DNA of 64,000 nucleotides from Bacteriovoracia bacterium. Lineage in GTDB: Bacteria > Bdellovibrionota > UBA1018 > JBFWNL01. The stretch covers positions 75,825-139,824 of the forward strand of contig JBFWNL010000001.1 of NCBI GenBank assembly GCA_050251055.1. The letters run 5' to 3'. Below, one piece after another: positions 1-64,000 of this stretch; position 1 is the stretch's first letter, and each line of letters begins with the position of its first letter. Under the pieces are notes generated by a model. The model was not told the origin of the DNA. It saw only the letters and a program-made list of their open reading frames with translations, and made no database searches. Position numbers and translations under genes: made by a program.

Positions 1-55
1 TTGGGCTCTTTTTTGAGCCCTCACCCGTGTGTGTAGGGCTCAAAAAAGAGCCCAA
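1..55. repeat. Perfect 21-bp inverted repeat whose arms are each internally palindromic
   Basis: 1-21 TTGGGCTCTTTTTTGAGCCCT is the exact reverse complement of 35-55 AGGGCTCAAAAAAGAGCCCAA. Each arm contains GGGCTC-N6-GAGCCC. It may extend beyond the window edge. Confidence 0.9.
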
Positions 56-85
56 AACAAAAAAAGAAAGGAAACCAGTCAGCCT

Positions 86-394
86 ATGAAAAATTTCCGA
101 ACCTATCAGCTAGCCCGACAACTGTACCAAGATTGCCAGTCCCTAAGCCTGCGTGGCCCCGCCAAGGACCAGTTCGAAAGGGCCATGCTGAGCGTGGTCC
201 TCAACCTGGCCGAAGGCTCGGCGAAGCCGACGGGGCGGGACCGTAAAAAGTTTTACAGCATCGCCCTTGGGTCGCTGAGGGAAGTCCAAGTCATTTTAGA
301 AATGATTAATGCAGCCCAAGCCAAGCAGGCGGATACCCTAGGCGGAAGCCTCTACAAGCTTATCCAAAACCCAGGCGCCAACCGATGGCCCTGA
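86..394 (+). CDS. Four-helix bundle protein (23S rRNA IVP / bAvd-like family)
   Basis: About 100 aa with the family pattern DQFERAMLSVVLNLAEG...KFYSIALGSLREV. ATG at 86 preferred over the track start at 29. Confidence 0.85.
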   Translation: MKNFRTYQLARQLYQDCQSLSLRGPAKDQFERAMLSVVLNLAEGSAKPTGRDRKKFYSIALGSLREVQVILEMINAAQAKQADTLGGSLYKLIQNPGANRWP

Positions 395-458
395 AACTGA
401 AACGGATACAGAAACCGAAACGGGGACGGTCTGCCAGCGTGCCGGCTTGCCTGCCTGC
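393..458. repeat. Degenerate short tandem repeats: six GAAACN-like hexamers, then seven NNGC tetramers
   Basis: 393-428 GAAACT GAAACG GATACA GAAACC GAAACG GGGACG; 431-458 CTGC CAGC GTGC CGGC TTGC CTGC CTGC. Confidence 0.7.
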
Positions 459-464
459 CCGTGC

Positions 465-2585
465 TTACATCTGCTCGTCTTCGTCGCCGTCGTCGTCACC
501 GCTACCCAGCGGGTTAAACGAGTCGTTGAGCGGGCCGTACTTCTTTTCCTTGTCCGGGCCGTTCTTGCGGATGTCGGCGCGCTCAGCCAGGTTCTTCGCC
601 ATTTCGTCCTTGCCGTCGGCGCGGACGAAGTCAGCAAAGCGCTTGGTGTAATCGCCGTCTTCGCAGTTGAAGATCGGATCGAGGCCGTCGATTAGGTGCT
701 TTTTGTCGCCTTCCTTGACGGAGGCGGCGTAAGCCTTGAACTTACCGGCGAGCTCTTTCTCGATGCTTTCCGCGGTCCAGAAAGCCGGCAGCACCTGCAC
801 GGACTTAGCCGAGGCCGGCATGTACGGCAAGCGCAGGGCCTTCGTGAAGCCACAGTCCTGGCGGCTCGCGCTCTTCGGGAGCACTTCGTACTTGGCCTTG
901 TCGCCGAAGATTTCGGCGGCGTCCTTGATATAGGCTTCTTCGCCGTATTGCGGCTGACCGCCCACGACGACGAGGTTCATGTCGGCCTGGGTGGCTTTCA
1001 CCAACTTCGTGTACGGGTTCACGCCCTTCGTGGCTTTCACCAGGATGAAGTCGGCCAGGTAGCCGGCTTCGACCTTGCCGATGAGCTGCTGGCGCTTCAT
1101 CGCCTTGGCCGCGTTCACGGTGGCCATTTCGACGAGCTGCTGGTCGTTGATGGCGATCTTGGCCGCCTTCGGATTATTGTTGTTACGATCGATGTAGTTC
1201 CGCGCGATCTTCAGCTCATCCAAGATGGTCTTGGAGCCCGTCGGGGTCCAGTCCACGCCGAGCGCGATGTTGACGCCCGCCTTGAGGGCGGCGGCCACGT
1301 CGAGCGTTTCATTATAAAGGAGCAGGTTCGAGAACGGCGACCAGACGATCGAGATGTTGTTCTTTTTGGCGTCCGCGAAATCGGCGGCGTTCATGCCGAC
1401 GCCGTGAATGACGACCAGGCCGTCCTTCGCCATGCCGAACTTCTGCGCGTAGTGGTATTCTTCCTTGTTGTAAACGTCGTTACGCATCCCTTCGGAGAGG
1501 TGCGCGACGTTAGCCAAGAAGGCCGGGTCGGCGTAGGACTTCTTCAGGCTTTCCACGTTGGAGTTGTGGAACATGTTGATGTAGCGGCGAACGTGGCTGG
1601 GGATCGCCTTCACGCCGCCCATGCCGAGCATGTCGAGCGCTTTCTTGTCATCTGGTTTCGCAACCGCGAGGTAGGCGTCGACCCACTTCGTGACGGCGGC
1701 CTGTTCCTTCTCCGGATAGTGGGAGAGGATGTCGGCCTTGTCTTTCGGAGCGGCCAGACCCGAGCGGCCGGTGAGCAGCAGCTGCGCGTTGGCGAGATTA
1801 TGTTGCTCCTTCACGAAAACTTCCACCCACTTGGCGACGCTCCAGCCAGAGGACTTGCCGTCTTCGCCGGGAAGGTCGATGCCCAAGAATTCCTTGTAGG
1901 CGGCGTCGTAGCCGACTTTTTTCTTGGTCATGATGGGTTCGATGAACGGCTTAAAGGTGGCGCCGATCATGCCGGGGACGACCATGTCGGTCATGCCGCG
2001 CAGGGCGACCTTGTTTTCGAATTCACCGGCGATCTCTAAGTTCTTCACGCCGAATTCTTTGGCGCACTTCGCGTCGCCGCCGATGCCTTGCATGGCGACC
2101 GCGCCGCCGGTCATGGCCTTGATTTCGGCCCAGCGGACGGCCGCGCAAACGGTGTCGCCGCGGATGGGCTTCATGTTGAAGCTCACGGCGTTCTTGTACT
2201 CGCTCCACTTGCGCCATTCGAAGCGGTTGAGGAACTGACCGCGGGTCTTCGACCAGAGCGGAAGAATGTTGTATTTAATGTGGCCGTGCATGTCGATGAG
2301 GCCGGGGAAAATCAGATCGCTCGTCTCGATGATGTTTTGCTTATCGACATCCGCCGGGGCTTGGGCGCCGACCGCTTCGATGAACTTGCCTTCGACGGTG
2401 ACGTAAACTTTTTGGGTGGGGGCAGAGGCGAGGTAACCGGAGACAGCCCACTTATTGGCCGCCGCGGGAGCGGCCAGCGCGGCGGTTTCCACACCGCTCG
2501 GATCCGAGAACGCGCGATCCGCTGGAATCGTGAACGCCAGTGCCGTCGTCGCCAAACTCAGGTACCAAAAGCTCGTCTTTGCCAT
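465..2585 (-). CDS. Secreted metal-dependent amidohydrolase (deaminase-like TIM barrel)
   Basis: Signal peptide; PGLIDMHGH (HxH), AHLSEG, IHGVG and GVDW metal-ligand motifs; GKVEAGYLADF C-terminal signature. Confidence 0.8.
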   Translation of the reverse strand: MAKTSFWYLSLATTALAFTIPADRAFSDPSGVETAALAAPAAANKWAVSGYLASAPTQKVYVTVEGKFIEAVGAQAPADVDKQNIIETSDLIFPGLIDMHGHIKYNILPLWSKTRGQFLNRFEWRKWSEYKNAVSFNMKPIRGDTVCAAVRWAEIKAMTGGAVAMQGIGGDAKCAKEFGVKNLEIAGEFENKVALRGMTDMVVPGMIGATFKPFIEPIMTKKKVGYDAAYKEFLGIDLPGEDGKSSGWSVAKWVEVFVKEQHNLANAQLLLTGRSGLAAPKDKADILSHYPEKEQAAVTKWVDAYLAVAKPDDKKALDMLGMGGVKAIPSHVRRYINMFHNSNVESLKKSYADPAFLANVAHLSEGMRNDVYNKEEYHYAQKFGMAKDGLVVIHGVGMNAADFADAKKNNISIVWSPFSNLLLYNETLDVAAALKAGVNIALGVDWTPTGSKTILDELKIARNYIDRNNNNPKAAKIAINDQQLVEMATVNAAKAMKRQQLIGKVEAGYLADFILVKATKGVNPYTKLVKATQADMNLVVVGGQPQYGEEAYIKDAAEIFGDKAKYEVLPKSASRQDCGFTKALRLPYMPASAKSVQVLPAFWTAESIEKELAGKFKAYAASVKEGDKKHLIDGLDPIFNCEDGDYTKRFADFVRADGKDEMAKNLAERADIRKNGPDKEKKYGPLNDSFNPLGSGDDDGDEDEQM

Positions 2586-2705
2586 GTGAAAATTCTCCTA
2601 ATTGACGCGGAGCAATATCATGTTCAAATGCGACTGGGAAGCTCGTTACAAAAAGAAAGGCGCTTTCCCGCCTAAAAAAGGAGTACAGGGTAAATATTAA
2701 TAAAA

Positions 2706-3776
2706 TCAGCCATTTGAAATGAAGGCAGCAAGGTCGGTGGGGAGGGGGGACGTGAACTCGAGCCACTTCCCCGTCTTGGGATGCTCGAACGCGAGTTTCG
2801 CGGCGTGAAGCGCGTGCCGGGGCAGGATCAGCTGGTCCCAAAGCTCGGCGGGAATGTTGCGGTAAAATTCAATGCCGCCCGCCGGCTCGTCCGACTCGCG
2901 CCCTTCGCCCTTTTCGAAAAATCGGATCGACTGGCTCTCATCCACTCCGTACAGCTTGTCGCCCACGATGGGATGACCGGCGCAAAGCAGGTGCAGTCGG
3001 ATTTGATGCTGGCGCCCCGTGCGTGGCGAGCATTCGAGCAGTGAGAACTCGCGCCCGCGCGCGTCTTTGAAATGCTGTAGGCAACGAAAGTCCGTGTGCG
3101 CGGTTTGTCCGCCTTCCTCCACCGGCACCACGTCCATCTTGAGGCGAATACGCGAGTTTTTAGCGCGTCCCATCGGCTCGGCCACGGTGAAAATTTCGGG
3201 CGCGTGCCCGTGCGCGACGGCCAGGTAAGTTTTTTTCGTGATGCGCTTGGCGAACTGGCCGATGATGTGCGTGCAGGCGTCTTTATCTTTGGTGAGCACT
3301 AAAACCCCGCTGGTTTCGCGGTCAATTCGGTGCGCGAGGAAATATTCGCGCTCGTGCGCGAGCGGTAGCGTGAAGCCCTGCGTGCGCAGGTGCACGATCA
3401 GCGTGTTGAAGAAGTAGCGCCCCGCCGGGTGCACGGGCAGGTTCGTGGGCTTGTCGATGACGAAGATGTATTCGTCTTCATATAATACGCGGTAATCGAA
3501 ACAGACGTCGGGTTCGGCCTTGCGCTCGGTCAGTACCAGCACCTGGTCGCCGGACAAAAGCGGCGAGCTGGGTTTGGCTTTGCCGGGCGCGGCGTGGGCG
3601 GTGATGGCACGCTTAATCGAGATGATGCCCTGGGCGATGGACTCCTGGATTTTTTCGCGGGAGCGCCGGCGGTAGCGTTCCTTTAGAAAGCGATCGAGCC
3701 GGATGCCGTCCTGCGAGGGGCCCACCGTGTGGGTCACCAGATAATGATTGGGATAAAGATCGTGCGTGACGTTCAT
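2706..3776 (-). CDS. RluA/RluD-family pseudouridine synthase with S4-like N-terminus
   Basis: RLDRFL (S4-like), IDKPTNLPVHP, HRIDRETSG (catalytic Asp), TGRQHQIRLH, HPIVGDKLYG. Start moved to ATG 3776. Confidence 0.92.
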   Translation of the reverse strand: MNVTHDLYPNHYLVTHTVGPSQDGIRLDRFLKERYRRRSREKIQESIAQGIISIKRAITAHAAPGKAKPSSPLLSGDQVLVLTERKAEPDVCFDYRVLYEDEYIFVIDKPTNLPVHPAGRYFFNTLIVHLRTQGFTLPLAHEREYFLAHRIDRETSGVLVLTKDKDACTHIIGQFAKRITKKTYLAVAHGHAPEIFTVAEPMGRAKNSRIRLKMDVVPVEEGGQTAHTDFRCLQHFKDARGREFSLLECSPRTGRQHQIRLHLLCAGHPIVGDKLYGVDESQSIRFFEKGEGRESDEPAGGIEFYRNIPAELWDQLILPRHALHAAKLAFEHPKTGKWLEFTSPLPTDLAAFISNG

Positions 3777-3798
3777 GCGCTTGCCTGAGGCAGCTATA

Positions 3799-4860
3799 TC
3801 ACAAATCGACGACGTATTTGCCGAAAGCGAGCCATTGGGGTTGTGCGGGCAGATCGACGCTTTGCTGCTCGTGGAGCGTGGGTGCGGACCAGTCGGGGCG
3901 CAGCCCTTTGAGGACTTGGGCGGTCCGAAACAGCCCAAAGACGGTCTCGGACGTGGGGTGAAACAGGGTGCTGTGCGGACCGGCGGCCAGGGTTTGGGTT
4001 CCCTGCAGGGTGAGCGAGGCGGTACTTCCGTCCCACGCGTAAATGGCGATCACGTCGTTGGAGATGTGCGTTTCAATGAGATGCGCGCCGTCGAGGGAAA
4101 AGGAGAGATTCAGGGCGCCCGCGCGGGTAACGCTCGAAACGAGACCGATCCCGCCGGTATTCAGGTCCAGTCCGTAGGTGGCGATAGTCGCCGCGGTATT
4201 CAGGGCGATGGACATGAAGTTTCCCGTCGAATCAAAGGCGATGTCAATCGGAACGCTCGAAGCGCTCGCGCTCGCGTCGAAGGAAAGCGTGCCATCGCTC
4301 TCGCTCACGCGATAGGAGGCCACCTGATTGAAGAGGCAGCCCACGCAGTACAAGAAACTCTCCGAAGGATGCAGGCTGATTTGGCGGGGCTGGGAGGGGA
4401 GGGCGAGCTCCTGGAGCAGGCTGAGAGCTCCGGTCACGCCGTCGACGGCGTAGGTGCGGAGAATGCCGGCGAAGCTCGAAGCGTACAGTCGCGTGCCGCT
4501 CCGATTAAAGACCAGGCTGGGGGTTTGATCGCCGAGCGAGGTAGTCTCTCCGGCGGTCAACGTGCCGGTGTAGATATCGAGCGAGTAGCGGCGGATGGCG
4601 CTGCCGCCCGCGCTGCTGCTCGCGACGTAGAGATGGCCCTGGCGGGGATGGAAAACGGCGAGATAGGGCTCCGAGATAGTCGAGACGTTCTCGACGAAGC
4701 TGAGCCAACCCGTCGCGGGCTCGACGCGAAAGAGGGAGAGGGAATTCGCCCCCCGGTTGACCGTCACCAGATATTGGTATTGCCGGACCGGCTTTTGAAA
4801 GCGTGCCCCGCAGCCCGTAGCCCAGAGCAAGAAACCGATGAGGAGCGCGGCGCGGATCAT
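3799..4860 (-). CDS. Lactonase-family (Pgl-like) beta-propeller lipoprotein
   Basis: Lipobox-like WATGC; repeated blades such as FHPRQGHLYVAS, LHPSESFLY and YAVDGVTGALS. Confidence 0.75.
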   Translation of the reverse strand: MIRAALLIGFLLWATGCGARFQKPVRQYQYLVTVNRGANSLSLFRVEPATGWLSFVENVSTISEPYLAVFHPRQGHLYVASSSAGGSAIRRYSLDIYTGTLTAGETTSLGDQTPSLVFNRSGTRLYASSFAGILRTYAVDGVTGALSLLQELALPSQPRQISLHPSESFLYCVGCLFNQVASYRVSESDGTLSFDASASASSVPIDIAFDSTGNFMSIALNTAATIATYGLDLNTGGIGLVSSVTRAGALNLSFSLDGAHLIETHISNDVIAIYAWDGSTASLTLQGTQTLAAGPHSTLFHPTSETVFGLFRTAQVLKGLRPDWSAPTLHEQQSVDLPAQPQWLAFGKYVVDL

Positions 4861-4896
4861 TTTTCCCGTCTCCTGCTCCGCCGTGGCCCCGTCTCC

Positions 4897-7134
4897 TCAG
4901 TACCGCTTCTTCATCAGGAAGGTGATGACTTCTTTCGCGCAGGCGTCGCAGTAACCCAATTGCTTCTTCATATTCTCGACGGTCTGCTGCGCCAGGCGGC
5001 TGCCTTCCGAGTGCGGGTCGTAATCGTCGGTGCCGTGCACCTGGAGCGCGTCGTGCATCTTCGTGAGGAGCGCCTTCTGGGTTTCGTAATAGTGTTTCTC
5101 CAGCCGCTTCCAGAAGTCGGGAAAGACGCGGCCGTAGACGACGGGCTGGCCGGGATGGTCGAGCGACCACGCGCCCACCTGCGAGAGCATGGTCGTGCGG
5201 AAGGTGTCGAGTTCGGGCCCTTCCTTCGGAGCCTGGACGATTTTTTCGAATTCGGAGATCAGCGAGAGATCGGGGTCCTCGGTCTTGCCGGTGACGGGGT
5301 TGTGGATCTTCTCGCGCTTCAGGTAGTGCGAGATGTGCTGCACGTATTTGCGCAGGAAATCCTCCCACTGCTTGGAATCGTAAAGCCCGATGCTGTCACG
5401 GACCTCGCGGTCGATGCGATCGAGGTATTCGCTGCGGACGGTGTTGATGAAGTCGGCGGCGTCGTGAAAGCCGTCCTTCACGTCCTGCTTGAGGAATTCG
5501 TACTCGCTGACGCGCTTAACGAAGTTTTCCATCTCCGTGAGCACCGCGAGGGGGCTGACGCAGGCGAAGTTGGGGTTGCCGACGGCGTCGTACAGGATGG
5601 ACTTGATTTCGCGCGCGGAGGCGCCCATACGTCCTTCGTAGTACGGGATATTGGTGTATTCCTCGCGCAGGCGCGGGATGCTCGCGCGCAACAGCTTGCG
5701 GTCCTCGGGCTGGAGGCTGACGGGCATCTCGCCCGAGTCATACAGTCGTGCCTTCTCAATCGGCGTGAGGTTGGAGATCAGGGAGCTGATGTTCGGCGGA
5801 TAGTTGATGCTGTTGGGTTTTTTGAGGCGCGTGAGCACGGCCCAGAGCGCGAGCGTCCAGGGCACGTGCGGGGCAATGTGCTTTTCGGTCGCGATCTGTG
5901 GCAGGAGCTGCCGGTAGATCTCTTCTTCAACCTGGTAAGAAAGGAGATAGGGCACGCGCACGAGCTCGATGCGCGCCTTGAAGCTCGAGAAATCGGGGAA
6001 CTCCTTGAAGGCGTCGAGCTGCAGGTCGTTGCTCGAGCCGACGAGCACCGTGTCCAAATAGGCGATGCTCGAGCCCACGTTCACGGCGCCCTTTTCGCAG
6101 GCGGTGAGCAGGTATTTGAACGTGTCGATGGGGCGCTTGAGCAGATCGCTGTACTCGACCACGCCGCGGTTGCCGTCGACGAGGTCCCCGCTCAAGGAAA
6201 AAAGGTTCAGCCCCTGTAGCGACGGGGGAAGGGTCGCCAGGCTTTTGTTGTAGGTGAGCTGGTTGTAGTGCGCGTCGACGTGCATCTGCGGCTCGATCGT
6301 GACGAGCCCCTTGCGGTAGCGGCCCGAAAAGTAAAAGCGCTCGACCTGCACGTGCATCATGACTTTTTTGTAGTTGCCGGCGTTCGCCAGCAGCAGTGAA
6401 TCCATGATCTGCTTGCAGCGGTGGCAGAGATCGCCTTCGCGCAGGTAAACCGGCAGGCGATCCCAGATTTCCGCGGCCTTTTTTTCGCCGAAAAACTTGC
6501 TTAGGGTCTCCTGGCGCTTGTCGGGCGCGATCAGCAGAATGGGATGGTCCTTCATTTCACACGGAATGCGAGAAACGACTTCTTCGTCGGGCAGGCGCGC
6601 GAAGCTGTCGAGCTTCTCGGAAGACGCGGCGTAGCTATGGAGCCCCAGCGATCCTTTCGTGACCTTGTCGACGGGAAAGATCCAGTTGAAGGTGTACAGC
6701 GCACCATCACCCTCGCGCGAATACCGCTCGAGCCCTCCCATCAGGCCATGAATGAGGGTGGTCTTCGCGCTGCCGTTGGGGCCGTGCAAGAGGATGAGCT
6801 TATTGTTCATGCCCTGGCGCGTAAAGGTTTTGAGGGTGTTGTAAATCTGCGTCTGCACTTCTTCCTGGCCGACGGCCTTGGGCGTGATCCCTTCAATGGG
6901 AAAATCGAAGAGCTTGAAGCGGTAGATTTTCTTGTCGCTCGCGGCGCCGGGGATGGTCGCTTCCACGGTTTTTCCGTAGAAATCCATCATGTCGACGAAG
7001 TACTGCGCGGCTCCGCGCAGCTGCAGGTTGGGCTGCTCCCGGATCAGCTGGAGATACTCCTCGAACGAGAGGATTCGCCGACTGCTTTCGAAGTTTTTCC
7101 GCATCACTTGGTCAAGGTAGGTAAGCGCATCCAT
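4897..7134 (-). CDS. prkA: PrkA-family AAA+ ATPase (serine protein kinase PrkA)
   Basis: LLHGPNGSAKTT Walker A; GDLVDGNRGVVEYSDLLKRP; RVPYLLSY; YEGRMGASARE; C-terminal GYCDACAKEVI. Confidence 0.85.
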   Translation of the reverse strand: MDALTYLDQVMRKNFESSRRILSFEEYLQLIREQPNLQLRGAAQYFVDMMDFYGKTVEATIPGAASDKKIYRFKLFDFPIEGITPKAVGQEEVQTQIYNTLKTFTRQGMNNKLILLHGPNGSAKTTLIHGLMGGLERYSREGDGALYTFNWIFPVDKVTKGSLGLHSYAASSEKLDSFARLPDEEVVSRIPCEMKDHPILLIAPDKRQETLSKFFGEKKAAEIWDRLPVYLREGDLCHRCKQIMDSLLLANAGNYKKVMMHVQVERFYFSGRYRKGLVTIEPQMHVDAHYNQLTYNKSLATLPPSLQGLNLFSLSGDLVDGNRGVVEYSDLLKRPIDTFKYLLTACEKGAVNVGSSIAYLDTVLVGSSNDLQLDAFKEFPDFSSFKARIELVRVPYLLSYQVEEEIYRQLLPQIATEKHIAPHVPWTLALWAVLTRLKKPNSINYPPNISSLISNLTPIEKARLYDSGEMPVSLQPEDRKLLRASIPRLREEYTNIPYYEGRMGASAREIKSILYDAVGNPNFACVSPLAVLTEMENFVKRVSEYEFLKQDVKDGFHDAADFINTVRSEYLDRIDREVRDSIGLYDSKQWEDFLRKYVQHISHYLKREKIHNPVTGKTEDPDLSLISEFEKIVQAPKEGPELDTFRTTMLSQVGAWSLDHPGQPVVYGRVFPDFWKRLEKHYYETQKALLTKMHDALQVHGTDDYDPHSEGSRLAQQTVENMKKQLGYCDACAKEVITFLMKKRY

Positions 7135-7307
7135 GCTCCTTCAATTGTACCATCAACGCCCGCCACGCAAAGCTTTAACGCACAGTGACATAAGAATGTG
7201 CCCAGAGTGGACTTCGGGGTTTGCACTTGCGAACCAGGACGGTGTACTATGTTCTTATCCTTGCAGTATCGCTAACTTTTGAGTCGATAGGTGAAGGCTT
7301 ACTGAGA

Positions 7308-8738
7308 ATGAAAAAACTTTCCTTGCTGACGCTTTTCCTGCTGTGCCTGGGCCCGACCGCCGGCGCGGTCACCGACGATACGCTCGGAGATCCCGATTTC
7401 GAGAACCCCGAGATCGCGCGCCGCGTGCCGAAAGTGCTCCTGCAGTCCATCGACGACCAAGGCAACGTGAAAGATTTGAATTGGAAGACGGAAAGCCGTT
7501 GGGTGTGGAAGAAAACCACCGACGAGCCTTTCCAGAGCCCGCTCTTGCGTACCTGGATCGTGTTGCCGACCGAAATCACCATGAATTCGGTGACGGGCTC
7601 GATCTATACCTCGACGAAAAATCCGGGCGACGCCCCCTTTGAAAGCAAAGGCGATATCCTGGCCATCGAGGCGAATTATCCCGTCCAGAAGATGGCGTTG
7701 CGCTTCGAGACGAAGGGGAAAGGCGGTCGGCCGCGCACCCTGAATCTGGTGCTCACGTATCTCATTACCGAGCCTTACCTGCTCGTGCACTCGACCTGTT
7801 CCAAGATGGGCCTGGAGATCACCCACCTGGGCGGGAAGTCCGGCCACTTGTTCAACGCCGTTTGGTGTATGGGCTCGCCGTCGGCGCTCGAGATGTACGT
7901 GCTCTATCCGCAAGATTCCGAGGTCCGCGAAAACCATATTCCCGGTCGCCAGAAGAGCGGCAAGGGCTGGGTGTTCCACCAGCTGGGGGACATGCGCGCC
8001 AAGATTGAGCAGGCCGGCGCCGACGTGTTGGGAACTTTCCAGGTGGGCACGCGCGAAACCAAGAAGTTCGCCGAGTTCGCCGTTGCGTTCGTGAAGCGTG
8101 GCTCGCGCTCGCACCTCAAGCTCTTCGCCTCCTTGGGCTCGACTTATATCAACTACCAGGAAGACGTGCTGGACGTGAACCTGCGCGAGCTCGACTTTCG
8201 CGCCCGCGTCGACGCCGAGTATTCGGTGCTCCCCGAGAAGCTCGATATGTCCGGGCGCTTCTACGGCTCCATCATTTCGTTGCGTAAATTTCCGGGTTCG
8301 AACGCGCCCGACAGCGCGGCCCGCTTCTGGGGCTTGGACCTGAACGCCGACTACCACCTGCCGTGGATGATCGGCGGCACCACGCGCTTCCGGATCGGAT
8401 TGGGGTATTACCTGTGGGGGATGTTCGTGCCCTCGGACGCTTACGGCGTGCAGAACTTCAACGGCGTGCAGACGCGGGTGACGGTGCGCTGGGCCCGGGC
8501 GGGACGTCGCGCGATCCGCGGCGAGTTCGTGTTTGCCCCGATTACGAGCGGCACCTCGGAGCTTCGTTTCTATAACCGCCAGCTGGCGGCGGAGCTCGGT
8601 TTCCAGCTCTCGCATCCGACGGCGGATCGCGAGTGGTGGATCGTCGCGAACTGGCAGAACGCGAAGTATACGGCGCGCGCTTCCGACAATACCGTGAATT
8701 ACACTTCTTACGGCTTGCTGTTGCAGGTGGGGCTCTAG
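7308..8738 (+). CDS. Hypothetical exported protein with probable C-terminal outer-membrane beta-barrel
   Basis: Signal peptide MKKLSLL...AGA; alternating aromatic beta-strands in the C-terminal half, ending YGLLLQVGL. Confidence 0.6.
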   Translation: MKKLSLLTLFLLCLGPTAGAVTDDTLGDPDFENPEIARRVPKVLLQSIDDQGNVKDLNWKTESRWVWKKTTDEPFQSPLLRTWIVLPTEITMNSVTGSIYTSTKNPGDAPFESKGDILAIEANYPVQKMALRFETKGKGGRPRTLNLVLTYLITEPYLLVHSTCSKMGLEITHLGGKSGHLFNAVWCMGSPSALEMYVLYPQDSEVRENHIPGRQKSGKGWVFHQLGDMRAKIEQAGADVLGTFQVGTRETKKFAEFAVAFVKRGSRSHLKLFASLGSTYINYQEDVLDVNLRELDFRARVDAEYSVLPEKLDMSGRFYGSIISLRKFPGSNAPDSAARFWGLDLNADYHLPWMIGGTTRFRIGLGYYLWGMFVPSDAYGVQNFNGVQTRVTVRWARAGRRAIRGEFVFAPITSGTSELRFYNRQLAAELGFQLSHPTADREWWIVANWQNAKYTARASDNTVNYTSYGLLLQVGL

Positions 8739-8772
8739 TCAGGTAGGGCACCAAACACCGAAAACAGGAAGA

Positions 8773-8798
8773 CCACCCGCCGCTTGCGCGGCGGGTGG
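8773..8798 (-). terminator. Stem-loop between convergent genes, probable intrinsic terminator
   Basis: CCACCCGCCGC-TTGC-GCGGCGGGTGG, an 11-bp perfect stem. On the minus strand the loop is GCAA and it is followed by TCTTCCTGTTTT. Confidence 0.6.
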
Positions 8799-8897
8799 CT
8801 CCACCTACCGAATCCCCCTAATCAGCTGGCCGCGCACTCGCGGCTCAGCTCTTGGCGGAACACTTTCTGTCCCCTTAATTTCCGTCGCCGCCGTGCT

Positions 8898-9365
8898 TTA
8901 GCATTCGCTGTCCTCCAGGGTGAAGATGTTGATGATCGGGTCTTGCTTGCCGCCGTCACGATGCTCAATGACGGTGATCGTGCAGCCCTCGTCGCCGGTG
9001 ACGCGTAGCTTGAGTTTGCCGCGTTCTTTCGTGTTCATGTACTCGATCTTGCATTCCTTGGCGGGGAAGTAGGCGCCCGGCATCTTCGAAGCGTAAGCTT
9101 CGAGCTTGCGGCCGCTACCCACGATGGTGAGATCCACGCCCTTGGCGTTGAGATAGGTGTCGTCGCAGGTCCAGCCGATCAAGAGCTCGGTCAGGTCGCG
9201 ATCAAGATCGCCCCCTTTATAGAAGTTCGTGCCGTCGAGCTTCATCGTGTACCTGGCGTAGCCGTCCCGGTTGATGTCGATTTCGGTGGCTAGGGCGGCG
9301 GCAGTGCTGATCAGGGTTCCGACGGCGATGAGGCCGGCGGTCAATTTAAGTCCTTGTTTTTTCAT
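8898..9365 (-). CDS. Hypothetical secreted protein, divergent from the LysR gene
   Basis: GGAGG RBS before ATG 9365; signal peptide; four Cys. Confidence 0.7.
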   Translation of the reverse strand: MKKQGLKLTAGLIAVGTLISTAAALATEIDINRDGYARYTMKLDGTNFYKGGDLDRDLTELLIGWTCDDTYLNAKGVDLTIVGSGRKLEAYASKMPGAYFPAKECKIEYMNTKERGKLKLRVTGDEGCTITVIEHRDGGKQDPIINIFTLEDSEC

Positions 9366-9411
9366 GTCCAAAACCTCCTTCGGTTGGTGAGGCGTAAAGT
9401 AGGCGTAACTC

Positions 9412-9460
9412 ATGTTTAAATAAATTGAAGTCATTTGATCATTATGTTTAATAAATTAAA
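9412..9460. promoter_or_regulatory. Candidate LysR operator pair in an AT-rich divergent promoter
   Basis: Near-direct repeats ATGTTTAAATAAATTGAA (9412-9429) and ATGTTTAATAAATTAAA (9444-9460); the first has imperfect T-N11-A dyad symmetry. Confidence 0.45.
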
Positions 9461-10329
9461 TGAATAGAGAGTACCCGTTCGACTTATTACGCGTGCTGGT
9501 GGCGGTAAATGAGGCAAAAAGCTTCCACGCGGGGGCCAAGCGCTTGGGCTTATCTCCGGCGGCGGTCTCGCTGAAGCTCAAGCAGCTGCAGGGGCTCAGT
9601 CCGATGCCCATCTTTTTGCTTTCAGGCAAGAAAAAGGTCCTCACGCGCTACGGGCACGAGCTTTACTCCCACGCCCGCTCGCATCTGCAAGCCAACCAAG
9701 AAGCGTGGTGGAACCTCAACCGCAAGTTCCTCAACCCCGACAACTTGATCCTACGCGTGGGTGGAAGGCCCGAAATCATGGCGTACTTTGCGCCGCGGTT
9801 TGGCTTCGCGGGGAGGCTCGAGCTGAAGTCCTCCAGCAGTCGCGAGGCGATCGAACGCCTTTTACGCCACGAGATTGATCTCGCATTTTCACACGAGCGT
9901 CCGGATTCGCCGGAAGTGGTGGCGAAAAAGGTGCTCGCGAGCGGATTTGACCTGGTCGTGCACCACCGTTGGCTCAATGGCCGGAGCGTGGCGGTCGCGG
10001 CCCGGGACCGACGGTTCCTTACCGAAACTCCTTGTCTTCTATATGATGCGGATCGGAAGTTGCCGCGAGATTGGTGGGACGAGCGTAAGATCCCCAAGGC
10101 CGATTTGAAAGTGAAGCTCGTCACCCAGGATTACGGAACGTTGAGGTATGCCGTGGAAGCAGGTTGGGGCTATACGGTCCTACCCAGCCACGTGGAGACC
10201 AGCGCCCAGGGCGTCGAGCGATTCCCGCTCGCCGAATTGCCCCGGCTGCCGTTTTACGCCGTCTATCCCAAGGATCTAAAGGAGGTGAGCGCTTTTCGGG
10301 AGGTGATCGACCGCCTGACGGATCATTGA
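9460..10329 (+). CDS. LysR-family transcriptional regulator
   Basis: N-terminal HTH SFHAGAKRLGLSPAAVSLKLKQL; about 290 aa; LLRHEIDLA and VEAGWGYTVLP in the substrate-binding domain. Confidence 0.9.
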   Translation: MNREYPFDLLRVLVAVNEAKSFHAGAKRLGLSPAAVSLKLKQLQGLSPMPIFLLSGKKKVLTRYGHELYSHARSHLQANQEAWWNLNRKFLNPDNLILRVGGRPEIMAYFAPRFGFAGRLELKSSSSREAIERLLRHEIDLAFSHERPDSPEVVAKKVLASGFDLVVHHRWLNGRSVAVAARDRRFLTETPCLLYDADRKLPRDWWDERKIPKADLKVKLVTQDYGTLRYAVEAGWGYTVLPSHVETSAQGVERFPLAELPRLPFYAVYPKDLKEVSAFREVIDRLTDH

Positions 10330-10355
10330 AACAGGCCCGCCGACGAGTTCCGAAG

Positions 10356-12254
10356 CTAACGCTTTCGTTTCTTCTTTCCCCGCGGCTTCTTCTTAGCTGC
10401 GCGCTCTTTCTTGGGTGCCTTCGCCAAAAGCTGCAATCGCTTCCCGGGGGCAGCGTCGGCGACCGGGACGAGCCGGTGCTTTTTGAAGTAGCGCTCCACG
10501 AGCTCGCGCAGATTGCCCGCGCTCTTGGTCTTGAGCCGACCCAGTTTCGGAGCGAGCCATCCCAGGTCGTCACCGCCTTTCAGCAAATAGGATAGGGTAG
10601 CGAAGCGATACGTCTTATTCGACTCGGGTCGCTCTCCCTCCCAGGTGCGCACGCCGATCAGGCGGTTCACTTCCCAGTACGAGATTTTGCCGTCGCCATC
10701 CAGGTCGGCCGAAGGGGCGGGCTGCTCGGGCTCGATGACTTGGATCTGCAGCCCGTGCGTGGAGGGAAAACCGCGCGCGCCCGCATGCGTGGTGCGGATG
10801 AGATCGGTGAGCTCCTTGCCGGTGAGCTCGACCACCTGGACTTCGCTGTCGAAGGGAAGCGCACGGTACAGATCTTCGTAATGAATGGGGCCTTGGGCTA
10901 GGCCAGCGCGGATGCTGCCGGAGTTGATCAGCGAAAAATCCGCTTCGGTTTCTTCGGCGACGGCGTCGGCGATCAGATTGCCCAAGGTCGATTCGGAGCG
11001 CTCGGAGGTGGGGAGTCCTCGGCGAGCTTCGGCGATCTGCTGGCGCCGGATGGCTTCGGTCTTGGCGAAAACGGGGGCGAGGAAGCCGTCATATGACGAG
11101 TCGGGGTGGATTTCCTGGCCGTGGAGCTTCGGCGCCACGAGCTTCGAGTTCTCGGCGCTTTCATTCGCCGGGCGATCGCAGCTTTGCGTGCGGGCGTAAA
11201 GGGGATAACAAACGGGCACCGGGCCTTCGATGCGGGTAAGCGACGGAATCGGCTTGCGCGTGCCGCGGTCGACGCTCAGATATAGGAGATTGAAGGCTTG
11301 TCCGGAGTAACCGCCCATGATGATGGGCACGCCACCAATCCAGTGGTGCACGATCTGGTGGCTCTTGCCCGCGACGACGGCGTCGACGGTGCCGGCGGGG
11401 AGCTGGGACAATAGACGCGGTAGCTCGTCTTGGTCGCGGCAGTGGGGGAGCGGAATCTGCGGAGTCCATACGGCCGTGCGCTCGGAGCGGCGATGGCCGC
11501 CGCAGTTCACTTCGGCATGCGCGAGCAGCACGATGAGGTTCGCGCCCCGCGCGCGAAGCGATTGGGCTTCTTCCGCCAGCTTTGATGCGGCCTTGTGCCA
11601 AGGAACAAAACGGAGCTCGCCCGGCCCTTCACCCGATTCGGCGAAGTCTGGCGCGGAAACCGCTCCGATGACCCCGATCAAGAGCGAGCCCGCGCGCACG
11701 AGCGCGGACGAGGCGGGGCGGGGCGCGGTCTCGGCCTGCGCGGAAACCGGCCGATCTTCTAGATTCGTGACCACGAAGGGATACTGCGCCTGGGTGAGGC
11801 GGGAGCGTAGGTTGGCGACACCGAAGGAGAGATCTTGCGCGCCAATGGTCGCGGCGGAAACCCCTAGGCGGTTATAGAGACTCACGGCCGGAGCGCCGAG
11901 CTCGAGATCGCTACTGAGGGTGCCTTGCCACGCGTCGCCTGCGTCTAGCACGAGCAAGCGGCCACCGAACTCGTTCCGCAGCCGTTGCACGTAAGCGGCG
12001 AGTAAGGGGGCGCCACCCAGCTCGACGCGGGCGTCTTCGGGGGAAACCCGCGGGGCTATTGCGCCGTGTAAATCACTGAGGCCCAGGATGACCACCGTCT
12101 CCACGCGCGAGCGATCGAGACCGGAAAAATCATCCTCGGAGAAGACCGGCTTGTAGTTTTCGCCGGTGGCGCAACCCAATTGCGCCAGTGCAAGCGCCGC
12201 GCAGGCGAGCAGAAAAAGCGTCGCGTTCGCTGCGTTTCTGGTGAGTTTTGTCAT
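10356..12254 (-). CDS. 5'-nucleotidase/UDP-sugar hydrolase-family lipoprotein with degenerate active site
   Basis: Lipobox QLGC; SDLHG and DAGD motifs; C-domain GNLIADA...INSGSIRA...ALPF...SYLLKGGD. GNHE is replaced by GAQD and GHSH by GKSH. Confidence 0.85.
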   Translation of the reverse strand: MTKLTRNAANATLFLLACAALALAQLGCATGENYKPVFSEDDFSGLDRSRVETVVILGLSDLHGAIAPRVSPEDARVELGGAPLLAAYVQRLRNEFGGRLLVLDAGDAWQGTLSSDLELGAPAVSLYNRLGVSAATIGAQDLSFGVANLRSRLTQAQYPFVVTNLEDRPVSAQAETAPRPASSALVRAGSLLIGVIGAVSAPDFAESGEGPGELRFVPWHKAASKLAEEAQSLRARGANLIVLLAHAEVNCGGHRRSERTAVWTPQIPLPHCRDQDELPRLLSQLPAGTVDAVVAGKSHQIVHHWIGGVPIIMGGYSGQAFNLLYLSVDRGTRKPIPSLTRIEGPVPVCYPLYARTQSCDRPANESAENSKLVAPKLHGQEIHPDSSYDGFLAPVFAKTEAIRRQQIAEARRGLPTSERSESTLGNLIADAVAEETEADFSLINSGSIRAGLAQGPIHYEDLYRALPFDSEVQVVELTGKELTDLIRTTHAGARGFPSTHGLQIQVIEPEQPAPSADLDGDGKISYWEVNRLIGVRTWEGERPESNKTYRFATLSYLLKGGDDLGWLAPKLGRLKTKSAGNLRELVERYFKKHRLVPVADAAPGKRLQLLAKAPKKERAAKKKPRGKKKRKR

Positions 12255-12447
12255 GTGAGGATTTTACTAATCGGGGAAGATATCGAAAGAAAAAAATCCC
12301 TTCCGTGGGATCCCTGCCTCCACCCATCCGTGGTAAATTTAATTCTACAGAATCCACGTGCCGTGTCACCGCGCAACGCGTCGAAAAACGCATTTTTTTA
12401 TAGGTTCTTATAAGACTAAATAATGGGGCGTCGGAGGGGCGCTTCGC

Positions 12448-13089
12448 CTAGCTCCACTGCACCGGGACTTGGGACGTGTTGTCGTCCGAGCGCTGGATCT
12501 TCACGAAACCGTTTTGCCTTCCGTACTGGAAGATATCCCGAGTGACTTTCACGTCTTGCAAGCAGTACTCGATGATTTTCTCGACCTGGCCCGCTTTCCA
12601 CCATTCGATGGCCTGCAGACCGTCGGCCGATTTTCCTGTGCCCAGCGTTCCCCGCGCGACGAACTCGAGCTTCAAAAATCGCTGACGGGTAAGGGTTTCG
12701 AGATCGTACATGATATCGAACACGTCCAGGCGCTTGTAGTCGAGCCCGTAGGCGCCCATCACCGGTAAGTCGAAGCCGCGGATGTTGTAGCCAACGACCA
12801 GGCGGTCTTCGCAGAGATCAAAGAGCTTTTTGAGCTCGTTTTCGCGGAAAGAAAGGAATTGATCGGTCTTGCTGTCATAGGCGCAAGCGACCGAAATGCC
12901 CAGCTTATCGAGATTCTCGAATCCCCCCACTTCCTGGAAGCTGCGCTGGGTTTCGATGTCGACGATCAGGAAATGTCGATGTTTGAGGAATAAGCTCGAG
13001 GGCAGGATGTCTTCCGAAAAGGGCACGCAAAAGCCGTGTTGCCAGAAGGAAGGGTTGAGCTTGATGCGGGTCGGGGCGGAGGCGGCCAT
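12448..13089 (-). CDS. Ribonuclease H-like (YprB/DEDD-type) 3'-5' exonuclease domain protein
   Basis: ExoI VDIET, ExoII GYNIRGFD, ExoIII YCLQDV. Start moved to ATG 13089. Confidence 0.8.
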   Translation of the reverse strand: MAASAPTRIKLNPSFWQHGFCVPFSEDILPSSLFLKHRHFLIVDIETQRSFQEVGGFENLDKLGISVACAYDSKTDQFLSFRENELKKLFDLCEDRLVVGYNIRGFDLPVMGAYGLDYKRLDVFDIMYDLETLTRQRFLKLEFVARGTLGTGKSADGLQAIEWWKAGQVEKIIEYCLQDVKVTRDIFQYGRQNGFVKIQRSDDNTSQVPVQWS

Positions 13090-13150
13090 AGTTTTGCCCT
13101 TTGAGTCGCCCGCAGGGCTTTGATTGTCAAGACGCGGGTCATTGATTAAG

Positions 13151-14581
13151 ATGCCGACCCATATGGCCAATTCCATTGATAATGTCCTAGCCGAATTTGA
13201 AAGCCACTGGAGCGAGCACCTGGAGGATTTAAAGAACCTCGTGCGTATCCCGAGCGTGAGTTTTGATGGCTTTGATCCCGCGGAAGTAAAGCGCAGCGCG
13301 GCATTCGTCGCCGAGCTCATGAAGAAGCGCGGGTTGGAAAACGTGGAAGTCATCGGACTCGGGGATGCGCATCCCTACGTTTATGGGGAGTGGTTAAAGG
13401 CCCCGGGCAAGCCGACAGTCCTCCTCTATGCACACCACGACGTGCAGCCTCCGGGACGCGCGGACGTATGGAAAACCAAGCCGTTTGAGCCTACGTTAAA
13501 AGACGGCCCGGGCGGCAAGCGCCTGTATGCGCGCGGGATTGCCGACGACAAGGCGGGGGTGATCGTACATACGGCCGCGATTGGGAGTTATCTTAAGGTT
13601 CTCGGCAAGTTGCCGCTGAACGTAAAAGTGGTGATTGAGGGCGAAGAAGAAGTGGGAAGCACCCACCTTTTTGAGTTCTTGCAGAAAAATCGCCAAAAGC
13701 TTCAGGCCGACGTTTTGATTCTCACCGATACGACTAACTTCGATGTGGGCATTCCGGCGCTGACCATCGCGCTTCGCGGACTGGTCGGAGTGGGAGTCGA
13801 GCTCCGGGCCTTGAATGGCACAGTGCATTCGGGCATGTGGGGTGGCCCCATCCCCGATCCCGTCATGGCGCTGTCCAAGATTTTGGCCGGCATGACCGAT
13901 AGTGAGGGCAACATCACGATCCCGGGCATCCGCGAGATGATCATGCCCTTGTCTAAAGAAGAAGAAAGCGAGTTCAAGGCGCTGCCCTTTAACGAAGCGC
14001 GCTTCCGCGAGCAGGTGGGATTACGTCCCACGGCGAAGCTCCTGCGCCAAGGCCCGTCGCCGCTTGCGCAGGTGTGGCGTTATCCCAGCCTCACGGTCAC
14101 GGCGATCCAGGCTTCTTCACGCGCTCAGCCGGGCAATATCATCAACGACGTCGCTTGGGCGAAGGTCACGATTCGCGTGGCGCCCGGCATGGACGAAAAG
14201 AAAGTCAATGCCGCGCTCGTGGATTACATTCGCAAGCAAGTCCCGTGGGGGTTGGAACTCGTGCTCGAAGAAGAAGTCTGTTCGGGGCCCTGGTACACGG
14301 ATCCCCGCGCGCCTCGCAACGAGAAGGCGTTTCAGATCGCAGAACAAGCGCTCGAAAAAGGTTACGGCAAGCCCGTCGTGAAGATGGGCTGCGGCGGGAG
14401 CATTCCGTTCGTACAGCCGTTCGCCGAAGCCCTCGGCGGTGCGCCCGCCCTTCTCATTGGCGTGGAAGACCCGTTCACGAACGCGCATGGCGAGAACGAA
14501 AGCCTGCTGGTGGAAGATCTGCGCAAGGCTTGCGTGAGCCAGATCCATCTTTTCCAGGATCTGGCTGAGCACTATAAATAG
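13151..14581 (+). CDS. M20/M25/M40 metallopeptidase (dipeptidase-like)
   Basis: YAHHDVQP, RGIADDKAG, EGEEEVGS, HSGMWGG, GGSIP, NAHGENE. Confidence 0.92.
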   Translation: MPTHMANSIDNVLAEFESHWSEHLEDLKNLVRIPSVSFDGFDPAEVKRSAAFVAELMKKRGLENVEVIGLGDAHPYVYGEWLKAPGKPTVLLYAHHDVQPPGRADVWKTKPFEPTLKDGPGGKRLYARGIADDKAGVIVHTAAIGSYLKVLGKLPLNVKVVIEGEEEVGSTHLFEFLQKNRQKLQADVLILTDTTNFDVGIPALTIALRGLVGVGVELRALNGTVHSGMWGGPIPDPVMALSKILAGMTDSEGNITIPGIREMIMPLSKEEESEFKALPFNEARFREQVGLRPTAKLLRQGPSPLAQVWRYPSLTVTAIQASSRAQPGNIINDVAWAKVTIRVAPGMDEKKVNAALVDYIRKQVPWGLELVLEEEVCSGPWYTDPRAPRNEKAFQIAEQALEKGYGKPVVKMGCGGSIPFVQPFAEALGGAPALLIGVEDPFTNAHGENESLLVEDLRKACVSQIHLFQDLAEHYK

Positions 14582-16333
14582 TCAGTTTTCGTAGCACATC
14601 GCGGTCGCTCCACCGCCCACGGTGGTGGTGAGCACCCATTGGCTGCCGACGACGGCCACGGTCGCGCCGCCGCCGCCTACCGAGGTGAGGAAGCATATGT
14701 GGGTGGAGGCGTTCGCGATGTTGGTGTTGACCGGACCATTTTGGCTGTGGACCGTGCGATTGCGGAGTCCGCCCGGCTGCCAGCGCACTTCGCCTTCGTT
14801 ATTCACGGCGCGCAGTACGTACCCAGGCTGAGGATCGCCCACGGTCGCGGCGTCGACGCGAAATTTTACGGTGTTGCCGTTGCGCTTGATCTCGATGGCG
14901 CCGGTGAGGTTTTCGGCCGTGGAGCGGGTGCGGCCAACGTAGACGCCGGAGCGTTCGCGCACGACGGTGTCGCGCACGTAGGGAACGTAAGGGATCCCTG
15001 GGCTGTGGCTGACGTTCTCGGTGGCGAAAACCATGGCATCGGGCGTGCGCATCAGGCCATCGTAGTGGGCGTTGAACACGATCTGGTTGTAACCTTCGCC
15101 CTGATTGACGAAGAACGACAGGCTGCCGGGTTGGGAAACGGGATCCGGGGCGCCGCTGCCGCCGATGGGCGTCGTGTCGGCCGCGGAGCTGGGCGCGCCC
15201 GATCCGCCGCCTTCGCCGTCATCACCACCGCCCGCGCGTAGGCGGAAGTCGCCGTCCGCGCTAAAGAGGATGCCAGCCGCGCCGCGGGTGAAGGCGTAGT
15301 CGTTTCCGGGTTCGGAATTTCTCACGTAACCGTTAGCGAGCAGAACGCCCAGAACATCGCCGTTGCGGGTGTCGTCCGGCTTGTTGGGGTCGTTTGCGCG
15401 CGAACGGGCGCGGCCCATGCCCATGATGGGATAGTCGTGCGTGCCGTTGCCGATTTTGCGCGCGCCCGAGAAATGATTGCCGTCCGTCGGTCCAATCAGT
15501 TTATCGATGCGCCCTTTGAGGAAGATGTCTTTATCCGCCCAAATGCTGCCTTCGAAAGCAGCCCAATTCACGTTGGGGCTTGCCGCGAAGGCGTTCATTT
15601 TTGCGGTCACGTAGGCCTCGCTGCCGACGGCCATTTTTGCGAAGCGGCACTGCGGGGCGGGCGGCACGGCGGACGGATCGTATTCGCCGCCCAGCTCGAT
15701 GCACGACTCCCGGGGCGTGACCGACGAGCTGCACTTCGTGATGGGCAGGGTCGTGCCACCACCGCTCGGGATTTCCGCGTAGATGTTCAGTAAGTAAGTG
15801 TCCTCGCGCGGTTGGGCGCCGGGGGTGCCGAGACCCGCGAGCGCGGTTTCTTCCCATATGATTTTCAGCGCCGCTAGTTCCTGGTAGTGGGGCTGGCCGG
15901 AGAGGGTGACGATGTTCGAAGTGGCGCCGGCGCCACTCGCGCGCGTAAGCTTGATCTCGCGCGCGTGGAACCCGGCCGTGCGCGGCTCGCCCACTTCGGC
16001 TAGGCGGTAGCTGCCGGTCTGGATGCGCGTCACGCTGCCCAGGCCCGCCGGGCCGAAGTCAAAGCGGGCCCCTCCCGTCGAGCTGTGCAAGGCCGAGGCG
16101 CAGATGCTTTCGTTTTGCAGGACTTGGCGGATAGAAAGCGTGTCGTTGTTGAGACTCGCCATGCGCCGCGAGCTTTCTTCGCCGCGCTTGTTTTGCACGA
16201 GCAGGCTCGCCGAGAGAAGCGATAGCGCGCCGACGCCGGCGATGCCAATCATCAGCTCGACCAAGGAAAAACCCGCCCGGTTTATGAAAACGTACTTCGT
16301 GTTCCCCATATTCCCCAAAGCTCCCCGTGCCAT
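14582..16333 (-). CDS. Large prepilin-type (type IV pilin N-terminus) fibre/adhesin-like protein
   Basis: RAG|FSLVELMI class III signal with Glu5; 583 aa; Cys motif CIELGGEY...PQC; beta-rich C-terminus. Confidence 0.75.
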   Translation of the reverse strand: MARGALGNMGNTKYVFINRAGFSLVELMIGIAGVGALSLLSASLLVQNKRGEESSRRMASLNNDTLSIRQVLQNESICASALHSSTGGARFDFGPAGLGSVTRIQTGSYRLAEVGEPRTAGFHAREIKLTRASGAGATSNIVTLSGQPHYQELAALKIIWEETALAGLGTPGAQPREDTYLLNIYAEIPSGGGTTLPITKCSSSVTPRESCIELGGEYDPSAVPPAPQCRFAKMAVGSEAYVTAKMNAFAASPNVNWAAFEGSIWADKDIFLKGRIDKLIGPTDGNHFSGARKIGNGTHDYPIMGMGRARSRANDPNKPDDTRNGDVLGVLLANGYVRNSEPGNDYAFTRGAAGILFSADGDFRLRAGGGDDGEGGGSGAPSSAADTTPIGGSGAPDPVSQPGSLSFFVNQGEGYNQIVFNAHYDGLMRTPDAMVFATENVSHSPGIPYVPYVRDTVVRERSGVYVGRTRSTAENLTGAIEIKRNGNTVKFRVDAATVGDPQPGYVLRAVNNEGEVRWQPGGLRNRTVHSQNGPVNTNIANASTHICFLTSVGGGGATVAVVGSQWVLTTTVGGGATAMCYEN

Positions 16334-16527
16334 CGAGTATCCGATAAATGAGGGGGTGGCGCCCGAGGAAAGGTCCCGGGGTAGGGAACTAGTGATTACA
16401 GCTGTTCACAGCCCTGGGGAGTGTCGCGAATGACTCATTCCGGAAGCGGAATTCGCTCGTATATAATGAAGGTGGGGAAATTCGGTAAATTTAGGCATTC
16501 GCGGAGCTTCAGGGGTTAGGGGCCCGC

Positions 16528-18282
16528 TTGCGTACAAATCACGGTTTCACGTTGCTCGAGGGGATGGTCGCCGCGGCCGTGCTTTCGGCCGTATCTCTCG
16601 GCGTCGCCACCGCCGTTAATTACCAGAATCGGGGCGTGCGCAATGTCGCGCAGTCGCTCGAGTTCCATGGCTTGAGCCAGCACATCACCTTGCTGATCTC
16701 GAACGACCGGCTTTGCCGGAATAGCCCGTTTCGCGCGGGGAACGCTCCGGCCGCCTGGGCGAATCGCGCCCAACCCTTGGACCTGAGCGAGATTCGCGTG
16801 GTCGGCGACGACGGGAGCGCGAACGTGATCGCCAATCTGCAGCCTCGTCTAGATGGGATCCGAGTTTCACAGATGCGGTTTCGCACGGTGGGGAATCCGA
16901 GCGTGTATGATCTGGGGGTGATGACGCTGCCCAGTGGCGACGTTCGCCGGGCGATCAACGCGGATCTGGTGGTGACCGCGCAGAAGGTGGCCACCGCGGG
17001 AATCGCCGTCCAGGGTAATCGCGAGCTGTCGCGAACATTCCCGGTCGTGGTGCTCATCAACGAAGCCAACAATCAGATCACGAATTGTTACACGGGTGGC
17101 GCATCGGGTACTTCGCTGACGGAGGCCGACGTTTGCGCGGTGATGGGCGGGGTCTACAATCTTTCGCGTACCCCTCGTTGCACGATGACGGGCGTGGCGG
17201 TGGCCCAAGACGCGTCGGACGCCCACTGGCAGGGACCGCCGGCGAACGGGATTTACTCCGAAGGCGGCATCACCACGCGAGGACAGCTGCGCTCGGCGAA
17301 TGTCGACTCCCAGTGGGTGGTGGCATCCCAGGGATTACAGGCGCGCGACGGACGGTTTCCCGCCAACTACGTCACGTTAAGCTCGTACGCGAACGAAATG
17401 TACTGGCAGTTCACCGAAGGCACGCAAAGCGCCCGTCAGCTTCTCCGTATCACGACCGGCCGCATGGGAAATGGTCAGGACGCCAACATCTATCTGAGCT
17501 CGGCCTCCGGAAGCGGGGGAAGCGCGAACGTGATGGAGGTCGGCGCGTATAACTCGTCGACGGACACGCTTTCGGCGTGGAACCGCGGTGGCGCGCGCTA
17601 TTTGAATTTCGAAGCGGGGCGAGTGACGGCCGCCGGCGGTTTGCGCGTCCCCGCCAACGCCCCGGCGGCGGGAACCGGGCCGCGCCTGATGGCGACGGCG
17701 GACGCGGCGGGGAATGGTGGATGGATGAAGCCCGTGATGGTCGTCTGGCGCACGAATCCGACCTACCGGTTTTCGCTGAGCTATCGCGCGCCGAGCACCC
17801 CGGATCCGTATGCGGGCGGGCCCACCAATCCGCAGAATTATGCCGAGGCGATGAGCCAGCTCAACTACCCGGGATTAATCGACGGTTCGAACTACTGCAC
17901 GTTGAATAGTGGGGATCCGAATCGCGCGCCCACGTATTGCCAGACCAAGGTGCAGCTCAACGGGACGAATATGTTCCTGCCTAAGCCAGTGGTGGGAGCG
18001 GCGGCGCCGCCGGCGTTCACCGAGCCGGACGAGTGTCACGTCGCCTACATCGAGCAGGCCGTGGACGAGCAGATTCGGGACTGTGCCACCGGCCCGATCC
18101 CGAACGCGCAGTTCGGCTGCAATGCGATGTCCACGGGGCAGGCCGCTTCGGCGTGCAACGTGGCTTACGATCCCGGGCAGGGGTGGCACGTGCACGTGTA
18201 TCGGCAGCGTTACGGCAGCATTCGTTGCGATGTCCAGTGCACGAAGATGATGATGATGGACGCGGCCGGCAACCTCCATTGA
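16528..18282 (+). CDS. Large prepilin-type (type IV pilin N-terminus) fibre/adhesin-like protein
   Basis: HG|FTLLEGMV class III signal; TTG start; CAVMGGVY...PRC motif; Cys-rich C-terminal domain. Confidence 0.75.
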   Translation: MRTNHGFTLLEGMVAAAVLSAVSLGVATAVNYQNRGVRNVAQSLEFHGLSQHITLLISNDRLCRNSPFRAGNAPAAWANRAQPLDLSEIRVVGDDGSANVIANLQPRLDGIRVSQMRFRTVGNPSVYDLGVMTLPSGDVRRAINADLVVTAQKVATAGIAVQGNRELSRTFPVVVLINEANNQITNCYTGGASGTSLTEADVCAVMGGVYNLSRTPRCTMTGVAVAQDASDAHWQGPPANGIYSEGGITTRGQLRSANVDSQWVVASQGLQARDGRFPANYVTLSSYANEMYWQFTEGTQSARQLLRITTGRMGNGQDANIYLSSASGSGGSANVMEVGAYNSSTDTLSAWNRGGARYLNFEAGRVTAAGGLRVPANAPAAGTGPRLMATADAAGNGGWMKPVMVVWRTNPTYRFSLSYRAPSTPDPYAGGPTNPQNYAEAMSQLNYPGLIDGSNYCTLNSGDPNRAPTYCQTKVQLNGTNMFLPKPVVGAAAPPAFTEPDECHVAYIEQAVDEQIRDCATGPIPNAQFGCNAMSTGQAASACNVAYDPGQGWHVHVYRQRYGSIRCDVQCTKMMMMDAAGNLH

Positions 18283-18360
18283 ACTAAAATCCCATCCGAA
18301 TCCTATAGCCGACCGAAATACTCCATTGCCGGACAGGATTAGTCCGTGTAAGGTGAGCGG

Positions 18361-19059
18361 ATGCCATCAGCCGGGATGTCGCCGAATAAACCGCTTCCTC
18401 GGATCTTCAAGAGTGATTTCTTGGAGATGTTCACGCGCGTACACCCGATCATTCCCATTCTCTATTGGCCTCCGATCGTCGCTTATTTAATTTACCGCAG
18501 CTTCGCGATCTACGAGTTGAGCCCCATCACGGTAGGATTGCTGGGCGCCGCCGGTGCGTTTTTTTGGACATTCACGGAATACGTGATGCATCGGTTTTTG
18601 TTTCATTTTGAAAGCGATCACCCTGTCGCCAAGCGTTTGGTGTTCATGTTTCATGGCGTGCACCACGATGCCCCGAACGATGCCGGTCGGCTGGTGATGC
18701 CGCCGCTGGTGGGCACGGTTCTCGCCGCTGGTTTTTTCGGTATTTTTCAGCTGGTTTTAGGTCTCGCTTGGGCGACGCCGTTCATGGCGTTCTTCATCGT
18801 GGGCTACCTTTGCTACGATTACATCCACTTCGCCACGCACCACTTCAAGCCGCGGACCGCTTTTGGCCGCTATCTGAAGCATACGCACATGGTTCACCAT
18901 TACTCTTCGCCGAACTCCCGTTGGGGCGTGAGCACGCCGTTCTGGGATATCGTCTTTGGCACGTTCTACGAAAAAGACGCGGCCGGGGGAAAATACGGGT
19001 CCAAGTTCTCCGAAGATCAATCGAGCAACCCGAAGTTCGGTCAAGAAGCCACTCAGTGA
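18361..19059 (+). CDS. Fatty acid hydroxylase / sterol desaturase family (FA2H/Scs7-like)
   Basis: Four His boxes: EYVMHRFLFH, HGVHHD, YDYIHFATHH, HMVHHY; RLVMPP; WGVSTPFWD. Confidence 0.88.
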   Translation: MPSAGMSPNKPLPRIFKSDFLEMFTRVHPIIPILYWPPIVAYLIYRSFAIYELSPITVGLLGAAGAFFWTFTEYVMHRFLFHFESDHPVAKRLVFMFHGVHHDAPNDAGRLVMPPLVGTVLAAGFFGIFQLVLGLAWATPFMAFFIVGYLCYDYIHFATHHFKPRTAFGRYLKHTHMVHHYSSPNSRWGVSTPFWDIVFGTFYEKDAAGGKYGSKFSEDQSSNPKFGQEATQ

Positions 19060-20099
19060 GTCCTGCCGCCCCCAATACCGCGCCTTACCTGGGGCGCTTG
19101 GTTTTTTCCCTGATCGTCATCGGGCTGTTTTTCTACATCTGCGCGCCCTTCGTCATTCCGGTTTCCATGGGCGCGATCTTCGCGATTCTCTTCTATCCCT
19201 ACATGGCTAAGCTCGAGCGGCGTAAGCTCGGCCACACCGCGGCGGCGGCACTGCTTACGCTCGCCATCACGTTCATTCTGATTTTGCCCCTGGGTTACAT
19301 GGTTTTCATGGGCGCGAAGGTGGGTCTGCAGCAGCTCGGGCATTTCCAGACCCCGCAGAGCGACTGGGTGGCCGAGGTGGTCGCCCATCCGCGGGTGAAG
19401 GGAGTTTTGGACAGCGTTTCCACCGTGTTCCCGATCGATACGCAGGAGCTGGTGAGTAACGCCCACGACATCGTACAAGCGGCGGCCGGCAAGCTCGCCG
19501 CTAGTTTTGCAGAGCTGGTGGGGAAGTTGCCGGCGTTTTCGATGGCGCTGGCCGTCGTGCTCGTGAGTCTGTTCTTTTTCCTGCGTGATGGCGGGCAGTT
19601 CGTGGATTCCCTGCGCTCTTACTCGTTTTACACGCCTAAGCAGACAAATCGTCTGATTCAAACCTTCGGCAGCATGTGCCGCTCGGTGATCCTGGCCACG
19701 GTGGCCTCGGGCGCGGCGCAGGCGCTGATATTCCTCGTGGCGATGCTCGTGTTCGGCGCCCCCAAAGCGGTGCTGATCAGCCTGATTGTTTTCTTCGCTT
19801 CCTTCGTGCCGCTCGTGGGCGCGGCGCCGGTCACGTTCGGCGTCGTGGTTTACCAGTTCCTATCCGATCGGCCCATTGCCGGGGTCGCCCTGGGGATCGT
19901 CGCGGTATTGATCACGCTCGTCGATAACATCATTCGCCCCTGGGTGCTCAAGGACGCCGGAAATCTTCACCCTTTGATCGCTTTCATCTCGGCCTTCGGC
20001 GGATTGCAGGCGCTGGGCGTGACGGGCGTGTTTCTGGGGCCCATCATTGCCGCCGTCTTTATGGTGATGCTGCAGATTCTCTTTAAACAGGAAGCTTAG
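19056..20099 (+). CDS. AI-2E family transporter
   Basis: Multi-TM protein; FFFLRDG, DNIIRPW, LHPLIAFISAFGG...GVFLGPII. GTG start overlaps the upstream stop. Confidence 0.88.
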   Translation: MSPAAPNTAPYLGRLVFSLIVIGLFFYICAPFVIPVSMGAIFAILFYPYMAKLERRKLGHTAAAALLTLAITFILILPLGYMVFMGAKVGLQQLGHFQTPQSDWVAEVVAHPRVKGVLDSVSTVFPIDTQELVSNAHDIVQAAAGKLAASFAELVGKLPAFSMALAVVLVSLFFFLRDGGQFVDSLRSYSFYTPKQTNRLIQTFGSMCRSVILATVASGAAQALIFLVAMLVFGAPKAVLISLIVFFASFVPLVGAAPVTFGVVVYQFLSDRPIAGVALGIVAVLITLVDNIIRPWVLKDAGNLHPLIAFISAFGGLQALGVTGVFLGPIIAAVFMVMLQILFKQEA

Positions 20100-20106
20100 G
20101 CGCTCG

Positions 20107-20694
20107 CTATTCCGGCAGTCGCGTATGGGCGTCGATGACGGCGTCCCGCAGCTGTTCCGCTTGCACGGTACTGCCGCGCAGATCCGCGCCGCGCAGATCG
20201 GCGCCCGTGAAGTTGGCGCCCTCGACGCGTGCATCTCGCAAGTCGGCGTTTTGTAGATTCGCTCCCTGAAAACTCGCGCCGCGCAGATCCGCTTGTTGAA
20301 GGTCCAGATACTCCATTCCGAATTCGCTCGCGGAGCGACCATTGAAAGAAGCGCCTCGCCCTTGGCAGCCCTGGCCACCGAACTCGCCTCCTGGATCTCC
20401 GAAGTCATCGGGCGTGACGCCAGTAAAGGACACCGAAACGCCCGAGCAGGGGGAAGGCGGGTTTAGCGCACTGAAGCTGCCTTCTACCCCGGGCGTAGCT
20501 TCGCACAGAAAAAGGGCCGGTGGCAGGAGGGGATCGGGTTCGGTCTCCTTAGCCAGGTAACTGGAAGACGGATTCATGCTGCCGCCCACGGCGGAGCAGG
20601 CGCGGAGTCGATACCGTTGGTTACTGTCGATGACGGCACAAGCGGACAGAAATGACAAAAATGTCATTAAAAACAATAGATTAAGCGATTTCAT
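20107..20694 (-). CDS. Pentapeptide-repeat lipoprotein
   Basis: Lipobox LSAC; ADLRG-ASFQG-ANLQN-ADLRD-ARVEG-ANFTG repeats. Confidence 0.8.
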   Translation of the reverse strand: MKSLNLLFLMTFLSFLSACAVIDSNQRYRLRACSAVGGSMNPSSSYLAKETEPDPLLPPALFLCEATPGVEGSFSALNPPSPCSGVSVSFTGVTPDDFGDPGGEFGGQGCQGRGASFNGRSASEFGMEYLDLQQADLRGASFQGANLQNADLRDARVEGANFTGADLRGADLRGSTVQAEQLRDAVIDAHTRLPE

Positions 20695-20897
20695 AGTCCT
20701 CAAACCCTCATTAGCAACCCTAAGAATGACTGTCTGGCCCCGAGTCCAAAGGGTAGCTAATTAGTTAATTTTTAGCAACAATATAAATAAAAAATAAGAT
20801 TTTGCATTGACTCTGTGCGGTGTATTTCGTAAACTTAAGAACTGAAGTGGGCGGATCGTTTACCCACGGTGGGACGTTGGCAAAAAAGGACGATGTT

Positions 20898-21932
20898 ATG
20901 GGCCAGGTAAAAATACAGGATTCGGTACGTTCGTCGCAGGCAGCGAGCCTGTGGTTTGAATTCCCCCGCGCTTTGGCCGCCGCCGTGGCGCTCTGTGTGC
21001 TTTTTTCCGCGGTTTCGGTGCTGGCGGTGGAGAACGCCGGGCAGGTGGTCAGTCTCTCGGGCAAAGTCCTCATCCGTAACGAGGCCAACGTAGGCGGCAA
21101 AGCCATGCGTGAGGTAAAGGCCGGCGACAAAATTTACAAAGGCGATATCGTGAACACCGACAGCACGGCTTCGATGAAGCTGCTGATGACCGACAAGTCG
21201 GTCTTGGACCTGGGGCCGAGCACGTTATTCAAGGTGGACGATTATCAATTGAACAAAGGCGCCGACCGCAAGGTCGATCTCTCGATGAGCTACGGCAAGA
21301 TCCGGGCTTCCATCACCCAGAAGCTCGCCGCCAAGGGACAATTTAAAATCAAAACGAAGGCCGCGACGATGGGCGTGCGCGGAACGGAATTTCTGGTGAA
21401 CGCGGGCGTGGAAGGCCCGGGCCCTGGAGGCAAGGGACCCAAGGGGGCGGCCGCGGGCGGTAACACCACCGTGCAGGTCATCGAAGGACTAGTAGCCGTG
21501 AACACGGGCGCGAAGAAACAAGCGATTCCGCTGGCCCAGGGGCAAGCCCTGCAGGCGAAGATCGCCGCCCCCGGCGAAAAAGGCCGTGGCCCGAGCGCCA
21601 CGCCCGTGGAAGTGAAAGTCGCCCAGATGACCAAGTTGGAAATGAAGGCCGCCGTCTCCGAAGTGAAAGTGGCCGACAATACCTTTAAGGCCGCGGTCGT
21701 GATCGATAACTCGAGCCTGGGTTCCGAAAAGAGCGGAGCAATCACGATGGGTGTGCTCCAAACGGCCATGGCCGGCGCGATGGCGGAAATTTCGCAGTCG
21801 GCTGGTCCTTCGGCCCACGAGCTGGGCTTGCCCGGGACGTTTACCCCGGCCGACATGGGATTCGGTGGCGGGGCGTTTAACCCCGGCTTAAACAACCAGC
21901 GTGCACGCGTAAACGTGACCTTCCGGAAGTAA
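20898..21932 (+). CDS. FecR-domain exported protein (paralog 1)
   Basis: AGQVVSLSGKV, GDIVNT, DKSVLDLGPST, YGKIRAS, ATMGVRGTEF. Start codon uncertain. Confidence 0.8.
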   Translation: MGQVKIQDSVRSSQAASLWFEFPRALAAAVALCVLFSAVSVLAVENAGQVVSLSGKVLIRNEANVGGKAMREVKAGDKIYKGDIVNTDSTASMKLLMTDKSVLDLGPSTLFKVDDYQLNKGADRKVDLSMSYGKIRASITQKLAAKGQFKIKTKAATMGVRGTEFLVNAGVEGPGPGGKGPKGAAAGGNTTVQVIEGLVAVNTGAKKQAIPLAQGQALQAKIAAPGEKGRGPSATPVEVKVAQMTKLEMKAAVSEVKVADNTFKAAVVIDNSSLGSEKSGAITMGVLQTAMAGAMAEISQSAGPSAHELGLPGTFTPADMGFGGGAFNPGLNNQRARVNVTFRK

Positions 21933-21947
21933 GGCGAGGGACACGTC

Positions 21948-24605
21948 ATGCAAAGCCTTAAGCGACATTATCTAATTACCACCTTCAGCTGGTGCGCCGC
22001 CTTGGTGCTCGTGGCCGCCGGATGCGGGAAGGGCGAGGGCGCACGGCTTCGCTTTGAGGTCGAAGGCTCCGGCCTCACGCCCGCCATGTCGATGCTCGGA
22101 GGCCAAGGCTTCGGCAACTTTCTCGTCGGTCAAGGCCCCACGACCATTAATGGTTTTCATTGCTTAGCGGTAAACGTCATCGGACCGGGGATCGCGCCTA
22201 CCTTTATTCCCCAAAATCAATCCGGTTCGGGGCCGGGTTTCAACGGGACGAATGAAGCGCAGATTTTCGAGCGGCTGGTAAACGGTCAATCGCATTGCAC
22301 GTATCCTGGGGTGACGTCGACGGTGGTCTCGATGGCCGAGGGCGGTGCCGTGGAAGTGAGCGTACCGACCGGTCCCAACCGCCTAGTGCAGGTTTTGGGG
22401 CTCGAGCTCGTGAGCGGCGCTTGCCCGGTGGGCACCCGCCCGATCGATCTCTTGATCGACGGTCCCAACGGACAGATCGGCGCGACGAAATTCGTGGCGG
22501 AAGTGGGTCGTCAGCGCGTGGACATCTTCGGCGACATGACCCTGGACATTTCGAATAACTATAACGCCGCGACGGCGGACGATGTTCGTTGTCGCGGAAA
22601 CAGCGGATCAAGTGGATCGAGCTATAAGGAAGTCGTCTTGGCGGACCAGCCCGCGGCGTATTGGCCGATGGATGAAGGTGGAGGCTTGGTCGCGCGTGAT
22701 GCTTCCGGCGCATTGAGCTGCGCGGGGGCGGCTTGCAACGGGGCGCTCGATACGTATATGCAGTTCAGTATTCCTGGCGTGCTTTTGAATTTGCCGGGGA
22801 CCGCGTACCAGTTCGCCGGCTCGGGGAACCCGCCGAACTTCGAAGTAGGCCCGTATTTCGCCTATAGCAATCACGCCACCCAAGACTACCCATTCTCACT
22901 CGAAGCCTGGATTCGGCCGGGTGCCTTGGGCGAACCCCGGGCGATTTTCGGCAAAGGTTTTTCTACCTTTGAGTATGTTTTCCGACTGCAGCCCGACGGT
23001 GCGTATAACATCATGTTATACGGAAGCAACGCCGGATCGAGCATCCAGGCGACTACTTCCGCGCTGGCGAACATCGGCACCGTCAATCACGTGGTGGCGA
23101 CCTACGACGGTTCTCGCTCCGAAGCCGGCCTAAGTATTTACGTGAACGGCGCATTGGCCCCCGTAACCCAGAGCCACACCGGAACCTATGACGTGATGGC
23201 GAACTCCAGCGGCGGTCAGCTTGCTTTGGGCTCTATCTATTATAGCGAACGCTTCGACGGCGATTTCGGGCATGCCGCGGTCTACAGCTACGGGCTTTCG
23301 GCCGCGCAGGTGGCGGCCCACTACAATGCCGGCATTTCACCGCCGTCGTCGTCGAGCGGGGCGGGACGATTGGATTTCGGATATGGGACACCTTACCTGG
23401 CGATCGCCCAAGGGGAGGCTCCCGAAGCTAACTTCCAACACTTGTCTATGGCCTCCGATGTTTACGGCGGAAAACTGGTGGTGGCCGGCGTAAAAGAGTT
23501 TTCGACTACCAAGCACGTCGTGATTGAGCGGTTCCGGGAAGATGGCGCGGTCGACTCGACCTTCCACGGGGGAGCCGCCCAAATCGTAAACGCCAACCTG
23601 CTTTACGCGGGTGCGTCGGCGGTGAAAGTGGTCTCGGTCAAACATTGGAACGCATCCATCTTCGTGGTGGGGAAAGTGGAGATCCCGGCGGTGAACGCTT
23701 GGTTCGTGATTAAACTTTCGAGCGACGGTGAACTGGATACCGCCTTCGATGGCGACGGTTATAAAGATTTCCTACCCGCCGTTGGTTTGAGCGGGATGAA
23801 CATCACCGATATGGTGATTGATTCCGCAGGCATGATTTACATCGGGGGGTATGGCGACGATGCGACGCCCGATACGCACGGGTATATTGCGCAAGTAAAT
23901 GGCACTACCGGTGGCTTGGTCAGTGAAAGGGAGTTCGGTTTCGGCCAGCCGGGTGGAGTCGACGTTTGGATCGATCGCATGCATTACGACTCCGTAACCG
24001 ACCGGGTGTACATAGCCGGGCGGGCGGATAACTACACCGGCCCGCGTGATGTGCTCATGGCGCGTTTAGATAACGCTGGGATTACGTCGGGGACTTACGA
24101 TTGGGCTCAGGTGGTGGAAGCGCCGGGTGCGATCGCCGCGGACCCGGTAACGATCACGGGTATCTCCGTCGGCATTTTTAATGCCATGGCAGTTGGGTAC
24201 TACGGTACCGGCACGCCTGAAGGGTTCATGGTGGCGCGGAATCGATCGGACGGCGTTATGGTTTCCGCGGTCGGAGACGCGGTTAAAAACGCCGTGGTCG
24301 GTGCTTTGAGCACCAGCCTCTACCGGTATAAGGGTATTGTTGCTGACAACCGGGGCATGGTCCTACTCGTCGAAAGTGGCATCTCCGGTGGCCCGCAGCG
24401 GCTGATGGCGTTCCAGCCCAGCGGCGCTCCGTGGGCGGGATTTGGCCCCGGCGGTCCGCTTTCGTTCGTGAGTCAGCCTTATCCAGGAATACCTTTCTCC
24501 ACGGCAGAGCCTTCGCTTGCCGTAGGAGATGGTTTCATTCACGTGGCGCGCTCGCGTAACTTTGGGGGCACGGCCCATCTCAGCGCCAGTCGTTATTACT
24601 GGTAA
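21948..24605 (+). CDS. Surface lipoprotein with LamG-like jellyroll and delta-60-like beta-propeller repeats
   Basis: Lipobox AAGC; YKEVVLADQPAAYWPMDE, FSLEAWIRP, HVVATYDG, AAQVAAHY (LamG); DGAVDSTF and DGELDTAFDGDG repeats. Confidence 0.75.
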   Translation: MQSLKRHYLITTFSWCAALVLVAAGCGKGEGARLRFEVEGSGLTPAMSMLGGQGFGNFLVGQGPTTINGFHCLAVNVIGPGIAPTFIPQNQSGSGPGFNGTNEAQIFERLVNGQSHCTYPGVTSTVVSMAEGGAVEVSVPTGPNRLVQVLGLELVSGACPVGTRPIDLLIDGPNGQIGATKFVAEVGRQRVDIFGDMTLDISNNYNAATADDVRCRGNSGSSGSSYKEVVLADQPAAYWPMDEGGGLVARDASGALSCAGAACNGALDTYMQFSIPGVLLNLPGTAYQFAGSGNPPNFEVGPYFAYSNHATQDYPFSLEAWIRPGALGEPRAIFGKGFSTFEYVFRLQPDGAYNIMLYGSNAGSSIQATTSALANIGTVNHVVATYDGSRSEAGLSIYVNGALAPVTQSHTGTYDVMANSSGGQLALGSIYYSERFDGDFGHAAVYSYGLSAAQVAAHYNAGISPPSSSSGAGRLDFGYGTPYLAIAQGEAPEANFQHLSMASDVYGGKLVVAGVKEFSTTKHVVIERFREDGAVDSTFHGGAAQIVNANLLYAGASAVKVVSVKHWNASIFVVGKVEIPAVNAWFVIKLSSDGELDTAFDGDGYKDFLPAVGLSGMNITDMVIDSAGMIYIGGYGDDATPDTHGYIAQVNGTTGGLVSEREFGFGQPGGVDVWIDRMHYDSVTDRVYIAGRADNYTGPRDVLMARLDNAGITSGTYDWAQVVEAPGAIAADPVTITGISVGIFNAMAVGYYGTGTPEGFMVARNRSDGVMVSAVGDAVKNAVVGALSTSLYRYKGIVADNRGMVLLVESGISGGPQRLMAFQPSGAPWAGFGPGGPLSFVSQPYPGIPFSTAEPSLAVGDGFIHVARSRNFGGTAHLSASRYYW

Positions 24606-24608
24606 CCC

Positions 24609-26204
24609 CTAAAAGAAGGAATAGCTCGCGCCCGCGGAAACGACGAAGCGCGAGTAGGTGTACGCGCTCGCGACCGTGGAGTCGTTCTTGGCGTAGGACG
24701 CATCGGCGAGCAACGTCCACTTCGCGCCCAGCTTATGGGTGAAAGAGACATTGAGCGCGTAATTGCGGTCCACGCGGCTGCCGTACTGGCTAGTGGGGTA
24801 ATGCGTGATCGTGATGCTGGGGCCCGCCGACAAAGTGGACAGCTGCCCGATGGGGACGAGGTTACTGAGCGACAAGCCCAGCGACTTGGAGGCGTATTCG
24901 GTGCCTTCCGTCGATTCGTTGCCGCCACTTAGAGACACCGTGGGATTCCAGTAGCGAGAGCCCGTGTCGTTCTGAAGGTAGATGCGGGCGGAAAGCCCGG
25001 TGCCCGTACGGTTCGTCGACGTGGTGGAAGCGCTATCCGTGAAGTACTTGCGCGTGCCGTAGGTGGCCTGCACGCCCAGGACAAGCTTGGGCTTGATCTC
25101 GGTCTTGAAGTAGGGCCCGAAGTTGGTGGAGAAGCTGTAACCCCCGAATCCGAAGCGCGAGGTGCCGGAGTTCTGGAGCGTGTAGTTGCCTTCGAGCTTC
25201 AGGCCAAAATTCGTGCGATCGAGCGGTTTGCGCGTGACGTAGAGCGAGGCCACGTTCGTGAGAAACTCGCCCGTCTGCGCGGCCGAGTTGAAGTTGAAAT
25301 TGTAAGCCAAGCGATAGTTCGGCACCCATTGAAACGTGCGCAGCGGCGAGGACATGTAGCCGATACCGGCCTGCAGGACTTGCTTGAGCGAGGACTTTCC
25401 GCTGGCGGAAGTGCCGGTGGCGGTGTCCGGCACGGCCAACACGTTGGAATCAAACGAGCTCAAGAGTGCGACGCTGCCGAAGTATTGGCTTCTGTCTAGC
25501 GGCGCGAGCGCCTTCTCCGAAGCTTCGAAAATCTGCTTGGCAATTCCTTTGTTTTCGTCGGAAATGCTTTTGTCATCGAGCGTGTCTTTCGCGCGGTCGC
25601 GGGCCGCGGAAAAGTTTTGCGTCGCGCCCGAGGGGTATTTCATCTTGAGGTAGACTTGGGCGAGGTAAAAGTGGGAAGGCGCCTTTAAGTCGTCGGCGTT
25701 GGATGAAAGCACGCCGTGGAAGTGCTCCTCGGAGGTTTCCCACTCGCCGTCTTTAAAATGCAGCATGCCTAGAAAGAAGTGCGCGGCGCCGACGTTGAAT
25801 TTATGCTCGATCGCTTCGTTTAAGTCGGCCTTAGCCTCCTTGTTTTTCTGGTCCTGAAACTCCATTACGCCCAACTCGAAATAATAAGGCGCGGACTCCG
25901 CAGGGGGGCGCTTTTGTTTTCTTTTTTCGGCGATGAGGGCTCGGTAGACCTTGACGGACTCGGCGCTGCGCTTGTGCGTTTTGAGCGTCAACGCTTTGAG
26001 CTCCATGAACTCCACCGCGTTCGGCGCTTTTTTCAGCAGCTCGTCCAGGAGCTTGAGCGCGTGATCATATTTACGGCCGTTAAAAGCCAATACGGCTTCG
26101 GAATATTCGGGCTCCAGTTTACTGGGGATATCCGCCCGGGCCGGGCTAAGGGAGAGCAAGATCGAGGTGAGCGCCAAATTTACGGCGATGATGCGGGTGT
26201 ACAT
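24609..26204 (-). CDS. TPR plus outer-membrane beta-barrel protein (Slam/DUF560-like)
   Basis: Signal peptide; TPR-like helices (YYFELG, HFFLG, HFYLAQ); barrel begins FDSNV; ends in a BAM-type signal GASYSFF. Confidence 0.7.
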   Translation of the reverse strand: MYTRIIAVNLALTSILLSLSPARADIPSKLEPEYSEAVLAFNGRKYDHALKLLDELLKKAPNAVEFMELKALTLKTHKRSAESVKVYRALIAEKRKQKRPPAESAPYYFELGVMEFQDQKNKEAKADLNEAIEHKFNVGAAHFFLGMLHFKDGEWETSEEHFHGVLSSNADDLKAPSHFYLAQVYLKMKYPSGATQNFSAARDRAKDTLDDKSISDENKGIAKQIFEASEKALAPLDRSQYFGSVALLSSFDSNVLAVPDTATGTSASGKSSLKQVLQAGIGYMSSPLRTFQWVPNYRLAYNFNFNSAAQTGEFLTNVASLYVTRKPLDRTNFGLKLEGNYTLQNSGTSRFGFGGYSFSTNFGPYFKTEIKPKLVLGVQATYGTRKYFTDSASTTSTNRTGTGLSARIYLQNDTGSRYWNPTVSLSGGNESTEGTEYASKSLGLSLSNLVPIGQLSTLSAGPSITITHYPTSQYGSRVDRNYALNVSFTHKLGAKWTLLADASYAKNDSTVASAYTYSRFVVSAGASYSFF

Positions 26205-26227
26205 TTCTGCGTTTCCCTTGTCTTACC

Positions 26228-27259
26228 ATGTTAAACGAGCTTAAAATCGAAGCAATGGTTGTTTTACTTTTTTCCGTGTTTACAATTGCTTCCGTCGCCG
26301 ATGCCGCTCCCGCGGCAAAAAATAACGCCGCTGGCCAAGCAGTCAGCGTCGTTGGCCGCGTGATCTGCCGGAACGAAGACGCCGAGTTAAAGAAGGCCGC
26401 GGTCGTTACGCGGGAATTGAAGGCGGGAGATGCTCTCTTTGAGGGTGACGTTATCAACACGAGCAGCAACTCTTCCGTGAAGCTGATGCTCACCGATAAG
26501 TCGATTGTAGATTTGGGGCCTTCGACCCTCTTCAAGGTGAGTGAGTATCGGGCCAACCGCGCGGATCTGGGTAAGCGCAACGTGAGCATGGAAGTGCTCT
26601 ACGGAAAAATCCGTGCCTCCGTGAATAGCAAGCTCGGCCAAGGCGGATCTTTCAAAGTGAAGACCCGCAGCGCGACGATGGGGGTGCGTGGAACCGAGTT
26701 CGCGATCTTGAGCGAGTTGCTGGGCGCGGAAGCCGAGAAGAGGAAGCCGGGCGGGCCGACGGGGACTTCCGGAAAAGAGCCTCCCGCCCCGGGGAAAACG
26801 GAAATTATCGTGATCGAGGGCAAGGTCGCGGTGAAGGCGGATGGCGCGGGACCGGGCGCAAAAAAAGAAATGATGGTCGCGCAGAATCAGAAGATAACGA
26901 TGACCGCGCCCCCGGCGGATCGCTCCCCGGGCAGCAGCGTGCGCGCGGCTCCCGTCGAAGTGAAGGTCGCGGAAGTTTCCAAGCAGGAGATGCGAGCTGT
27001 GACGTCCGACGTGAAGCTGCAGGACAAGACGTTTACCCAGGCCGTGGTGATCGAAAAAATTGGCGACGGTAAAGCTGGGGGCGCGCAGACTTTGGCCCTT
27101 CTCGGCCAAGCCATGGCCGGGATCCAGGTGGGGCCTACGAATATCGGCGAACTCGGCTTCAGTGGCGGATTTGGCCCGGATTTGGGGTTCGGTGGCGGGA
27201 GCTTCACGCCCGTCTTGCCCGGACAAATGGTGCGGGTCACCGTAAAGTTTACCCCCTAG
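26228..27259 (+). CDS. FecR-domain exported protein (paralog 2)
   Basis: AGQAVSVVGRV, GDVINT, DKSIVDLGPST, YGKIRAS, ATMGVRGTEF; clearly homologous to 20898-21932. Confidence 0.8.
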   Translation: MLNELKIEAMVVLLFSVFTIASVADAAPAAKNNAAGQAVSVVGRVICRNEDAELKKAAVVTRELKAGDALFEGDVINTSSNSSVKLMLTDKSIVDLGPSTLFKVSEYRANRADLGKRNVSMEVLYGKIRASVNSKLGQGGSFKVKTRSATMGVRGTEFAILSELLGAEAEKRKPGGPTGTSGKEPPAPGKTEIIVIEGKVAVKADGAGPGAKKEMMVAQNQKITMTAPPADRSPGSSVRAAPVEVKVAEVSKQEMRAVTSDVKLQDKTFTQAVVIEKIGDGKAGGAQTLALLGQAMAGIQVGPTNIGELGFSGGFGPDLGFGGGSFTPVLPGQMVRVTVKFTP

Positions 27260-27306
27260 TCTGTCAGGAGCCCGTGCGGGGGCGCAATATCTGACTTTTC
27301 CAGTGC

Positions 27307-27335
27307 TTGACACTGCCACTCCGTTTTGCTTTGAT
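27307..27335 (+). promoter_or_regulatory. Candidate sigma70 promoter of top6BA, possibly giving a leaderless mRNA
   Basis: TTGACA (27307-12), 17-nt spacer, extended TG-C-TTTGAT (-10 at 27330-35). ATG is at 27344 with no obvious SD. Confidence 0.4.
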
Positions 27336-27343
27336 GTGGGCCA

Positions 27344-29212
27344 ATGGCCAAAGCAACGAAATCGATCACCACAAGCAGTACTGCTGAGTACTTTTCTAAG
27401 AATCTTCAACAAGTAGGCTTTTCCTCCCAGACCAAGGCTGTGCTGACGACGCTCAAGGAAGCCGTCGATAACGCGCTGGATGCTTGCGAAGAAGAAGGCA
27501 TCCTCCCGGAAATCTGGGTGGATGTGGAAAAGGTGGGTGCGGGTTCACTCAAGAATTCCGACCAGATCCGTATTCGCGTCTTAGACAACGGGCCTGGCAT
27601 CGACAGCGAAGACGTGCCGAAGGTGTTCGGCGAGTATTTAGCTTCTTCGAAGTTTGGGCGCGGACGCTGCTCCCGGGGTCAGCAAGGGATCGGGATTTCA
27701 GCGGCCACGACCTGGGCCCAGCTGACGAGCGCCACGGGCGCGCGCGTGATCACCAAGACGAAGGCGATGCGGAAAGCGTTTTCGGCCGTGGTCGAAGTCG
27801 ACATCAAGCACAATAAAGGTTCTTTGAAAGAGAAAGAAACGATCGACTGGGATCGGCCGCACGGCACCTCGGTCGAATTCGTCATCGATGGGCGCATTCA
27901 GCTCAACGGGGAAGCGGGCCTGATTAACTATCTGAACGGCAACGTGCTCGTAAATCCGCACCTGACCCTTCATTATAAGCTTCCGTCCAGCGACGCCGAA
28001 AATCCGACGAAGGATTACACGACGGTCGAGCGCGTTACCCAGGAGATCCCGCACATCCCCAATGCCACCGAACCGCACCCGCATACGATGAAACTGGGCG
28101 AATTCATTGCGCACTCGCACCTCTTCGGGAAGACGAAGACCTCGGGTTGGTTGAAGAACGGCTTTTCCCGCGTGAGCGACATGGTTATCGGCCAGATGGT
28201 TTCCGAGCAGAAAGTGCCAAAGAGTTTATTCGAGAAGCCGGTGGATAGTTTGAACGAGACCGAGTTCAAACAACTATTTACGGCGATCCAAAACCTGAAG
28301 CTCATGGCCCCGTCGACCTCGTCAGTGCTCTCCATTGGCGAAGAGGCGATGGCAAAAAGCATCAAGCGCCTGGGCGCGATCGATTTCTTTTCGGTCGTGA
28401 GCCGCAAACCCACCATCTGCGACTTCAAGCCCGTTCAGATTGAAGTCGCGGTCGCGCGCCTGGAGGAAAAAGGCGCCGACATGGAAGCCCCCGTGCAGGT
28501 TTTGCGTTTTGCCAACCGTGTGCCGCTGCAGTTCGATAAGTCGGCCTGCGCGATCGTGCAGGCGGTGAGCACCGTCGCCTGGCGCTCCTACGGCCTGGCG
28601 CAGCCGCGCGACGCTCTCCCGCTGGGGCCCTATATCGTCGCCGTGAGCGTGGTGTCGCCCTTCATTAAGTTTAAGAATGCCTCGAAGGAAACGATCGACG
28701 CCTCCGACGAGCTCGTGGAAGAAATCCGCCGCGCGCTCATGCAGGCGGGCCAGAAGCTCTCGCGCCACATCCGCGCGGAAGGCAAGGCGGCCGAGTTAGA
28801 AGAGAAGATCCGGCACATCGAGCAGTTCGGCCCGATCTTGGTCGAAGGCCTGGCGCGGATTTCGAAGGCGCCGGAAACCCGTAAAAAGAAAGCGGCCGAG
28901 GGGCTGCGCAAGCTCTTAGGCCGCGACGCCGAGGAGACCGAAAAGCAGCTGACCGACGCGGCGGCCAAGCTCGAGGCCCAGAAGGCTTCCGATAAGAAGC
29001 GTCAGGGCATTGCCGACGACGAGAGCGGCGCCGACGTGGTGGATATGCATGCCATGGCGGAAGAAGCGCACGAGGCGGTGGAGAAAGAGGCCAAGGGCGG
29101 GAAGAAATCCGCCAAGGAGGCTAAGGCCTCCGCCAAGAAGGCCGAAAAAAAAACCGAGAAAAAAAAAGACAAGCCCGCCGCTAAAGGCAAAGGGCAAATG
29201 GAATTATTCTAA
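27344..29212 (+). CDS. top6B: DNA topoisomerase VI subunit B
   Basis: GHKL motifs KEAVDNALDA, DNGPGI, SRGQQGIGIS, HGT; PHPH; RFANRVPL; FKNASKE transducer Lys. Confidence 0.95.
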   Translation: MAKATKSITTSSTAEYFSKNLQQVGFSSQTKAVLTTLKEAVDNALDACEEEGILPEIWVDVEKVGAGSLKNSDQIRIRVLDNGPGIDSEDVPKVFGEYLASSKFGRGRCSRGQQGIGISAATTWAQLTSATGARVITKTKAMRKAFSAVVEVDIKHNKGSLKEKETIDWDRPHGTSVEFVIDGRIQLNGEAGLINYLNGNVLVNPHLTLHYKLPSSDAENPTKDYTTVERVTQEIPHIPNATEPHPHTMKLGEFIAHSHLFGKTKTSGWLKNGFSRVSDMVIGQMVSEQKVPKSLFEKPVDSLNETEFKQLFTAIQNLKLMAPSTSSVLSIGEEAMAKSIKRLGAIDFFSVVSRKPTICDFKPVQIEVAVARLEEKGADMEAPVQVLRFANRVPLQFDKSACAIVQAVSTVAWRSYGLAQPRDALPLGPYIVAVSVVSPFIKFKNASKETIDASDELVEEIRRALMQAGQKLSRHIRAEGKAAELEEKIRHIEQFGPILVEGLARISKAPETRKKKAAEGLRKLLGRDAEETEKQLTDAAAKLEAQKASDKKRQGIADDESGADVVDMHAMAEEAHEAVEKEAKGGKKSAKEAKASAKKAEKKTEKKKDKPAAKGKGQMELF

Positions 29213-29227
29213 AGGACTCGACTAAAA

Positions 29228-30379
29228 ATGGCAGCCATCGGAAATAACGTAGAGATCCCGAAAATTTCGAAAGAGTTGTGCAACCGCCTGCTCGCCGACC
29301 TGGAGAAGGCGCGCCGGCCCGTGCTGGAGGCCACGAAGTGCGCGCTCGACAACTGCGAGTACAACCACAAGGTGGGCTTTCTCACCCCGGGCGACAAGAA
29401 GGTGCGCACGGAGCTGAACGTGAGCTCGGTAAAGAAAATGTCGCGCGCAATTTTCCTGCTGGAGATCCTGCTGCGGAACCTCGAGAGCGGCGCCATCAAC
29501 ACGAAGCGCGAACTTTACTACATCAGCAAGGGCGAGATTAAGCATAACCCCACGCTCAAGCCGCTCGACTTCGGAGACCAGGACGAGTCCGACGCCTCGA
29601 TCGATTTCATCTGCGAGCTATTGGAGTGCTATCGCGAGGAAGTGAATTGCTACGCCAACGACCGCGGCGGCCAAACGTATTCCAACCAGCTTGTGGTGAC
29701 GGAAAGCTTGCCGGACGGCGGCAAGGCCGTGATCGATCTCTCTAAGCTCGGCACCTCGCCGTTCCAGCCAAAGAACCGGCCGCAGAATCTGAAGCTCTCA
29801 GCCAAGAAGAAGATCGATTTCTGCGTGATCGTGGAATCCGAAGGCACGGCCAACACCCTCGTGGCCAATGGGTTCACGAAGCGCCATAACTGCATCCTGA
29901 TCGGTTCCGGGGGCGTGCCTTCGAACGCCGTACGTGGCTGGGCCAAGCGCATCTCCGATCAGTTGAAAACCCCTTTGTACTTTTTCGGCGATCTGGACGC
30001 GTACACCTTGCAGAACATCTACCGTACGCTGAAGGCGGGTTCGGCCGCTTCGCTCATTCGCAACTCGGAATTCTGCGCGCCCGAGGTGCGTTTCCTGGGC
30101 GTGCTGCCCGAGGATATCAAGAAGTACGACCTGAACGATTACCCTGTGAAGGAAAACGACATGCAGGAAGTGCGGGCGCTTAAGAAAGCACGCGATGCCC
30201 TGGATAACGACCCTTTCTTCAAAGACAAGAAGAACAAGGGCCTGTCGGACATCCTGCACTGGTTGCTGAAGAACAAGCGCCGCTGCGAGCAGCAGGCCTT
30301 CTTTACGGTCGATCCGCGCGATCCGACCATGCCCGAGAAGATCATCGTCGAGAAGATCAAGAAGGGCGTTTACGTCTAA
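29228..30379 (+). CDS. top6A: DNA topoisomerase VI subunit A (Spo11-like)
   Basis: TKRELYY (catalytic Tyr); TOPRIM VESEG and FGDLDAY; lies 15 bp downstream of top6B. Confidence 0.93.
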   Translation: MAAIGNNVEIPKISKELCNRLLADLEKARRPVLEATKCALDNCEYNHKVGFLTPGDKKVRTELNVSSVKKMSRAIFLLEILLRNLESGAINTKRELYYISKGEIKHNPTLKPLDFGDQDESDASIDFICELLECYREEVNCYANDRGGQTYSNQLVVTESLPDGGKAVIDLSKLGTSPFQPKNRPQNLKLSAKKKIDFCVIVESEGTANTLVANGFTKRHNCILIGSGGVPSNAVRGWAKRISDQLKTPLYFFGDLDAYTLQNIYRTLKAGSAASLIRNSEFCAPEVRFLGVLPEDIKKYDLNDYPVKENDMQEVRALKKARDALDNDPFFKDKKNKGLSDILHWLLKNKRRCEQQAFFTVDPRDPTMPEKIIVEKIKKGVYV

Positions 30380-30438
30380 AAATTGACGCCGTTTTTGGGT
30401 TTGTCGCGGCGACGCCGTTCGTTATCCTTATACATAGC

Positions 30439-31770
30439 GTGCGTCGTTTAATCGCTTTTCTTCAAATTCCCATTTTCTTTTTGGCCGTCACGCTGACGGC
30501 CGGGTCTGCGCGCGCGATTGATCCTGATTGCCTGAGAACCGCGGCGAGCGACGGAATCGCCCGCGTGGCGTTGGCCGGATTCAAAGCGAATCAGGAAGCC
30601 GTCCAAAAAAACTTTGAACTGATGGGGATCGCCCGCAACGGCCCGGCTTCGTTGAACCGGAGCAGTCTGGGGTTGCTGTTTGAGCACGGGGTGATGGTTC
30701 CGGGCGGATCACCCACCGCTCAGCTGGAGCTCGCGGAGATTCTCTGCCAGCCGCATGCCGGGCTGCCGGAGTTGCGTAAGCACCTTGACGACTGGGCCAC
30801 GCGCCATGGAGTCGGCTATAAGTTCGCATTTCCCGCCGACATCGATAAAAAAGCGAACGAGTACTTCGCAAAGGGCCTGATCGCGTCCGATCAGGGCGTC
30901 GCTCCGAACGGGTTCGTGCAGCCCGATCTTTATGCGCAGCTTGCCCGGGACGGGTACTATCCGATCGCCGATCCGCATGACGTGACCTCCCACGTCGCCT
31001 CGCTCACGGATCCTGTCTTCCGCCGAAACTTCGGACGCATGGTGGCCCAGCTCAATGAGCTGGAAGGAAAACTCGGGCGCGCGAGCCCGATCCTGATTCG
31101 GGGCATGCGCGACAGCGACGATGTCGCCAAGCAAGGGTATTCCCGGTTGTGGGGGCATCTTTCCCAGACCGTGCGGGATTCCACCCACGAAAATTGGACT
31201 TACCTGGTGAAGGACGCCCAGGGAAAACCGCGGCTTTTCATGCAGGGAAATTCGACTTTCAACGCGATTACCCTGGACTGGATGGTCGCCGGCCAGGCGA
31301 ATGACACGAACTTCGTCATACGGCTGCTGAATCGGGGAGGGGATTTCTCCACGGCCCCGGGGCGTATTCCAAACTACGCGACGGAAGATCTGGACGAATT
31401 GCGCTCCATCGGCGTTTATCTCAAGCAACCGGGGGCCCAAGCTCGCTACGATAGATATAAGCGTGCCCTAGTGGAAAACGGGATGGATCGGGAGGCGCAG
31501 GGGCAGGCGTCGGAAAAGCTTCGCGGATTTGTTGCCGCGAAACGGCGCGAGCTCGACCAGGGTTTTGGCAGCCCTCGGCCCTACACGGAGACCGAGGTAC
31601 AGAAACTGTTGCAGGATCTGGCAGTTTTCATTGATAGGGACCCTCAGCTCTCGCGTATTTTCAGTCAGGCGTCGAAGCAGGAGCTTTTTGAGGCGGCCAT
31701 GGAGTTCACCGAAGACTACCAGAAGTTTCTGGATCGCTACGTCGAAGTGATGGGCGGCGGCCGAAAATAA
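30439..31770 (+). CDS. Hypothetical secreted protein
   Basis: 443-aa ORF; signal peptide ending ARA|IDPDC; DPHDVTSH motif. Confidence 0.7.
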   Translation: MRRLIAFLQIPIFFLAVTLTAGSARAIDPDCLRTAASDGIARVALAGFKANQEAVQKNFELMGIARNGPASLNRSSLGLLFEHGVMVPGGSPTAQLELAEILCQPHAGLPELRKHLDDWATRHGVGYKFAFPADIDKKANEYFAKGLIASDQGVAPNGFVQPDLYAQLARDGYYPIADPHDVTSHVASLTDPVFRRNFGRMVAQLNELEGKLGRASPILIRGMRDSDDVAKQGYSRLWGHLSQTVRDSTHENWTYLVKDAQGKPRLFMQGNSTFNAITLDWMVAGQANDTNFVIRLLNRGGDFSTAPGRIPNYATEDLDELRSIGVYLKQPGAQARYDRYKRALVENGMDREAQGQASEKLRGFVAAKRRELDQGFGSPRPYTETEVQKLLQDLAVFIDRDPQLSRIFSQASKQELFEAAMEFTEDYQKFLDRYVEVMGGGRK

Positions 31771-31801
31771 AAAGCCCCCGCGACTTGCGCCGCGGAGGCT
31801 T
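31769..31801 (-). terminator. Intrinsic terminator downstream of the histone gene
   Basis: Minus strand AAGCCTCCGCGGC-GCAA-GTCGCGGGGGCTT, then TTTA; the stem includes G-U pairs. Confidence 0.75.
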
Positions 31802-31827
31802 CTTCATATTCAATCTAAACGAGTCGC

Positions 31828-32031
31828 TTAGCCGAAATCGCGGTCCATGACGGTCTTGCGGCCGTCGGACTTCGCATTTTCCATGGCTTGATCGCAGAGG
31901 TTGCGGATCTTTGCCGAGAGCGCCTCCATGACGTTGCTCGAAGTGTTCATGCCGGACTTGTCGCGGATGTACTTCTTGAGCTTCGAAATCACGACCAATA
32001 CTTCTCCACCAGTTGCTTGTTCTTCAGACAT
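31828..32031 (-). CDS. Bacterial histone-fold protein (Bd0055/HBb-like)
   Basis: 67 aa EVLVVISKLKKYIRDKSGMNTS...AMENAKSDGRKTVMDRDF with the RKTVxxxD histone signature; resembles Bdellovibrio Bd0055 as I recall it; strong AGGAGG RBS. Confidence 0.9.
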   Translation of the reverse strand: MSEEQATGGEVLVVISKLKKYIRDKSGMNTSSNVMEALSAKIRNLCDQAMENAKSDGRKTVMDRDFG

Positions 32032-32055
32032 GGAATGCCTCCTCTTTCAAAAAAG

Positions 32056-32454
32056 TTACTTCACTTCCAAAAGTTCTACTTCGAAAACCAGGGTTGAGTT
32101 GGGGGGGATCGCGCCGCCGGCGCCGCGCTCGCCGTATGCCATATCCGGCGGGATGGTGAGCTTGCGCTTGCCGCCGACCTTCATTCCGGCCACGCCTTTG
32201 TCCCAGCCGGGGATCACACGGCCTTCGCCCAGGGGAAACTCAAATGGTACACCGCGGTCGAGCGACGAGTCGAACTTCGTGCCGTTCGTCAGCCAACCCG
32301 TGTAGTGCACCTTCACGCTCTTGCCTGCGGCGGCTTCGGCGCCGTCGCCGACTTTGAGGTCTTCAGACTTCAGGGACGGCTTGCTCGTGCAGGCGGCGAG
32401 AGCAACCGTGCAGACGAGAGTGGCCAGGAAACTTTTCAACGAGACAGAGCGCAT
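32056..32454 (-). CDS. FKBP-type peptidyl-prolyl isomerase (lipoprotein)
   Basis: [41 protein letters not shown]; lipobox LAAC. Confidence 0.95.
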
Positions 32455-32637
32455 GCTTTCCTCCAGATTATCTTTACCAGATCACTTATAAACGACATGA
32501 GCGGTTCCGAAAAACCATAGCCGTTTTAAACCGACTTGAACAGCGATGAAATGGCGCCGCGGCTTATGGCTGATCAAAAAAAACAGGTTTCATAACTCGT
32601 TGTGTTGCAAGCGGAGTCGAGGCAGAATCTCCAGTAC

Positions 32638-33432
32638 ATGGGTTACTTCGAAGCGTTTCTCTTCGGTTTAGTGCAAGGCATTACCGAGTACTTGCCAGTG
32701 AGTTCATCCGCGCATTTGATCCTGCTGCCGCGCTTTTTGGGCACGACGGACCCCGGGCTGACCTTCGACGTGTTTTTGCATGTCGGCACCTTGTTCGCGA
32801 CCCTCGCGTATTTCTGGCGGGATTGGCTGGGAATTCTGCGCGATCCGAAGGGGCTCTTTAAGTTCGACGGCGAAGGCGTGACCTTAGGGGTGCTTGCGGT
32901 GGCGACGCTGCCAGCGCTGATCTTCGGCGCGGCTTTGCATGGGTTTATCGAGACGAGTTTGCGTGCGAATGCCGTGCTGGTGTGTTCGCTTTCGTTAGGC
33001 GGGCTACTACTTTACGTCGTAGATGCGAAAGCTCGCCAGGATCGCGCGTTTGAAACGATACGACTTCGCGACGCGCTTTGGGTGGGCCTGTTCCAATGCC
33101 TCGCGCTCATTCCCGGCGTATCCCGCTCGGGTTCGACCATGATTGGTGGCCGCGCACGGGGTTTGGATCGGGCGGCCGCCGCGCGTTTTTCGTTTTTACT
33201 TTCGGCGCCGGTGACGGGAGCCGCGGTCGTATTTGAAATGCGCCATTGGCGGCAGCTCGTGGAAGGGGTGGGTGACATCGGCCCGCTCCTGGTGGCAGGT
33301 GGCTCGTCGTTCGTGTTTGGGATGCTGGCGATCGGCGGACTTTTGCGCGTGGTGAAACGCTTCGGCTACCTGAGCTTCGCCGCATACCGGGTAGCCCTAG
33401 CGGTTGTGATTGCGCTCTACCTGGGGCTCTAG
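32638..33432 (+). CDS. uppP: Undecaprenyl-diphosphate phosphatase
   Basis: GLVQGITEYLPVSSSAHL; PGVSRSGST; RFSFLLSAP. Confidence 0.95.
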   Translation: MGYFEAFLFGLVQGITEYLPVSSSAHLILLPRFLGTTDPGLTFDVFLHVGTLFATLAYFWRDWLGILRDPKGLFKFDGEGVTLGVLAVATLPALIFGAALHGFIETSLRANAVLVCSLSLGGLLLYVVDAKARQDRAFETIRLRDALWVGLFQCLALIPGVSRSGSTMIGGRARGLDRAAAARFSFLLSAPVTGAAVVFEMRHWRQLVEGVGDIGPLLVAGGSSFVFGMLAIGGLLRVVKRFGYLSFAAYRVALAVVIALYLGL

Positions 33433-33438
33433 CTGTTC

Positions 33439-33726
33439 TTAGTCCAGGGTGTTGCCCGGGCTTTTCTTCTTTTCCGTCTTCTTGCCCTTCGGCACCGCGA
33501 GGATATTCTTCTTCACGAGATCTTTCTTCACCTTGACGTTCTCGTCGCGGGCGCCGCCCAGGAGCTCCTCGATCGCGCGCAGCTCGTCTTCCAGCTCCCA
33601 GCGGGCGAGCAGCATGACGGCTAGGTCTTCGTGGGTTTCCGGCGGTTTCATGCTTTCGTGCACCTTGATCTTGTGACGGATAGCGAGCGTGCGTTGAATG
33701 AGCTCGAGCTTGCGTAAGCGATCCAT
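33439..33726 (-). CDS. Small hypothetical helical protein, probably co-transcribed with acnA
   Basis: 95-aa ORF 12 bp downstream of acnA; amphipathic helices; Lys-rich tail. Confidence 0.7.
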   Translation of the reverse strand: MDRLRKLELIQRTLAIRHKIKVHESMKPPETHEDLAVMLLARWELEDELRAIEELLGGARDENVKVKKDLVKKNILAVPKGKKTEKKKSPGNTLD

Positions 33727-33738
33727 AGAAGTTCGTGC

Positions 33739-36456
<2,718 letters not shown>

Positions 36457-36523
36457 GACATTTCCCCTGTGTTTCCCCGATTTTAGCGAAAAAAGGGGGC
36501 GAGGGTAAGGCCAAAATATTTTT

Positions 36524-37876
36524 TTAAGACGGGGTGCGGCGTCGACTGAGCAAATAGACCATCCAGACGCCGAAAACCGCGAGAATCAGCGGCCGGAGCC
36601 ACAACCAGGTGTCCGGCCAGGGCCGCCCCGGCACGATCGCGGGTCCATTGTAGCCGATGAGACGCGTGACGAGTTCCGCTGGGCGATCACCTTCCACTCG
36701 AGCCAGTAAGTTGAGAGATTCGGTGAAAGCCTGGGCGGGAAAACCACCGGTGAGATCCTTGGTGCGCACGTTCTGCAACGGGACCATTTTTTTGACGGTC
36801 TCGGTTCCCAGGGGGTTCATCCGGCCGGAAATTTGGCCGGCGCCGGCCGGCCCGGCGGGTACGACCAGCATGTCGAGCGCGGGCAGGGCATCCGCGCCGA
36901 TTGTCGGCGCAAATTCCAGCCCGAACGCGGTGGGGACGAGCTCGCGCTTTTCGCCGACGCTCACCACGCGTGCGCCGGTGGTGCGCGGAAAGGTTTCCCC
37001 GACGGCCGCGGCGGCCAGGGCGCTCACGCCCGGATAAAGCAGGATACCCACCCCACGGCGAGTCCAGTCGTAACCCGCGGTGAGAAAGAGGGTCAAGGCG
37101 TCGCGGCTTCGCCAGCCAGCCCGCACGGTCGCCGCGGGTTTCCCTCGGCTGCGCGCGGACGGTTTATCGAATCCCAACGCCTGGCGCGCCTGCGCGGCCG
37201 GCCCGTCGCCCGCGGCGATCTCGACCGTGAGGAAGGCCGCGTCGATCGCTTCATAAATGCCCGCGGAGGTAATGAGATTGCCGTCGATCACGGTGCTTTC
37301 GTCATCGATCCAAGCTACCTCGGGATATTTAGTTCGCAGATCCTCCAGCGCGACGAAGTGACTGGTGGCGCGCCGGTTCGTAAGCTGGCCCGCGGCGGCG
37401 AGCAGGCGTGCGCCCTCGCCGTGGGCCAGGATCCACTTCGCCTTCGGAGCGAATTCCTTTACCCAGGCCACGAGCTTTTCTTCGGTGGGATCGAGTACGG
37501 ACGGCAGCACCAATAGATCCACGCGAGGAATCTCATCGAGTTCCGCCTCGGGTAAAATCGCGAGTTCGGTCGTCGTGGCGGAAAGCTTACGCGTGGGTGC
37601 CGCGGTCACGACCTGAAAGGCGCCGGAGGCGGCGATGATCTCATAGCTCGCGGCAAGCTCGGTGATCTGCGTGCCGAGATTGCTCACGACAATGACGGCC
37701 AGCGGGCGCGAGGGTTTCAGATTTGCGTGCGGCGGCGGCAGGGGTAGCGCTTCGGGTTCGCCGTGAGTCATCAAGCCTTTCAGCACCATCAGCGCCACGA
37801 GCATTCCCACGAAAAGCGGGGGGAGTAGGAAACCAAAAAAGTAGGCAAGTGCACGACTTATATGGAAAAAACGCAT
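36524..37876 (-). CDS. Membrane-anchored tandem DJ-1/PfpI-family protein
   Basis: N- and C-terminal TM segments; RRATSHF, IDGNLITSAGI; a second degenerate DJ-1 domain; no nucleophile Cys (AHGEGA). Confidence 0.75.
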   Translation of the reverse strand: MRFFHISRALAYFFGFLLPPLFVGMLVALMVLKGLMTHGEPEALPLPPPHANLKPSRPLAVIVVSNLGTQITELAASYEIIAASGAFQVVTAAPTRKLSATTTELAILPEAELDEIPRVDLLVLPSVLDPTEEKLVAWVKEFAPKAKWILAHGEGARLLAAAGQLTNRRATSHFVALEDLRTKYPEVAWIDDESTVIDGNLITSAGIYEAIDAAFLTVEIAAGDGPAAQARQALGFDKPSARSRGKPAATVRAGWRSRDALTLFLTAGYDWTRRGVGILLYPGVSALAAAAVGETFPRTTGARVVSVGEKRELVPTAFGLEFAPTIGADALPALDMLVVPAGPAGAGQISGRMNPLGTETVKKMVPLQNVRTKDLTGGFPAQAFTESLNLLARVEGDRPAELVTRLIGYNGPAIVPGRPWPDTWLWLRPLILAVFGVWMVYLLSRRRTPS

Positions 37877-37987
37877 TCATCAGTCATATACACCTGAGGG
37901 GGCCTAGCCAAGGGCCTTTTCTAGACTTCCTGCGGCGTAGATGGTACGCACCGCGTTGGTTATTTCAATTGGGGAATCGGGGTGAAG

Positions 37988-40093
37988 ATGGGTTCTCAAG
38001 CCAATCCGGTGATTCAGCTCAACGTAGGCGCTAAGCGGGCCGGCCAAGCCATGCCTGGACTGGATGCCCCTAGCCCGGAATCCGAAGACGCCGCGGTCGA
38101 TGCCTTAGTCGGCGGTAAGCTCAGTCTCACCGCCTTCCAGACTTTAGCCGGTAATCTCGGCGGCTATCCCTACGTGAAGGTCGTCATCGATAAAGAGCGC
38201 GACCTGATTCATTTCATCAATCACGAAAAGTTCGCATTCCACGCCGAATACATCGCGCAAAAAATCCTAGGGATCACGCGCGAGCAGCTCCACGAACAGA
38301 TCGATGATTTCAATCGTAACGTATATCTGATCGACGAGCGTCGCTTTTACCTGGGCATCATCGCCCTCCATGAGCGCCCCGAGAAGCATTTCTTTACGCT
38401 GGAGACGGTCGAGATCGACACCATGAATTTGGCGATGCTCGAGTGGTTCTACAATGGGGTGAAGAAGTACCTCGACACGACCAATCCTTTGCTGGTGAAG
38501 CCCGCCAACCATGCGCAGGAGGTGATGCTCCAAGAGGTCGATCCCAACCGTTTGCCGCGGGTGTTTAACCACGAGCTGCTCGCCTCGGCGAGTTTCGTAG
38601 CGCTCAACGCGGGGGCAGCCCACGGGCGCGTGCGCGCGTTCAGGAGCGAACTCGAATATCGCAAGGCACTCCCTACGATCGAGTGGTTCGACATCATCGT
38701 CATGGAGCGGGTGCCGGACAGCATCCCTCGCGTCTCGGGCATCATCAACGCCCAGCACACGACGCCGCTTTCGCATACGAACGTGCTTGCCAGCGGTTGG
38801 CAGATTCCGAACGCCGTGCAGATCGGGATTTTCGACGAGATCGCCCGGCAAAAGCTGGATGGCGCCTGGGTGCACTACGAGGTGGATCGCAAGCTGGGTC
38901 GTATCCAGCTCGAAAAAGCGGAGCGCCCGGCGGAACTCTCGCAGCGCCCGACCTGGAGCGTGCAGCGGATCAAGCTCGAAGAACCCGAAACGGTCAATAC
39001 CCCCATTCGCCAGCTCTCCGATCTGCGCATGAGCGATCGCTTTCGTTACGGTACCAAGGCCGCGAACCTGGGGGAGCTCAAGCATCTGCTCGAGCACGGC
39101 TCCCAGCGACTGCTCGGGTTTTACAAAGTCCGGCGTCCGCCGCGCGAGAATCTGCTTCCGTTCCTGGCTAAGTACCTGGGCGCGGGTAGCGCTTCGGACC
39201 TGCATCGGCACGCCGGCGAGTTCCTGCGTCGAAGCCTCACGATACCGCGTGGCATCGCCATTCCGTTTTCCGTGCAGCAGCTGTTTCTCGAAACTTCGCC
39301 GGCCATCCAGCAGCAAATTGGCAAGCTCAAGATGGCGCTTGAGCTCAATGCGCGCGAGATCGATCCGATCTGCCTCAACCTTCAGCAGACGATCCGGGCG
39401 ACGCGCATGCCGGATCGCATTCGTGACCTTATCGACAACGAAATCGCCAATCACCTCAGCGGCGTTTCGAGCTTCGTGGTGCGCAGCTCGTCCAATGCGG
39501 AGGATTTGCAGGGCTTTTCCGCCGCCGGCATCTACGAGTCGATCAATCACGTCACGACCGCGCAGAACATCTTCGAGAGCATCAAGGAGGTTTGGGCATC
39601 CCTCGTTTCGCCCCGGAGCGTGCGCCTGCGCAACGACGTGGGCATCTCGCTCGACGATTGCTACATGGGCGTGATCGTGCAAGAGGAAGTCCAGGCTCCG
39701 CGCGGCGAGAGTATGATGGGCGGCGTGATGGTCACGACCAATCCCACCGCGCATGGTTCTGATTTTCGTAACGTCTATATCAACGCATCGCTGAGCTCCG
39801 CCGTGGGCAAGAGCGCGCAGGGAGGGGTAAATAAAGTCGTGGCCGGCGCCGAGCTCCCTTATCAGTACCTCCTCAACGCCGTCGAAGGCGGCGCGCGCAC
39901 TCTTTCGATCGGGGGGGCTACCCGGGATCTGCCGGAAGGGAAGTTCCGCGTCTTGCAGAAGCTCGCCTTCGCCGGTCGCCTGCTGCAGTCGCATTTTTCT
40001 CCGGACTACACTTTCAATGCTCCCATCGATGTCGAGTGGGCCGCGACTGACGAGGAGATCTTCATCCTGCAGCTGCGCCCGTTTAATTGCTGA
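37988..40093 (+). CDS. PEP/pyruvate-binding (PPDK_N ATP-grasp) dikinase-like protein
   Basis: YGTKAANLGEL, VVRSSSNAEDLQGFSAAGIYES, DVEWA, ILQLRP; an upstream phospho-His-like TPLSHTNVLA. Confidence 0.85.
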   Translation: MGSQANPVIQLNVGAKRAGQAMPGLDAPSPESEDAAVDALVGGKLSLTAFQTLAGNLGGYPYVKVVIDKERDLIHFINHEKFAFHAEYIAQKILGITREQLHEQIDDFNRNVYLIDERRFYLGIIALHERPEKHFFTLETVEIDTMNLAMLEWFYNGVKKYLDTTNPLLVKPANHAQEVMLQEVDPNRLPRVFNHELLASASFVALNAGAAHGRVRAFRSELEYRKALPTIEWFDIIVMERVPDSIPRVSGIINAQHTTPLSHTNVLASGWQIPNAVQIGIFDEIARQKLDGAWVHYEVDRKLGRIQLEKAERPAELSQRPTWSVQRIKLEEPETVNTPIRQLSDLRMSDRFRYGTKAANLGELKHLLEHGSQRLLGFYKVRRPPRENLLPFLAKYLGAGSASDLHRHAGEFLRRSLTIPRGIAIPFSVQQLFLETSPAIQQQIGKLKMALELNAREIDPICLNLQQTIRATRMPDRIRDLIDNEIANHLSGVSSFVVRSSSNAEDLQGFSAAGIYESINHVTTAQNIFESIKEVWASLVSPRSVRLRNDVGISLDDCYMGVIVQEEVQAPRGESMMGGVMVTTNPTAHGSDFRNVYINASLSSAVGKSAQGGVNKVVAGAELPYQYLLNAVEGGARTLSIGGATRDLPEGKFRVLQKLAFAGRLLQSHFSPDYTFNAPIDVEWAATDEEIFILQLRPFNC

Positions 40094-41346
40094 TGTCGCC
40101 GCGATCGATTATCCGCGGATACTACGCCTTCCAGCTTTTCTTCTCGCTCCTGATCTGGATCCCGGTCTTTTACGAGTTCCAGGTTCGGCTCGGCATGCCG
40201 GCCGAGGAGATCTTCGGCATCCAAAGCATTTACTACGTGGTGTTTTGTTTCCTGGAATTCCCGACGGGATACTTCGCGGATCGTTACGGATATAAGCGCA
40301 GTCTACAGGTCGCGTCCCTCATGCTCGTACTGGGGAATCTCATGCCTTACGGCTGCGTTTACGGTTGGATCAGCCCGTACGCGGGCATGCTCGCGTCTTA
40401 TCTGGGTATCGCGCTCGCGCGCTCTTTCAGTTCGGGCGCCACGGCGGCGTACTTGTACGAATATCTGAAAGGTCAGGGGCGGGCGGCGGAATTCAAGCGC
40501 GTTGAGGGAAACGCGCGGGCGTATTCGCTGGTCGGGCGTACGCTGGTGATTCCGTTTGCCGGCCTGATGATGAACTGGCATCTACCGCTTCCGTACGGGA
40601 TCACCGCCGTGAACGCCGTGGTGGCGGGATTGGCCGCGAGCTGGCTACCGGCGTTGCCGGTGGCCGCGCCCATCGCGGGAGCCGGGCCAACGGCGGCGCG
40701 GTTTTCGCGCGTCACCGCCGCGTGGCTCACGCTTTGGCGAACGCCTCGGTTGGGCTTGATCATGCTGCAAGGGATCGCGCTTTTCCTGTTGCCGCGTCTG
40801 GTGCAGCTCTATCTTTTTCAGCCTCTCCTGCAAGTGAAGGGGCTGAAGGTGGAAGTCTTTGGCGCGATCATGTCCGGGATGATGCTGGCGGAAGCGGTGG
40901 GGTCTGCCCAGTTGCTCCGACGCCGTCAGGAAGGGCCGACGCCAGTACTTCAATCCGCGCGTGCCACGGGGACCATTCTAATTTATACGACGGTGATTTG
41001 CTTTAGCCTCGTGGCGGCCGCTTACTTCGAAGGCTGGAGATGCCTGGCGAGTTTGGGCGTGTTTTCCTTTACGGTGGGTCGGGCCTTTCCCATTCAAGCG
41101 CAGCTGTTAAATGATGCTATTCCTGACTCGGGACTGCGCGCGAGCTTGCTCTCGGTGAACGCGATTTTCGAGCGTGGCGGCGCGAGCATCGTCGCTTATT
41201 TGGCCGGGCAGTATGTGGCCGCGCAGGCGACTTTGGGTTTTTTGGCCGTGGCTTCGCTCCTCACCTGGGCCCTGGTGCTGGTCATTGGCGGCACGAAGTG
41301 GCGTATATATGATCGGCCCTTGACGGGCGGCCCCAGCATGGCCTAG
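40093..41346 (+). CDS. MFS transporter
   Basis: LEFPTGYFADRYGYKRSL (motif A), SFSSGATAAYLYE; about 12 TM; TGATG overlap with the upstream gene. Confidence 0.88.
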   Translation: MSPRSIIRGYYAFQLFFSLLIWIPVFYEFQVRLGMPAEEIFGIQSIYYVVFCFLEFPTGYFADRYGYKRSLQVASLMLVLGNLMPYGCVYGWISPYAGMLASYLGIALARSFSSGATAAYLYEYLKGQGRAAEFKRVEGNARAYSLVGRTLVIPFAGLMMNWHLPLPYGITAVNAVVAGLAASWLPALPVAAPIAGAGPTAARFSRVTAAWLTLWRTPRLGLIMLQGIALFLLPRLVQLYLFQPLLQVKGLKVEVFGAIMSGMMLAEAVGSAQLLRRRQEGPTPVLQSARATGTILIYTTVICFSLVAAAYFEGWRCLASLGVFSFTVGRAFPIQAQLLNDAIPDSGLRASLLSVNAIFERGGASIVAYLAGQYVAAQATLGFLAVASLLTWALVLVIGGTKWRIYDRPLTGGPSMA

Positions 41347-41355
41347 AAGTCCGGT

Positions 41356-42366
41356 ATGGCACAAAAACCCGTTACGGACTTCATTTCCAAGCATTATCGT
41401 CACTTCAATGCCGCGACGCTCAAAGACGCGTCGGATGCGTACAATAAGCACCTCGCCGGCGGCGGCAAGATGATGGTCACCCTGGCCGGCGCGATGAGCA
41501 CGGCGGAGCTAGGGATCTCGCTCGCGGAGATGATCCGCCAAGATAAGATTCACGCCATTTCCTGCACGGGCGCCAATTTGGAAGAAGACCTCTTCAATCT
41601 GGTTGCTCACGATCACTACGTGCGTATTCCTAATTACCGCGATCTCACCGCGAAGGACGAGGAAGACCTGCTCAGTCGTCATCTTAACCGCGTGACGGAT
41701 ACCTGCATTCCGGAAGAAGAGGCCATGCGTCGGTTGGAGAAACTCCTGAACGATGAGTGGGCGAGTGCTGACCAGAAGAAGGAGCGCTACTTCCCGCACG
41801 AGTTCCTGTATCGCATCATCCGCAGTGGGAAGTTGAAGCAGTTTTATCAAATCAATCCCGAGCACAGCTGGATGATCGCCGCGTGCGAAAAAAACCTGCC
41901 GATTTTTGTTCCGGGCTGGGAAGATTCCACCTCCGCCAATATGTACGCCGCCTTCTGCATGCGCGAGAAGGTGAAGAACGTGCACACGGTCCGAAGCGGG
42001 ATCGAGTACATGATTGCGCTCGCCGACTGGTACCAGAAGAACGCGTACTACCCAGGCCAGCAGACGTCGGCGGCCGATCTTAAGGACGGCGCCATTGGGT
42101 TTTATCAAATCGGCGGCGGCATCGCCGGCGACTTCCCGATCTGCGTCGTGCCGATGCTTCATCAAGACATGCAGAAGCCCGTGCCGATCTGGGGCTACTT
42201 CTGCCAGATCTCGGATTCGACGACGAGCTATGGATCTTACTCGGGAGCGGTGCCGAACGAGAAAATCACCTGGGGTAAGCTGAGCGCGCAAACGCCGAAG
42301 TACATCATCGAGTCGGATGCGAGTATCGTCGCGCCGCTCATGTTTGCCTACATCCTGGGCTGGTAG
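41356..42366 (+). CDS. Deoxyhypusine synthase-family protein (possible homospermidine synthase)
   Basis: LAGAMSTAE, CTGANLEED, IGGGIAGDF, GSYSGAVPNEKITWGK (catalytic Lys), ESDASIVAP. Confidence 0.92.
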   Translation: MAQKPVTDFISKHYRHFNAATLKDASDAYNKHLAGGGKMMVTLAGAMSTAELGISLAEMIRQDKIHAISCTGANLEEDLFNLVAHDHYVRIPNYRDLTAKDEEDLLSRHLNRVTDTCIPEEEAMRRLEKLLNDEWASADQKKERYFPHEFLYRIIRSGKLKQFYQINPEHSWMIAACEKNLPIFVPGWEDSTSANMYAAFCMREKVKNVHTVRSGIEYMIALADWYQKNAYYPGQQTSAADLKDGAIGFYQIGGGIAGDFPICVVPMLHQDMQKPVPIWGYFCQISDSTTSYGSYSGAVPNEKITWGKLSAQTPKYIIESDASIVAPLMFAYILGW

Positions 42367-43602
42367 TCAAAGAAGGAACTTCAGTCTCGTCCAGAAGTCC
42401 AAGGCCAGCGACGTATTGAGCCAGCGTCCGCTATTTCGCTCGCCCTCAAGCAAATTCGCGCTCATGAGACTTCCTCCCAGTGCGAAAGCCGTACTCCCAC
42501 CCGCTTGGAACTCGTGCGAAAACTTCGCGCCGAAGCCGCCCCGGGTGTTGAAGTATCCTTGGGTTCCGAAACCGCCCCGGCGATTCCCCACGGTGGAGCC
42601 GCGCCCCTGGTAACCGAACGACGCTTCGACGACGGTTCTCCCGCGGAAAATCGTTTCGACACTGAAGGGTAGTGTGTAGTCCGAGAAGTCAAGCGCCGCA
42701 CGGGCGCGGTAAGACAAACCGTCGCGGTTCTGGAAGAACGAGAAGTTCGGCAGGCGAAAGGCGCCGATGGACGGGGCGGAAACATTGGGATCGCCAGTGC
42801 CGACGTAACGGCCGACGGACAAAAAGTACGACCAGGCGGTCGCGCTCAAACCCATGGCTACCATCGAACCCGTCCGTAGGTCGCTCGTGGACACGGCAAT
42901 ACCCTGTGCGGCATACGCCGACCGGATGACGGAGACGTCGCCTTCGACGCCTTGGTCGGTAGTATTCGCGTAATTGTAAGGATCGAATTTCGCCCGGTAG
43001 TAGGCCATGATTTGATTGATATGCCCGCCGTTACTGGCGACTTCGTCCTCGAGGGCCTCGGCGAACATCATCGAGTTGTTCATGCCGCCTTGGGACAAAG
43101 CCAAAGTCCAGTTCGAGGGCGTGGCTCCACCCCCGCCTCCCGAGGAGGTCGTAGCGCCGTTCCCGTACTGTCCGAGCCCGACCGCGAAGAAGGAGAAGAT
43201 CGACGTATGATTGCCGCCGTTGTTCCACGCGTAAATGGGCGTGGTCCCCGACGCGGCGACGCGGGTGCCGTGCCCGAGCTCGTGATTGGCGACGAAGAAG
43301 GAATACTGTGGATACATCCAGCCCAGGGGCATCGCGAAGGCCCAAAGAAGGCGCGTGGGAAACGACTTGCCAACGAAGGTTTCTTCGCCGACGGCGTCGA
43401 AAAGGGTCATGCCGAAGTATTCCCATTCGATGCCGAACTCCCACATCGAGCGGTTCGAAACCAAGAACGGAACATAGCCCGAGTCTAGCGAGAAGGATTT
43501 GGTTCCCTTGAATTTCTCCGCGTGGGCCGGAAGAATTGGTCCGACGACTAGTGAGCCGAGCACAAAGAGGAAACAGATCAGTATTTTTGGGATTCGAGCC
43601 AT
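42367..43602 (-). CDS. Hypothetical exported protein with HExxH motif and probable C-terminal beta-barrel
   Basis: Signal peptide AHA|E; ANHELGHG; beta-strand-rich C-terminal part. Confidence 0.6.
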   Translation of the reverse strand: MARIPKILICFLFVLGSLVVGPILPAHAEKFKGTKSFSLDSGYVPFLVSNRSMWEFGIEWEYFGMTLFDAVGEETFVGKSFPTRLLWAFAMPLGWMYPQYSFFVANHELGHGTRVAASGTTPIYAWNNGGNHTSIFSFFAVGLGQYGNGATTSSGGGGGATPSNWTLALSQGGMNNSMMFAEALEDEVASNGGHINQIMAYYRAKFDPYNYANTTDQGVEGDVSVIRSAYAAQGIAVSTSDLRTGSMVAMGLSATAWSYFLSVGRYVGTGDPNVSAPSIGAFRLPNFSFFQNRDGLSYRARAALDFSDYTLPFSVETIFRGRTVVEASFGYQGRGSTVGNRRGGFGTQGYFNTRGGFGAKFSHEFQAGGSTAFALGGSLMSANLLEGERNSGRWLNTSLALDFWTRLKFLL

Positions 43603-45023
43603 ATTTGTTTCAGTTCTTGGGTTTTAGGGTGTTGAGGGTCTACGTCATTTGCGTATTGATACGCACTGTGGACTACGGGTTTGGAAGCGGCGGCCCACTC
43701 ATCGAGCATGAGCAGCATGTTGGGTGACACCAGGCCCGTGCTGTGTACGCGCAGTTCCGAGGCGTGCTTGGCGAGCATGAGGGCGGTGCCGGCTAGGTGG
43801 TAGTAGCCGAGCAGATTGCGGGGATCGACGCTGATCTTGGCGATGAGCAGGGCTTGAATTTGAGCGAGCTTCGTCGCGAGTTCCACCGAGTCGCGCACGG
43901 CCGCGGCCTGGCGCAGATCGATCGTCGTAAGCAGGCTGTCCACGAGCGCACGCCCCGCCTGGAGGTCTTCCGATAACTTAATGGAGCCCACGATTTCCCG
44001 AAGCAGGCTCACGGCCGCTTCTCCCTCCGCGCCCGCCGGACGATCCAGGATCAAAGCCTGGTGCTTGCCATAGGGATTCACGAGTACGATACGTTCTTGG
44101 GCCCGTTTGGCATTCGTGCCCGTCAGCCAAAATCCGCGCGCCCAAAATTCCCGGGGTAGGATGGGGTTGGCCACCTCGAACCATTTCAGGCTCCAGGCCT
44201 GTGGGCGCACGGCCCGTAGCGCCTTCACATGGCGGATCAACACGGCTTCGCGGATGCGCAGGCAACGGAACGAAGAGTTCCAGGCCTGGGTCAGGCACCC
44301 GCGGGTGATTTCGGGGTCGTACTCGGCAAGTTCCAGGGTGGGGGTTTTGGGCCCTTCGATCGTGAGCTGAATGTCAGGCAACCGCCAACGCGCGACGACC
44401 GAGGCGATAAACTGCTTGGGGGGGGCCTTCGCGTAGGGAATCGTATGCAAGACGGGCCTGCCCTCGTACATCCGGGGCCAGGCGCCGGACGCGTAAAAGA
44501 AGGGCAGGGTCAGCCAGTCGGAAGCGTTCACCCCGGGCTGCGAAGGGGTGAAGACGGGAAGCGTGAGGGTTTCCGCTTGGAGCAAAAGAGGGTGTCGCCA
44601 AAGCGTATCCCGAATCGTCCAGATTGAGCCCGCGAGCGCGATGAGCGTAAAGAAGAGCGCCGTCGACAGGGCAGAAACACTCATCTTTTCGATTTGATAG
44701 AGCCTGGCTTGAAAGAAGGACTTGAGCGTGCCGCTGGACCAAGTAAACGGGCTGTGGTCGGGACTCAAGAGTTTGCTTTGCCAGATCAGCTGGCCGACGG
44801 TGCCACCCAGGAACGCCTGCTGGGCGATCCACGTCAGGGCGATCACCACGGCGAAGGCGGCGAGCACACCCGCATGCGGAATCGGCGAGAGATTGAATAC
44901 GCGCACGCCGAGATAAAAGAGCGCGGTCCACCAGCTCAGATCCACGAAGAACGCGGCCAAGCGGGTGAGGAGCGTGGCTTTTGATTTGTAGGCCGAATGG
45001 CCGCGCAATTCGGGTCCGGTCAC
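43578..45023 (-). CDS. RDD-family membrane protein with a large soluble C-terminal region
   Basis: TRLAAFFVD and GGTVGQLI RDD-like motifs; three TM segments; start uncertain. Confidence 0.6.
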   Translation of the reverse strand: MTGPELRGHSAYKSKATLLTRLAAFFVDLSWWTALFYLGVRVFNLSPIPHAGVLAAFAVVIALTWIAQQAFLGGTVGQLIWQSKLLSPDHSPFTWSSGTLKSFFQARLYQIEKMSVSALSTALFFTLIALAGSIWTIRDTLWRHPLLLQAETLTLPVFTPSQPGVNASDWLTLPFFYASGAWPRMYEGRPVLHTIPYAKAPPKQFIASVVARWRLPDIQLTIEGPKTPTLELAEYDPEITRGCLTQAWNSSFRCLRIREAVLIRHVKALRAVRPQAWSLKWFEVANPILPREFWARGFWLTGTNAKRAQERIVLVNPYGKHQALILDRPAGAEGEAAVSLLREIVGSIKLSEDLQAGRALVDSLLTTIDLRQAAAVRDSVELATKLAQIQALLIAKISVDPRNLLGYYHLAGTALMLAKHASELRVHSTGLVSPNMLLMLDEWAAASKPVVHSAYQYANDVDPQHPKTQELKQIWLESQKY

Positions 45024-45065
45024 CGATTTGACTCCTATCCTATTGAGGTTACACTAAAAGTGACG

Positions 45066-45293
45066 ATGATCAAGCTGACCCGGCTCAACGGTAAGTCCTT
45101 CATCTTGAATTGCGAGTGGATCAAAACGGTCGAGGCGACGCCCGACACGCTCATTACGTTAACCAACGGTGAAAAATTCATGGTGCGCGAACCTCTGGCC
45201 GACGTGATCGACGCTGCCGTTACGTTCCGCCGTCGATTGTTCCTTGACGAAGGCCACGTGCGCGGGCCCAACCCAGAAGGGGGCTCGCCTTAA
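45066..45293 (+). CDS. flbD: Flagellar FlbD-family protein
   Basis: MIKLTRLNG...LNCEWIKTVEATPDTLITLTNGEKFMVRE; directly upstream of motA. Confidence 0.9.
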   Translation: MIKLTRLNGKSFILNCEWIKTVEATPDTLITLTNGEKFMVREPLADVIDAAVTFRRRLFLDEGHVRGPNPEGGSP

Positions 45294-45295
45294 AT

Positions 45296-46066
45296 ATGGA
45301 TATCGCTTCGCTAGTAGGGTCACTCGTCGGGGTGCTCGCCGTCGTCGGCGGACAAGTTTTGGAAGGCGGCCACGTCAGCCAAATCCTGCAGGGCACGGCG
45401 GCCCTGATCGTATGCGGGGGCACCTTGGGCGCGGCGCTCGTTTCCTATCCGATGCAAGATATCAAGCGCGCCATCTCGCTTATCCCGCTCGTTTACCAGA
45501 ATGTGAACATGGACGTGCGCCCCGTGATCGACGAGATCGTGAAGATCGCGAGCATCGCGCGCAAGGAAGGCGTGCTCGCCGTCGAAGGCCAGCGCGAATC
45601 CATCCAAAACGAGCTCTTCAAGAAATCCATCAAGTACGTCATCGATGGATTCGAGCCTGCCACCGTGAAGGAAATCATCGATACGGAAATTTACCTTGCC
45701 CTGGAAGAAGAAGAGTCCGCCGCCAAGGTTTTTGAGGGCGCGGGGGGTTACGCGCCCACGATCGGCATCATCGGCGCGGTGTTGGGGCTCATTCACGTCA
45801 TGTCCATGCTCGACGATCCCTCAAAGATCGGCGAGGGCATCGCCGTCGCATTCGTCGCCACGGTCTACGGCGTCGGCCTCTCGAACCTGATTTTGATCCC
45901 CTGGGGCACGAAGCTCAAGCGTAAGGCCGCGCAGCGCGCGCAGACGAAGGAAGTCGTGAAGATCGGCGTGATCGGCATCCAGGAAGGTTTGAACCCGCAT
46001 TTCCTGCAGGAAAAACTCGAAGTTTACGTGGAAGAGCATCTGCGCCGCGTGGAAGGCAAGGCGTAG
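45296..46066 (+). CDS. motA: Flagellar motor stator protein MotA
   Basis: ARKEGVLA; GGYAPTIGIIGAVLGLI; AFVATVYG. Confidence 0.93.
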   Translation: MDIASLVGSLVGVLAVVGGQVLEGGHVSQILQGTAALIVCGGTLGAALVSYPMQDIKRAISLIPLVYQNVNMDVRPVIDEIVKIASIARKEGVLAVEGQRESIQNELFKKSIKYVIDGFEPATVKEIIDTEIYLALEEEESAAKVFEGAGGYAPTIGIIGAVLGLIHVMSMLDDPSKIGEGIAVAFVATVYGVGLSNLILIPWGTKLKRKAAQRAQTKEVVKIGVIGIQEGLNPHFLQEKLEVYVEEHLRRVEGKA

Positions 46067-46075
46067 GTTCCGACG

Positions 46076-46873
46076 ATGCCGCCCGGCCGTAAAAAACACG
46101 CCGAGCACGCCAACCACGAACGCTGGCTCGTGTCTTACGCCGATTTCATCACGCTGCTCTTCGCGTTCTTCGTGATCATGTACGCGATTTCCCAAGCCGA
46201 CCTAGCCAAGTTCAAAACCGTATCCGAAAGCATCCGTAAGGCCTTTGGCGCCTCGGGACCAGTGGGAATGATCGACCTGCACGGGCAAGGGGGCGGCACG
46301 ACGGTCAATCCGCTTGACGAAGCTGCGCAACCCGCCGGCCGCGTGTTGGATTTGCCGGCCGGCAAGGTGCACACCGCGGCTGACCCCGATCCCGAGCTGC
46401 AGAACTTGAAAGAGCTGATGGAGGAGGCGATCAGCATCGATGTGGCCGCTTCCTCGTTGAACGATAGCCAAATGATTTTTGAAGGCAAGAATCTGATCGT
46501 GAAGCTCGCGGTAAAGGATTTCTTCGGTGCGGGCAAAGTCGGCGTGGAACAGGACCTGTTGCCCTTGCTCGATCGCATCGGGCGCATCCTCGCCAACTCG
46601 GATCGCGTGCTCCGAATCGAGGGGCATTCCGACGAAAGCGAGGAGAAGACGCCGGGCTTCGCCGGTGGCTGGGAGCTTTCCGCCGCGCGCGCCGCGTGGG
46701 TCGCTAAGTACTGGATGGGGCGCTTTCATATCGACCCGCTGCGCTTGGGCGTGGTGGGGTACTCGCATTTTCGCCCGCTGCGTAAAGGCGGTACGGAGTG
46801 GGATCGCGCGGCGAACCGCCGCATCGAAATCGTCATTTTGAGCGACAAAGTAGTCGCCAAGGGCTCCCACTAG
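46076..46873 (+). CDS. motB: Flagellar motor stator protein MotB
   Basis: RWLVSYADFITLLFAFF (conserved Asp); OmpA-like EGHSD, WELSAARA, NRRIEI. Confidence 0.93.
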   Translation: MPPGRKKHAEHANHERWLVSYADFITLLFAFFVIMYAISQADLAKFKTVSESIRKAFGASGPVGMIDLHGQGGGTTVNPLDEAAQPAGRVLDLPAGKVHTAADPDPELQNLKELMEEAISIDVAASSLNDSQMIFEGKNLIVKLAVKDFFGAGKVGVEQDLLPLLDRIGRILANSDRVLRIEGHSDESEEKTPGFAGGWELSAARAAWVAKYWMGRFHIDPLRLGVVGYSHFRPLRKGGTEWDRAANRRIEIVILSDKVVAKGSH

Positions 46874-46957
46874 GCCCGCCCTAACCAAAACGTCAAAATA
46901 TAATCTGCGAAATTTCTGCCGGACCCCCGTAGAATTTAAGAAAGAAAGGTGGCAAGG

Positions 46958-47851
46958 ATGCCCCGAAAATACTTCGTCGCCCTGCTATTGGGCGCGCTCT
47001 TAGCGGTTCCTGGCGCAGATGCCGCGCAGCTTTCGATTCTGACCTACAATGTCTTCGGTTTGCCGGCGCCCGTCGGCGGTAAGGCAGCTAAGGCGAAGTG
47101 GCGCTTCGCCGAGATCGCCGCGCGCTTGGGGGATTACGACGTCGTCGCTTTGCAGGAGGCGTGGGACAAGCCGACGGCCGATCTCATCAAGAAATCCGAC
47201 TTGCCCCATCATGCCACCGGTCCCAAGCCCCAGCAGCTCTTCGGCGGCAACGGCCTCATCACGCTATCCAGGTATCCGATCGTGAAAAAGGGATTCCGCG
47301 AGTTCCGCGACTGCACGGGGTTTGACTGTTTCGCCAAGAAAGGCGTGCTCTGGACGCGGTTGAATTTGGGGGCCGGTCGCGCGCTCGACGTTTACAACAC
47401 GCACTTGAATGCCTGGGATAAGGGTATCGGCGGCGACGAAGGCATGCGCGTGCGCATGAGCCAGATTATGGAGCTCGGGATGTTCATTTGGCAGAATAGC
47501 TCCGGCGTCCCGTTTGTCCTGATGGGAGACATGAACGCGGAGGCGGACTCGCCCGAGTACGAACGCATTCGGGCGCTTACCCACGGCGTGGATGTGTATC
47601 GGGTCGCCAACGGCGCGAGCGGCGACCCCGAGATCGCCCATGGCCCCACCTACGTCGCGGGCGAGAACTCCTGGATTCCAGACTTCATGAAGGCTTTCGT
47701 CAAGCCTCAGCGCATCGACTACATTTGGGTCAGCGGCGCGCGTGACCTTAAAGTGCGTGAGGCGCGACGGAACTACATGCTCGTGGATCACGACGGCGAG
47801 CGGGTGAATCTCTCCGATCACTTCGGCGTCGAAACCGAGATCGATATCTAA
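46958..47851 (+). CDS. Secreted EEP-family phosphodiesterase (sphingomyelinase C-like)
   Basis: LTYNVFGL, LQEAW, NTHL, GDMN, RIDYI, SDHFGV; signal peptide. Confidence 0.8.
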   Translation: MPRKYFVALLLGALLAVPGADAAQLSILTYNVFGLPAPVGGKAAKAKWRFAEIAARLGDYDVVALQEAWDKPTADLIKKSDLPHHATGPKPQQLFGGNGLITLSRYPIVKKGFREFRDCTGFDCFAKKGVLWTRLNLGAGRALDVYNTHLNAWDKGIGGDEGMRVRMSQIMELGMFIWQNSSGVPFVLMGDMNAEADSPEYERIRALTHGVDVYRVANGASGDPEIAHGPTYVAGENSWIPDFMKAFVKPQRIDYIWVSGARDLKVREARRNYMLVDHDGERVNLSDHFGVETEIDI

Positions 47852-47953
47852 ATAATAATAGCAATATCAAATAGTTAACATAATGCGGGGCGTGTGCTAT
47901 GTGCGCTGCGTTGGTTGACTAACGAGGGAGGCCTCAGTAAGGTCCCTCGCGAG

Positions 47954-49555
47954 ATGAGAAGAGGGAAGTTAGGCTGCACGCTCAGTAGGTTCGCGCTTGC
48001 GCTGTTCGCGGCGGGCTTGCCGGTGGTCTGGGCCGGACCGCTGTTGGACAGCTTGCAAGATCCTGCGGTCCAATCGGAACTGAGCCGCGTGAGTCTCGCC
48101 GTGCCGACGCTCAACCGCGTGACCCTGCTTCACCTGGGGCGTACGGCCTTGCCGGCCCGGGTGGCGGAAATCAACGCCGCCGAAAACTATATCTTCCAAA
48201 TCATTCCCTATTGGTATGACGACGACGAGGGGCGCGCGATGCTCGATCGCTTTCGCACGCGTCGCACCGAGCATCCGGGGTTGGATGTGCGCTTCATCAC
48301 CGATTGGGTGAGCCCGGCGGGAACGGGCGACCTTTTCGTGAGCAAGCAATATAAACAGCTCAAGCTCGTATCGGGTGGCCAACTCGCGTATTGGAATCCG
48401 CCTACCTGGCTGAAGCTCTGGTCCGGGAAACTCAGTCGCTATCACCTGCACGAAAAACTGATTGTGGTGGACGGCAAGAAGCTCATCATGGGCGGGCTGA
48501 ACGTAGCCAACGAATACCTGCAAGGCGGAGAAACGCGCGAGGGGTGGCACGACACGGATGTGTTGCTGGAGGGCCCGGTGGCGCAGGAAGGGGCGAGCCT
48601 CTTCGTGAAGATTTGGCAGCTCATCCGGCATATTAAAAAACACAAATTTTTTCCGGACTTTTCGCGCGATGTGGTCCGCGTTCTCGATGCGCTCTTTTAT
48701 TCCGACGCGGCCTCCAACCTCGATTCCCCCCGCGCCGATGATCTGAGTTATCGGTTTTTCTTTTGGAAAGTCAAAGTGAAGCTGGGCATTCAAGACTATT
48801 TGGCGAATCCCTTTTACTTTCCGCGTGGCCTCGCGGAGCCCGCGGACGGGGTACCGGTGCGGCTGATGTATACGAATCCCTTAGTGAATCGCGATCCCAA
48901 GACGCTCGCTTACCGCTCGCCGCTGCGGGACACGATGGAGTTACTCGGGCGTTATGCGAAACAGGAGCTACGGCTTTTCGTCCCGTACATGACATTCTCG
49001 CCCGAGTTCAAGCGGTGGCTGACGGATTTGGCCCGAGCCGGGATGCGGGTGGAAGTCATTACGAATTCACTGAAGAGCCACGATATCGGGAAGATCCCTT
49101 ACTACGCCGCGCTTTCGCATTACCGCGAGCTGCTGGAGGCGGGGGTGAGAATTTTTGAATGGCAGGGACATGAAGACCTGCTGGAGCTGGAGAAGGCGAA
49201 CCACTGCGAGATCCCGCGGGGTTGGTGGCCGGGTCGCACGATCCACACCAAGGCGGCGGTGTTCGATGGCGAGGTCTGGCTAGTGGGCGCGCATAACTTC
49301 AACGTGCGCAGCGAATACTTTAACTCCGAGACCATGGCGCTGATCGAGGACCCGCTCTCGGCCGGGCAGATGCGCCAGGTGTTCGAAGACGACCTAGATC
49401 TCGCTCCCGCCGACGGTTACCAGGTGAAGTGCGGTGATCAGATGCTCACCCGCCCGCGGCGAGTGGAGGAGATCGACTTGGCGAAGTTTGCGGCGATGGA
49501 AAAAAAGCATCGGGCCAAGATCCGTACTTACAAAAAATTTCAGAATTATTTTTGA
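47954..49555 (+). CDS. Phospholipase D superfamily protein (cardiolipin-synthase-like, probably exported)
   Basis: Two HKD motifs, HEKLIVVD and HTKAAVFD; GGLN; WHDTDV; hydrophobic N-terminus. Confidence 0.88.
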   Translation: MRRGKLGCTLSRFALALFAAGLPVVWAGPLLDSLQDPAVQSELSRVSLAVPTLNRVTLLHLGRTALPARVAEINAAENYIFQIIPYWYDDDEGRAMLDRFRTRRTEHPGLDVRFITDWVSPAGTGDLFVSKQYKQLKLVSGGQLAYWNPPTWLKLWSGKLSRYHLHEKLIVVDGKKLIMGGLNVANEYLQGGETREGWHDTDVLLEGPVAQEGASLFVKIWQLIRHIKKHKFFPDFSRDVVRVLDALFYSDAASNLDSPRADDLSYRFFFWKVKVKLGIQDYLANPFYFPRGLAEPADGVPVRLMYTNPLVNRDPKTLAYRSPLRDTMELLGRYAKQELRLFVPYMTFSPEFKRWLTDLARAGMRVEVITNSLKSHDIGKIPYYAALSHYRELLEAGVRIFEWQGHEDLLELEKANHCEIPRGWWPGRTIHTKAAVFDGEVWLVGAHNFNVRSEYFNSETMALIEDPLSAGQMRQVFEDDLDLAPADGYQVKCGDQMLTRPRRVEEIDLAKFAAMEKKHRAKIRTYKKFQNYF

Positions 49556-49564
49556 GGTTCCGGC

Positions 49565-50404
49565 ATGACGCGCGTCCCATTTTATCAATTCGATGCCTTC
49601 GCCTCCCGTGCATTTCAAGGGAACCCGGCGGCGGTATGCCTGCTGCCGGCCGAACGGGGGTGGCCCGCAGATGCGCTTCTGCAAAAAATCGCGTTTGAGA
49701 ACAATCTTTCCGAGACGGCATTTGTTTTGGTGGCCGCCGGGCCCTCGCTTGGGCCGATGGGCTTGCGTTGGTTCACGCCGAAAGTGGAGATCGATCTTTG
49801 CGGACACGGCACGCTAGCCACCGCCGCGGCGTTGCGCGTGCATTTTGGCGGCGGCGAGCGTTGGGAGTTCGAAACGCGGAGCGGAAAACTCGTCGTCGAC
49901 TGGCGTGGCGATGAGCTGGAGTTGAACTTTCCCCGACGCGAGCTTGCGCGTCTACCCGGGCTCCCAACGGAGGCCGTGAACGCTTTGGGTGAGGCGGCTT
50001 CCCAGGTGCGGGAAGTTTGGCAGTGGAAGAAGGACGCGGTGATTGCCGTCTTCGCCCAAGCGGCGCAGGTGTGCGGGCTTACGGTAGACGGCGAAAAGTT
50101 ACTTTCACTGGGACAGAGTCTTTGCGTGACGGGGCCGGGGGATGAGGTGGATTATGTTCTGCGCTACTTCGCTTCCCACGAGGGGATCGTCGAGGATCCC
50201 GTCACCGGCTCCGCCCAATGCTACCTGGCCCCCTATTGGGGTGAACGCCTGGGGAAGGCGCGGCTCTTGGCCCGACAGGTCTCGGAGCGGGGTGGGGAGC
50301 TCACGTGCCGGCTCTTGCCCGAAAACCGGCTCGGAATCGCGGGAAAAGCGCATTTGATCATTCGCGGAGAGTTCTATTTACCGGCCGATGACGGCACGCA
50401 TTAA
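49565..50404 (+). CDS. PhzF-family isomerase
   Basis: DAF...GNPAAV, NLSETAF, RWFTP.VEIDLCGHGTLA, EDPVTGSA. Confidence 0.93.
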   Translation: MTRVPFYQFDAFASRAFQGNPAAVCLLPAERGWPADALLQKIAFENNLSETAFVLVAAGPSLGPMGLRWFTPKVEIDLCGHGTLATAAALRVHFGGGERWEFETRSGKLVVDWRGDELELNFPRRELARLPGLPTEAVNALGEAASQVREVWQWKKDAVIAVFAQAAQVCGLTVDGEKLLSLGQSLCVTGPGDEVDYVLRYFASHEGIVEDPVTGSAQCYLAPYWGERLGKARLLARQVSERGGELTCRLLPENRLGIAGKAHLIIRGEFYLPADDGTH

Positions 50405-50479
50405 TCTCGCCTAAGGCCCTGAAAGGGCTTGCAAAGGCGCTACCGCGCCGGTAATTAATAGAAACATTTTTCGGAAGAT

Positions 50480-50555
50480 GGGGCATTAGCTCAGTTGGTA
50501 GAGCGCCACAATGGCATTGTGGAGGCCATCGGTTCGACCCCGGTATGCTCCACCA
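50480..50555 (+). tRNA. tRNA-Ala (anticodon GGC)
   Basis: 76 nt; acceptor stem GGGGCAT/ATGCTCC with G3-U70; anticodon arm CCACA-ATGGCAT-TGTGG; GGTTCGA T-loop; encoded CCA. Confidence 0.97.
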
Positions 50556-50745
50556 TTCTTCAACCGCACACAAAAATATTCCTACCCATACGCTGTGTAT
50601 TTTCACGACCTGCCAGGGGGACGCCCATCCATGGGCTCGACTCCTCAGCGCCATCGTGGCCCGGAGACGCCCCCTGGCAGGTCGTGAAAATACACAGCGT
50701 ATGGGTACGAGAGTTCTCGGGTGCGGTTGAAGAATGGTGGAGCAT
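50545..50745. repeat. Long inverted repeat (76-bp arms) overlapping the tRNA 3' end
   Basis: 50545-50569 pairs perfectly with 50721-50745 (25 bp) and 50583-50620 with 50670-50707 (38 bp). A 13-nt diverged block lies between them; the loop is 49 nt. Confidence 0.95.
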
Positions 50746-50797
50746 GGATACGGGAGGGCGCGCGGCGGCGGCGCCGGGTTCTGGGAAGTATTTGTGT

Positions 50798-51430
50798 TTA
50801 ATCCGCTACAGCCTGCTCGAAGAGCCCTCGCATAGGGTCTACACTGCTTGGAAGGTATCCAATCGGAAAAATATAGAGAGCTACCGCTTCCGATGGCTTT
50901 TGCGATAAACGCCCCGAGTTTAAGATAATATTACATTCCTTGTTTTTCCAAAGTCGGAGTGTGTGCGTGAACGCTTCCTCGTTATACTTAATTTCTTTCT
51001 TAGGCTTGCCGTATTTAGTTACAAGCTCCTCTAGAGCTTGTGCTTCCGTCACCTTTCTTAAGCCTTCATGATAGGAGAGTTTCACGGTAGTTATCTTTGA
51101 GTTTTTCCATTCAAGAACGAGATATCCAAAAGGCCCATTCGGCTCGCCTCTTAGCGGGCAATAACCCCCATCGAATGTGAATTTGGGAGAAATTTTGCGT
51201 CCGCTAGCGTTTACGCTTAAGTCTGCCTTGCATGCGCTTAAAATGGTGTCGCCAGTTTTAGAATATTCCCCCTTCCACTGGGAAGGTTTTAGATGGGAGA
51301 GAAATGCCTTAACATCTGAGATAAAAGTAATTCCTCTTATCTCACACTCAGCTGAATGACCGAGATGCCAATATGCAATCAAAGATAGGGCAAGAATTAA
51401 CCTTTTCTTGATTTTTTTTCCAATGACCAC
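50798..51430 (-). CDS. Low-GC hypothetical exported protein
   Basis: Open frame of about 210 aa in a visibly AT-rich segment; signal-like KKRLILALSLIAYWHLGHS; start uncertain (GTG 51430). Confidence 0.55.
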   Translation of the reverse strand: MVIGKKIKKRLILALSLIAYWHLGHSAECEIRGITFISDVKAFLSHLKPSQWKGEYSKTGDTILSACKADLSVNASGRKISPKFTFDGGYCPLRGEPNGPFGYLVLEWKNSKITTVKLSYHEGLRKVTEAQALEELVTKYGKPKKEIKYNEEAFTHTLRLWKNKECNIILNSGRLSQKPSEAVALYIFPIGYLPSSVDPMRGLFEQAVAD

Positions 51431-51548
51431 GCGTGTTTGCCTCCAGAGCCACGTCGAGTGCTCGACCGATTTTATAATTTTTTTTGAAAACGAACGAGAG
51501 CAAAAATTTGAGCCGAATCCAAAAATCACCTAAACTGGACAAATCTTT

Positions 51549-52145
51549 ATGGCCCGGCATTTACGCAAAGACCGACGGGGATTCACCTTGGTTGAGCTCA
51601 TGGTCGTCGTTACGATCTTGGGCCTATTGGCTGCGATCGCCGTTACGAGCTATGGTCGGATCCAGAATCGCGTTCGTCAGGGAGAAGCAAAAGTCGCATT
51701 GGCCAGCATCTACACGGCGCTGCGGTCTTTTCACGCTTCCAACGGCAGTTATACCGGGTGTTTGGTAAATGCGGGGTTTGGCCCGACGACGAACGCTCAG
51801 CGTTTTTACTCCGTTGGATTTGGCCCCGGTACGGCGGCCATGGTGCTCTTCTGCGGTCCTGCGGGAAACGCCCGTTGTGACCTATACGATTGGACCGTGG
51901 GCGCTGAGCGTAGCTGCACTGATTTGAATGGTAACCCGAGCCTGAGCGGTGAGGGCACGGAGTTTTTCTCCGCCAACGCCGCCATTGGGGGAACCTCGGC
52001 CCAGGCCCTCGACTTGGTAGGCACGACGACCCTTGCCCCGGGTGGATTCCGAGCCGGAGCCGCCGGACGTTTGAGCTCCGGGATGCTGGATGTTTGGACA
52101 ATCGACGAAACCAAGCGGCTCAATCAGGAGCAGGTGGGGATATAG
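51549..52145 (+). CDS. Type IV pilin (PilA/PilE-like)
   Basis: RRG|FTLVELMVVVTILGLLAAIA; RQGEAKVALASIY; DVWTIDETK C-terminus. Confidence 0.9.
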   Translation: MARHLRKDRRGFTLVELMVVVTILGLLAAIAVTSYGRIQNRVRQGEAKVALASIYTALRSFHASNGSYTGCLVNAGFGPTTNAQRFYSVGFGPGTAAMVLFCGPAGNARCDLYDWTVGAERSCTDLNGNPSLSGEGTEFFSANAAIGGTSAQALDLVGTTTLAPGGFRAGAAGRLSSGMLDVWTIDETKRLNQEQVGI

Positions 52146-52239
52146 GGTCTTACCGCGCTTCATTTAAGTTGACTAAAATAATCCACTATATTAGATTGCT
52201 CCCGTCTCGAACTATTCAGATGAACGACAGGAGCCCCGA

Positions 52240-52872
52240 ATGCGTACCGCTGGATTGTCTATTTTATTGATTTCATTAGCTATTTTAGGTTGCGCGAATA
52301 AGGAAACGATCAAGCGCGGACGCCTTTCTCAGAACCAGGCCGCGATGACGGCATCTGATTTTGCCGGCAGCTGGGTGGGTAAGGGTACGGGGCGCTCGGA
52401 GCTGGGGAAGGCCTTCGGAAAACGAAACTTGGGCCGGGTGAGCTGCGAAAAGCTCGAGTCCCTCATCCATAGTAAAGAAAACCGTATGCATTATGAGCTC
52501 CGCGCCCAGTGCGTGGACGATAGCGGCGTTGTCTTTCACTTCGACAACGCGGGCTACCTGCAGATTAAAGAAGGTGAAGTGCTTTTTCACGCGGCTCCCA
52601 CTTCGGAGCAAGAAAGCGCGACGCTGACCGTGGGTAAGATTTCCGCGGGCGGCATCGAGATCGATATGTCGGCCCCGCATCGCGGGTTCCGCGGCCATAC
52701 GGTCAATCTCAAGGGGACGGTGGCGAAAGCCTCCGCGAACAAACTGAAGGTGGACCTGGTTTTCGAGGTCGATTTCTTCGATCTCGACTTCGATATTCCC
52801 TTCGCGCAATTCAGCGCGGAATTTGATCGGACCGAAGCGAAGTCGCCTTCGGAGAAGCCGAAGCAGCCGTAA
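52240..52872 (+). CDS. Hypothetical lipoprotein
   Basis: Lipobox ILGC; GGAG RBS; FAGSWVG at the start of a beta-rich domain. Confidence 0.7.
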   Translation: MRTAGLSILLISLAILGCANKETIKRGRLSQNQAAMTASDFAGSWVGKGTGRSELGKAFGKRNLGRVSCEKLESLIHSKENRMHYELRAQCVDDSGVVFHFDNAGYLQIKEGEVLFHAAPTSEQESATLTVGKISAGGIEIDMSAPHRGFRGHTVNLKGTVAKASANKLKVDLVFEVDFFDLDFDIPFAQFSAEFDRTEAKSPSEKPKQP

Positions 52873-54481
52873 ACGCGCGCGCGGCGAGGTAGCCCAAGGC
52901 TAGGGCCACGAGATGGTGCGTGGCCAAGATCTTTTCGGCCAGCATCGTGTACACGATCGCGTTCAGCGCGAGCGGTAGGATGATCGTGCGAGGCTGGGCG
53001 AGCAGGGCGCCCAGGGCCCCCGCGGCCGCGTACACCGCATTCGATGCGCCCACGTCCGGGATCGTGAGCAAGTTCTGGTAGGCGGCCGGCGCCAGCGTGG
53101 GTAGCGCAGCGCCCAGCAGCGCGGCAGTCAGGGGATTGGATGCCCACAGACCCAAGGCCACCGCCGCGAGCGCGAGCCGCGATCCTTGAACCAACTCGAT
53201 GGCGGCTACGAATAAAATAAATGTGCTCGTATCACCTAAAAGATGCCAAAGGTTGTTGTGAAAGAGGGGGCCGGCGAAAATGCCGGCGACGTTCCACTGC
53301 AGCGGCCAGAACTGAACCTGCGTGAATACGTCGGCGCCAATCGGTAAGTGCGTGCGCGCGGCATGCAAAGCCAAAAAGACCGCGCTAAAACCCAAGCTCA
53401 CTCGCATGCGTGCGAGCGCGTCGCCAAGCGTGGCCGGAAAGGGAAGTGGTTTAACGCCGGGCCGCAAGAGTTTGGGAAAGTCCCGCGCCAAAAGCGCGCG
53501 TGCTTTCGCGCGGAGCAGGCCTTCGGGGTAGTGCAGGCGAATCACCTGCCAAAACGTGGAAAACCCAATGGGACGCGAGCCCACGAGAAAAAGCGGCTCC
53601 CAGTGACTGGGGTTGAACTTGGACTTGAACTCGTAGAGCGAGCGGAAGTTGTAAAAGAAATTCGAGTTTCTAAAGATCCAGCGCAGCGCCGGATTTTGCG
53701 GGCGCTCGTCGTGCCCCACGGGCGCGAGGGGACATGCGCCCAGACGCACTTCGAGATAACCTTCTTCCCGAAGCTTACGCATGGATTCGATCAAAAGGAG
53801 CTCCATGAGCCCCGTCTTGAGCGGGCGCGAGCCTACGATGTCGGCGAAGTAGTAACCGTTCCGGGGATAGATGGGCGCCGCCGAAACGAACGCTTGCGGT
53901 TGGCCTTGCAGCTCCACGGCGAAAATGCGTCGTTGCTCGAGCTGAAACCACGGGTCGAAGCGGCTGAGGAACTGCAATGGGCTCGTTTTGCGGGCCTGGG
54001 TCCATTCGCCGCTGAGCGCGCGAAAAGCCGGATCGCGGGTGAAGCGATCGGCGCTGACCTCGACCACCTTTGCTCCGCGAATCTTGAGCGAACGTGCGCG
54101 GGGAAAGGCGGAGAGAGGGTCCGACGGCGAGTCGAAGTACTCGACGAGATTGAACACAGGCTCGGCGCCGACTTGCGTGCGGTGGTAGCCCTTCTCCTCC
54201 AGGCGTTTCGCGAAAGTGGCCGACACGGGCAAGATGAACGCGTGTTTGCGGCGTCCCTCGGCGGTCTGCGCGAAATCTTCGAAGGCTTGCATACGCTCGG
54301 ATTCGCGCGTGAGCGGCTCGGAAGCGGCAAACCACGCTCGGGAGGTCTCGACGTACTGGATACGTCCATCGGTCACGCGATGGCCGGGAAGGAAGCTGCT
54401 AAAGCTAGGGTGCAGGCTCATGAAGGAGCTGGTGCGGTCGCCGAATTTTTTTAACTCCGAAATGGATTTCGAATCACTCAT
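52811..54481 (-). CDS. Aminoacyl-phosphatidylglycerol synthase catalytic domain (DUF2156-like) fused to a C-terminal rhomboid-like domain
   Basis: ASEPL, QVGAEPVFNL, GLMELL, RLGACPLA, FYNFRSLYEFKSKFNPSHWEPLF; then HNNLWHLLGD, DVGASNA and HHLVALALG within TM helices. Confidence 0.75.
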   Translation of the reverse strand: MSDSKSISELKKFGDRTSSFMSLHPSFSSFLPGHRVTDGRIQYVETSRAWFAASEPLTRESERMQAFEDFAQTAEGRRKHAFILPVSATFAKRLEEKGYHRTQVGAEPVFNLVEYFDSPSDPLSAFPRARSLKIRGAKVVEVSADRFTRDPAFRALSGEWTQARKTSPLQFLSRFDPWFQLEQRRIFAVELQGQPQAFVSAAPIYPRNGYYFADIVGSRPLKTGLMELLLIESMRKLREEGYLEVRLGACPLAPVGHDERPQNPALRWIFRNSNFFYNFRSLYEFKSKFNPSHWEPLFLVGSRPIGFSTFWQVIRLHYPEGLLRAKARALLARDFPKLLRPGVKPLPFPATLGDALARMRVSLGFSAVFLALHAARTHLPIGADVFTQVQFWPLQWNVAGIFAGPLFHNNLWHLLGDTSTFILFVAAIELVQGSRLALAAVALGLWASNPLTAALLGAALPTLAPAAYQNLLTIPDVGASNAVYAAAGALGALLAQPRTIILPLALNAIVYTMLAEKILATHHLVALALGYLAARAFTAASASPKATSLRSDQIPR

Positions 54482-54605
54482 CCCACTCAACAGGATAAAT
54501 GAGGAAGCCGAAGCTGGCTGAAAAAAAGCCGTCAACTATCTGACGTTGCAATCCCCTTTGCTTCTGCGATCATGGATATATCGCAGTAAGCCAACGGAGG
54601 TTTCT

Positions 54606-56117
54606 ATGATTTTCGTCGTTTTACTGGCTTCTCTCGGGTGGCACGCTCCCGGCATCAACGCCGCTCCCGCCGGTTGCGGAAGGGCGACGCTCACTTCAGG
54701 GGGCGACGTTTGTACTTCGCTTTCCGTTCAATTCGATTTGAGTGATTGCGACGACGCCAAGAAATCCGGTGCGGGCATCGTGAGCTGCCGCCGCGAAACG
54801 GGCGTGGCCGAAGTGAAGACGGCGCAGGCGATCTATTCCGTGGTCTTAAAGAAGGCCGAACACGGCGGGTGGGAAATCGTGGGCCCGGTTACGCGCAAGT
54901 TTTGGGCGGAAATGAAGGCCGCGCCAGCGGTTTTCGCGAACGCGCCGGCGACGCTTCCCGTACCGGCGGGCGCGCCCGACGGAGCTGGAGCGTTGGGGAG
55001 CGCCCCGGCGGCCACGAAGGTGAAATCGAGTCCGATCGAGCCCGCGTCGCCCCCGGAGAGCCCGGGACTGAAAGTAGGGGGAGCGCTCGACGCCTACTAC
55101 GCCTACAACTTCAATCAGCCGACTACGGTGACGCCGCCGACTACCGCGAATCCTGGCTTGCCCACGGCACAAACGCCGCTGCGAGGCTTCGACGCCTATC
55201 ATAATCAAGTCGCGCTCAGCCTAGCGGAACTCACGCTGCGGTACTCGGGGCGGGAAGTCGGGTTCAAGCTGGATTTGGATTTTGGCCAGACGACGGACAT
55301 CGAGCACCGCGCGGCGAATGGCGCGACGGACGCAGTATCCAAGCACGTCGGGCAGGCCGTCGTCTACTATTCGCCGGCGGCGATCCCGAATTTCACGTTG
55401 GGCGTGGGGAAGATGCCTTCGCATTTAGGGCTGGAGTCGATGAAAGCCCAGGAAAACTGGCAATACTCCCGCTCGTTTCTTTATATGCTAGCGATCCCGC
55501 ATTGGCATGTGGGCGCGACGCTTGCCTTCGGGCTGGTTCCGGGCAAATTGAACCTCGGCTTGGGGATCTACAACGGATGGAATCAGTTGTACGACTTCAA
55601 CGACGCAAAAACGTTGGGCTTACAGCTGAGCTTCACGCCGGTGCGGACGCTTGCGCTGAGTTACAATCTGATCTGGGGCGCCGAGCAAGCCGGCAATAAC
55701 GGGGATCGCCGCCTGGTGCAGGAGCTGAACGCGGTTTGGACGGCTTCTGATAAGGTGAGTCTGGCATTCGATTTCGTCTACGGGACGAGCGCGAACGAAA
55801 CACTCGCTTCGGGCAGCGTGGCCAATGTGAGCTGGCTAGGCGGTACCATCGCCGCTAAATTCAATCTGCATCCGAAATATTATCTCAGCCCACGCCTAGA
55901 GCTGTTTCGGGACGGCGAGGGATTCGCGACGGGCGCGGCTTCGGCGCAGACCTTGGATGGAATCACGCTGACGAACGGGTATCGGCTGGCGGAGGGTTTC
56001 GAGACGAGGCTCGAATTTCGACGGGATCACGCCACCTTGGCTTCTTTTTTGAGTCGGAACGGGGCGGGAGTAGACTCGCAGGTCACCGCGAGCATGTCGT
56101 TTCTCTTTTCTTTTTAA
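54606..56117 (+). CDS. Outer-membrane porin (putative beta-barrel porin 2 family) with N-terminal extension
   Basis: GALDAYYAYNFN, GFKLDLDFG, GLES...NWQYSRSFL, NGWN, RLEFRRD; C-terminal Phe. Confidence 0.8.
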   Translation: MIFVVLLASLGWHAPGINAAPAGCGRATLTSGGDVCTSLSVQFDLSDCDDAKKSGAGIVSCRRETGVAEVKTAQAIYSVVLKKAEHGGWEIVGPVTRKFWAEMKAAPAVFANAPATLPVPAGAPDGAGALGSAPAATKVKSSPIEPASPPESPGLKVGGALDAYYAYNFNQPTTVTPPTTANPGLPTAQTPLRGFDAYHNQVALSLAELTLRYSGREVGFKLDLDFGQTTDIEHRAANGATDAVSKHVGQAVVYYSPAAIPNFTLGVGKMPSHLGLESMKAQENWQYSRSFLYMLAIPHWHVGATLAFGLVPGKLNLGLGIYNGWNQLYDFNDAKTLGLQLSFTPVRTLALSYNLIWGAEQAGNNGDRRLVQELNAVWTASDKVSLAFDFVYGTSANETLASGSVANVSWLGGTIAAKFNLHPKYYLSPRLELFRDGEGFATGAASAQTLDGITLTNGYRLAEGFETRLEFRRDHATLASFLSRNGAGVDSQVTASMSFLFSF

Positions 56118-56129
56118 AAGTTAGGTAGC

Positions 56130-56408
56130 CTAAAAAATCATTACTCGTACCTGACCCAGCGGCGAAAGGTGCTTGGCTCGGTGGGTTTGGGCGATGCGAA
56201 CGATCTGAAACTCGCTGGGTGGAAACCCGGTTTCGTATCTCCTTACGGTGTGAAACGCGGGACCGGCGGCTATACGACGCGCGAACGAAGTCGGCCCCGC
56301 TTGGTACCAGCCGCGCAGGGATCCAAACGGCGTGGTGACGTTCGGGCGCATGACCCGCACTAGGTTGATTGGCATCGAGCCGATGCTCGACGTCGATTGT
56401 ACTCTCAT
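56130..56408 (-). CDS. Possible small hypothetical protein
   Basis: Fills an otherwise empty gap; co-oriented with the two upstream genes; AGGAG upstream; no recognisable motif. Confidence 0.3.
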   Translation of the reverse strand: MRVQSTSSIGSMPINLVRVMRPNVTTPFGSLRGWYQAGPTSFARRIAAGPAFHTVRRYETGFPPSEFQIVRIAQTHRAKHLSPLGQVRVMIF

Positions 56409-56467
56409 AAACGACGCTACTCCTACAACGTACCGAATTTGCGCCTTTTGCCCAAAACTTCCGAAGC

Positions 56468-57703
56468 CTACTGACTGGCCGATCCGGCTACCGCGCGATT
56501 ATAGCTGCCGGCCCACGGCAGCTGGTCCACGCGAGGGGCCGATTTCCGATACCGAAACGTGACTCGATCAAAAATGCTGATGCTGCGATCCTGTTCGATC
56601 TGCGCGGGCGTGAGCTTGCCGAGCTTGAACTCGAGCAGATCGGTCGAAGCTTTCTTCGCCTCGTCTTTCTTGCCGAACATGCCGGCCATCATGTCCTTCA
56701 TGGCCTTTCCCATGTCGAATCCTTCGCCACCACCGGCTTTCTTGCCGCCGCCTCCGCCGCCCGCGTAAGCGAGCGCTTCGGAGCTGGCGCCGAGGTCGGC
56801 TTCCATCGCGGCGAGCTGCGCGTCGACCTTGGAGGCGTCGAGCCCTAGCGCGGTCATGGCTGCCTTGGTGACTTGGGCGCCGCTGGCGCCTTCCGGCATT
56901 GAGTTCATGAACTGACCGAGATCCACGCCTTTGCTTTTGAAGGCGTCATCCAGGGCCTTGCCGCTGATCTTAATCGAAGGATCCTTCGCGATGGCGCAGG
57001 CGACCTTGGCTTCGCCCGAGGCCGAAGAATCCTTCGTGCAGTCCTTTTCCTCGGCGTGACTCTTATCGAGATCTTTTTGAATATTAGAGTTGGCGGCTCC
57101 GACCTTGGCGCCCGCGCTACTTGCGGAGGTGGCCCCGCCCACGGCGCCCGTGCTGTATTCCTGAGAGGCCAAGCGCTGGGCGGCGGCGTTATTTTCTTTC
57201 TCCTGGTCGCCCGCGTTCTTCATCGTCATGCCCTTCATCATCGCCATCATCGCGTCCATGGCGGCAATCATGCAGGACTCTTTTCCTTCCTGCTTCTGGG
57301 CGAGCTGAATGCCGCCTTCGGCACCTTTTTCAAAGACGTTCATCGCGCTGGGCAGAGCCCCCACGAGGCCCATCATCGAACCTTGCATATCTTTCGCGAG
57401 TGCCATCGTCATGCCCGCGTCCGCGACGTGCGCGGCGAGCGACGATCCCGCGCAAACCGGGCCATTCACCTGAATGGCGCTCGCGCAAACCGCGGCACAG
57501 ACCGCCGCCGATGCTCCATAAACAAGCATGCCCATCATGGCGGCATTCTTGGTGTTCTTCGCGCCCTTGGCCGCCTCGCAGTGGGTGGCAACCTGGCCGT
57601 TGACGTCCATGTCGGTCGTGCAGTTGCCCGCATAGGCGTGCGCGTGCAGCGTCATCACGATCGAGAGCATGCTGGCGAAATTTCGCGCGTGGATCTTTGT
57701 CAT
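56468..57703 (-). CDS. Hypothetical secreted Met/Ala/Gly/Cys-rich protein
   Basis: Signal peptide; hydrophobic helices; Gly tract; C-terminal SIFDRVTFRY. Confidence 0.75.
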   Translation of the reverse strand: MTKIHARNFASMLSIVMTLHAHAYAGNCTTDMDVNGQVATHCEAAKGAKNTKNAAMMGMLVYGASAAVCAAVCASAIQVNGPVCAGSSLAAHVADAGMTMALAKDMQGSMMGLVGALPSAMNVFEKGAEGGIQLAQKQEGKESCMIAAMDAMMAMMKGMTMKNAGDQEKENNAAAQRLASQEYSTGAVGGATSASSAGAKVGAANSNIQKDLDKSHAEEKDCTKDSSASGEAKVACAIAKDPSIKISGKALDDAFKSKGVDLGQFMNSMPEGASGAQVTKAAMTALGLDASKVDAQLAAMEADLGASSEALAYAGGGGGGKKAGGGEGFDMGKAMKDMMAGMFGKKDEAKKASTDLLEFKLGKLTPAQIEQDRSISIFDRVTFRYRKSAPRVDQLPWAGSYNRAVAGSASQ

Positions 57704-57719
57704 CGTTCAAGTCCTTCTG

Positions 57720-60605
57720 CTACTTACGGTCAAACACGCCTTGGCTTTGCTTGCGCTGGTAGGTTTGGCTCACGCGGTTGAAAATGTTCACGTTCGAGCT
57801 CAGCAGCGAATCGGAACCCGCCGAAGCCGGTCCGCGCGATCCGTACTGCAGGATGTTCTTACCTTGCGCTTTTTCGCCGTCGGCGCCGCCGCCGAACATG
57901 CTTTTAAAAGCGCCCGCGAGGTCGAACCCGCCGCCACCGCCACCGCCGCGGCGGTTGCCCGCGCTGCCGCCGTAGTCATACGCCAGGCCGCCGCTGTTAC
58001 CCAAAAGGTTAGGTGCGCCGTCGCCTTCGCCGCCCGCGGAAGCCGCGCCACCGCCGGCGCCGCCGACGCTCAAGCCAGGCGAACCACCCACGCTACCGCC
58101 CGCATTCGGCCCGCCGCGCTGGAATTCTCCTGCCTTCGGACCTTGTGCCAGATCATCCTTCACCTTGTCCGTCGGCAGATCCGCGGGGAGCCCGCTGCCG
58201 TCGCCTCCGCCTTCTTCAGGCAGGGCCGCCGCAGCCGCGCTCGTTTGCGACGGGAGCGGCACGCTACCGCCCGGAGTGTCGCCCTGGGCACCGGCCGAAG
58301 GATCGAATTGAAACACCGGCGGGGGAGTTTGATTGGCCACCGCGGCATCTAGTTTATCGGCCGCCTTGTTCATCTCGTCGGCCGCCATTTTGGAGAACAT
58401 TCCTTGGATCATGTTCGCCACGCCTTTGATGCCAGACATGAACGACCCTTGATCCGCTTCGGACTTAGCGCGGCGATGTTCGTCCACCGCCATACCGGAG
58501 TAATCCGCCACGTCCCCGGCCATGCCTTGGTGTTTGACGTTAAACTGCTTGTCCCGTTTTGCGGTTTGCTGCCGGATGACCGCTTGGCAGAGGGCCATGG
58601 TTTGCGGATTCGCACCGCCTTTTTCAGCCAGGCACTCATTCATCTCCTGCACGTCTTGCCGTAGGATGTAGCGATCCTCGTTCAGCTTATACTTCTCCAC
58701 GATCTCATGGGCGACCTTACCGCCTTGGCTTTCGCGATCGGTGACCTGCACGCGGCCTGCGGTGTACTCCTCGCCTGCGCCGCGTTTGCCAGCCCCGCCG
58801 TTTTTGTCGAGCAGCGTTTCGGCGTTTTCCTGCGCTTCGGTAAAAGCCGCGATTTGTTCTTCGTGGTGCTTGGCGCGATTCATCTGCCACACCGTCATAC
58901 CTGCGTTGAGTGCGCCCTGCATCCCTTGCGCCATCGCGGCCGCATTGGCGGTTTTCGCCATTCCACGCATGGGCGAGCTAATGCCGCCGTCGGTTTGCGC
59001 TTGCATCTGCGCCGATTGACCTTGGAGACCAACGTAGCCTTGGCCAACCATTTGACCGGCCATATCGGAAACCTGCGACACTTGCACGGCGGTGCTCGTA
59101 TCCGAACAGCCGCCTCGACCCTTGAGGGCGGAGGAGTATTCGCAGCCTTCTTCGGTACCGCCGGCGCGCTTCAGGCGGGATTTGAAGTAGTCGAGCCCAC
59201 CTTCGCGGACTCCCTCGCGTAGCACGTCTTTCTTCGTGACCTGGGTGCCACCGATGGTTTCAAGTCCGTTCTTTCGCAGTTCTTTGTCGTATTCGGCGTC
59301 AAGCGTCGCCTGATCGGCCGCGCTTACGCTGCCTTCGCCTTTCAGGCGGGCCATGTCGGCCGTGCGCGCTTCGTTCTCGGCCCCGATCGTCCCGCTGTCG
59401 CGTTCGGCTTGCTTTTGTAATTCCTGACGACGCGTGAGATACGCCTCTTTCTCCTGCTCAAGCCGCGTGAGTTCCGCGGCGTCGGCTTGCGTGCCTTGTC
59501 CGTTTTGAGTCATGCGATCATTGACGGATTGGATTCTCTGGTCAAGGCCTTGGACCTTTTGGTCGATATTACCCATCTCGTTTTGCACGCGGGCGCGGTC
59601 GTTGTAGGCGGCTAGTCGCTCATCCCAGCCGCGACGTTCGGTCGTTCCCGGACGGCCGTAATTGGAATCGAGTACGACACCGTTGCTCTCGCGTGCACCG
59701 TTGATGGCGGCTTGACGATCCGCCCACGTGGATTGACGGGCGGTATCGGCCGCGGCGGCCTCGTTTGCTTTTGCCTGATCGGCTGCGGTTTGCGTTTGCG
59801 CTTGGGCGGCTTCGCCGGTGGGGCCCGAGCGAGCCCAACTTTGATCGCCGACGTTTTTATCCCCGTACTTGTTTCGGATGGCTTCGGCTTGTACGGCAGG
59901 GTCGGATATATCGCGGATTCGAGCCTGAGTTGACGAATCGAGTTCGTTGAATTGCCGAGCAAGGTCGGGATTGCTCGATACCGAGCTGTCCAGGCGGCGG
60001 CCATTCGGGTTCGCGGTGGCAGCGGCATTCGCAGAAGTCGGATTCACTGTCGGCGGACATTGCATAGGCGGATGGCAAGGCGTCGTGGCGGCATCCGCCG
60101 GAGGACCCGTGAACTGATAGGCCGTGGGCGAAACCTGGGCAGCCGGAGCGCCGGCTTGCGTGCCCGCGGGAGCTCCCGCGGGTTGGCCAGCTTGGCCTCC
60201 CGGAGCAGCGGTTTGCGCCGGCGCGCCGTTCGGACGGTACGGCTGCACGGGCGTGCGTGGCTGACTGAAGCGAGTGACGACGTCCTCGCTGCCGATATTG
60301 GTAACGCCGTTGAAGGGCGCGGGATTGCTTGTGCCGGGCGCGTGCGCGGTCACGAGGAACTGCGAATTGTTTTGATCGGCGCCGATGGGATAGTAAACCC
60401 CGCGGCTAGGGCCGCCGCCGGTGGCGCGCGAATCGTACGCGTAGAGTTGCCCCGTGCGCGAGTCGCGATAGACATCGACCATGTAACCGGTGCCGCCCGG
60501 TTTCTCGAACCTCATCTGCTTGTTGGCAAAGGTGAGACGGTTGCCGGCGAGCGCGGTGGACGCGAGCGCGAGCGAAGCGACGGCTACGGTGGTAAGAATT
60601 CTCAT
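57720..60605 (-). CDS. Large hypothetical secreted protein with coiled coil and Gly-rich C-terminus
   Basis: Signal peptide MRILTTVAVASLALASTALA; coiled coil; C-terminal NIFNRVSQTY. Confidence 0.75.
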   Translation of the reverse strand: MRILTTVAVASLALASTALAGNRLTFANKQMRFEKPGGTGYMVDVYRDSRTGQLYAYDSRATGGGPSRGVYYPIGADQNNSQFLVTAHAPGTSNPAPFNGVTNIGSEDVVTRFSQPRTPVQPYRPNGAPAQTAAPGGQAGQPAGAPAGTQAGAPAAQVSPTAYQFTGPPADAATTPCHPPMQCPPTVNPTSANAAATANPNGRRLDSSVSSNPDLARQFNELDSSTQARIRDISDPAVQAEAIRNKYGDKNVGDQSWARSGPTGEAAQAQTQTAADQAKANEAAAADTARQSTWADRQAAINGARESNGVVLDSNYGRPGTTERRGWDERLAAYNDRARVQNEMGNIDQKVQGLDQRIQSVNDRMTQNGQGTQADAAELTRLEQEKEAYLTRRQELQKQAERDSGTIGAENEARTADMARLKGEGSVSAADQATLDAEYDKELRKNGLETIGGTQVTKKDVLREGVREGGLDYFKSRLKRAGGTEEGCEYSSALKGRGGCSDTSTAVQVSQVSDMAGQMVGQGYVGLQGQSAQMQAQTDGGISSPMRGMAKTANAAAMAQGMQGALNAGMTVWQMNRAKHHEEQIAAFTEAQENAETLLDKNGGAGKRGAGEEYTAGRVQVTDRESQGGKVAHEIVEKYKLNEDRYILRQDVQEMNECLAEKGGANPQTMALCQAVIRQQTAKRDKQFNVKHQGMAGDVADYSGMAVDEHRRAKSEADQGSFMSGIKGVANMIQGMFSKMAADEMNKAADKLDAAVANQTPPPVFQFDPSAGAQGDTPGGSVPLPSQTSAAAAALPEEGGGDGSGLPADLPTDKVKDDLAQGPKAGEFQRGGPNAGGSVGGSPGLSVGGAGGGAASAGGEGDGAPNLLGNSGGLAYDYGGSAGNRRGGGGGGGFDLAGAFKSMFGGGADGEKAQGKNILQYGSRGPASAGSDSLLSSNVNIFNRVSQTYQRKQSQGVFDRK

Positions 60606-60796
60606 CGAATCATTTCCCCTACATGCGACCATCCCCATGGCCGCGAAATCACGTTAGACAACTATGTGGAATGCGATCTTAATAATTTTGGCACAGAGCG
60701 TTAGTTGAGTCAATTGATCGGGGGTTAAGCGGTAAGAATCCCTATCGACCTAGGTCAGGGGCGACACAGGGAAGCGTGAAGCCGGCGGTAGAGTCC

Positions 60797-61738
60797 TTAA
60801 TACACGCGCTGAGGCGGCCGGAAATCGACCTGCATTTTCTGATCGACGTGCACGCTAAACGTCCAGCCGGTGTGAATGAGGCCATCATCATTTAAGAGGC
60901 CGGCGGGGGGATTGGGGAAGCGCCCAATCTTGCGCCAAGAGAACTCCACGGCGTCGTCGAACTGCGCGACGGGCGAGCGCTTTAGGTAGCGAATGCCGCG
61001 CAAGTTTCCCGCTTTGTTGAAGATTACGTCCACTTGCGTGACGTACACGCCCGGGTAAATGGTTTGGTCAGGCCGGACATTGTTGATGCGGCTTTGCCAG
61101 ATGGGCCCGATCGCTTCGTAAAGGCGCGAGTAGTACGAGTAGTACACGGACTGCTCGGTGTTGAGGGCGTTGCGCTCGCCCTCTGGAATCGTCGAGTCGT
61201 TTAACGCCTGGTCGCCTCCATTGGGGCGGGATTCGGCGGCGGGGTTTTTATTTTCCGAATTTTCCGCCTGTTTTGCGGCATTTTTCACGCGAAACGGCAC
61301 GCCGAGCTGGCTTAGGTTGGGCAGCGGTCGGATGCCCGTGTCGCCGCGCGGGCGCGCGGGCGCAGCGGTGTTCGGCGAAAAAGTGCCGGGGCGATTTTGC
61401 GGGATAACCTGTGTTTCCTTCGCGCGCGTTTCCTTGTCCACGCGTACGTTGCGCTCTGAAAAATAACGGGCACTGGGATCGGCTTTATCCGCGGCGGGTC
61501 GATCCTTTTGATCGAGCAACATGCGCTTTTGGATCTGTGCGCGGATTTCCTCGAGCTTCTGCGGATCGACCATGCTTACTTTCACGGGCGCGCCCGCGCG
61601 GTGCCCCAGGGGCAGGATCTGCGACCAGGGGAGAACCAGGAAAAGTACGTGCAGGAGGAGCGTCAATATTCCGACGATCCAACGACGATCAATAGTGAGC
61701 TGGCCGTTATCCGGCGCGGTATGGGCGTAGTCCGTCAT
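60797..61738 (-). CDS. TonB/TolA-like energy transducer (TonB C-terminal domain)
   Basis: Single N-terminal TM with His (LLLHVL); Pro-rich linker; YYSYYSRLYEAI...FDDAV...FPNPP. Confidence 0.75.
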   Translation of the reverse strand: MTDYAHTAPDNGQLTIDRRWIVGILTLLLHVLFLVLPWSQILPLGHRAGAPVKVSMVDPQKLEEIRAQIQKRMLLDQKDRPAADKADPSARYFSERNVRVDKETRAKETQVIPQNRPGTFSPNTAAPARPRGDTGIRPLPNLSQLGVPFRVKNAAKQAENSENKNPAAESRPNGGDQALNDSTIPEGERNALNTEQSVYYSYYSRLYEAIGPIWQSRINNVRPDQTIYPGVYVTQVDVIFNKAGNLRGIRYLKRSPVAQFDDAVEFSWRKIGRFPNPPAGLLNDDGLIHTGWTFSVHVDQKMQVDFRPPQRVY

Positions 61739-61858
61739 AGTTTCAGCGCGACCCTGCCGTTATAGCGCTTTTTCACCGTAGATTCTTCTCAAAATTCCAG
61801 CCCAAGTATCCGATTTTATTTAGAAGAGGGAGAACTTGGGCCCGCTGCGGGCCAGGCC

Positions 61859-64000
61859 ATGAGTGACGACCCGAAAGACACTAAAATTCCGGTTTGCGTG
61901 ATCGCCCCGTATGGGCCTTCGTTCGCTCCGGTGCTTGAGCGATTCCGCAAGGATCCTTCGCTCCAGGTGTACGAGTTTGATAACTCGATGCAGGCGGTAC
62001 CCGTTTTGCGCCAAGCGGGCGCGGGGATGATCTTGTGCTACGCGCCCGATCAAAAGCAGATCATGAACGCGATCACGCTCTTGCGCATGCTCAAGCAGAT
62101 GATCCAGGAAGGCGCGGCCAAGGTCGTGCTGACGACGACGTTCAAGGAAAACATCATTCATCAGCGGCTTTCGAAATCCGGCTGCTCGGAAGTGTTGCTC
62201 GAACCGGTACCGGTCAAGGGATTTGAGTTTAAGCTCCGGCGTCACCTAGGCAATCTGCAGAAGATTTTCGACGCGCGCACGCGGGCAGGCGTGCAACAAC
62301 GGCGCGTGATCTCCGCGAAGAAAGACGGGGACACGGGTGCCGCGCGGGAGTCCGCCAAGGGCAAGGTGAAGCTCGGGGATCCGATCCGGATTCAAAGTGA
62401 TTGCTGGGTGATGAAGGGCGGGAGTTGCCGCAAAGTGATGGGCAAGTGGATGGTCAAGCTGCGCGGTCCCAGCCCGCACGTGGGGCGCTGGGTGGAGCTG
62501 CCTTCGACCTCGGGTGACAGCCAGCACTGGCAGTGGACGCCGAACAATCCCGATCAAGACGAGTTCGTGCTCGACAAGGGGGCGTGGGTTTTCAAAGGGC
62601 ATCGCCCCGACTTCCAGGGCGAGGCCTGGTCGTTCGTCGGGAAAAGTCCCGAGCTGGTTTTCGTCTTCGACAACAAGCCGATCGCGACAAAGGTAAAAGT
62701 CGACGAGGAAAATGCGCTCGTGCTGGCGAAAGATTCCCCGGCGGCGCTCCAGATGCTCGGAAAAATCATGGCGAGCTTGGAACGCGTCGTGCGCCTGAAA
62801 GGCGAAGGTCCGCGGGAGGAAGCGGAGGCGGCCAAAGAGATTAAGGATCTGCGGACACCCGAAAAAGAGGCCAACGAGCTGAACTTCGTGGCCGAAGCTG
62901 GCCCCGAAGGCGGCACCGAGGACTTTAAGATCGAAACCGACGACGAGTCGGCGCCCGAATGGAACAACCAGATCAAAGAAGAGGACGCCACCGAAGGCCC
63001 AGCCGATCATCGCGATCAATCGAACGCGGATTCTGCCATGCTCGAACACCGGGGCAAAGACGAGCCTCGCGAAGGCACGGCGCTCGATTTCCGGGGCGAG
63101 AAGTCGGCGGACGGCGATGAGGACGGCGACTGGGAGATGCAGCTCGAAAAAGCAAAGCCCGGGCCGGAGTACGGCGGCCCGGTAGACGAGGCCGAGAATC
63201 CCAGCCGATGGAGCAAGCACCGGGTCGATACCCCCAGCGAGAATCCGGTGGATCGGGCGGCAGAAGAAGTGGAAGGCGTGCTGCGGGAGACGGTTGAGAT
63301 CGATTTGCGCAGGCCGCCCGCGTCCGACGAGGAGAACGTCATCTCTTCGCCCGATATGAAGGCAAAACGTCCTCTTAAGCCGGGAGAAGACGAGCCGGGG
63401 TCGGAAGACTTGAATGCCGGTGCGGGCCGGGTTTCGCCAGCCGATGTCGCCGCCAATGGACGCGCATCGCGCGAAGCCGCGAGCGAGCTGGGCGTCGGAG
63501 AAAAGAATACCGAAGACACGTTGGCGGCCACCGCTCCCGAAACGAGGGCCGATGCTTCCGCCGCCACGGCGGACGAAAACGGACCGCCGGTGGTGAATCT
63601 CACCGCCGACGAAGGCCAGGTGATCCTTCCGCCGCCGCCCGCCGATTCGGCGGTGGAGTCCAATCCGCAGCTTCCGGAAGTCTACGCGCTCACGAAGAAG
63701 ATAAAGGAGCGTTTGGAGGAAAAGAAAGAATCCTTGCCGGAAGGGGTGCTACCGATGGAGCTGACCCTGCCCAATACCCGGCCGCAAACCCGCCCCGTCG
63801 TGCGCGATACATCGCCCGCAGGATTGGCCGCGGAAGCGCGCCGTACGGCCGCCGAGATTCCCAAGGAGCTGGCCGCGCCCCAGCCTCCGGGCCCGAGCCT
63901 TAGTCCGCTTGCCATCGCGTTTCTAATGTCCGAGCTGGCCAGTAAACCCGACATGAACCTGGATAAGATCGGCGTGCGTTTCTGTGCATACCTCGGCGCT
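61859..64000 (+). CDS. Large protein, 3'-truncated by the window: receiver-like N-terminus, Trp-rich domain, acidic disordered linker
   Basis: Frame read from ATG 61859 (MSDDPKDTKIPVCVIAPY...GCSEVLLEPV...) is in phase with the window end (...FCAYLGA), with no stop noticed. It is absent from the ORF track because it has no stop codon. Confidence 0.8.
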   Translation, partial: MSDDPKDTKIPVCVIAPYGPSFAPVLERFRKDPSLQVYEFDNSMQAVPVLRQAGAGMILCYAPDQKQIMNAITLLRMLKQMIQEGAAKVVLTTTFKENIIHQRLSKSGCSEVLLEPVPVKGFEFKLRRHLGNLQKIFDARTRAGVQQRRVISAKKDGDTGAARESAKGKVKLGDPIRIQSDCWVMKGGSCRKVMGKWMVKLRGPSPHVGRWVELPSTSGDSQHWQWTPNNPDQDEFVLDKGAWVFKGHRPDFQGEAWSFVGKSPELVFVFDNKPIATKVKVDEENALVLAKDSPAALQMLGKIMASLERVVRLKGEGPREEAEAAKEIKDLRTPEKEANELNFVAEAGPEGGTEDFKIETDDESAPEWNNQIKEEDATEGPADHRDQSNADSAMLEHRGKDEPREGTALDFRGEKSADGDEDGDWEMQLEKAKPGPEYGGPVDEAENPSRWSKHRVDTPSENPVDRAAEEVEGVLRETVEIDLRRPPASDEENVISSPDMKAKRPLKPGEDEPGSEDLNAGAGRVSPADVAANGRASREAASELGVGEKNTEDTLAATAPETRADASAATADENGPPVVNLTADEGQVILPPPPADSAVESNPQLPEVYALTKKIKERLEEKKESLPEGVLPMELTLPNTRPQTRPVVRDTSPAGLAAEARRTAAEIPKELAAPQPPGPSLSPLAIAFLMSELASKPDMNLDKIGVRFCAYLGA

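Follow-up and report, generated by a model that had tools for sequence, protein, structure and literature searches.

The window analysed here, a stretch of 64,000 nucleotides, carries a complete bacterial DNA topoisomerase VI (top6B-top6A) from a Bdellovibrionota genome that has gyrase and is without Topo IV. The B subunit of this enzyme ends in a lysine-rich tail that is predicted to be disordered, and the last five residues of the tail, QMELF, fit the peptide motif by which bacterial proteins bind the β sliding clamp, DnaN. The best reading of these features is that of a putative clamp-tethered Topo VI, which we regard as reasonably probable. The earlier note on this DNA, made from its sequence, knew of no description of a clamp-coupled Topo VI, and none was found in the literature searched here (bacterial clamp, DnaN and PCNA/PIP; subscription journals and supplementary files fell outside the scope). 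The nearest item is a report on P. abyssi NucS, in which pull-downs are described as co-purifying PCNA and two Topo VI subunits (PMC4929162).

Top6B and its partner subunit

The top6B gene occupies 27344..29212 on the plus strand and encodes a protein of 622 aa followed by a stop codon. The open reading frame matches PF09239 (3.3e-43), PF02518 (1e-10) and NF003218 (506.7 bits, cut-off 274), and its score against TIGR01052 is 372.2 bits, slightly below the NCBIfam cut-off of 380.7. The GHKL (Bergerat-fold) ATPase region spans residues 34-152 (27443..27799, plus strand) and is recognized by the Pfam profiles HATPase_c and HATPase_c_3 (PF02518 at 1e-10, PF13589 at 4.9e-07), and the transducer domain spans residues 323-488 (28310..28807, plus strand), covering profile positions 1-159 of the 159 in PF09239. 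The last ordered part of the protein is a long stalk helix with a C-terminal helical hairpin at residues 455-556 (28706..29011, plus strand), made up of predicted helices at 455-507 and 511-556. The top6A gene starts 15 nt downstream of the top6B stop codon (29228..30379, plus strand) and encodes a subunit of 383 aa with matches to PF21180 (1.2e-37) and PF04406 (2.6e-12); NF003335 gives 395 bits, slightly below the NCBIfam cut-off of 424. The ATPase domain, the transducer with a full-length equivalog match, and the adjoining A subunit with its Toprim and winged-helix domains together identify the protein as Top6B.

The GHKL ATPase, transducer, long stalk, C-terminal hairpin and adjacent A-subunit gene are all shared with the Topo VI B subunits of M. 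mazei and Saccharolobus shibatae. In M. mazei Top6, the equivalent C-terminal hairpin is reported to contact the winged-helix domain of Top6A (PMC13040014); the terms "PCNA" and "sliding clamp" do not occur in that report. M. mazei Top6B is also described as having a folded Ig-like C-terminal domain, which bacterial Top6B is without (PMC11302465). In contrast to the archaeal structures, the hairpin in the window is followed by a predicted disordered acidic and basic tail with the candidate clamp motif.

The C-terminal tail

Translation of 27344..29212 (plus strand) gives a C-terminus of ...AHEAVEKEAKGGKKSAKEAKASAKKAEKKTEKKKDKPAAKGKGQMELF-stop. The 66 residues that lie past the last ordered helix, which ends at about residue 556, are predicted to be disordered (residues 557-622, pLDDT <50). 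An acidic segment at residues 553-580 (29000..29083, plus strand), containing ADVVDMHAMAEE, has nine D/E against one K/R, and a helix is predicted with low confidence at 569-583. Patches of the form D[AV]IDVH.M, related to this acidic segment, are seen in many long-tailed orthologues. The Lys/Ala-rich basic tail follows at residues 581-617 (29084..29194, plus strand; pLDDT <50), and QMELF, the candidate β-clamp-binding motif, forms residues 618-622 at the extreme C-terminus (29195..29209, plus strand). This order of acidic stretch, basic tail and QMELF-stop had been read in the earlier note and is exact in the 622-aa ORF; the start given there for the tail, 29082, is slightly upstream of the codon boundary at 29084, and the 42-residue peptide itself is confirmed (residues 581-622, nt 29084-29209, with the stop codon at 29210-29212).

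Of the last 42 residues, 16 are K, 8 are A, 5 are E and one is D, with no R among them. The net charge is thus about +10, from which DNA binding by the basic tail may be supposed; the earlier note also proposed a possible contact with histone. The tail had been called H1-like, which is loosely right. Like the C-terminal domain of histone H1, it is an extension predicted to be disordered, net basic and rich in lysine (~38%) and alanine (~19%). S/TPKK motifs and a high proline content are typical of H1, whereas the Top6B tail has no [ST]PKK and a single proline, carries six acidic residues in 42 and is joined to an enzyme.

QMELF as a candidate clamp-binding motif

The published consensus for the β-clamp-binding peptide is QL[S/D]LF, or more generally QxxLF (PMC12309361, PMC9690074), and the use made of it in the earlier note is sound. 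QMELF matches QxxLF and differs from QL[S/D]LF at positions 2 and 3, where M and E are found; B. subtilis DnaE is reported to use QMGLF, a variant called weak-binding (PMC12309361). The motif is likely to be exposed, lying at the extreme C-terminus in a segment predicted to be disordered. With only five residues it is too short for the PIP box of PCNA clients, Qxx[LIM]xx[FY][FY], and the host has DnaN rather than PCNA.

Top6B and bacterial clamp clients have in common a Q-x-x-L-F peptide that ends a flexible segment at the very C-terminus. In E. coli, C-terminal clamp motifs are found in Pol II (QLGLF), Pol IV (QLVLGL), Hda (QLSLPL) and MutS (QMSLL). Similar motifs are present in the host's own clamp clients, DnaE (QSSLF at 987), DnaE2 (QLTLF at 881) and MutS (QLSLF at 845), and the host DinB has the C-terminus ...PIQMEFAFV. 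PolC, with QLSLF, is likewise a client with a C-terminal motif (PMC12309361, PMC9690074). The carrier in the window differs from these clients in being a type IIB topoisomerase, for which the partner table of PMC9690074 has no entry, in having M and E at positions 2 and 3, and in the absence of its motif from the nearest orthologues.

The rarity of the ending was assessed in six-frame ORFs of at least 80 aa from the whole genome. Q[LM][SDE]LF-stop occurs in one of 12,380 ORFs, namely Top6B, where position-specific residue frequencies give 0.007-0.019 such endings expected per genome. The looser QxxLF-stop is not unique, being found in six ORFs of the same set against 1.26 expected.

Model of the tail with the cognate DnaN

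The cognate DnaN (368 aa, PF00712 8.1e-35) has an intact peptide-binding cleft: T172, G174, H175, R176, L177, M364, P365 and M366 are invariant among 30 DnaN sequences of the order and are present in the modelled contacts, and we take these residues to be the equivalents of those lining the E. coli cleft. Structure prediction of the tail peptide with this DnaN had been suggested in the earlier note. The complex of DnaN (alignment of 30 rows) with Top6B 583-622 scores 0.67, 0.67 and 0.65, the best of three controls scoring 0.00; the 0.67 mark is reached by 116 of 157 solved complexes and by 2 of 215 mismatched pairs. The model runs, with a partner pLDDT of 44-48, share at least 81% of their contacts, and the modelled interface places Top6B 616-622 against DnaN 172, 174-177, 244, 246, 249, 280, 322, 346, 348, 362 and 364-368. 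QMELF is thereby predicted to dock, as clamp clients do, in the canonical DnaN cleft at domains II and III, which shows compatibility rather than binding, as many clamp-peptide complexes have been solved and the model may pass by likeness to them.

In the mechanism proposed, QMELF would enter the hydrophobic cleft formed where DnaN domains II and III meet, as do the C-terminal motifs of Pol II, PolC and further clamp clients, and the basic tract would bind duplex DNA non-specifically. The A2B2 enzyme would present two tails, and the clamp dimer two clefts; with the basic tract added, the enzyme would be concentrated on clamp-loaded, newly replicated DNA. Recruited behind the fork in this way, a clamp-held Topo VI would remove precatenanes and positive supercoils on the new DNA.

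Tails of Bdellovibrionota orthologues

The tail was compared with those of the 119 nearest orthologues (65-78% identity) and within a set of 235 unique Bdellovibrionota tails, comprising that of the window and 234 others. Representatives at 50% identity reduced the Bdellovibrionota clade to one full-length sequence and fragments and were uninformative on tails, with P0133 and P0252 as leads. Neither the 119 nearest orthologues nor the 234 other unique tails contain exact QMELF. The motif is therefore lineage-specific, and absence from orthologues, one half of what the earlier note had named as refuting a tether, is what was found for the exact motif. The sister group of the window's Top6B on the tree (L004, P0006 and P0013) has a short tail ending in EANA, and no second genome of its family is among those compared in which conservation in close kin could be seen.

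Related motifs are nonetheless more frequent than composition predicts. Among 229 unique Bdellovibrionota tails, QxxLF occurs in three against 0.07 expected, a number reached in none of 2000 shuffles, and nine tails, against 0.59 expected, have the broader pattern Qxx[LMF]F or Qxx[LMF]x[LF], a count likewise reached in none of the 2000, with the reversed motif found once; the broader regular expressions were written after the sequences had been seen, QxxLF and QLxLxL alone having been set in advance from the literature. QLxLxL itself has no occurrence beyond the helix in Bdellovibrionota tails, and two when the whole tail is scanned (QLELPL and QLALPL). When the first residue of the broader pattern is exchanged, Q gives nine matches per 204 Q, E none per 1095, K three per 1393 and D one per 525. 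Since related sequences are not independent, these counts overstate the number of evolutionary events; the matches fall in at least four separated places on the core tree. Sister pairs retain the motif while their flanks differ, as in QASLF/QQSLF followed by G..ELPPP and in QETFDF/QEAFDF.

The majority of tails have nothing of this kind. There is no hydrophobic pair beyond the helix in 127 of the 235, and a clamp-like motif lies within the last 12 residues in just two of the 235; as most tails are without the motif, tethering to the clamp cannot be a general requirement of Topo VI within the phylum. Other motifs recur in the tails of sub-clades, among them KKPKIILPKK (about 15 sequences), DDILSVFAPEK (seven) and a terminal E[AV]x[AVILST] (51 of 113).

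Myxococcota-type and archaeal Top6B

Conservation at the C-terminus is seen in more distant Top6B, of which the census took in 80 of at least 540 matching genome contigs. In the Myxococcota-type proteins, a QLxL[IVLF]-type motif is present in the last 12 residues of 81 of 120 (85 counting QLSL-COOH), where it sits after a K/R-rich tail, and the strict motif occurs just twice in their remaining 75,268 residues. Position 3 favours S or D, as in QL[S/D]LF, and F is almost never found at position 5. In Methanomethylicia-type archaeal Top6B, the C-terminus is a PIP box in 49 of 50, reading QxxLxxF[FLWI] and preceded by a basic linker, and none has the bacterial motif, while PIP boxes are found in none of the 120 Myxococcota-type and none of the 235 Bdellovibrionota sequences. 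The PIP-bearing archaeal proteins are the PCNA counterpart of the tail architecture in the window, and the type of motif follows the clamp of the host.

When 176 Top6B are placed on a FastTree phylogeny with midpoint rooting, wide distances separate the Bdellovibrionota, the Myxococcota-type and the PIP-bearing archaeal groups, which favours independent gains. A common origin of the bacterial motifs was considered and rejected on the same grounds. As most rows of this tree lack taxon labels and it has neither an outgroup nor a clade test, we claim nothing from it about the donor or the order in which events took place.

It is this wider comparison, made up of the Bdellovibrionota enrichment, the Myxococcota-type conservation and the archaeal PIP boxes, that rescues the idea of a tether despite the absence of the exact motif from orthologues. 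The bacterial sliding-clamp tether that the earlier note had proposed for this enzyme is partly supported, having in its favour the motif fit, the predicted disorder, the docking model and the related motifs in wider clades, and against it the restriction of the exact peptide to a single sequence. A more general reading is offered tentatively, at somewhat short of an even chance, in which sliding-clamp tethering has evolved repeatedly in Topo VI, among bacteria and archaea alike, and the tail peptide suits the clamp of the host: PIP for PCNA in the Methanomethylicia-type, QLxL[IVL] in Myxococcota, and QxxLF-type peptides in scattered Bdellovibrionota including that of the window. Topo VI would in that case be a replisome-coupled decatenase, and bacteria would have rewired the tail of the archaeal enzyme to DnaN.

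Alternative explanations

The strongest alternative, which we think unlikely while giving it appreciable weight, is that QMELF is a neutral accident, being the chance last five residues of a fast-evolving, slippage-prone, low-complexity basic tail whose only role, if any, would be non-specific DNA binding, as in the lysine-repeat tails of topoisomerases. Orthologue tails do range from 18 to 137 residues with little sequence in common, the coding DNA of the window's tail holds two A9 homopolymer runs by direct reading (29145-29153 and 29159-29167, plus strand), and among the 235 unique tails the exact motif is found solely in the window. In the first orthologue set, 42 of 113 tails have at least nine K/R in some 30-residue window, and no clamp-like motif accompanies any of the 42. 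Like Top6B, the actinobacterial topoisomerase I of Streptomyces (TopA) continues at its C-terminus in a long low-complexity stretch rich in Lys, and its Lys repeats are reported to make the enzyme-DNA complex more stable and the enzyme more processive (PMC5714199); TopA differs in being type IA, in its much longer tail and in that no clamp motif is reported for it. Scanning many windows will also yield some chance matches, but the expected number of such endings in one genome is far below one, and Q precedes hydrophobic dyads in the tails far more often than any other residue does. Nor would an accident account for motifs of the same kind conserved at the C-terminus of another bacterial Top6B clade, for PIP boxes in an archaeal one, or for a model that puts the peptide in the canonical cleft where the controls do not.

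It is improbable, more so than an accident, that the hydrophobic C-terminal tip serves, as a short linear motif, a protein other than the clamp. The tip might be a C-terminal degron read by a protease adaptor, it might contact Top6A or Top6B and, with the acidic patch, take part in auto-regulation, or it might bind a nucleoid protein, for instance one of histone fold. The sub-clade motifs described above show that more than one kind of docking peptide is present in the tails, the acidic patch beside the basic tract could allow the tail to fold back on itself, and a histone-fold-like ORF lies 1.45 kb downstream. However, clamp clients are marked specifically by Q in position 1 together with L-F in positions 4-5, and the archaeal PIP boxes, found at the same place in the protein, speak for the clamp and against a lineage-specific partner.

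That the ending is an artefact of assembly or frame, arising from a miscounted A9 run so that the real protein ends otherwise, is very improbable. The sequence does come from a metagenome assembly, with the two A9 tracts 28-50 nt ahead of the motif. However, when two sequencing runs are assembled apart from each other, their contigs match over 28700-29500 without a difference or gap (word depths 7.7 and 15.9), the present frame carries on the K/A-rich composition found in orthologues, and the two other frames lead to PPLKAKGKWNYSKGLD-stop or an early stop. Both A9 lengths are reproduced in these contigs, and the idea of a frame error in the tail was rejected on this evidence, the agreement being an assembly check rather than independent biology as both sequencing runs may be the source of the present assembly. 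An order-typical C-terminal ending in another frame was rejected as well, the other frames giving WNYSKGLD-stop or an early stop.

Topo VI as the probable decatenase, and significance

The GyrA/ParC and GyrB/ParE families are each represented by one gene in the genome, and a second gene of either family was not found in it. Nearly all of 60 genomes of the same order have one full-length GyrA/ParC gene, and Top6B is present in 59 of the 60. As a single GyrA/ParC gene is the rule in this genome and its relatives, Topo VI is probably the decatenase of the cell, and the decatenase role assigned to it in the earlier note is plausible. The logic proposed for a clamp-tethered Topo VI is like that of E. 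coli Topo IV, which is described as being concentrated on newly replicated DNA through protein-protein contact with MukB and SeqA (PMC11253446); Topo IV differs in being a type IIA enzyme with other partners and no sliding-clamp contact described for it.

The role of Topo VI in bacteria was stated as open in a 2024 survey (PMC11302465), and the means by which a decatenase locates newly replicated DNA has been worked out in only a few model enzymes. If the reading of a clamp-tethered Topo VI is true, it would give a direct and testable answer to what the enzyme does in bacteria, and the bacterial clamp clients would come to include a type II topoisomerase. In hosts that lack Topo IV, an imported archaeal enzyme would have been plugged into the bacterial replisome via a five-residue peptide, and the cross-domain pattern, with PIP for PCNA and QLxLx for DnaN, would be a clear case of short-motif rewiring after horizontal transfer.

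The Top6B C-terminal tail

The top6B ORF (27344..29212, + strand) has a 622-residue product in which Pfam recognises a GHKL ATPase and a full-length Topo VI-B transducer domain, and whose match to the NCBIfam Top6B equivalog NF003218 reaches 506.7 bits (cut-off 274); top6A (29228..30379), with Toprim and TP6A_N domains, begins fifteen bases past the top6B stop. An acidic segment (residues 553-580; nine D/E, one K/R) is followed by a Lys/Ala-rich tract (residues 581-617) and then by QMELF (residues 618-622) and the stop, the last 42 residues holding 16 K, 8 A, 5 E, 1 D and no R. The C-terminal sequence read in the earlier note matches the translation exactly; its description of the tail as H1-like holds for Lys/Ala content only, there being no S/TPKK motif and a single proline. 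Upstream of the basic tract lies an acidic-hydrophobic patch, ADVVDMHAMAEE (29033-29068), and many orthologues with long tails likewise have its pattern, D[AVSP][IV]D[VTIM][HE].[ML], ahead of their basic tract. Directly 3' of top6A is a 443-residue ORF (30439-31770, +) whose start resembles a signal peptide and which matches no Pfam family at E 0.01. A 67-residue histone-fold-like ORF (31831-32031, - strand) lies 1.45 kb 3' of top6A and matches PF00808 weakly (E 0.0021, 18.7 bits, under the cut-off of 21.4); essential histones have been reported in Bdellovibrio (PMC11318664).

QMELF fits the published clamp-binding consensus, QL[S/D]LF or more generally QxxLF, in which positions 1, 4 and 5 matter most (PMC12309361; also PMC9690074); in B. 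subtilis, the QMGLF of DnaE binds more weakly than the C-terminal QLSLF of PolC (PMC12309361). Of the source genome's 12,380 six-frame ORFs that reach 80 residues, Top6B alone ends in Q[LM][SDE]LF, where position-specific residue frequencies give an expectation of 0.007-0.019. The looser QxxLF-stop closes six ORFs where 1.26 are expected, which leaves the stricter form as the distinctive one; besides top6B, the six comprise ORFs of 306, 139, 619, 464 and 146 aa. On balance, QMELF is likely to be a working clamp hook.

Variation among Bdellovibrionota orthologues

The main rival, rather unlikely, is that QMELF is a neutral ending on a fast-evolving basic tail. Orthologues were drawn from 30 relatives' loci, 80 metagenome loci and the best 80 of at least 540 matching genome contigs; 187 loci had the transducer motif, 181 of them with an intact 3' end, giving 235 unique C-terminal sequences together with 120 proteins. 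Outside the window QMELF is absent from these 235 sequences, and the 119 nearest homologues (65-78% identity) all lack a Qxx[LM]F ending. Tail length past the conserved LLGRDA anchor runs from 18 to 137 residues, 127 of 235 tails lack any hydrophobic pair past the first helix, and in the window's sister group (L004, P0006, P0013; FastTree, 224 core sequences) a 33-residue tail ends in EANA. The earlier note had taken absence of the motif from orthologues and lack of DnaN binding as jointly refuting its clamp tether; for the exact motif the first half of that refutation is therefore borne out, whereas clamp-like motifs do recur in Bdellovibrionota tails.

This recurrence, which argues for the clamp hook over a neutral ending, was scanned in 229 tails (7,968 residues, the first 24 tail residues left out). 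QxxLF occurs in three of them, the window's, L126 (QASLF) and L209 (QQSLF), against 0.07 expected, and none of 2000 composition shuffles gets to three. The broader pattern Qxx[LMF]F or Qxx[LMF]x[LF], which has less weight because it was composed after the sequences had been seen, occurs in 9/229 tails against 0.59 expected (0/2000 shuffles get to nine), and its reverse has a single occurrence in the same tails. Swapping the first residue of the broader pattern gives 9/204 for Q, 0/1,095 for E, 3/1,393 for K, 1/525 for D and 1/1,269 for A. Between sisters the motif is kept with differing flanks (QASLF/QQSLF then G..ELPPP; QETFDF/QEAFDF; QLELPL/QLALPL), and motif-bearing tails take at least four separate tree positions; three neighbouring groups may share a single origin, and, kin being non-independent, fewer events lie behind the hits than the motif counts suggest.

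Some further tails resemble the pattern without matching it: QLELIKD-stop, QLDLIE, QLDLGI, QLEMKI-stop and, in 7/8 members of one clade, DDILSVFAPEK. In this clade KKSKDDILSVFAPEK is common to the seven (L113, L216, L118, L119, L123, L124, L221), whose tails are otherwise variable and basic, and it resembles LF-type hydrophobic docking with the leading Q absent. Close to the basic-tail end of about 15 Top6B of one clade (P0119, L022, P0086, L071, P0078, L096, P0064, P0046, P0083, L213, L187, L117, P0106, P0026, P0116) is KKPKI[IV][LM]PKK, which we take to bear a loose likeness to the MutL-type QxxLxP clamp motif. The ending E[AV]x[AVILST], as in EANA, EEAVV and AEASA, is found in 51 of 113 tails.

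Putative docking peptides in other Top6B groups

P0133, a Myxococcota-type Top6B from a representative search, is 35% identical to the window's and ends in ...RKRRPSDGQLDLVK. Named members among its 120 best homologues are Polyangiaceae, Myxococcaceae, Deltaproteobacteria or Pendulispora, and over the 120 sequences (P0133 and P0275-P0393) a QLxL[IVLF]-type motif lies in the last 12 residues of 85 (81 by the cross-comparison pattern), most commonly as QLKLI (15), QLDLV (14), QLSLI (7), QLSLV (6) and QLDLI (6). Strict QLxL[IVLF] gives 75 matches and only two elsewhere in the same proteins (75,268 residues); several of the 35 sequences without the QLxL[IVLF]-type motif differ from it only slightly, EQLLLT, EQLSFV and EQLSLPES among them. 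A profile aligned on Q..L within the final 12 residues (89/120), so that Q and the second L are fixed by construction, has L at position 2 in 94%, S (29%), D (25%) or K (18%) at position 3, and I (43%), V (27%) or L (15%) at position 5. The protein ends at position 5 or one or two residues beyond, and the 12 residues ahead are variable and rich in K/R/G/P, so that a typical ending is a K/R-rich tail then (G/K)(E/R)QL[SDK]L[IVL]. Judged by sequence, a basic tail is here closed by QL[S/D]L and one aliphatic residue, an architecture like that of the window's Top6B but with I, V or L where the latter has F.

The archaeal Top6B P0252 ends in ...KKAEKKPQNTLDSYFG. In its set (P0252 and P0394-P0442; the 50 closest, at least 50% identity), whose named members are Methanomethylicus, Methanosuratus, Methanomethylicaceae or Verstraetearchaeota, the PIP pattern Qxx[LIMV]xx[FYW][FYWLI] lies in the last 15 residues of 49/50 and the strict form Qxx[LIM]xx[FY][FY] in 24 (examples are KKQHTLDAFFG, QSTLEQFFG and QFTLEEYLR), with the bacterial clamp motif in 0/50. 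The PIP pattern is found in 0/120 Myxococcota-type and 0/235 Bdellovibrionota sequences; thus, the terminal docking peptide of Top6B tracks the kind of clamp of its host. The Bdellovibrionota, Myxococcota-type and PIP-bearing archaeal groups are widely separated on a tree of 176 Top6B rooted at its midpoint. Two or more transfers of Topo VI to bacteria have been inferred by Allen and Maxwell (PMC11302465), and the separation agrees with at least two transfers and favours independent gains of the motif, as an indication only, most tree rows being unnamed. A further group (P0452, P0484, P0496, P0500, P0501, P0506), which the tree puts beside a 'Candidatus Manganitrophus' entry, conserves x[QE]LF[DE] about 20 residues ahead of an Arg/Lys-rich end (QQELFAE, PQLFDT, GELFDA, TELFEK, DQLFED), which may be another clamp-like motif.

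Structural models

In the AlphaFold2 model of Top6B (alignment of 32 sequences), a long stalk helix and hairpin run through residue 556, and residues 557-622 are predicted to be disordered (pLDDT < 50), the only helix there, at 569-583, being weak. In M. mazei Topo VI the post-stalk hairpin binds the Top6A winged-helix domain (PMC13040014), and the tail is therefore expected to exit near the DNA gate.

The earlier note had called for a model of the peptide with its cognate DnaN, and here residues 616-622 were docked with confidence. The complex of DnaN (30-row alignment) with Top6B 583-622 scored 0.67, 0.67 and 0.65, while the highest of three controls stayed at 0.00, and so passed a mark attained by 116/157 solved complexes and 2/215 mismatched pairs; at least 81% of contacts agree between runs, and partner pLDDT is 44-48. 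The predicted interface comprises DnaN 172, 174-177, 244, 246, 249, 280, 322, 346, 348, 362 and 364-368, of which T172, G174, H175, R176, L177, M364, P365 and M366 are invariant across the order in the 30-row alignment and are presumably the equivalents of the E. coli peptide cleft. As clamp-peptide complexes are common among solved structures, the pass signifies likeness to a clamp ligand and is not proof of binding. That the ending instead serves a different partner or is a degron is improbable. An artefactual QMELF ending is very improbable, for although two A9 runs lie inside the tail DNA (29145-29153 and 29159-29167), 28700-29500 has zero differences and zero gaps in contigs from two separately assembled runs of one landfill-metagenome study, an agreement that is an assembly check only since both runs are possibly the source of the assembly.

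Topoisomerases and clamp clients of the host

The source genome (3.77 Mb, 21 contigs, 93.5% complete) encodes a bacterial DnaN, and it has a single GyrA/ParC-family gene and a single GyrB/ParE-family gene, both adjoining dnaN. Named homologues of the window's Top6B belong to Bdellovibrionota, Bdellovibrionales, Oligoflexia or Bacteriovoracaceae. The nearest Top6B, from a genome set with no other member of the host's family or genus, is 78% identical. Top6B is present in 59 of 60 same-order genomes and a single full-length GyrA/ParC gene in nearly all 60, the exceptions being genes split over contigs and one genome that has, in addition, a divergent open frame of 1,089 residues; Topo IV appears to be missing from the whole order, which therefore runs on gyrase and Topo VI. 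This set fits the suggestion of Allen and Maxwell in 2024 that Topo VI is the decatenase where Topo IV is missing (PMC11302465).

Clamp clients of the host carry QSSLF at 987 (DnaE), QLTLF at 881 (DnaE2) and QLSLF at 845 (MutS). DinB (L032; G000:C1:382654-383919, +) ends in ...RRTPIQMEFAFV, including ...PIQMEFAFV, and its likely clamp motif has Q-M-E in common with QMELF. UvrB (L229; G000:C2:370489-372627, - strand; NF003673, 1079.7 bits) ends in QLSLGL, a Pol IV/Hda clamp-type hexapeptide immediately after the UVR helix.

Novelty and proposed function

In the full-text literature searched, subscription journals and supplementary files aside, no clamp-binding or PIP motif on Topo VI is described. 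In the 2024 phylogenetic survey (PMC11302465) 'clamp' denotes the GHKL gate only and tails are unmentioned, the 2026 cryo-EM paper (PMC13040014) contains neither 'PCNA' nor 'sliding clamp', and bacterial topoisomerases are absent from the clamp-partner table of a review (PMC9690074). The closest hint is the co-purification of PCNA and both Topo VI subunits in P. abyssi NucS pull-downs (PMC4929162). The docking peptide itself is known; the new part would be the client class, Topo VI.

If the clamp hook operates as proposed, the A2B2 enzyme would carry two tails, each with a basic tract that would bind DNA and a hook that would bind the clamp, and clamps remaining on replicated DNA behind the fork would concentrate the sole dedicated decatenase at the sites where precatenanes form.
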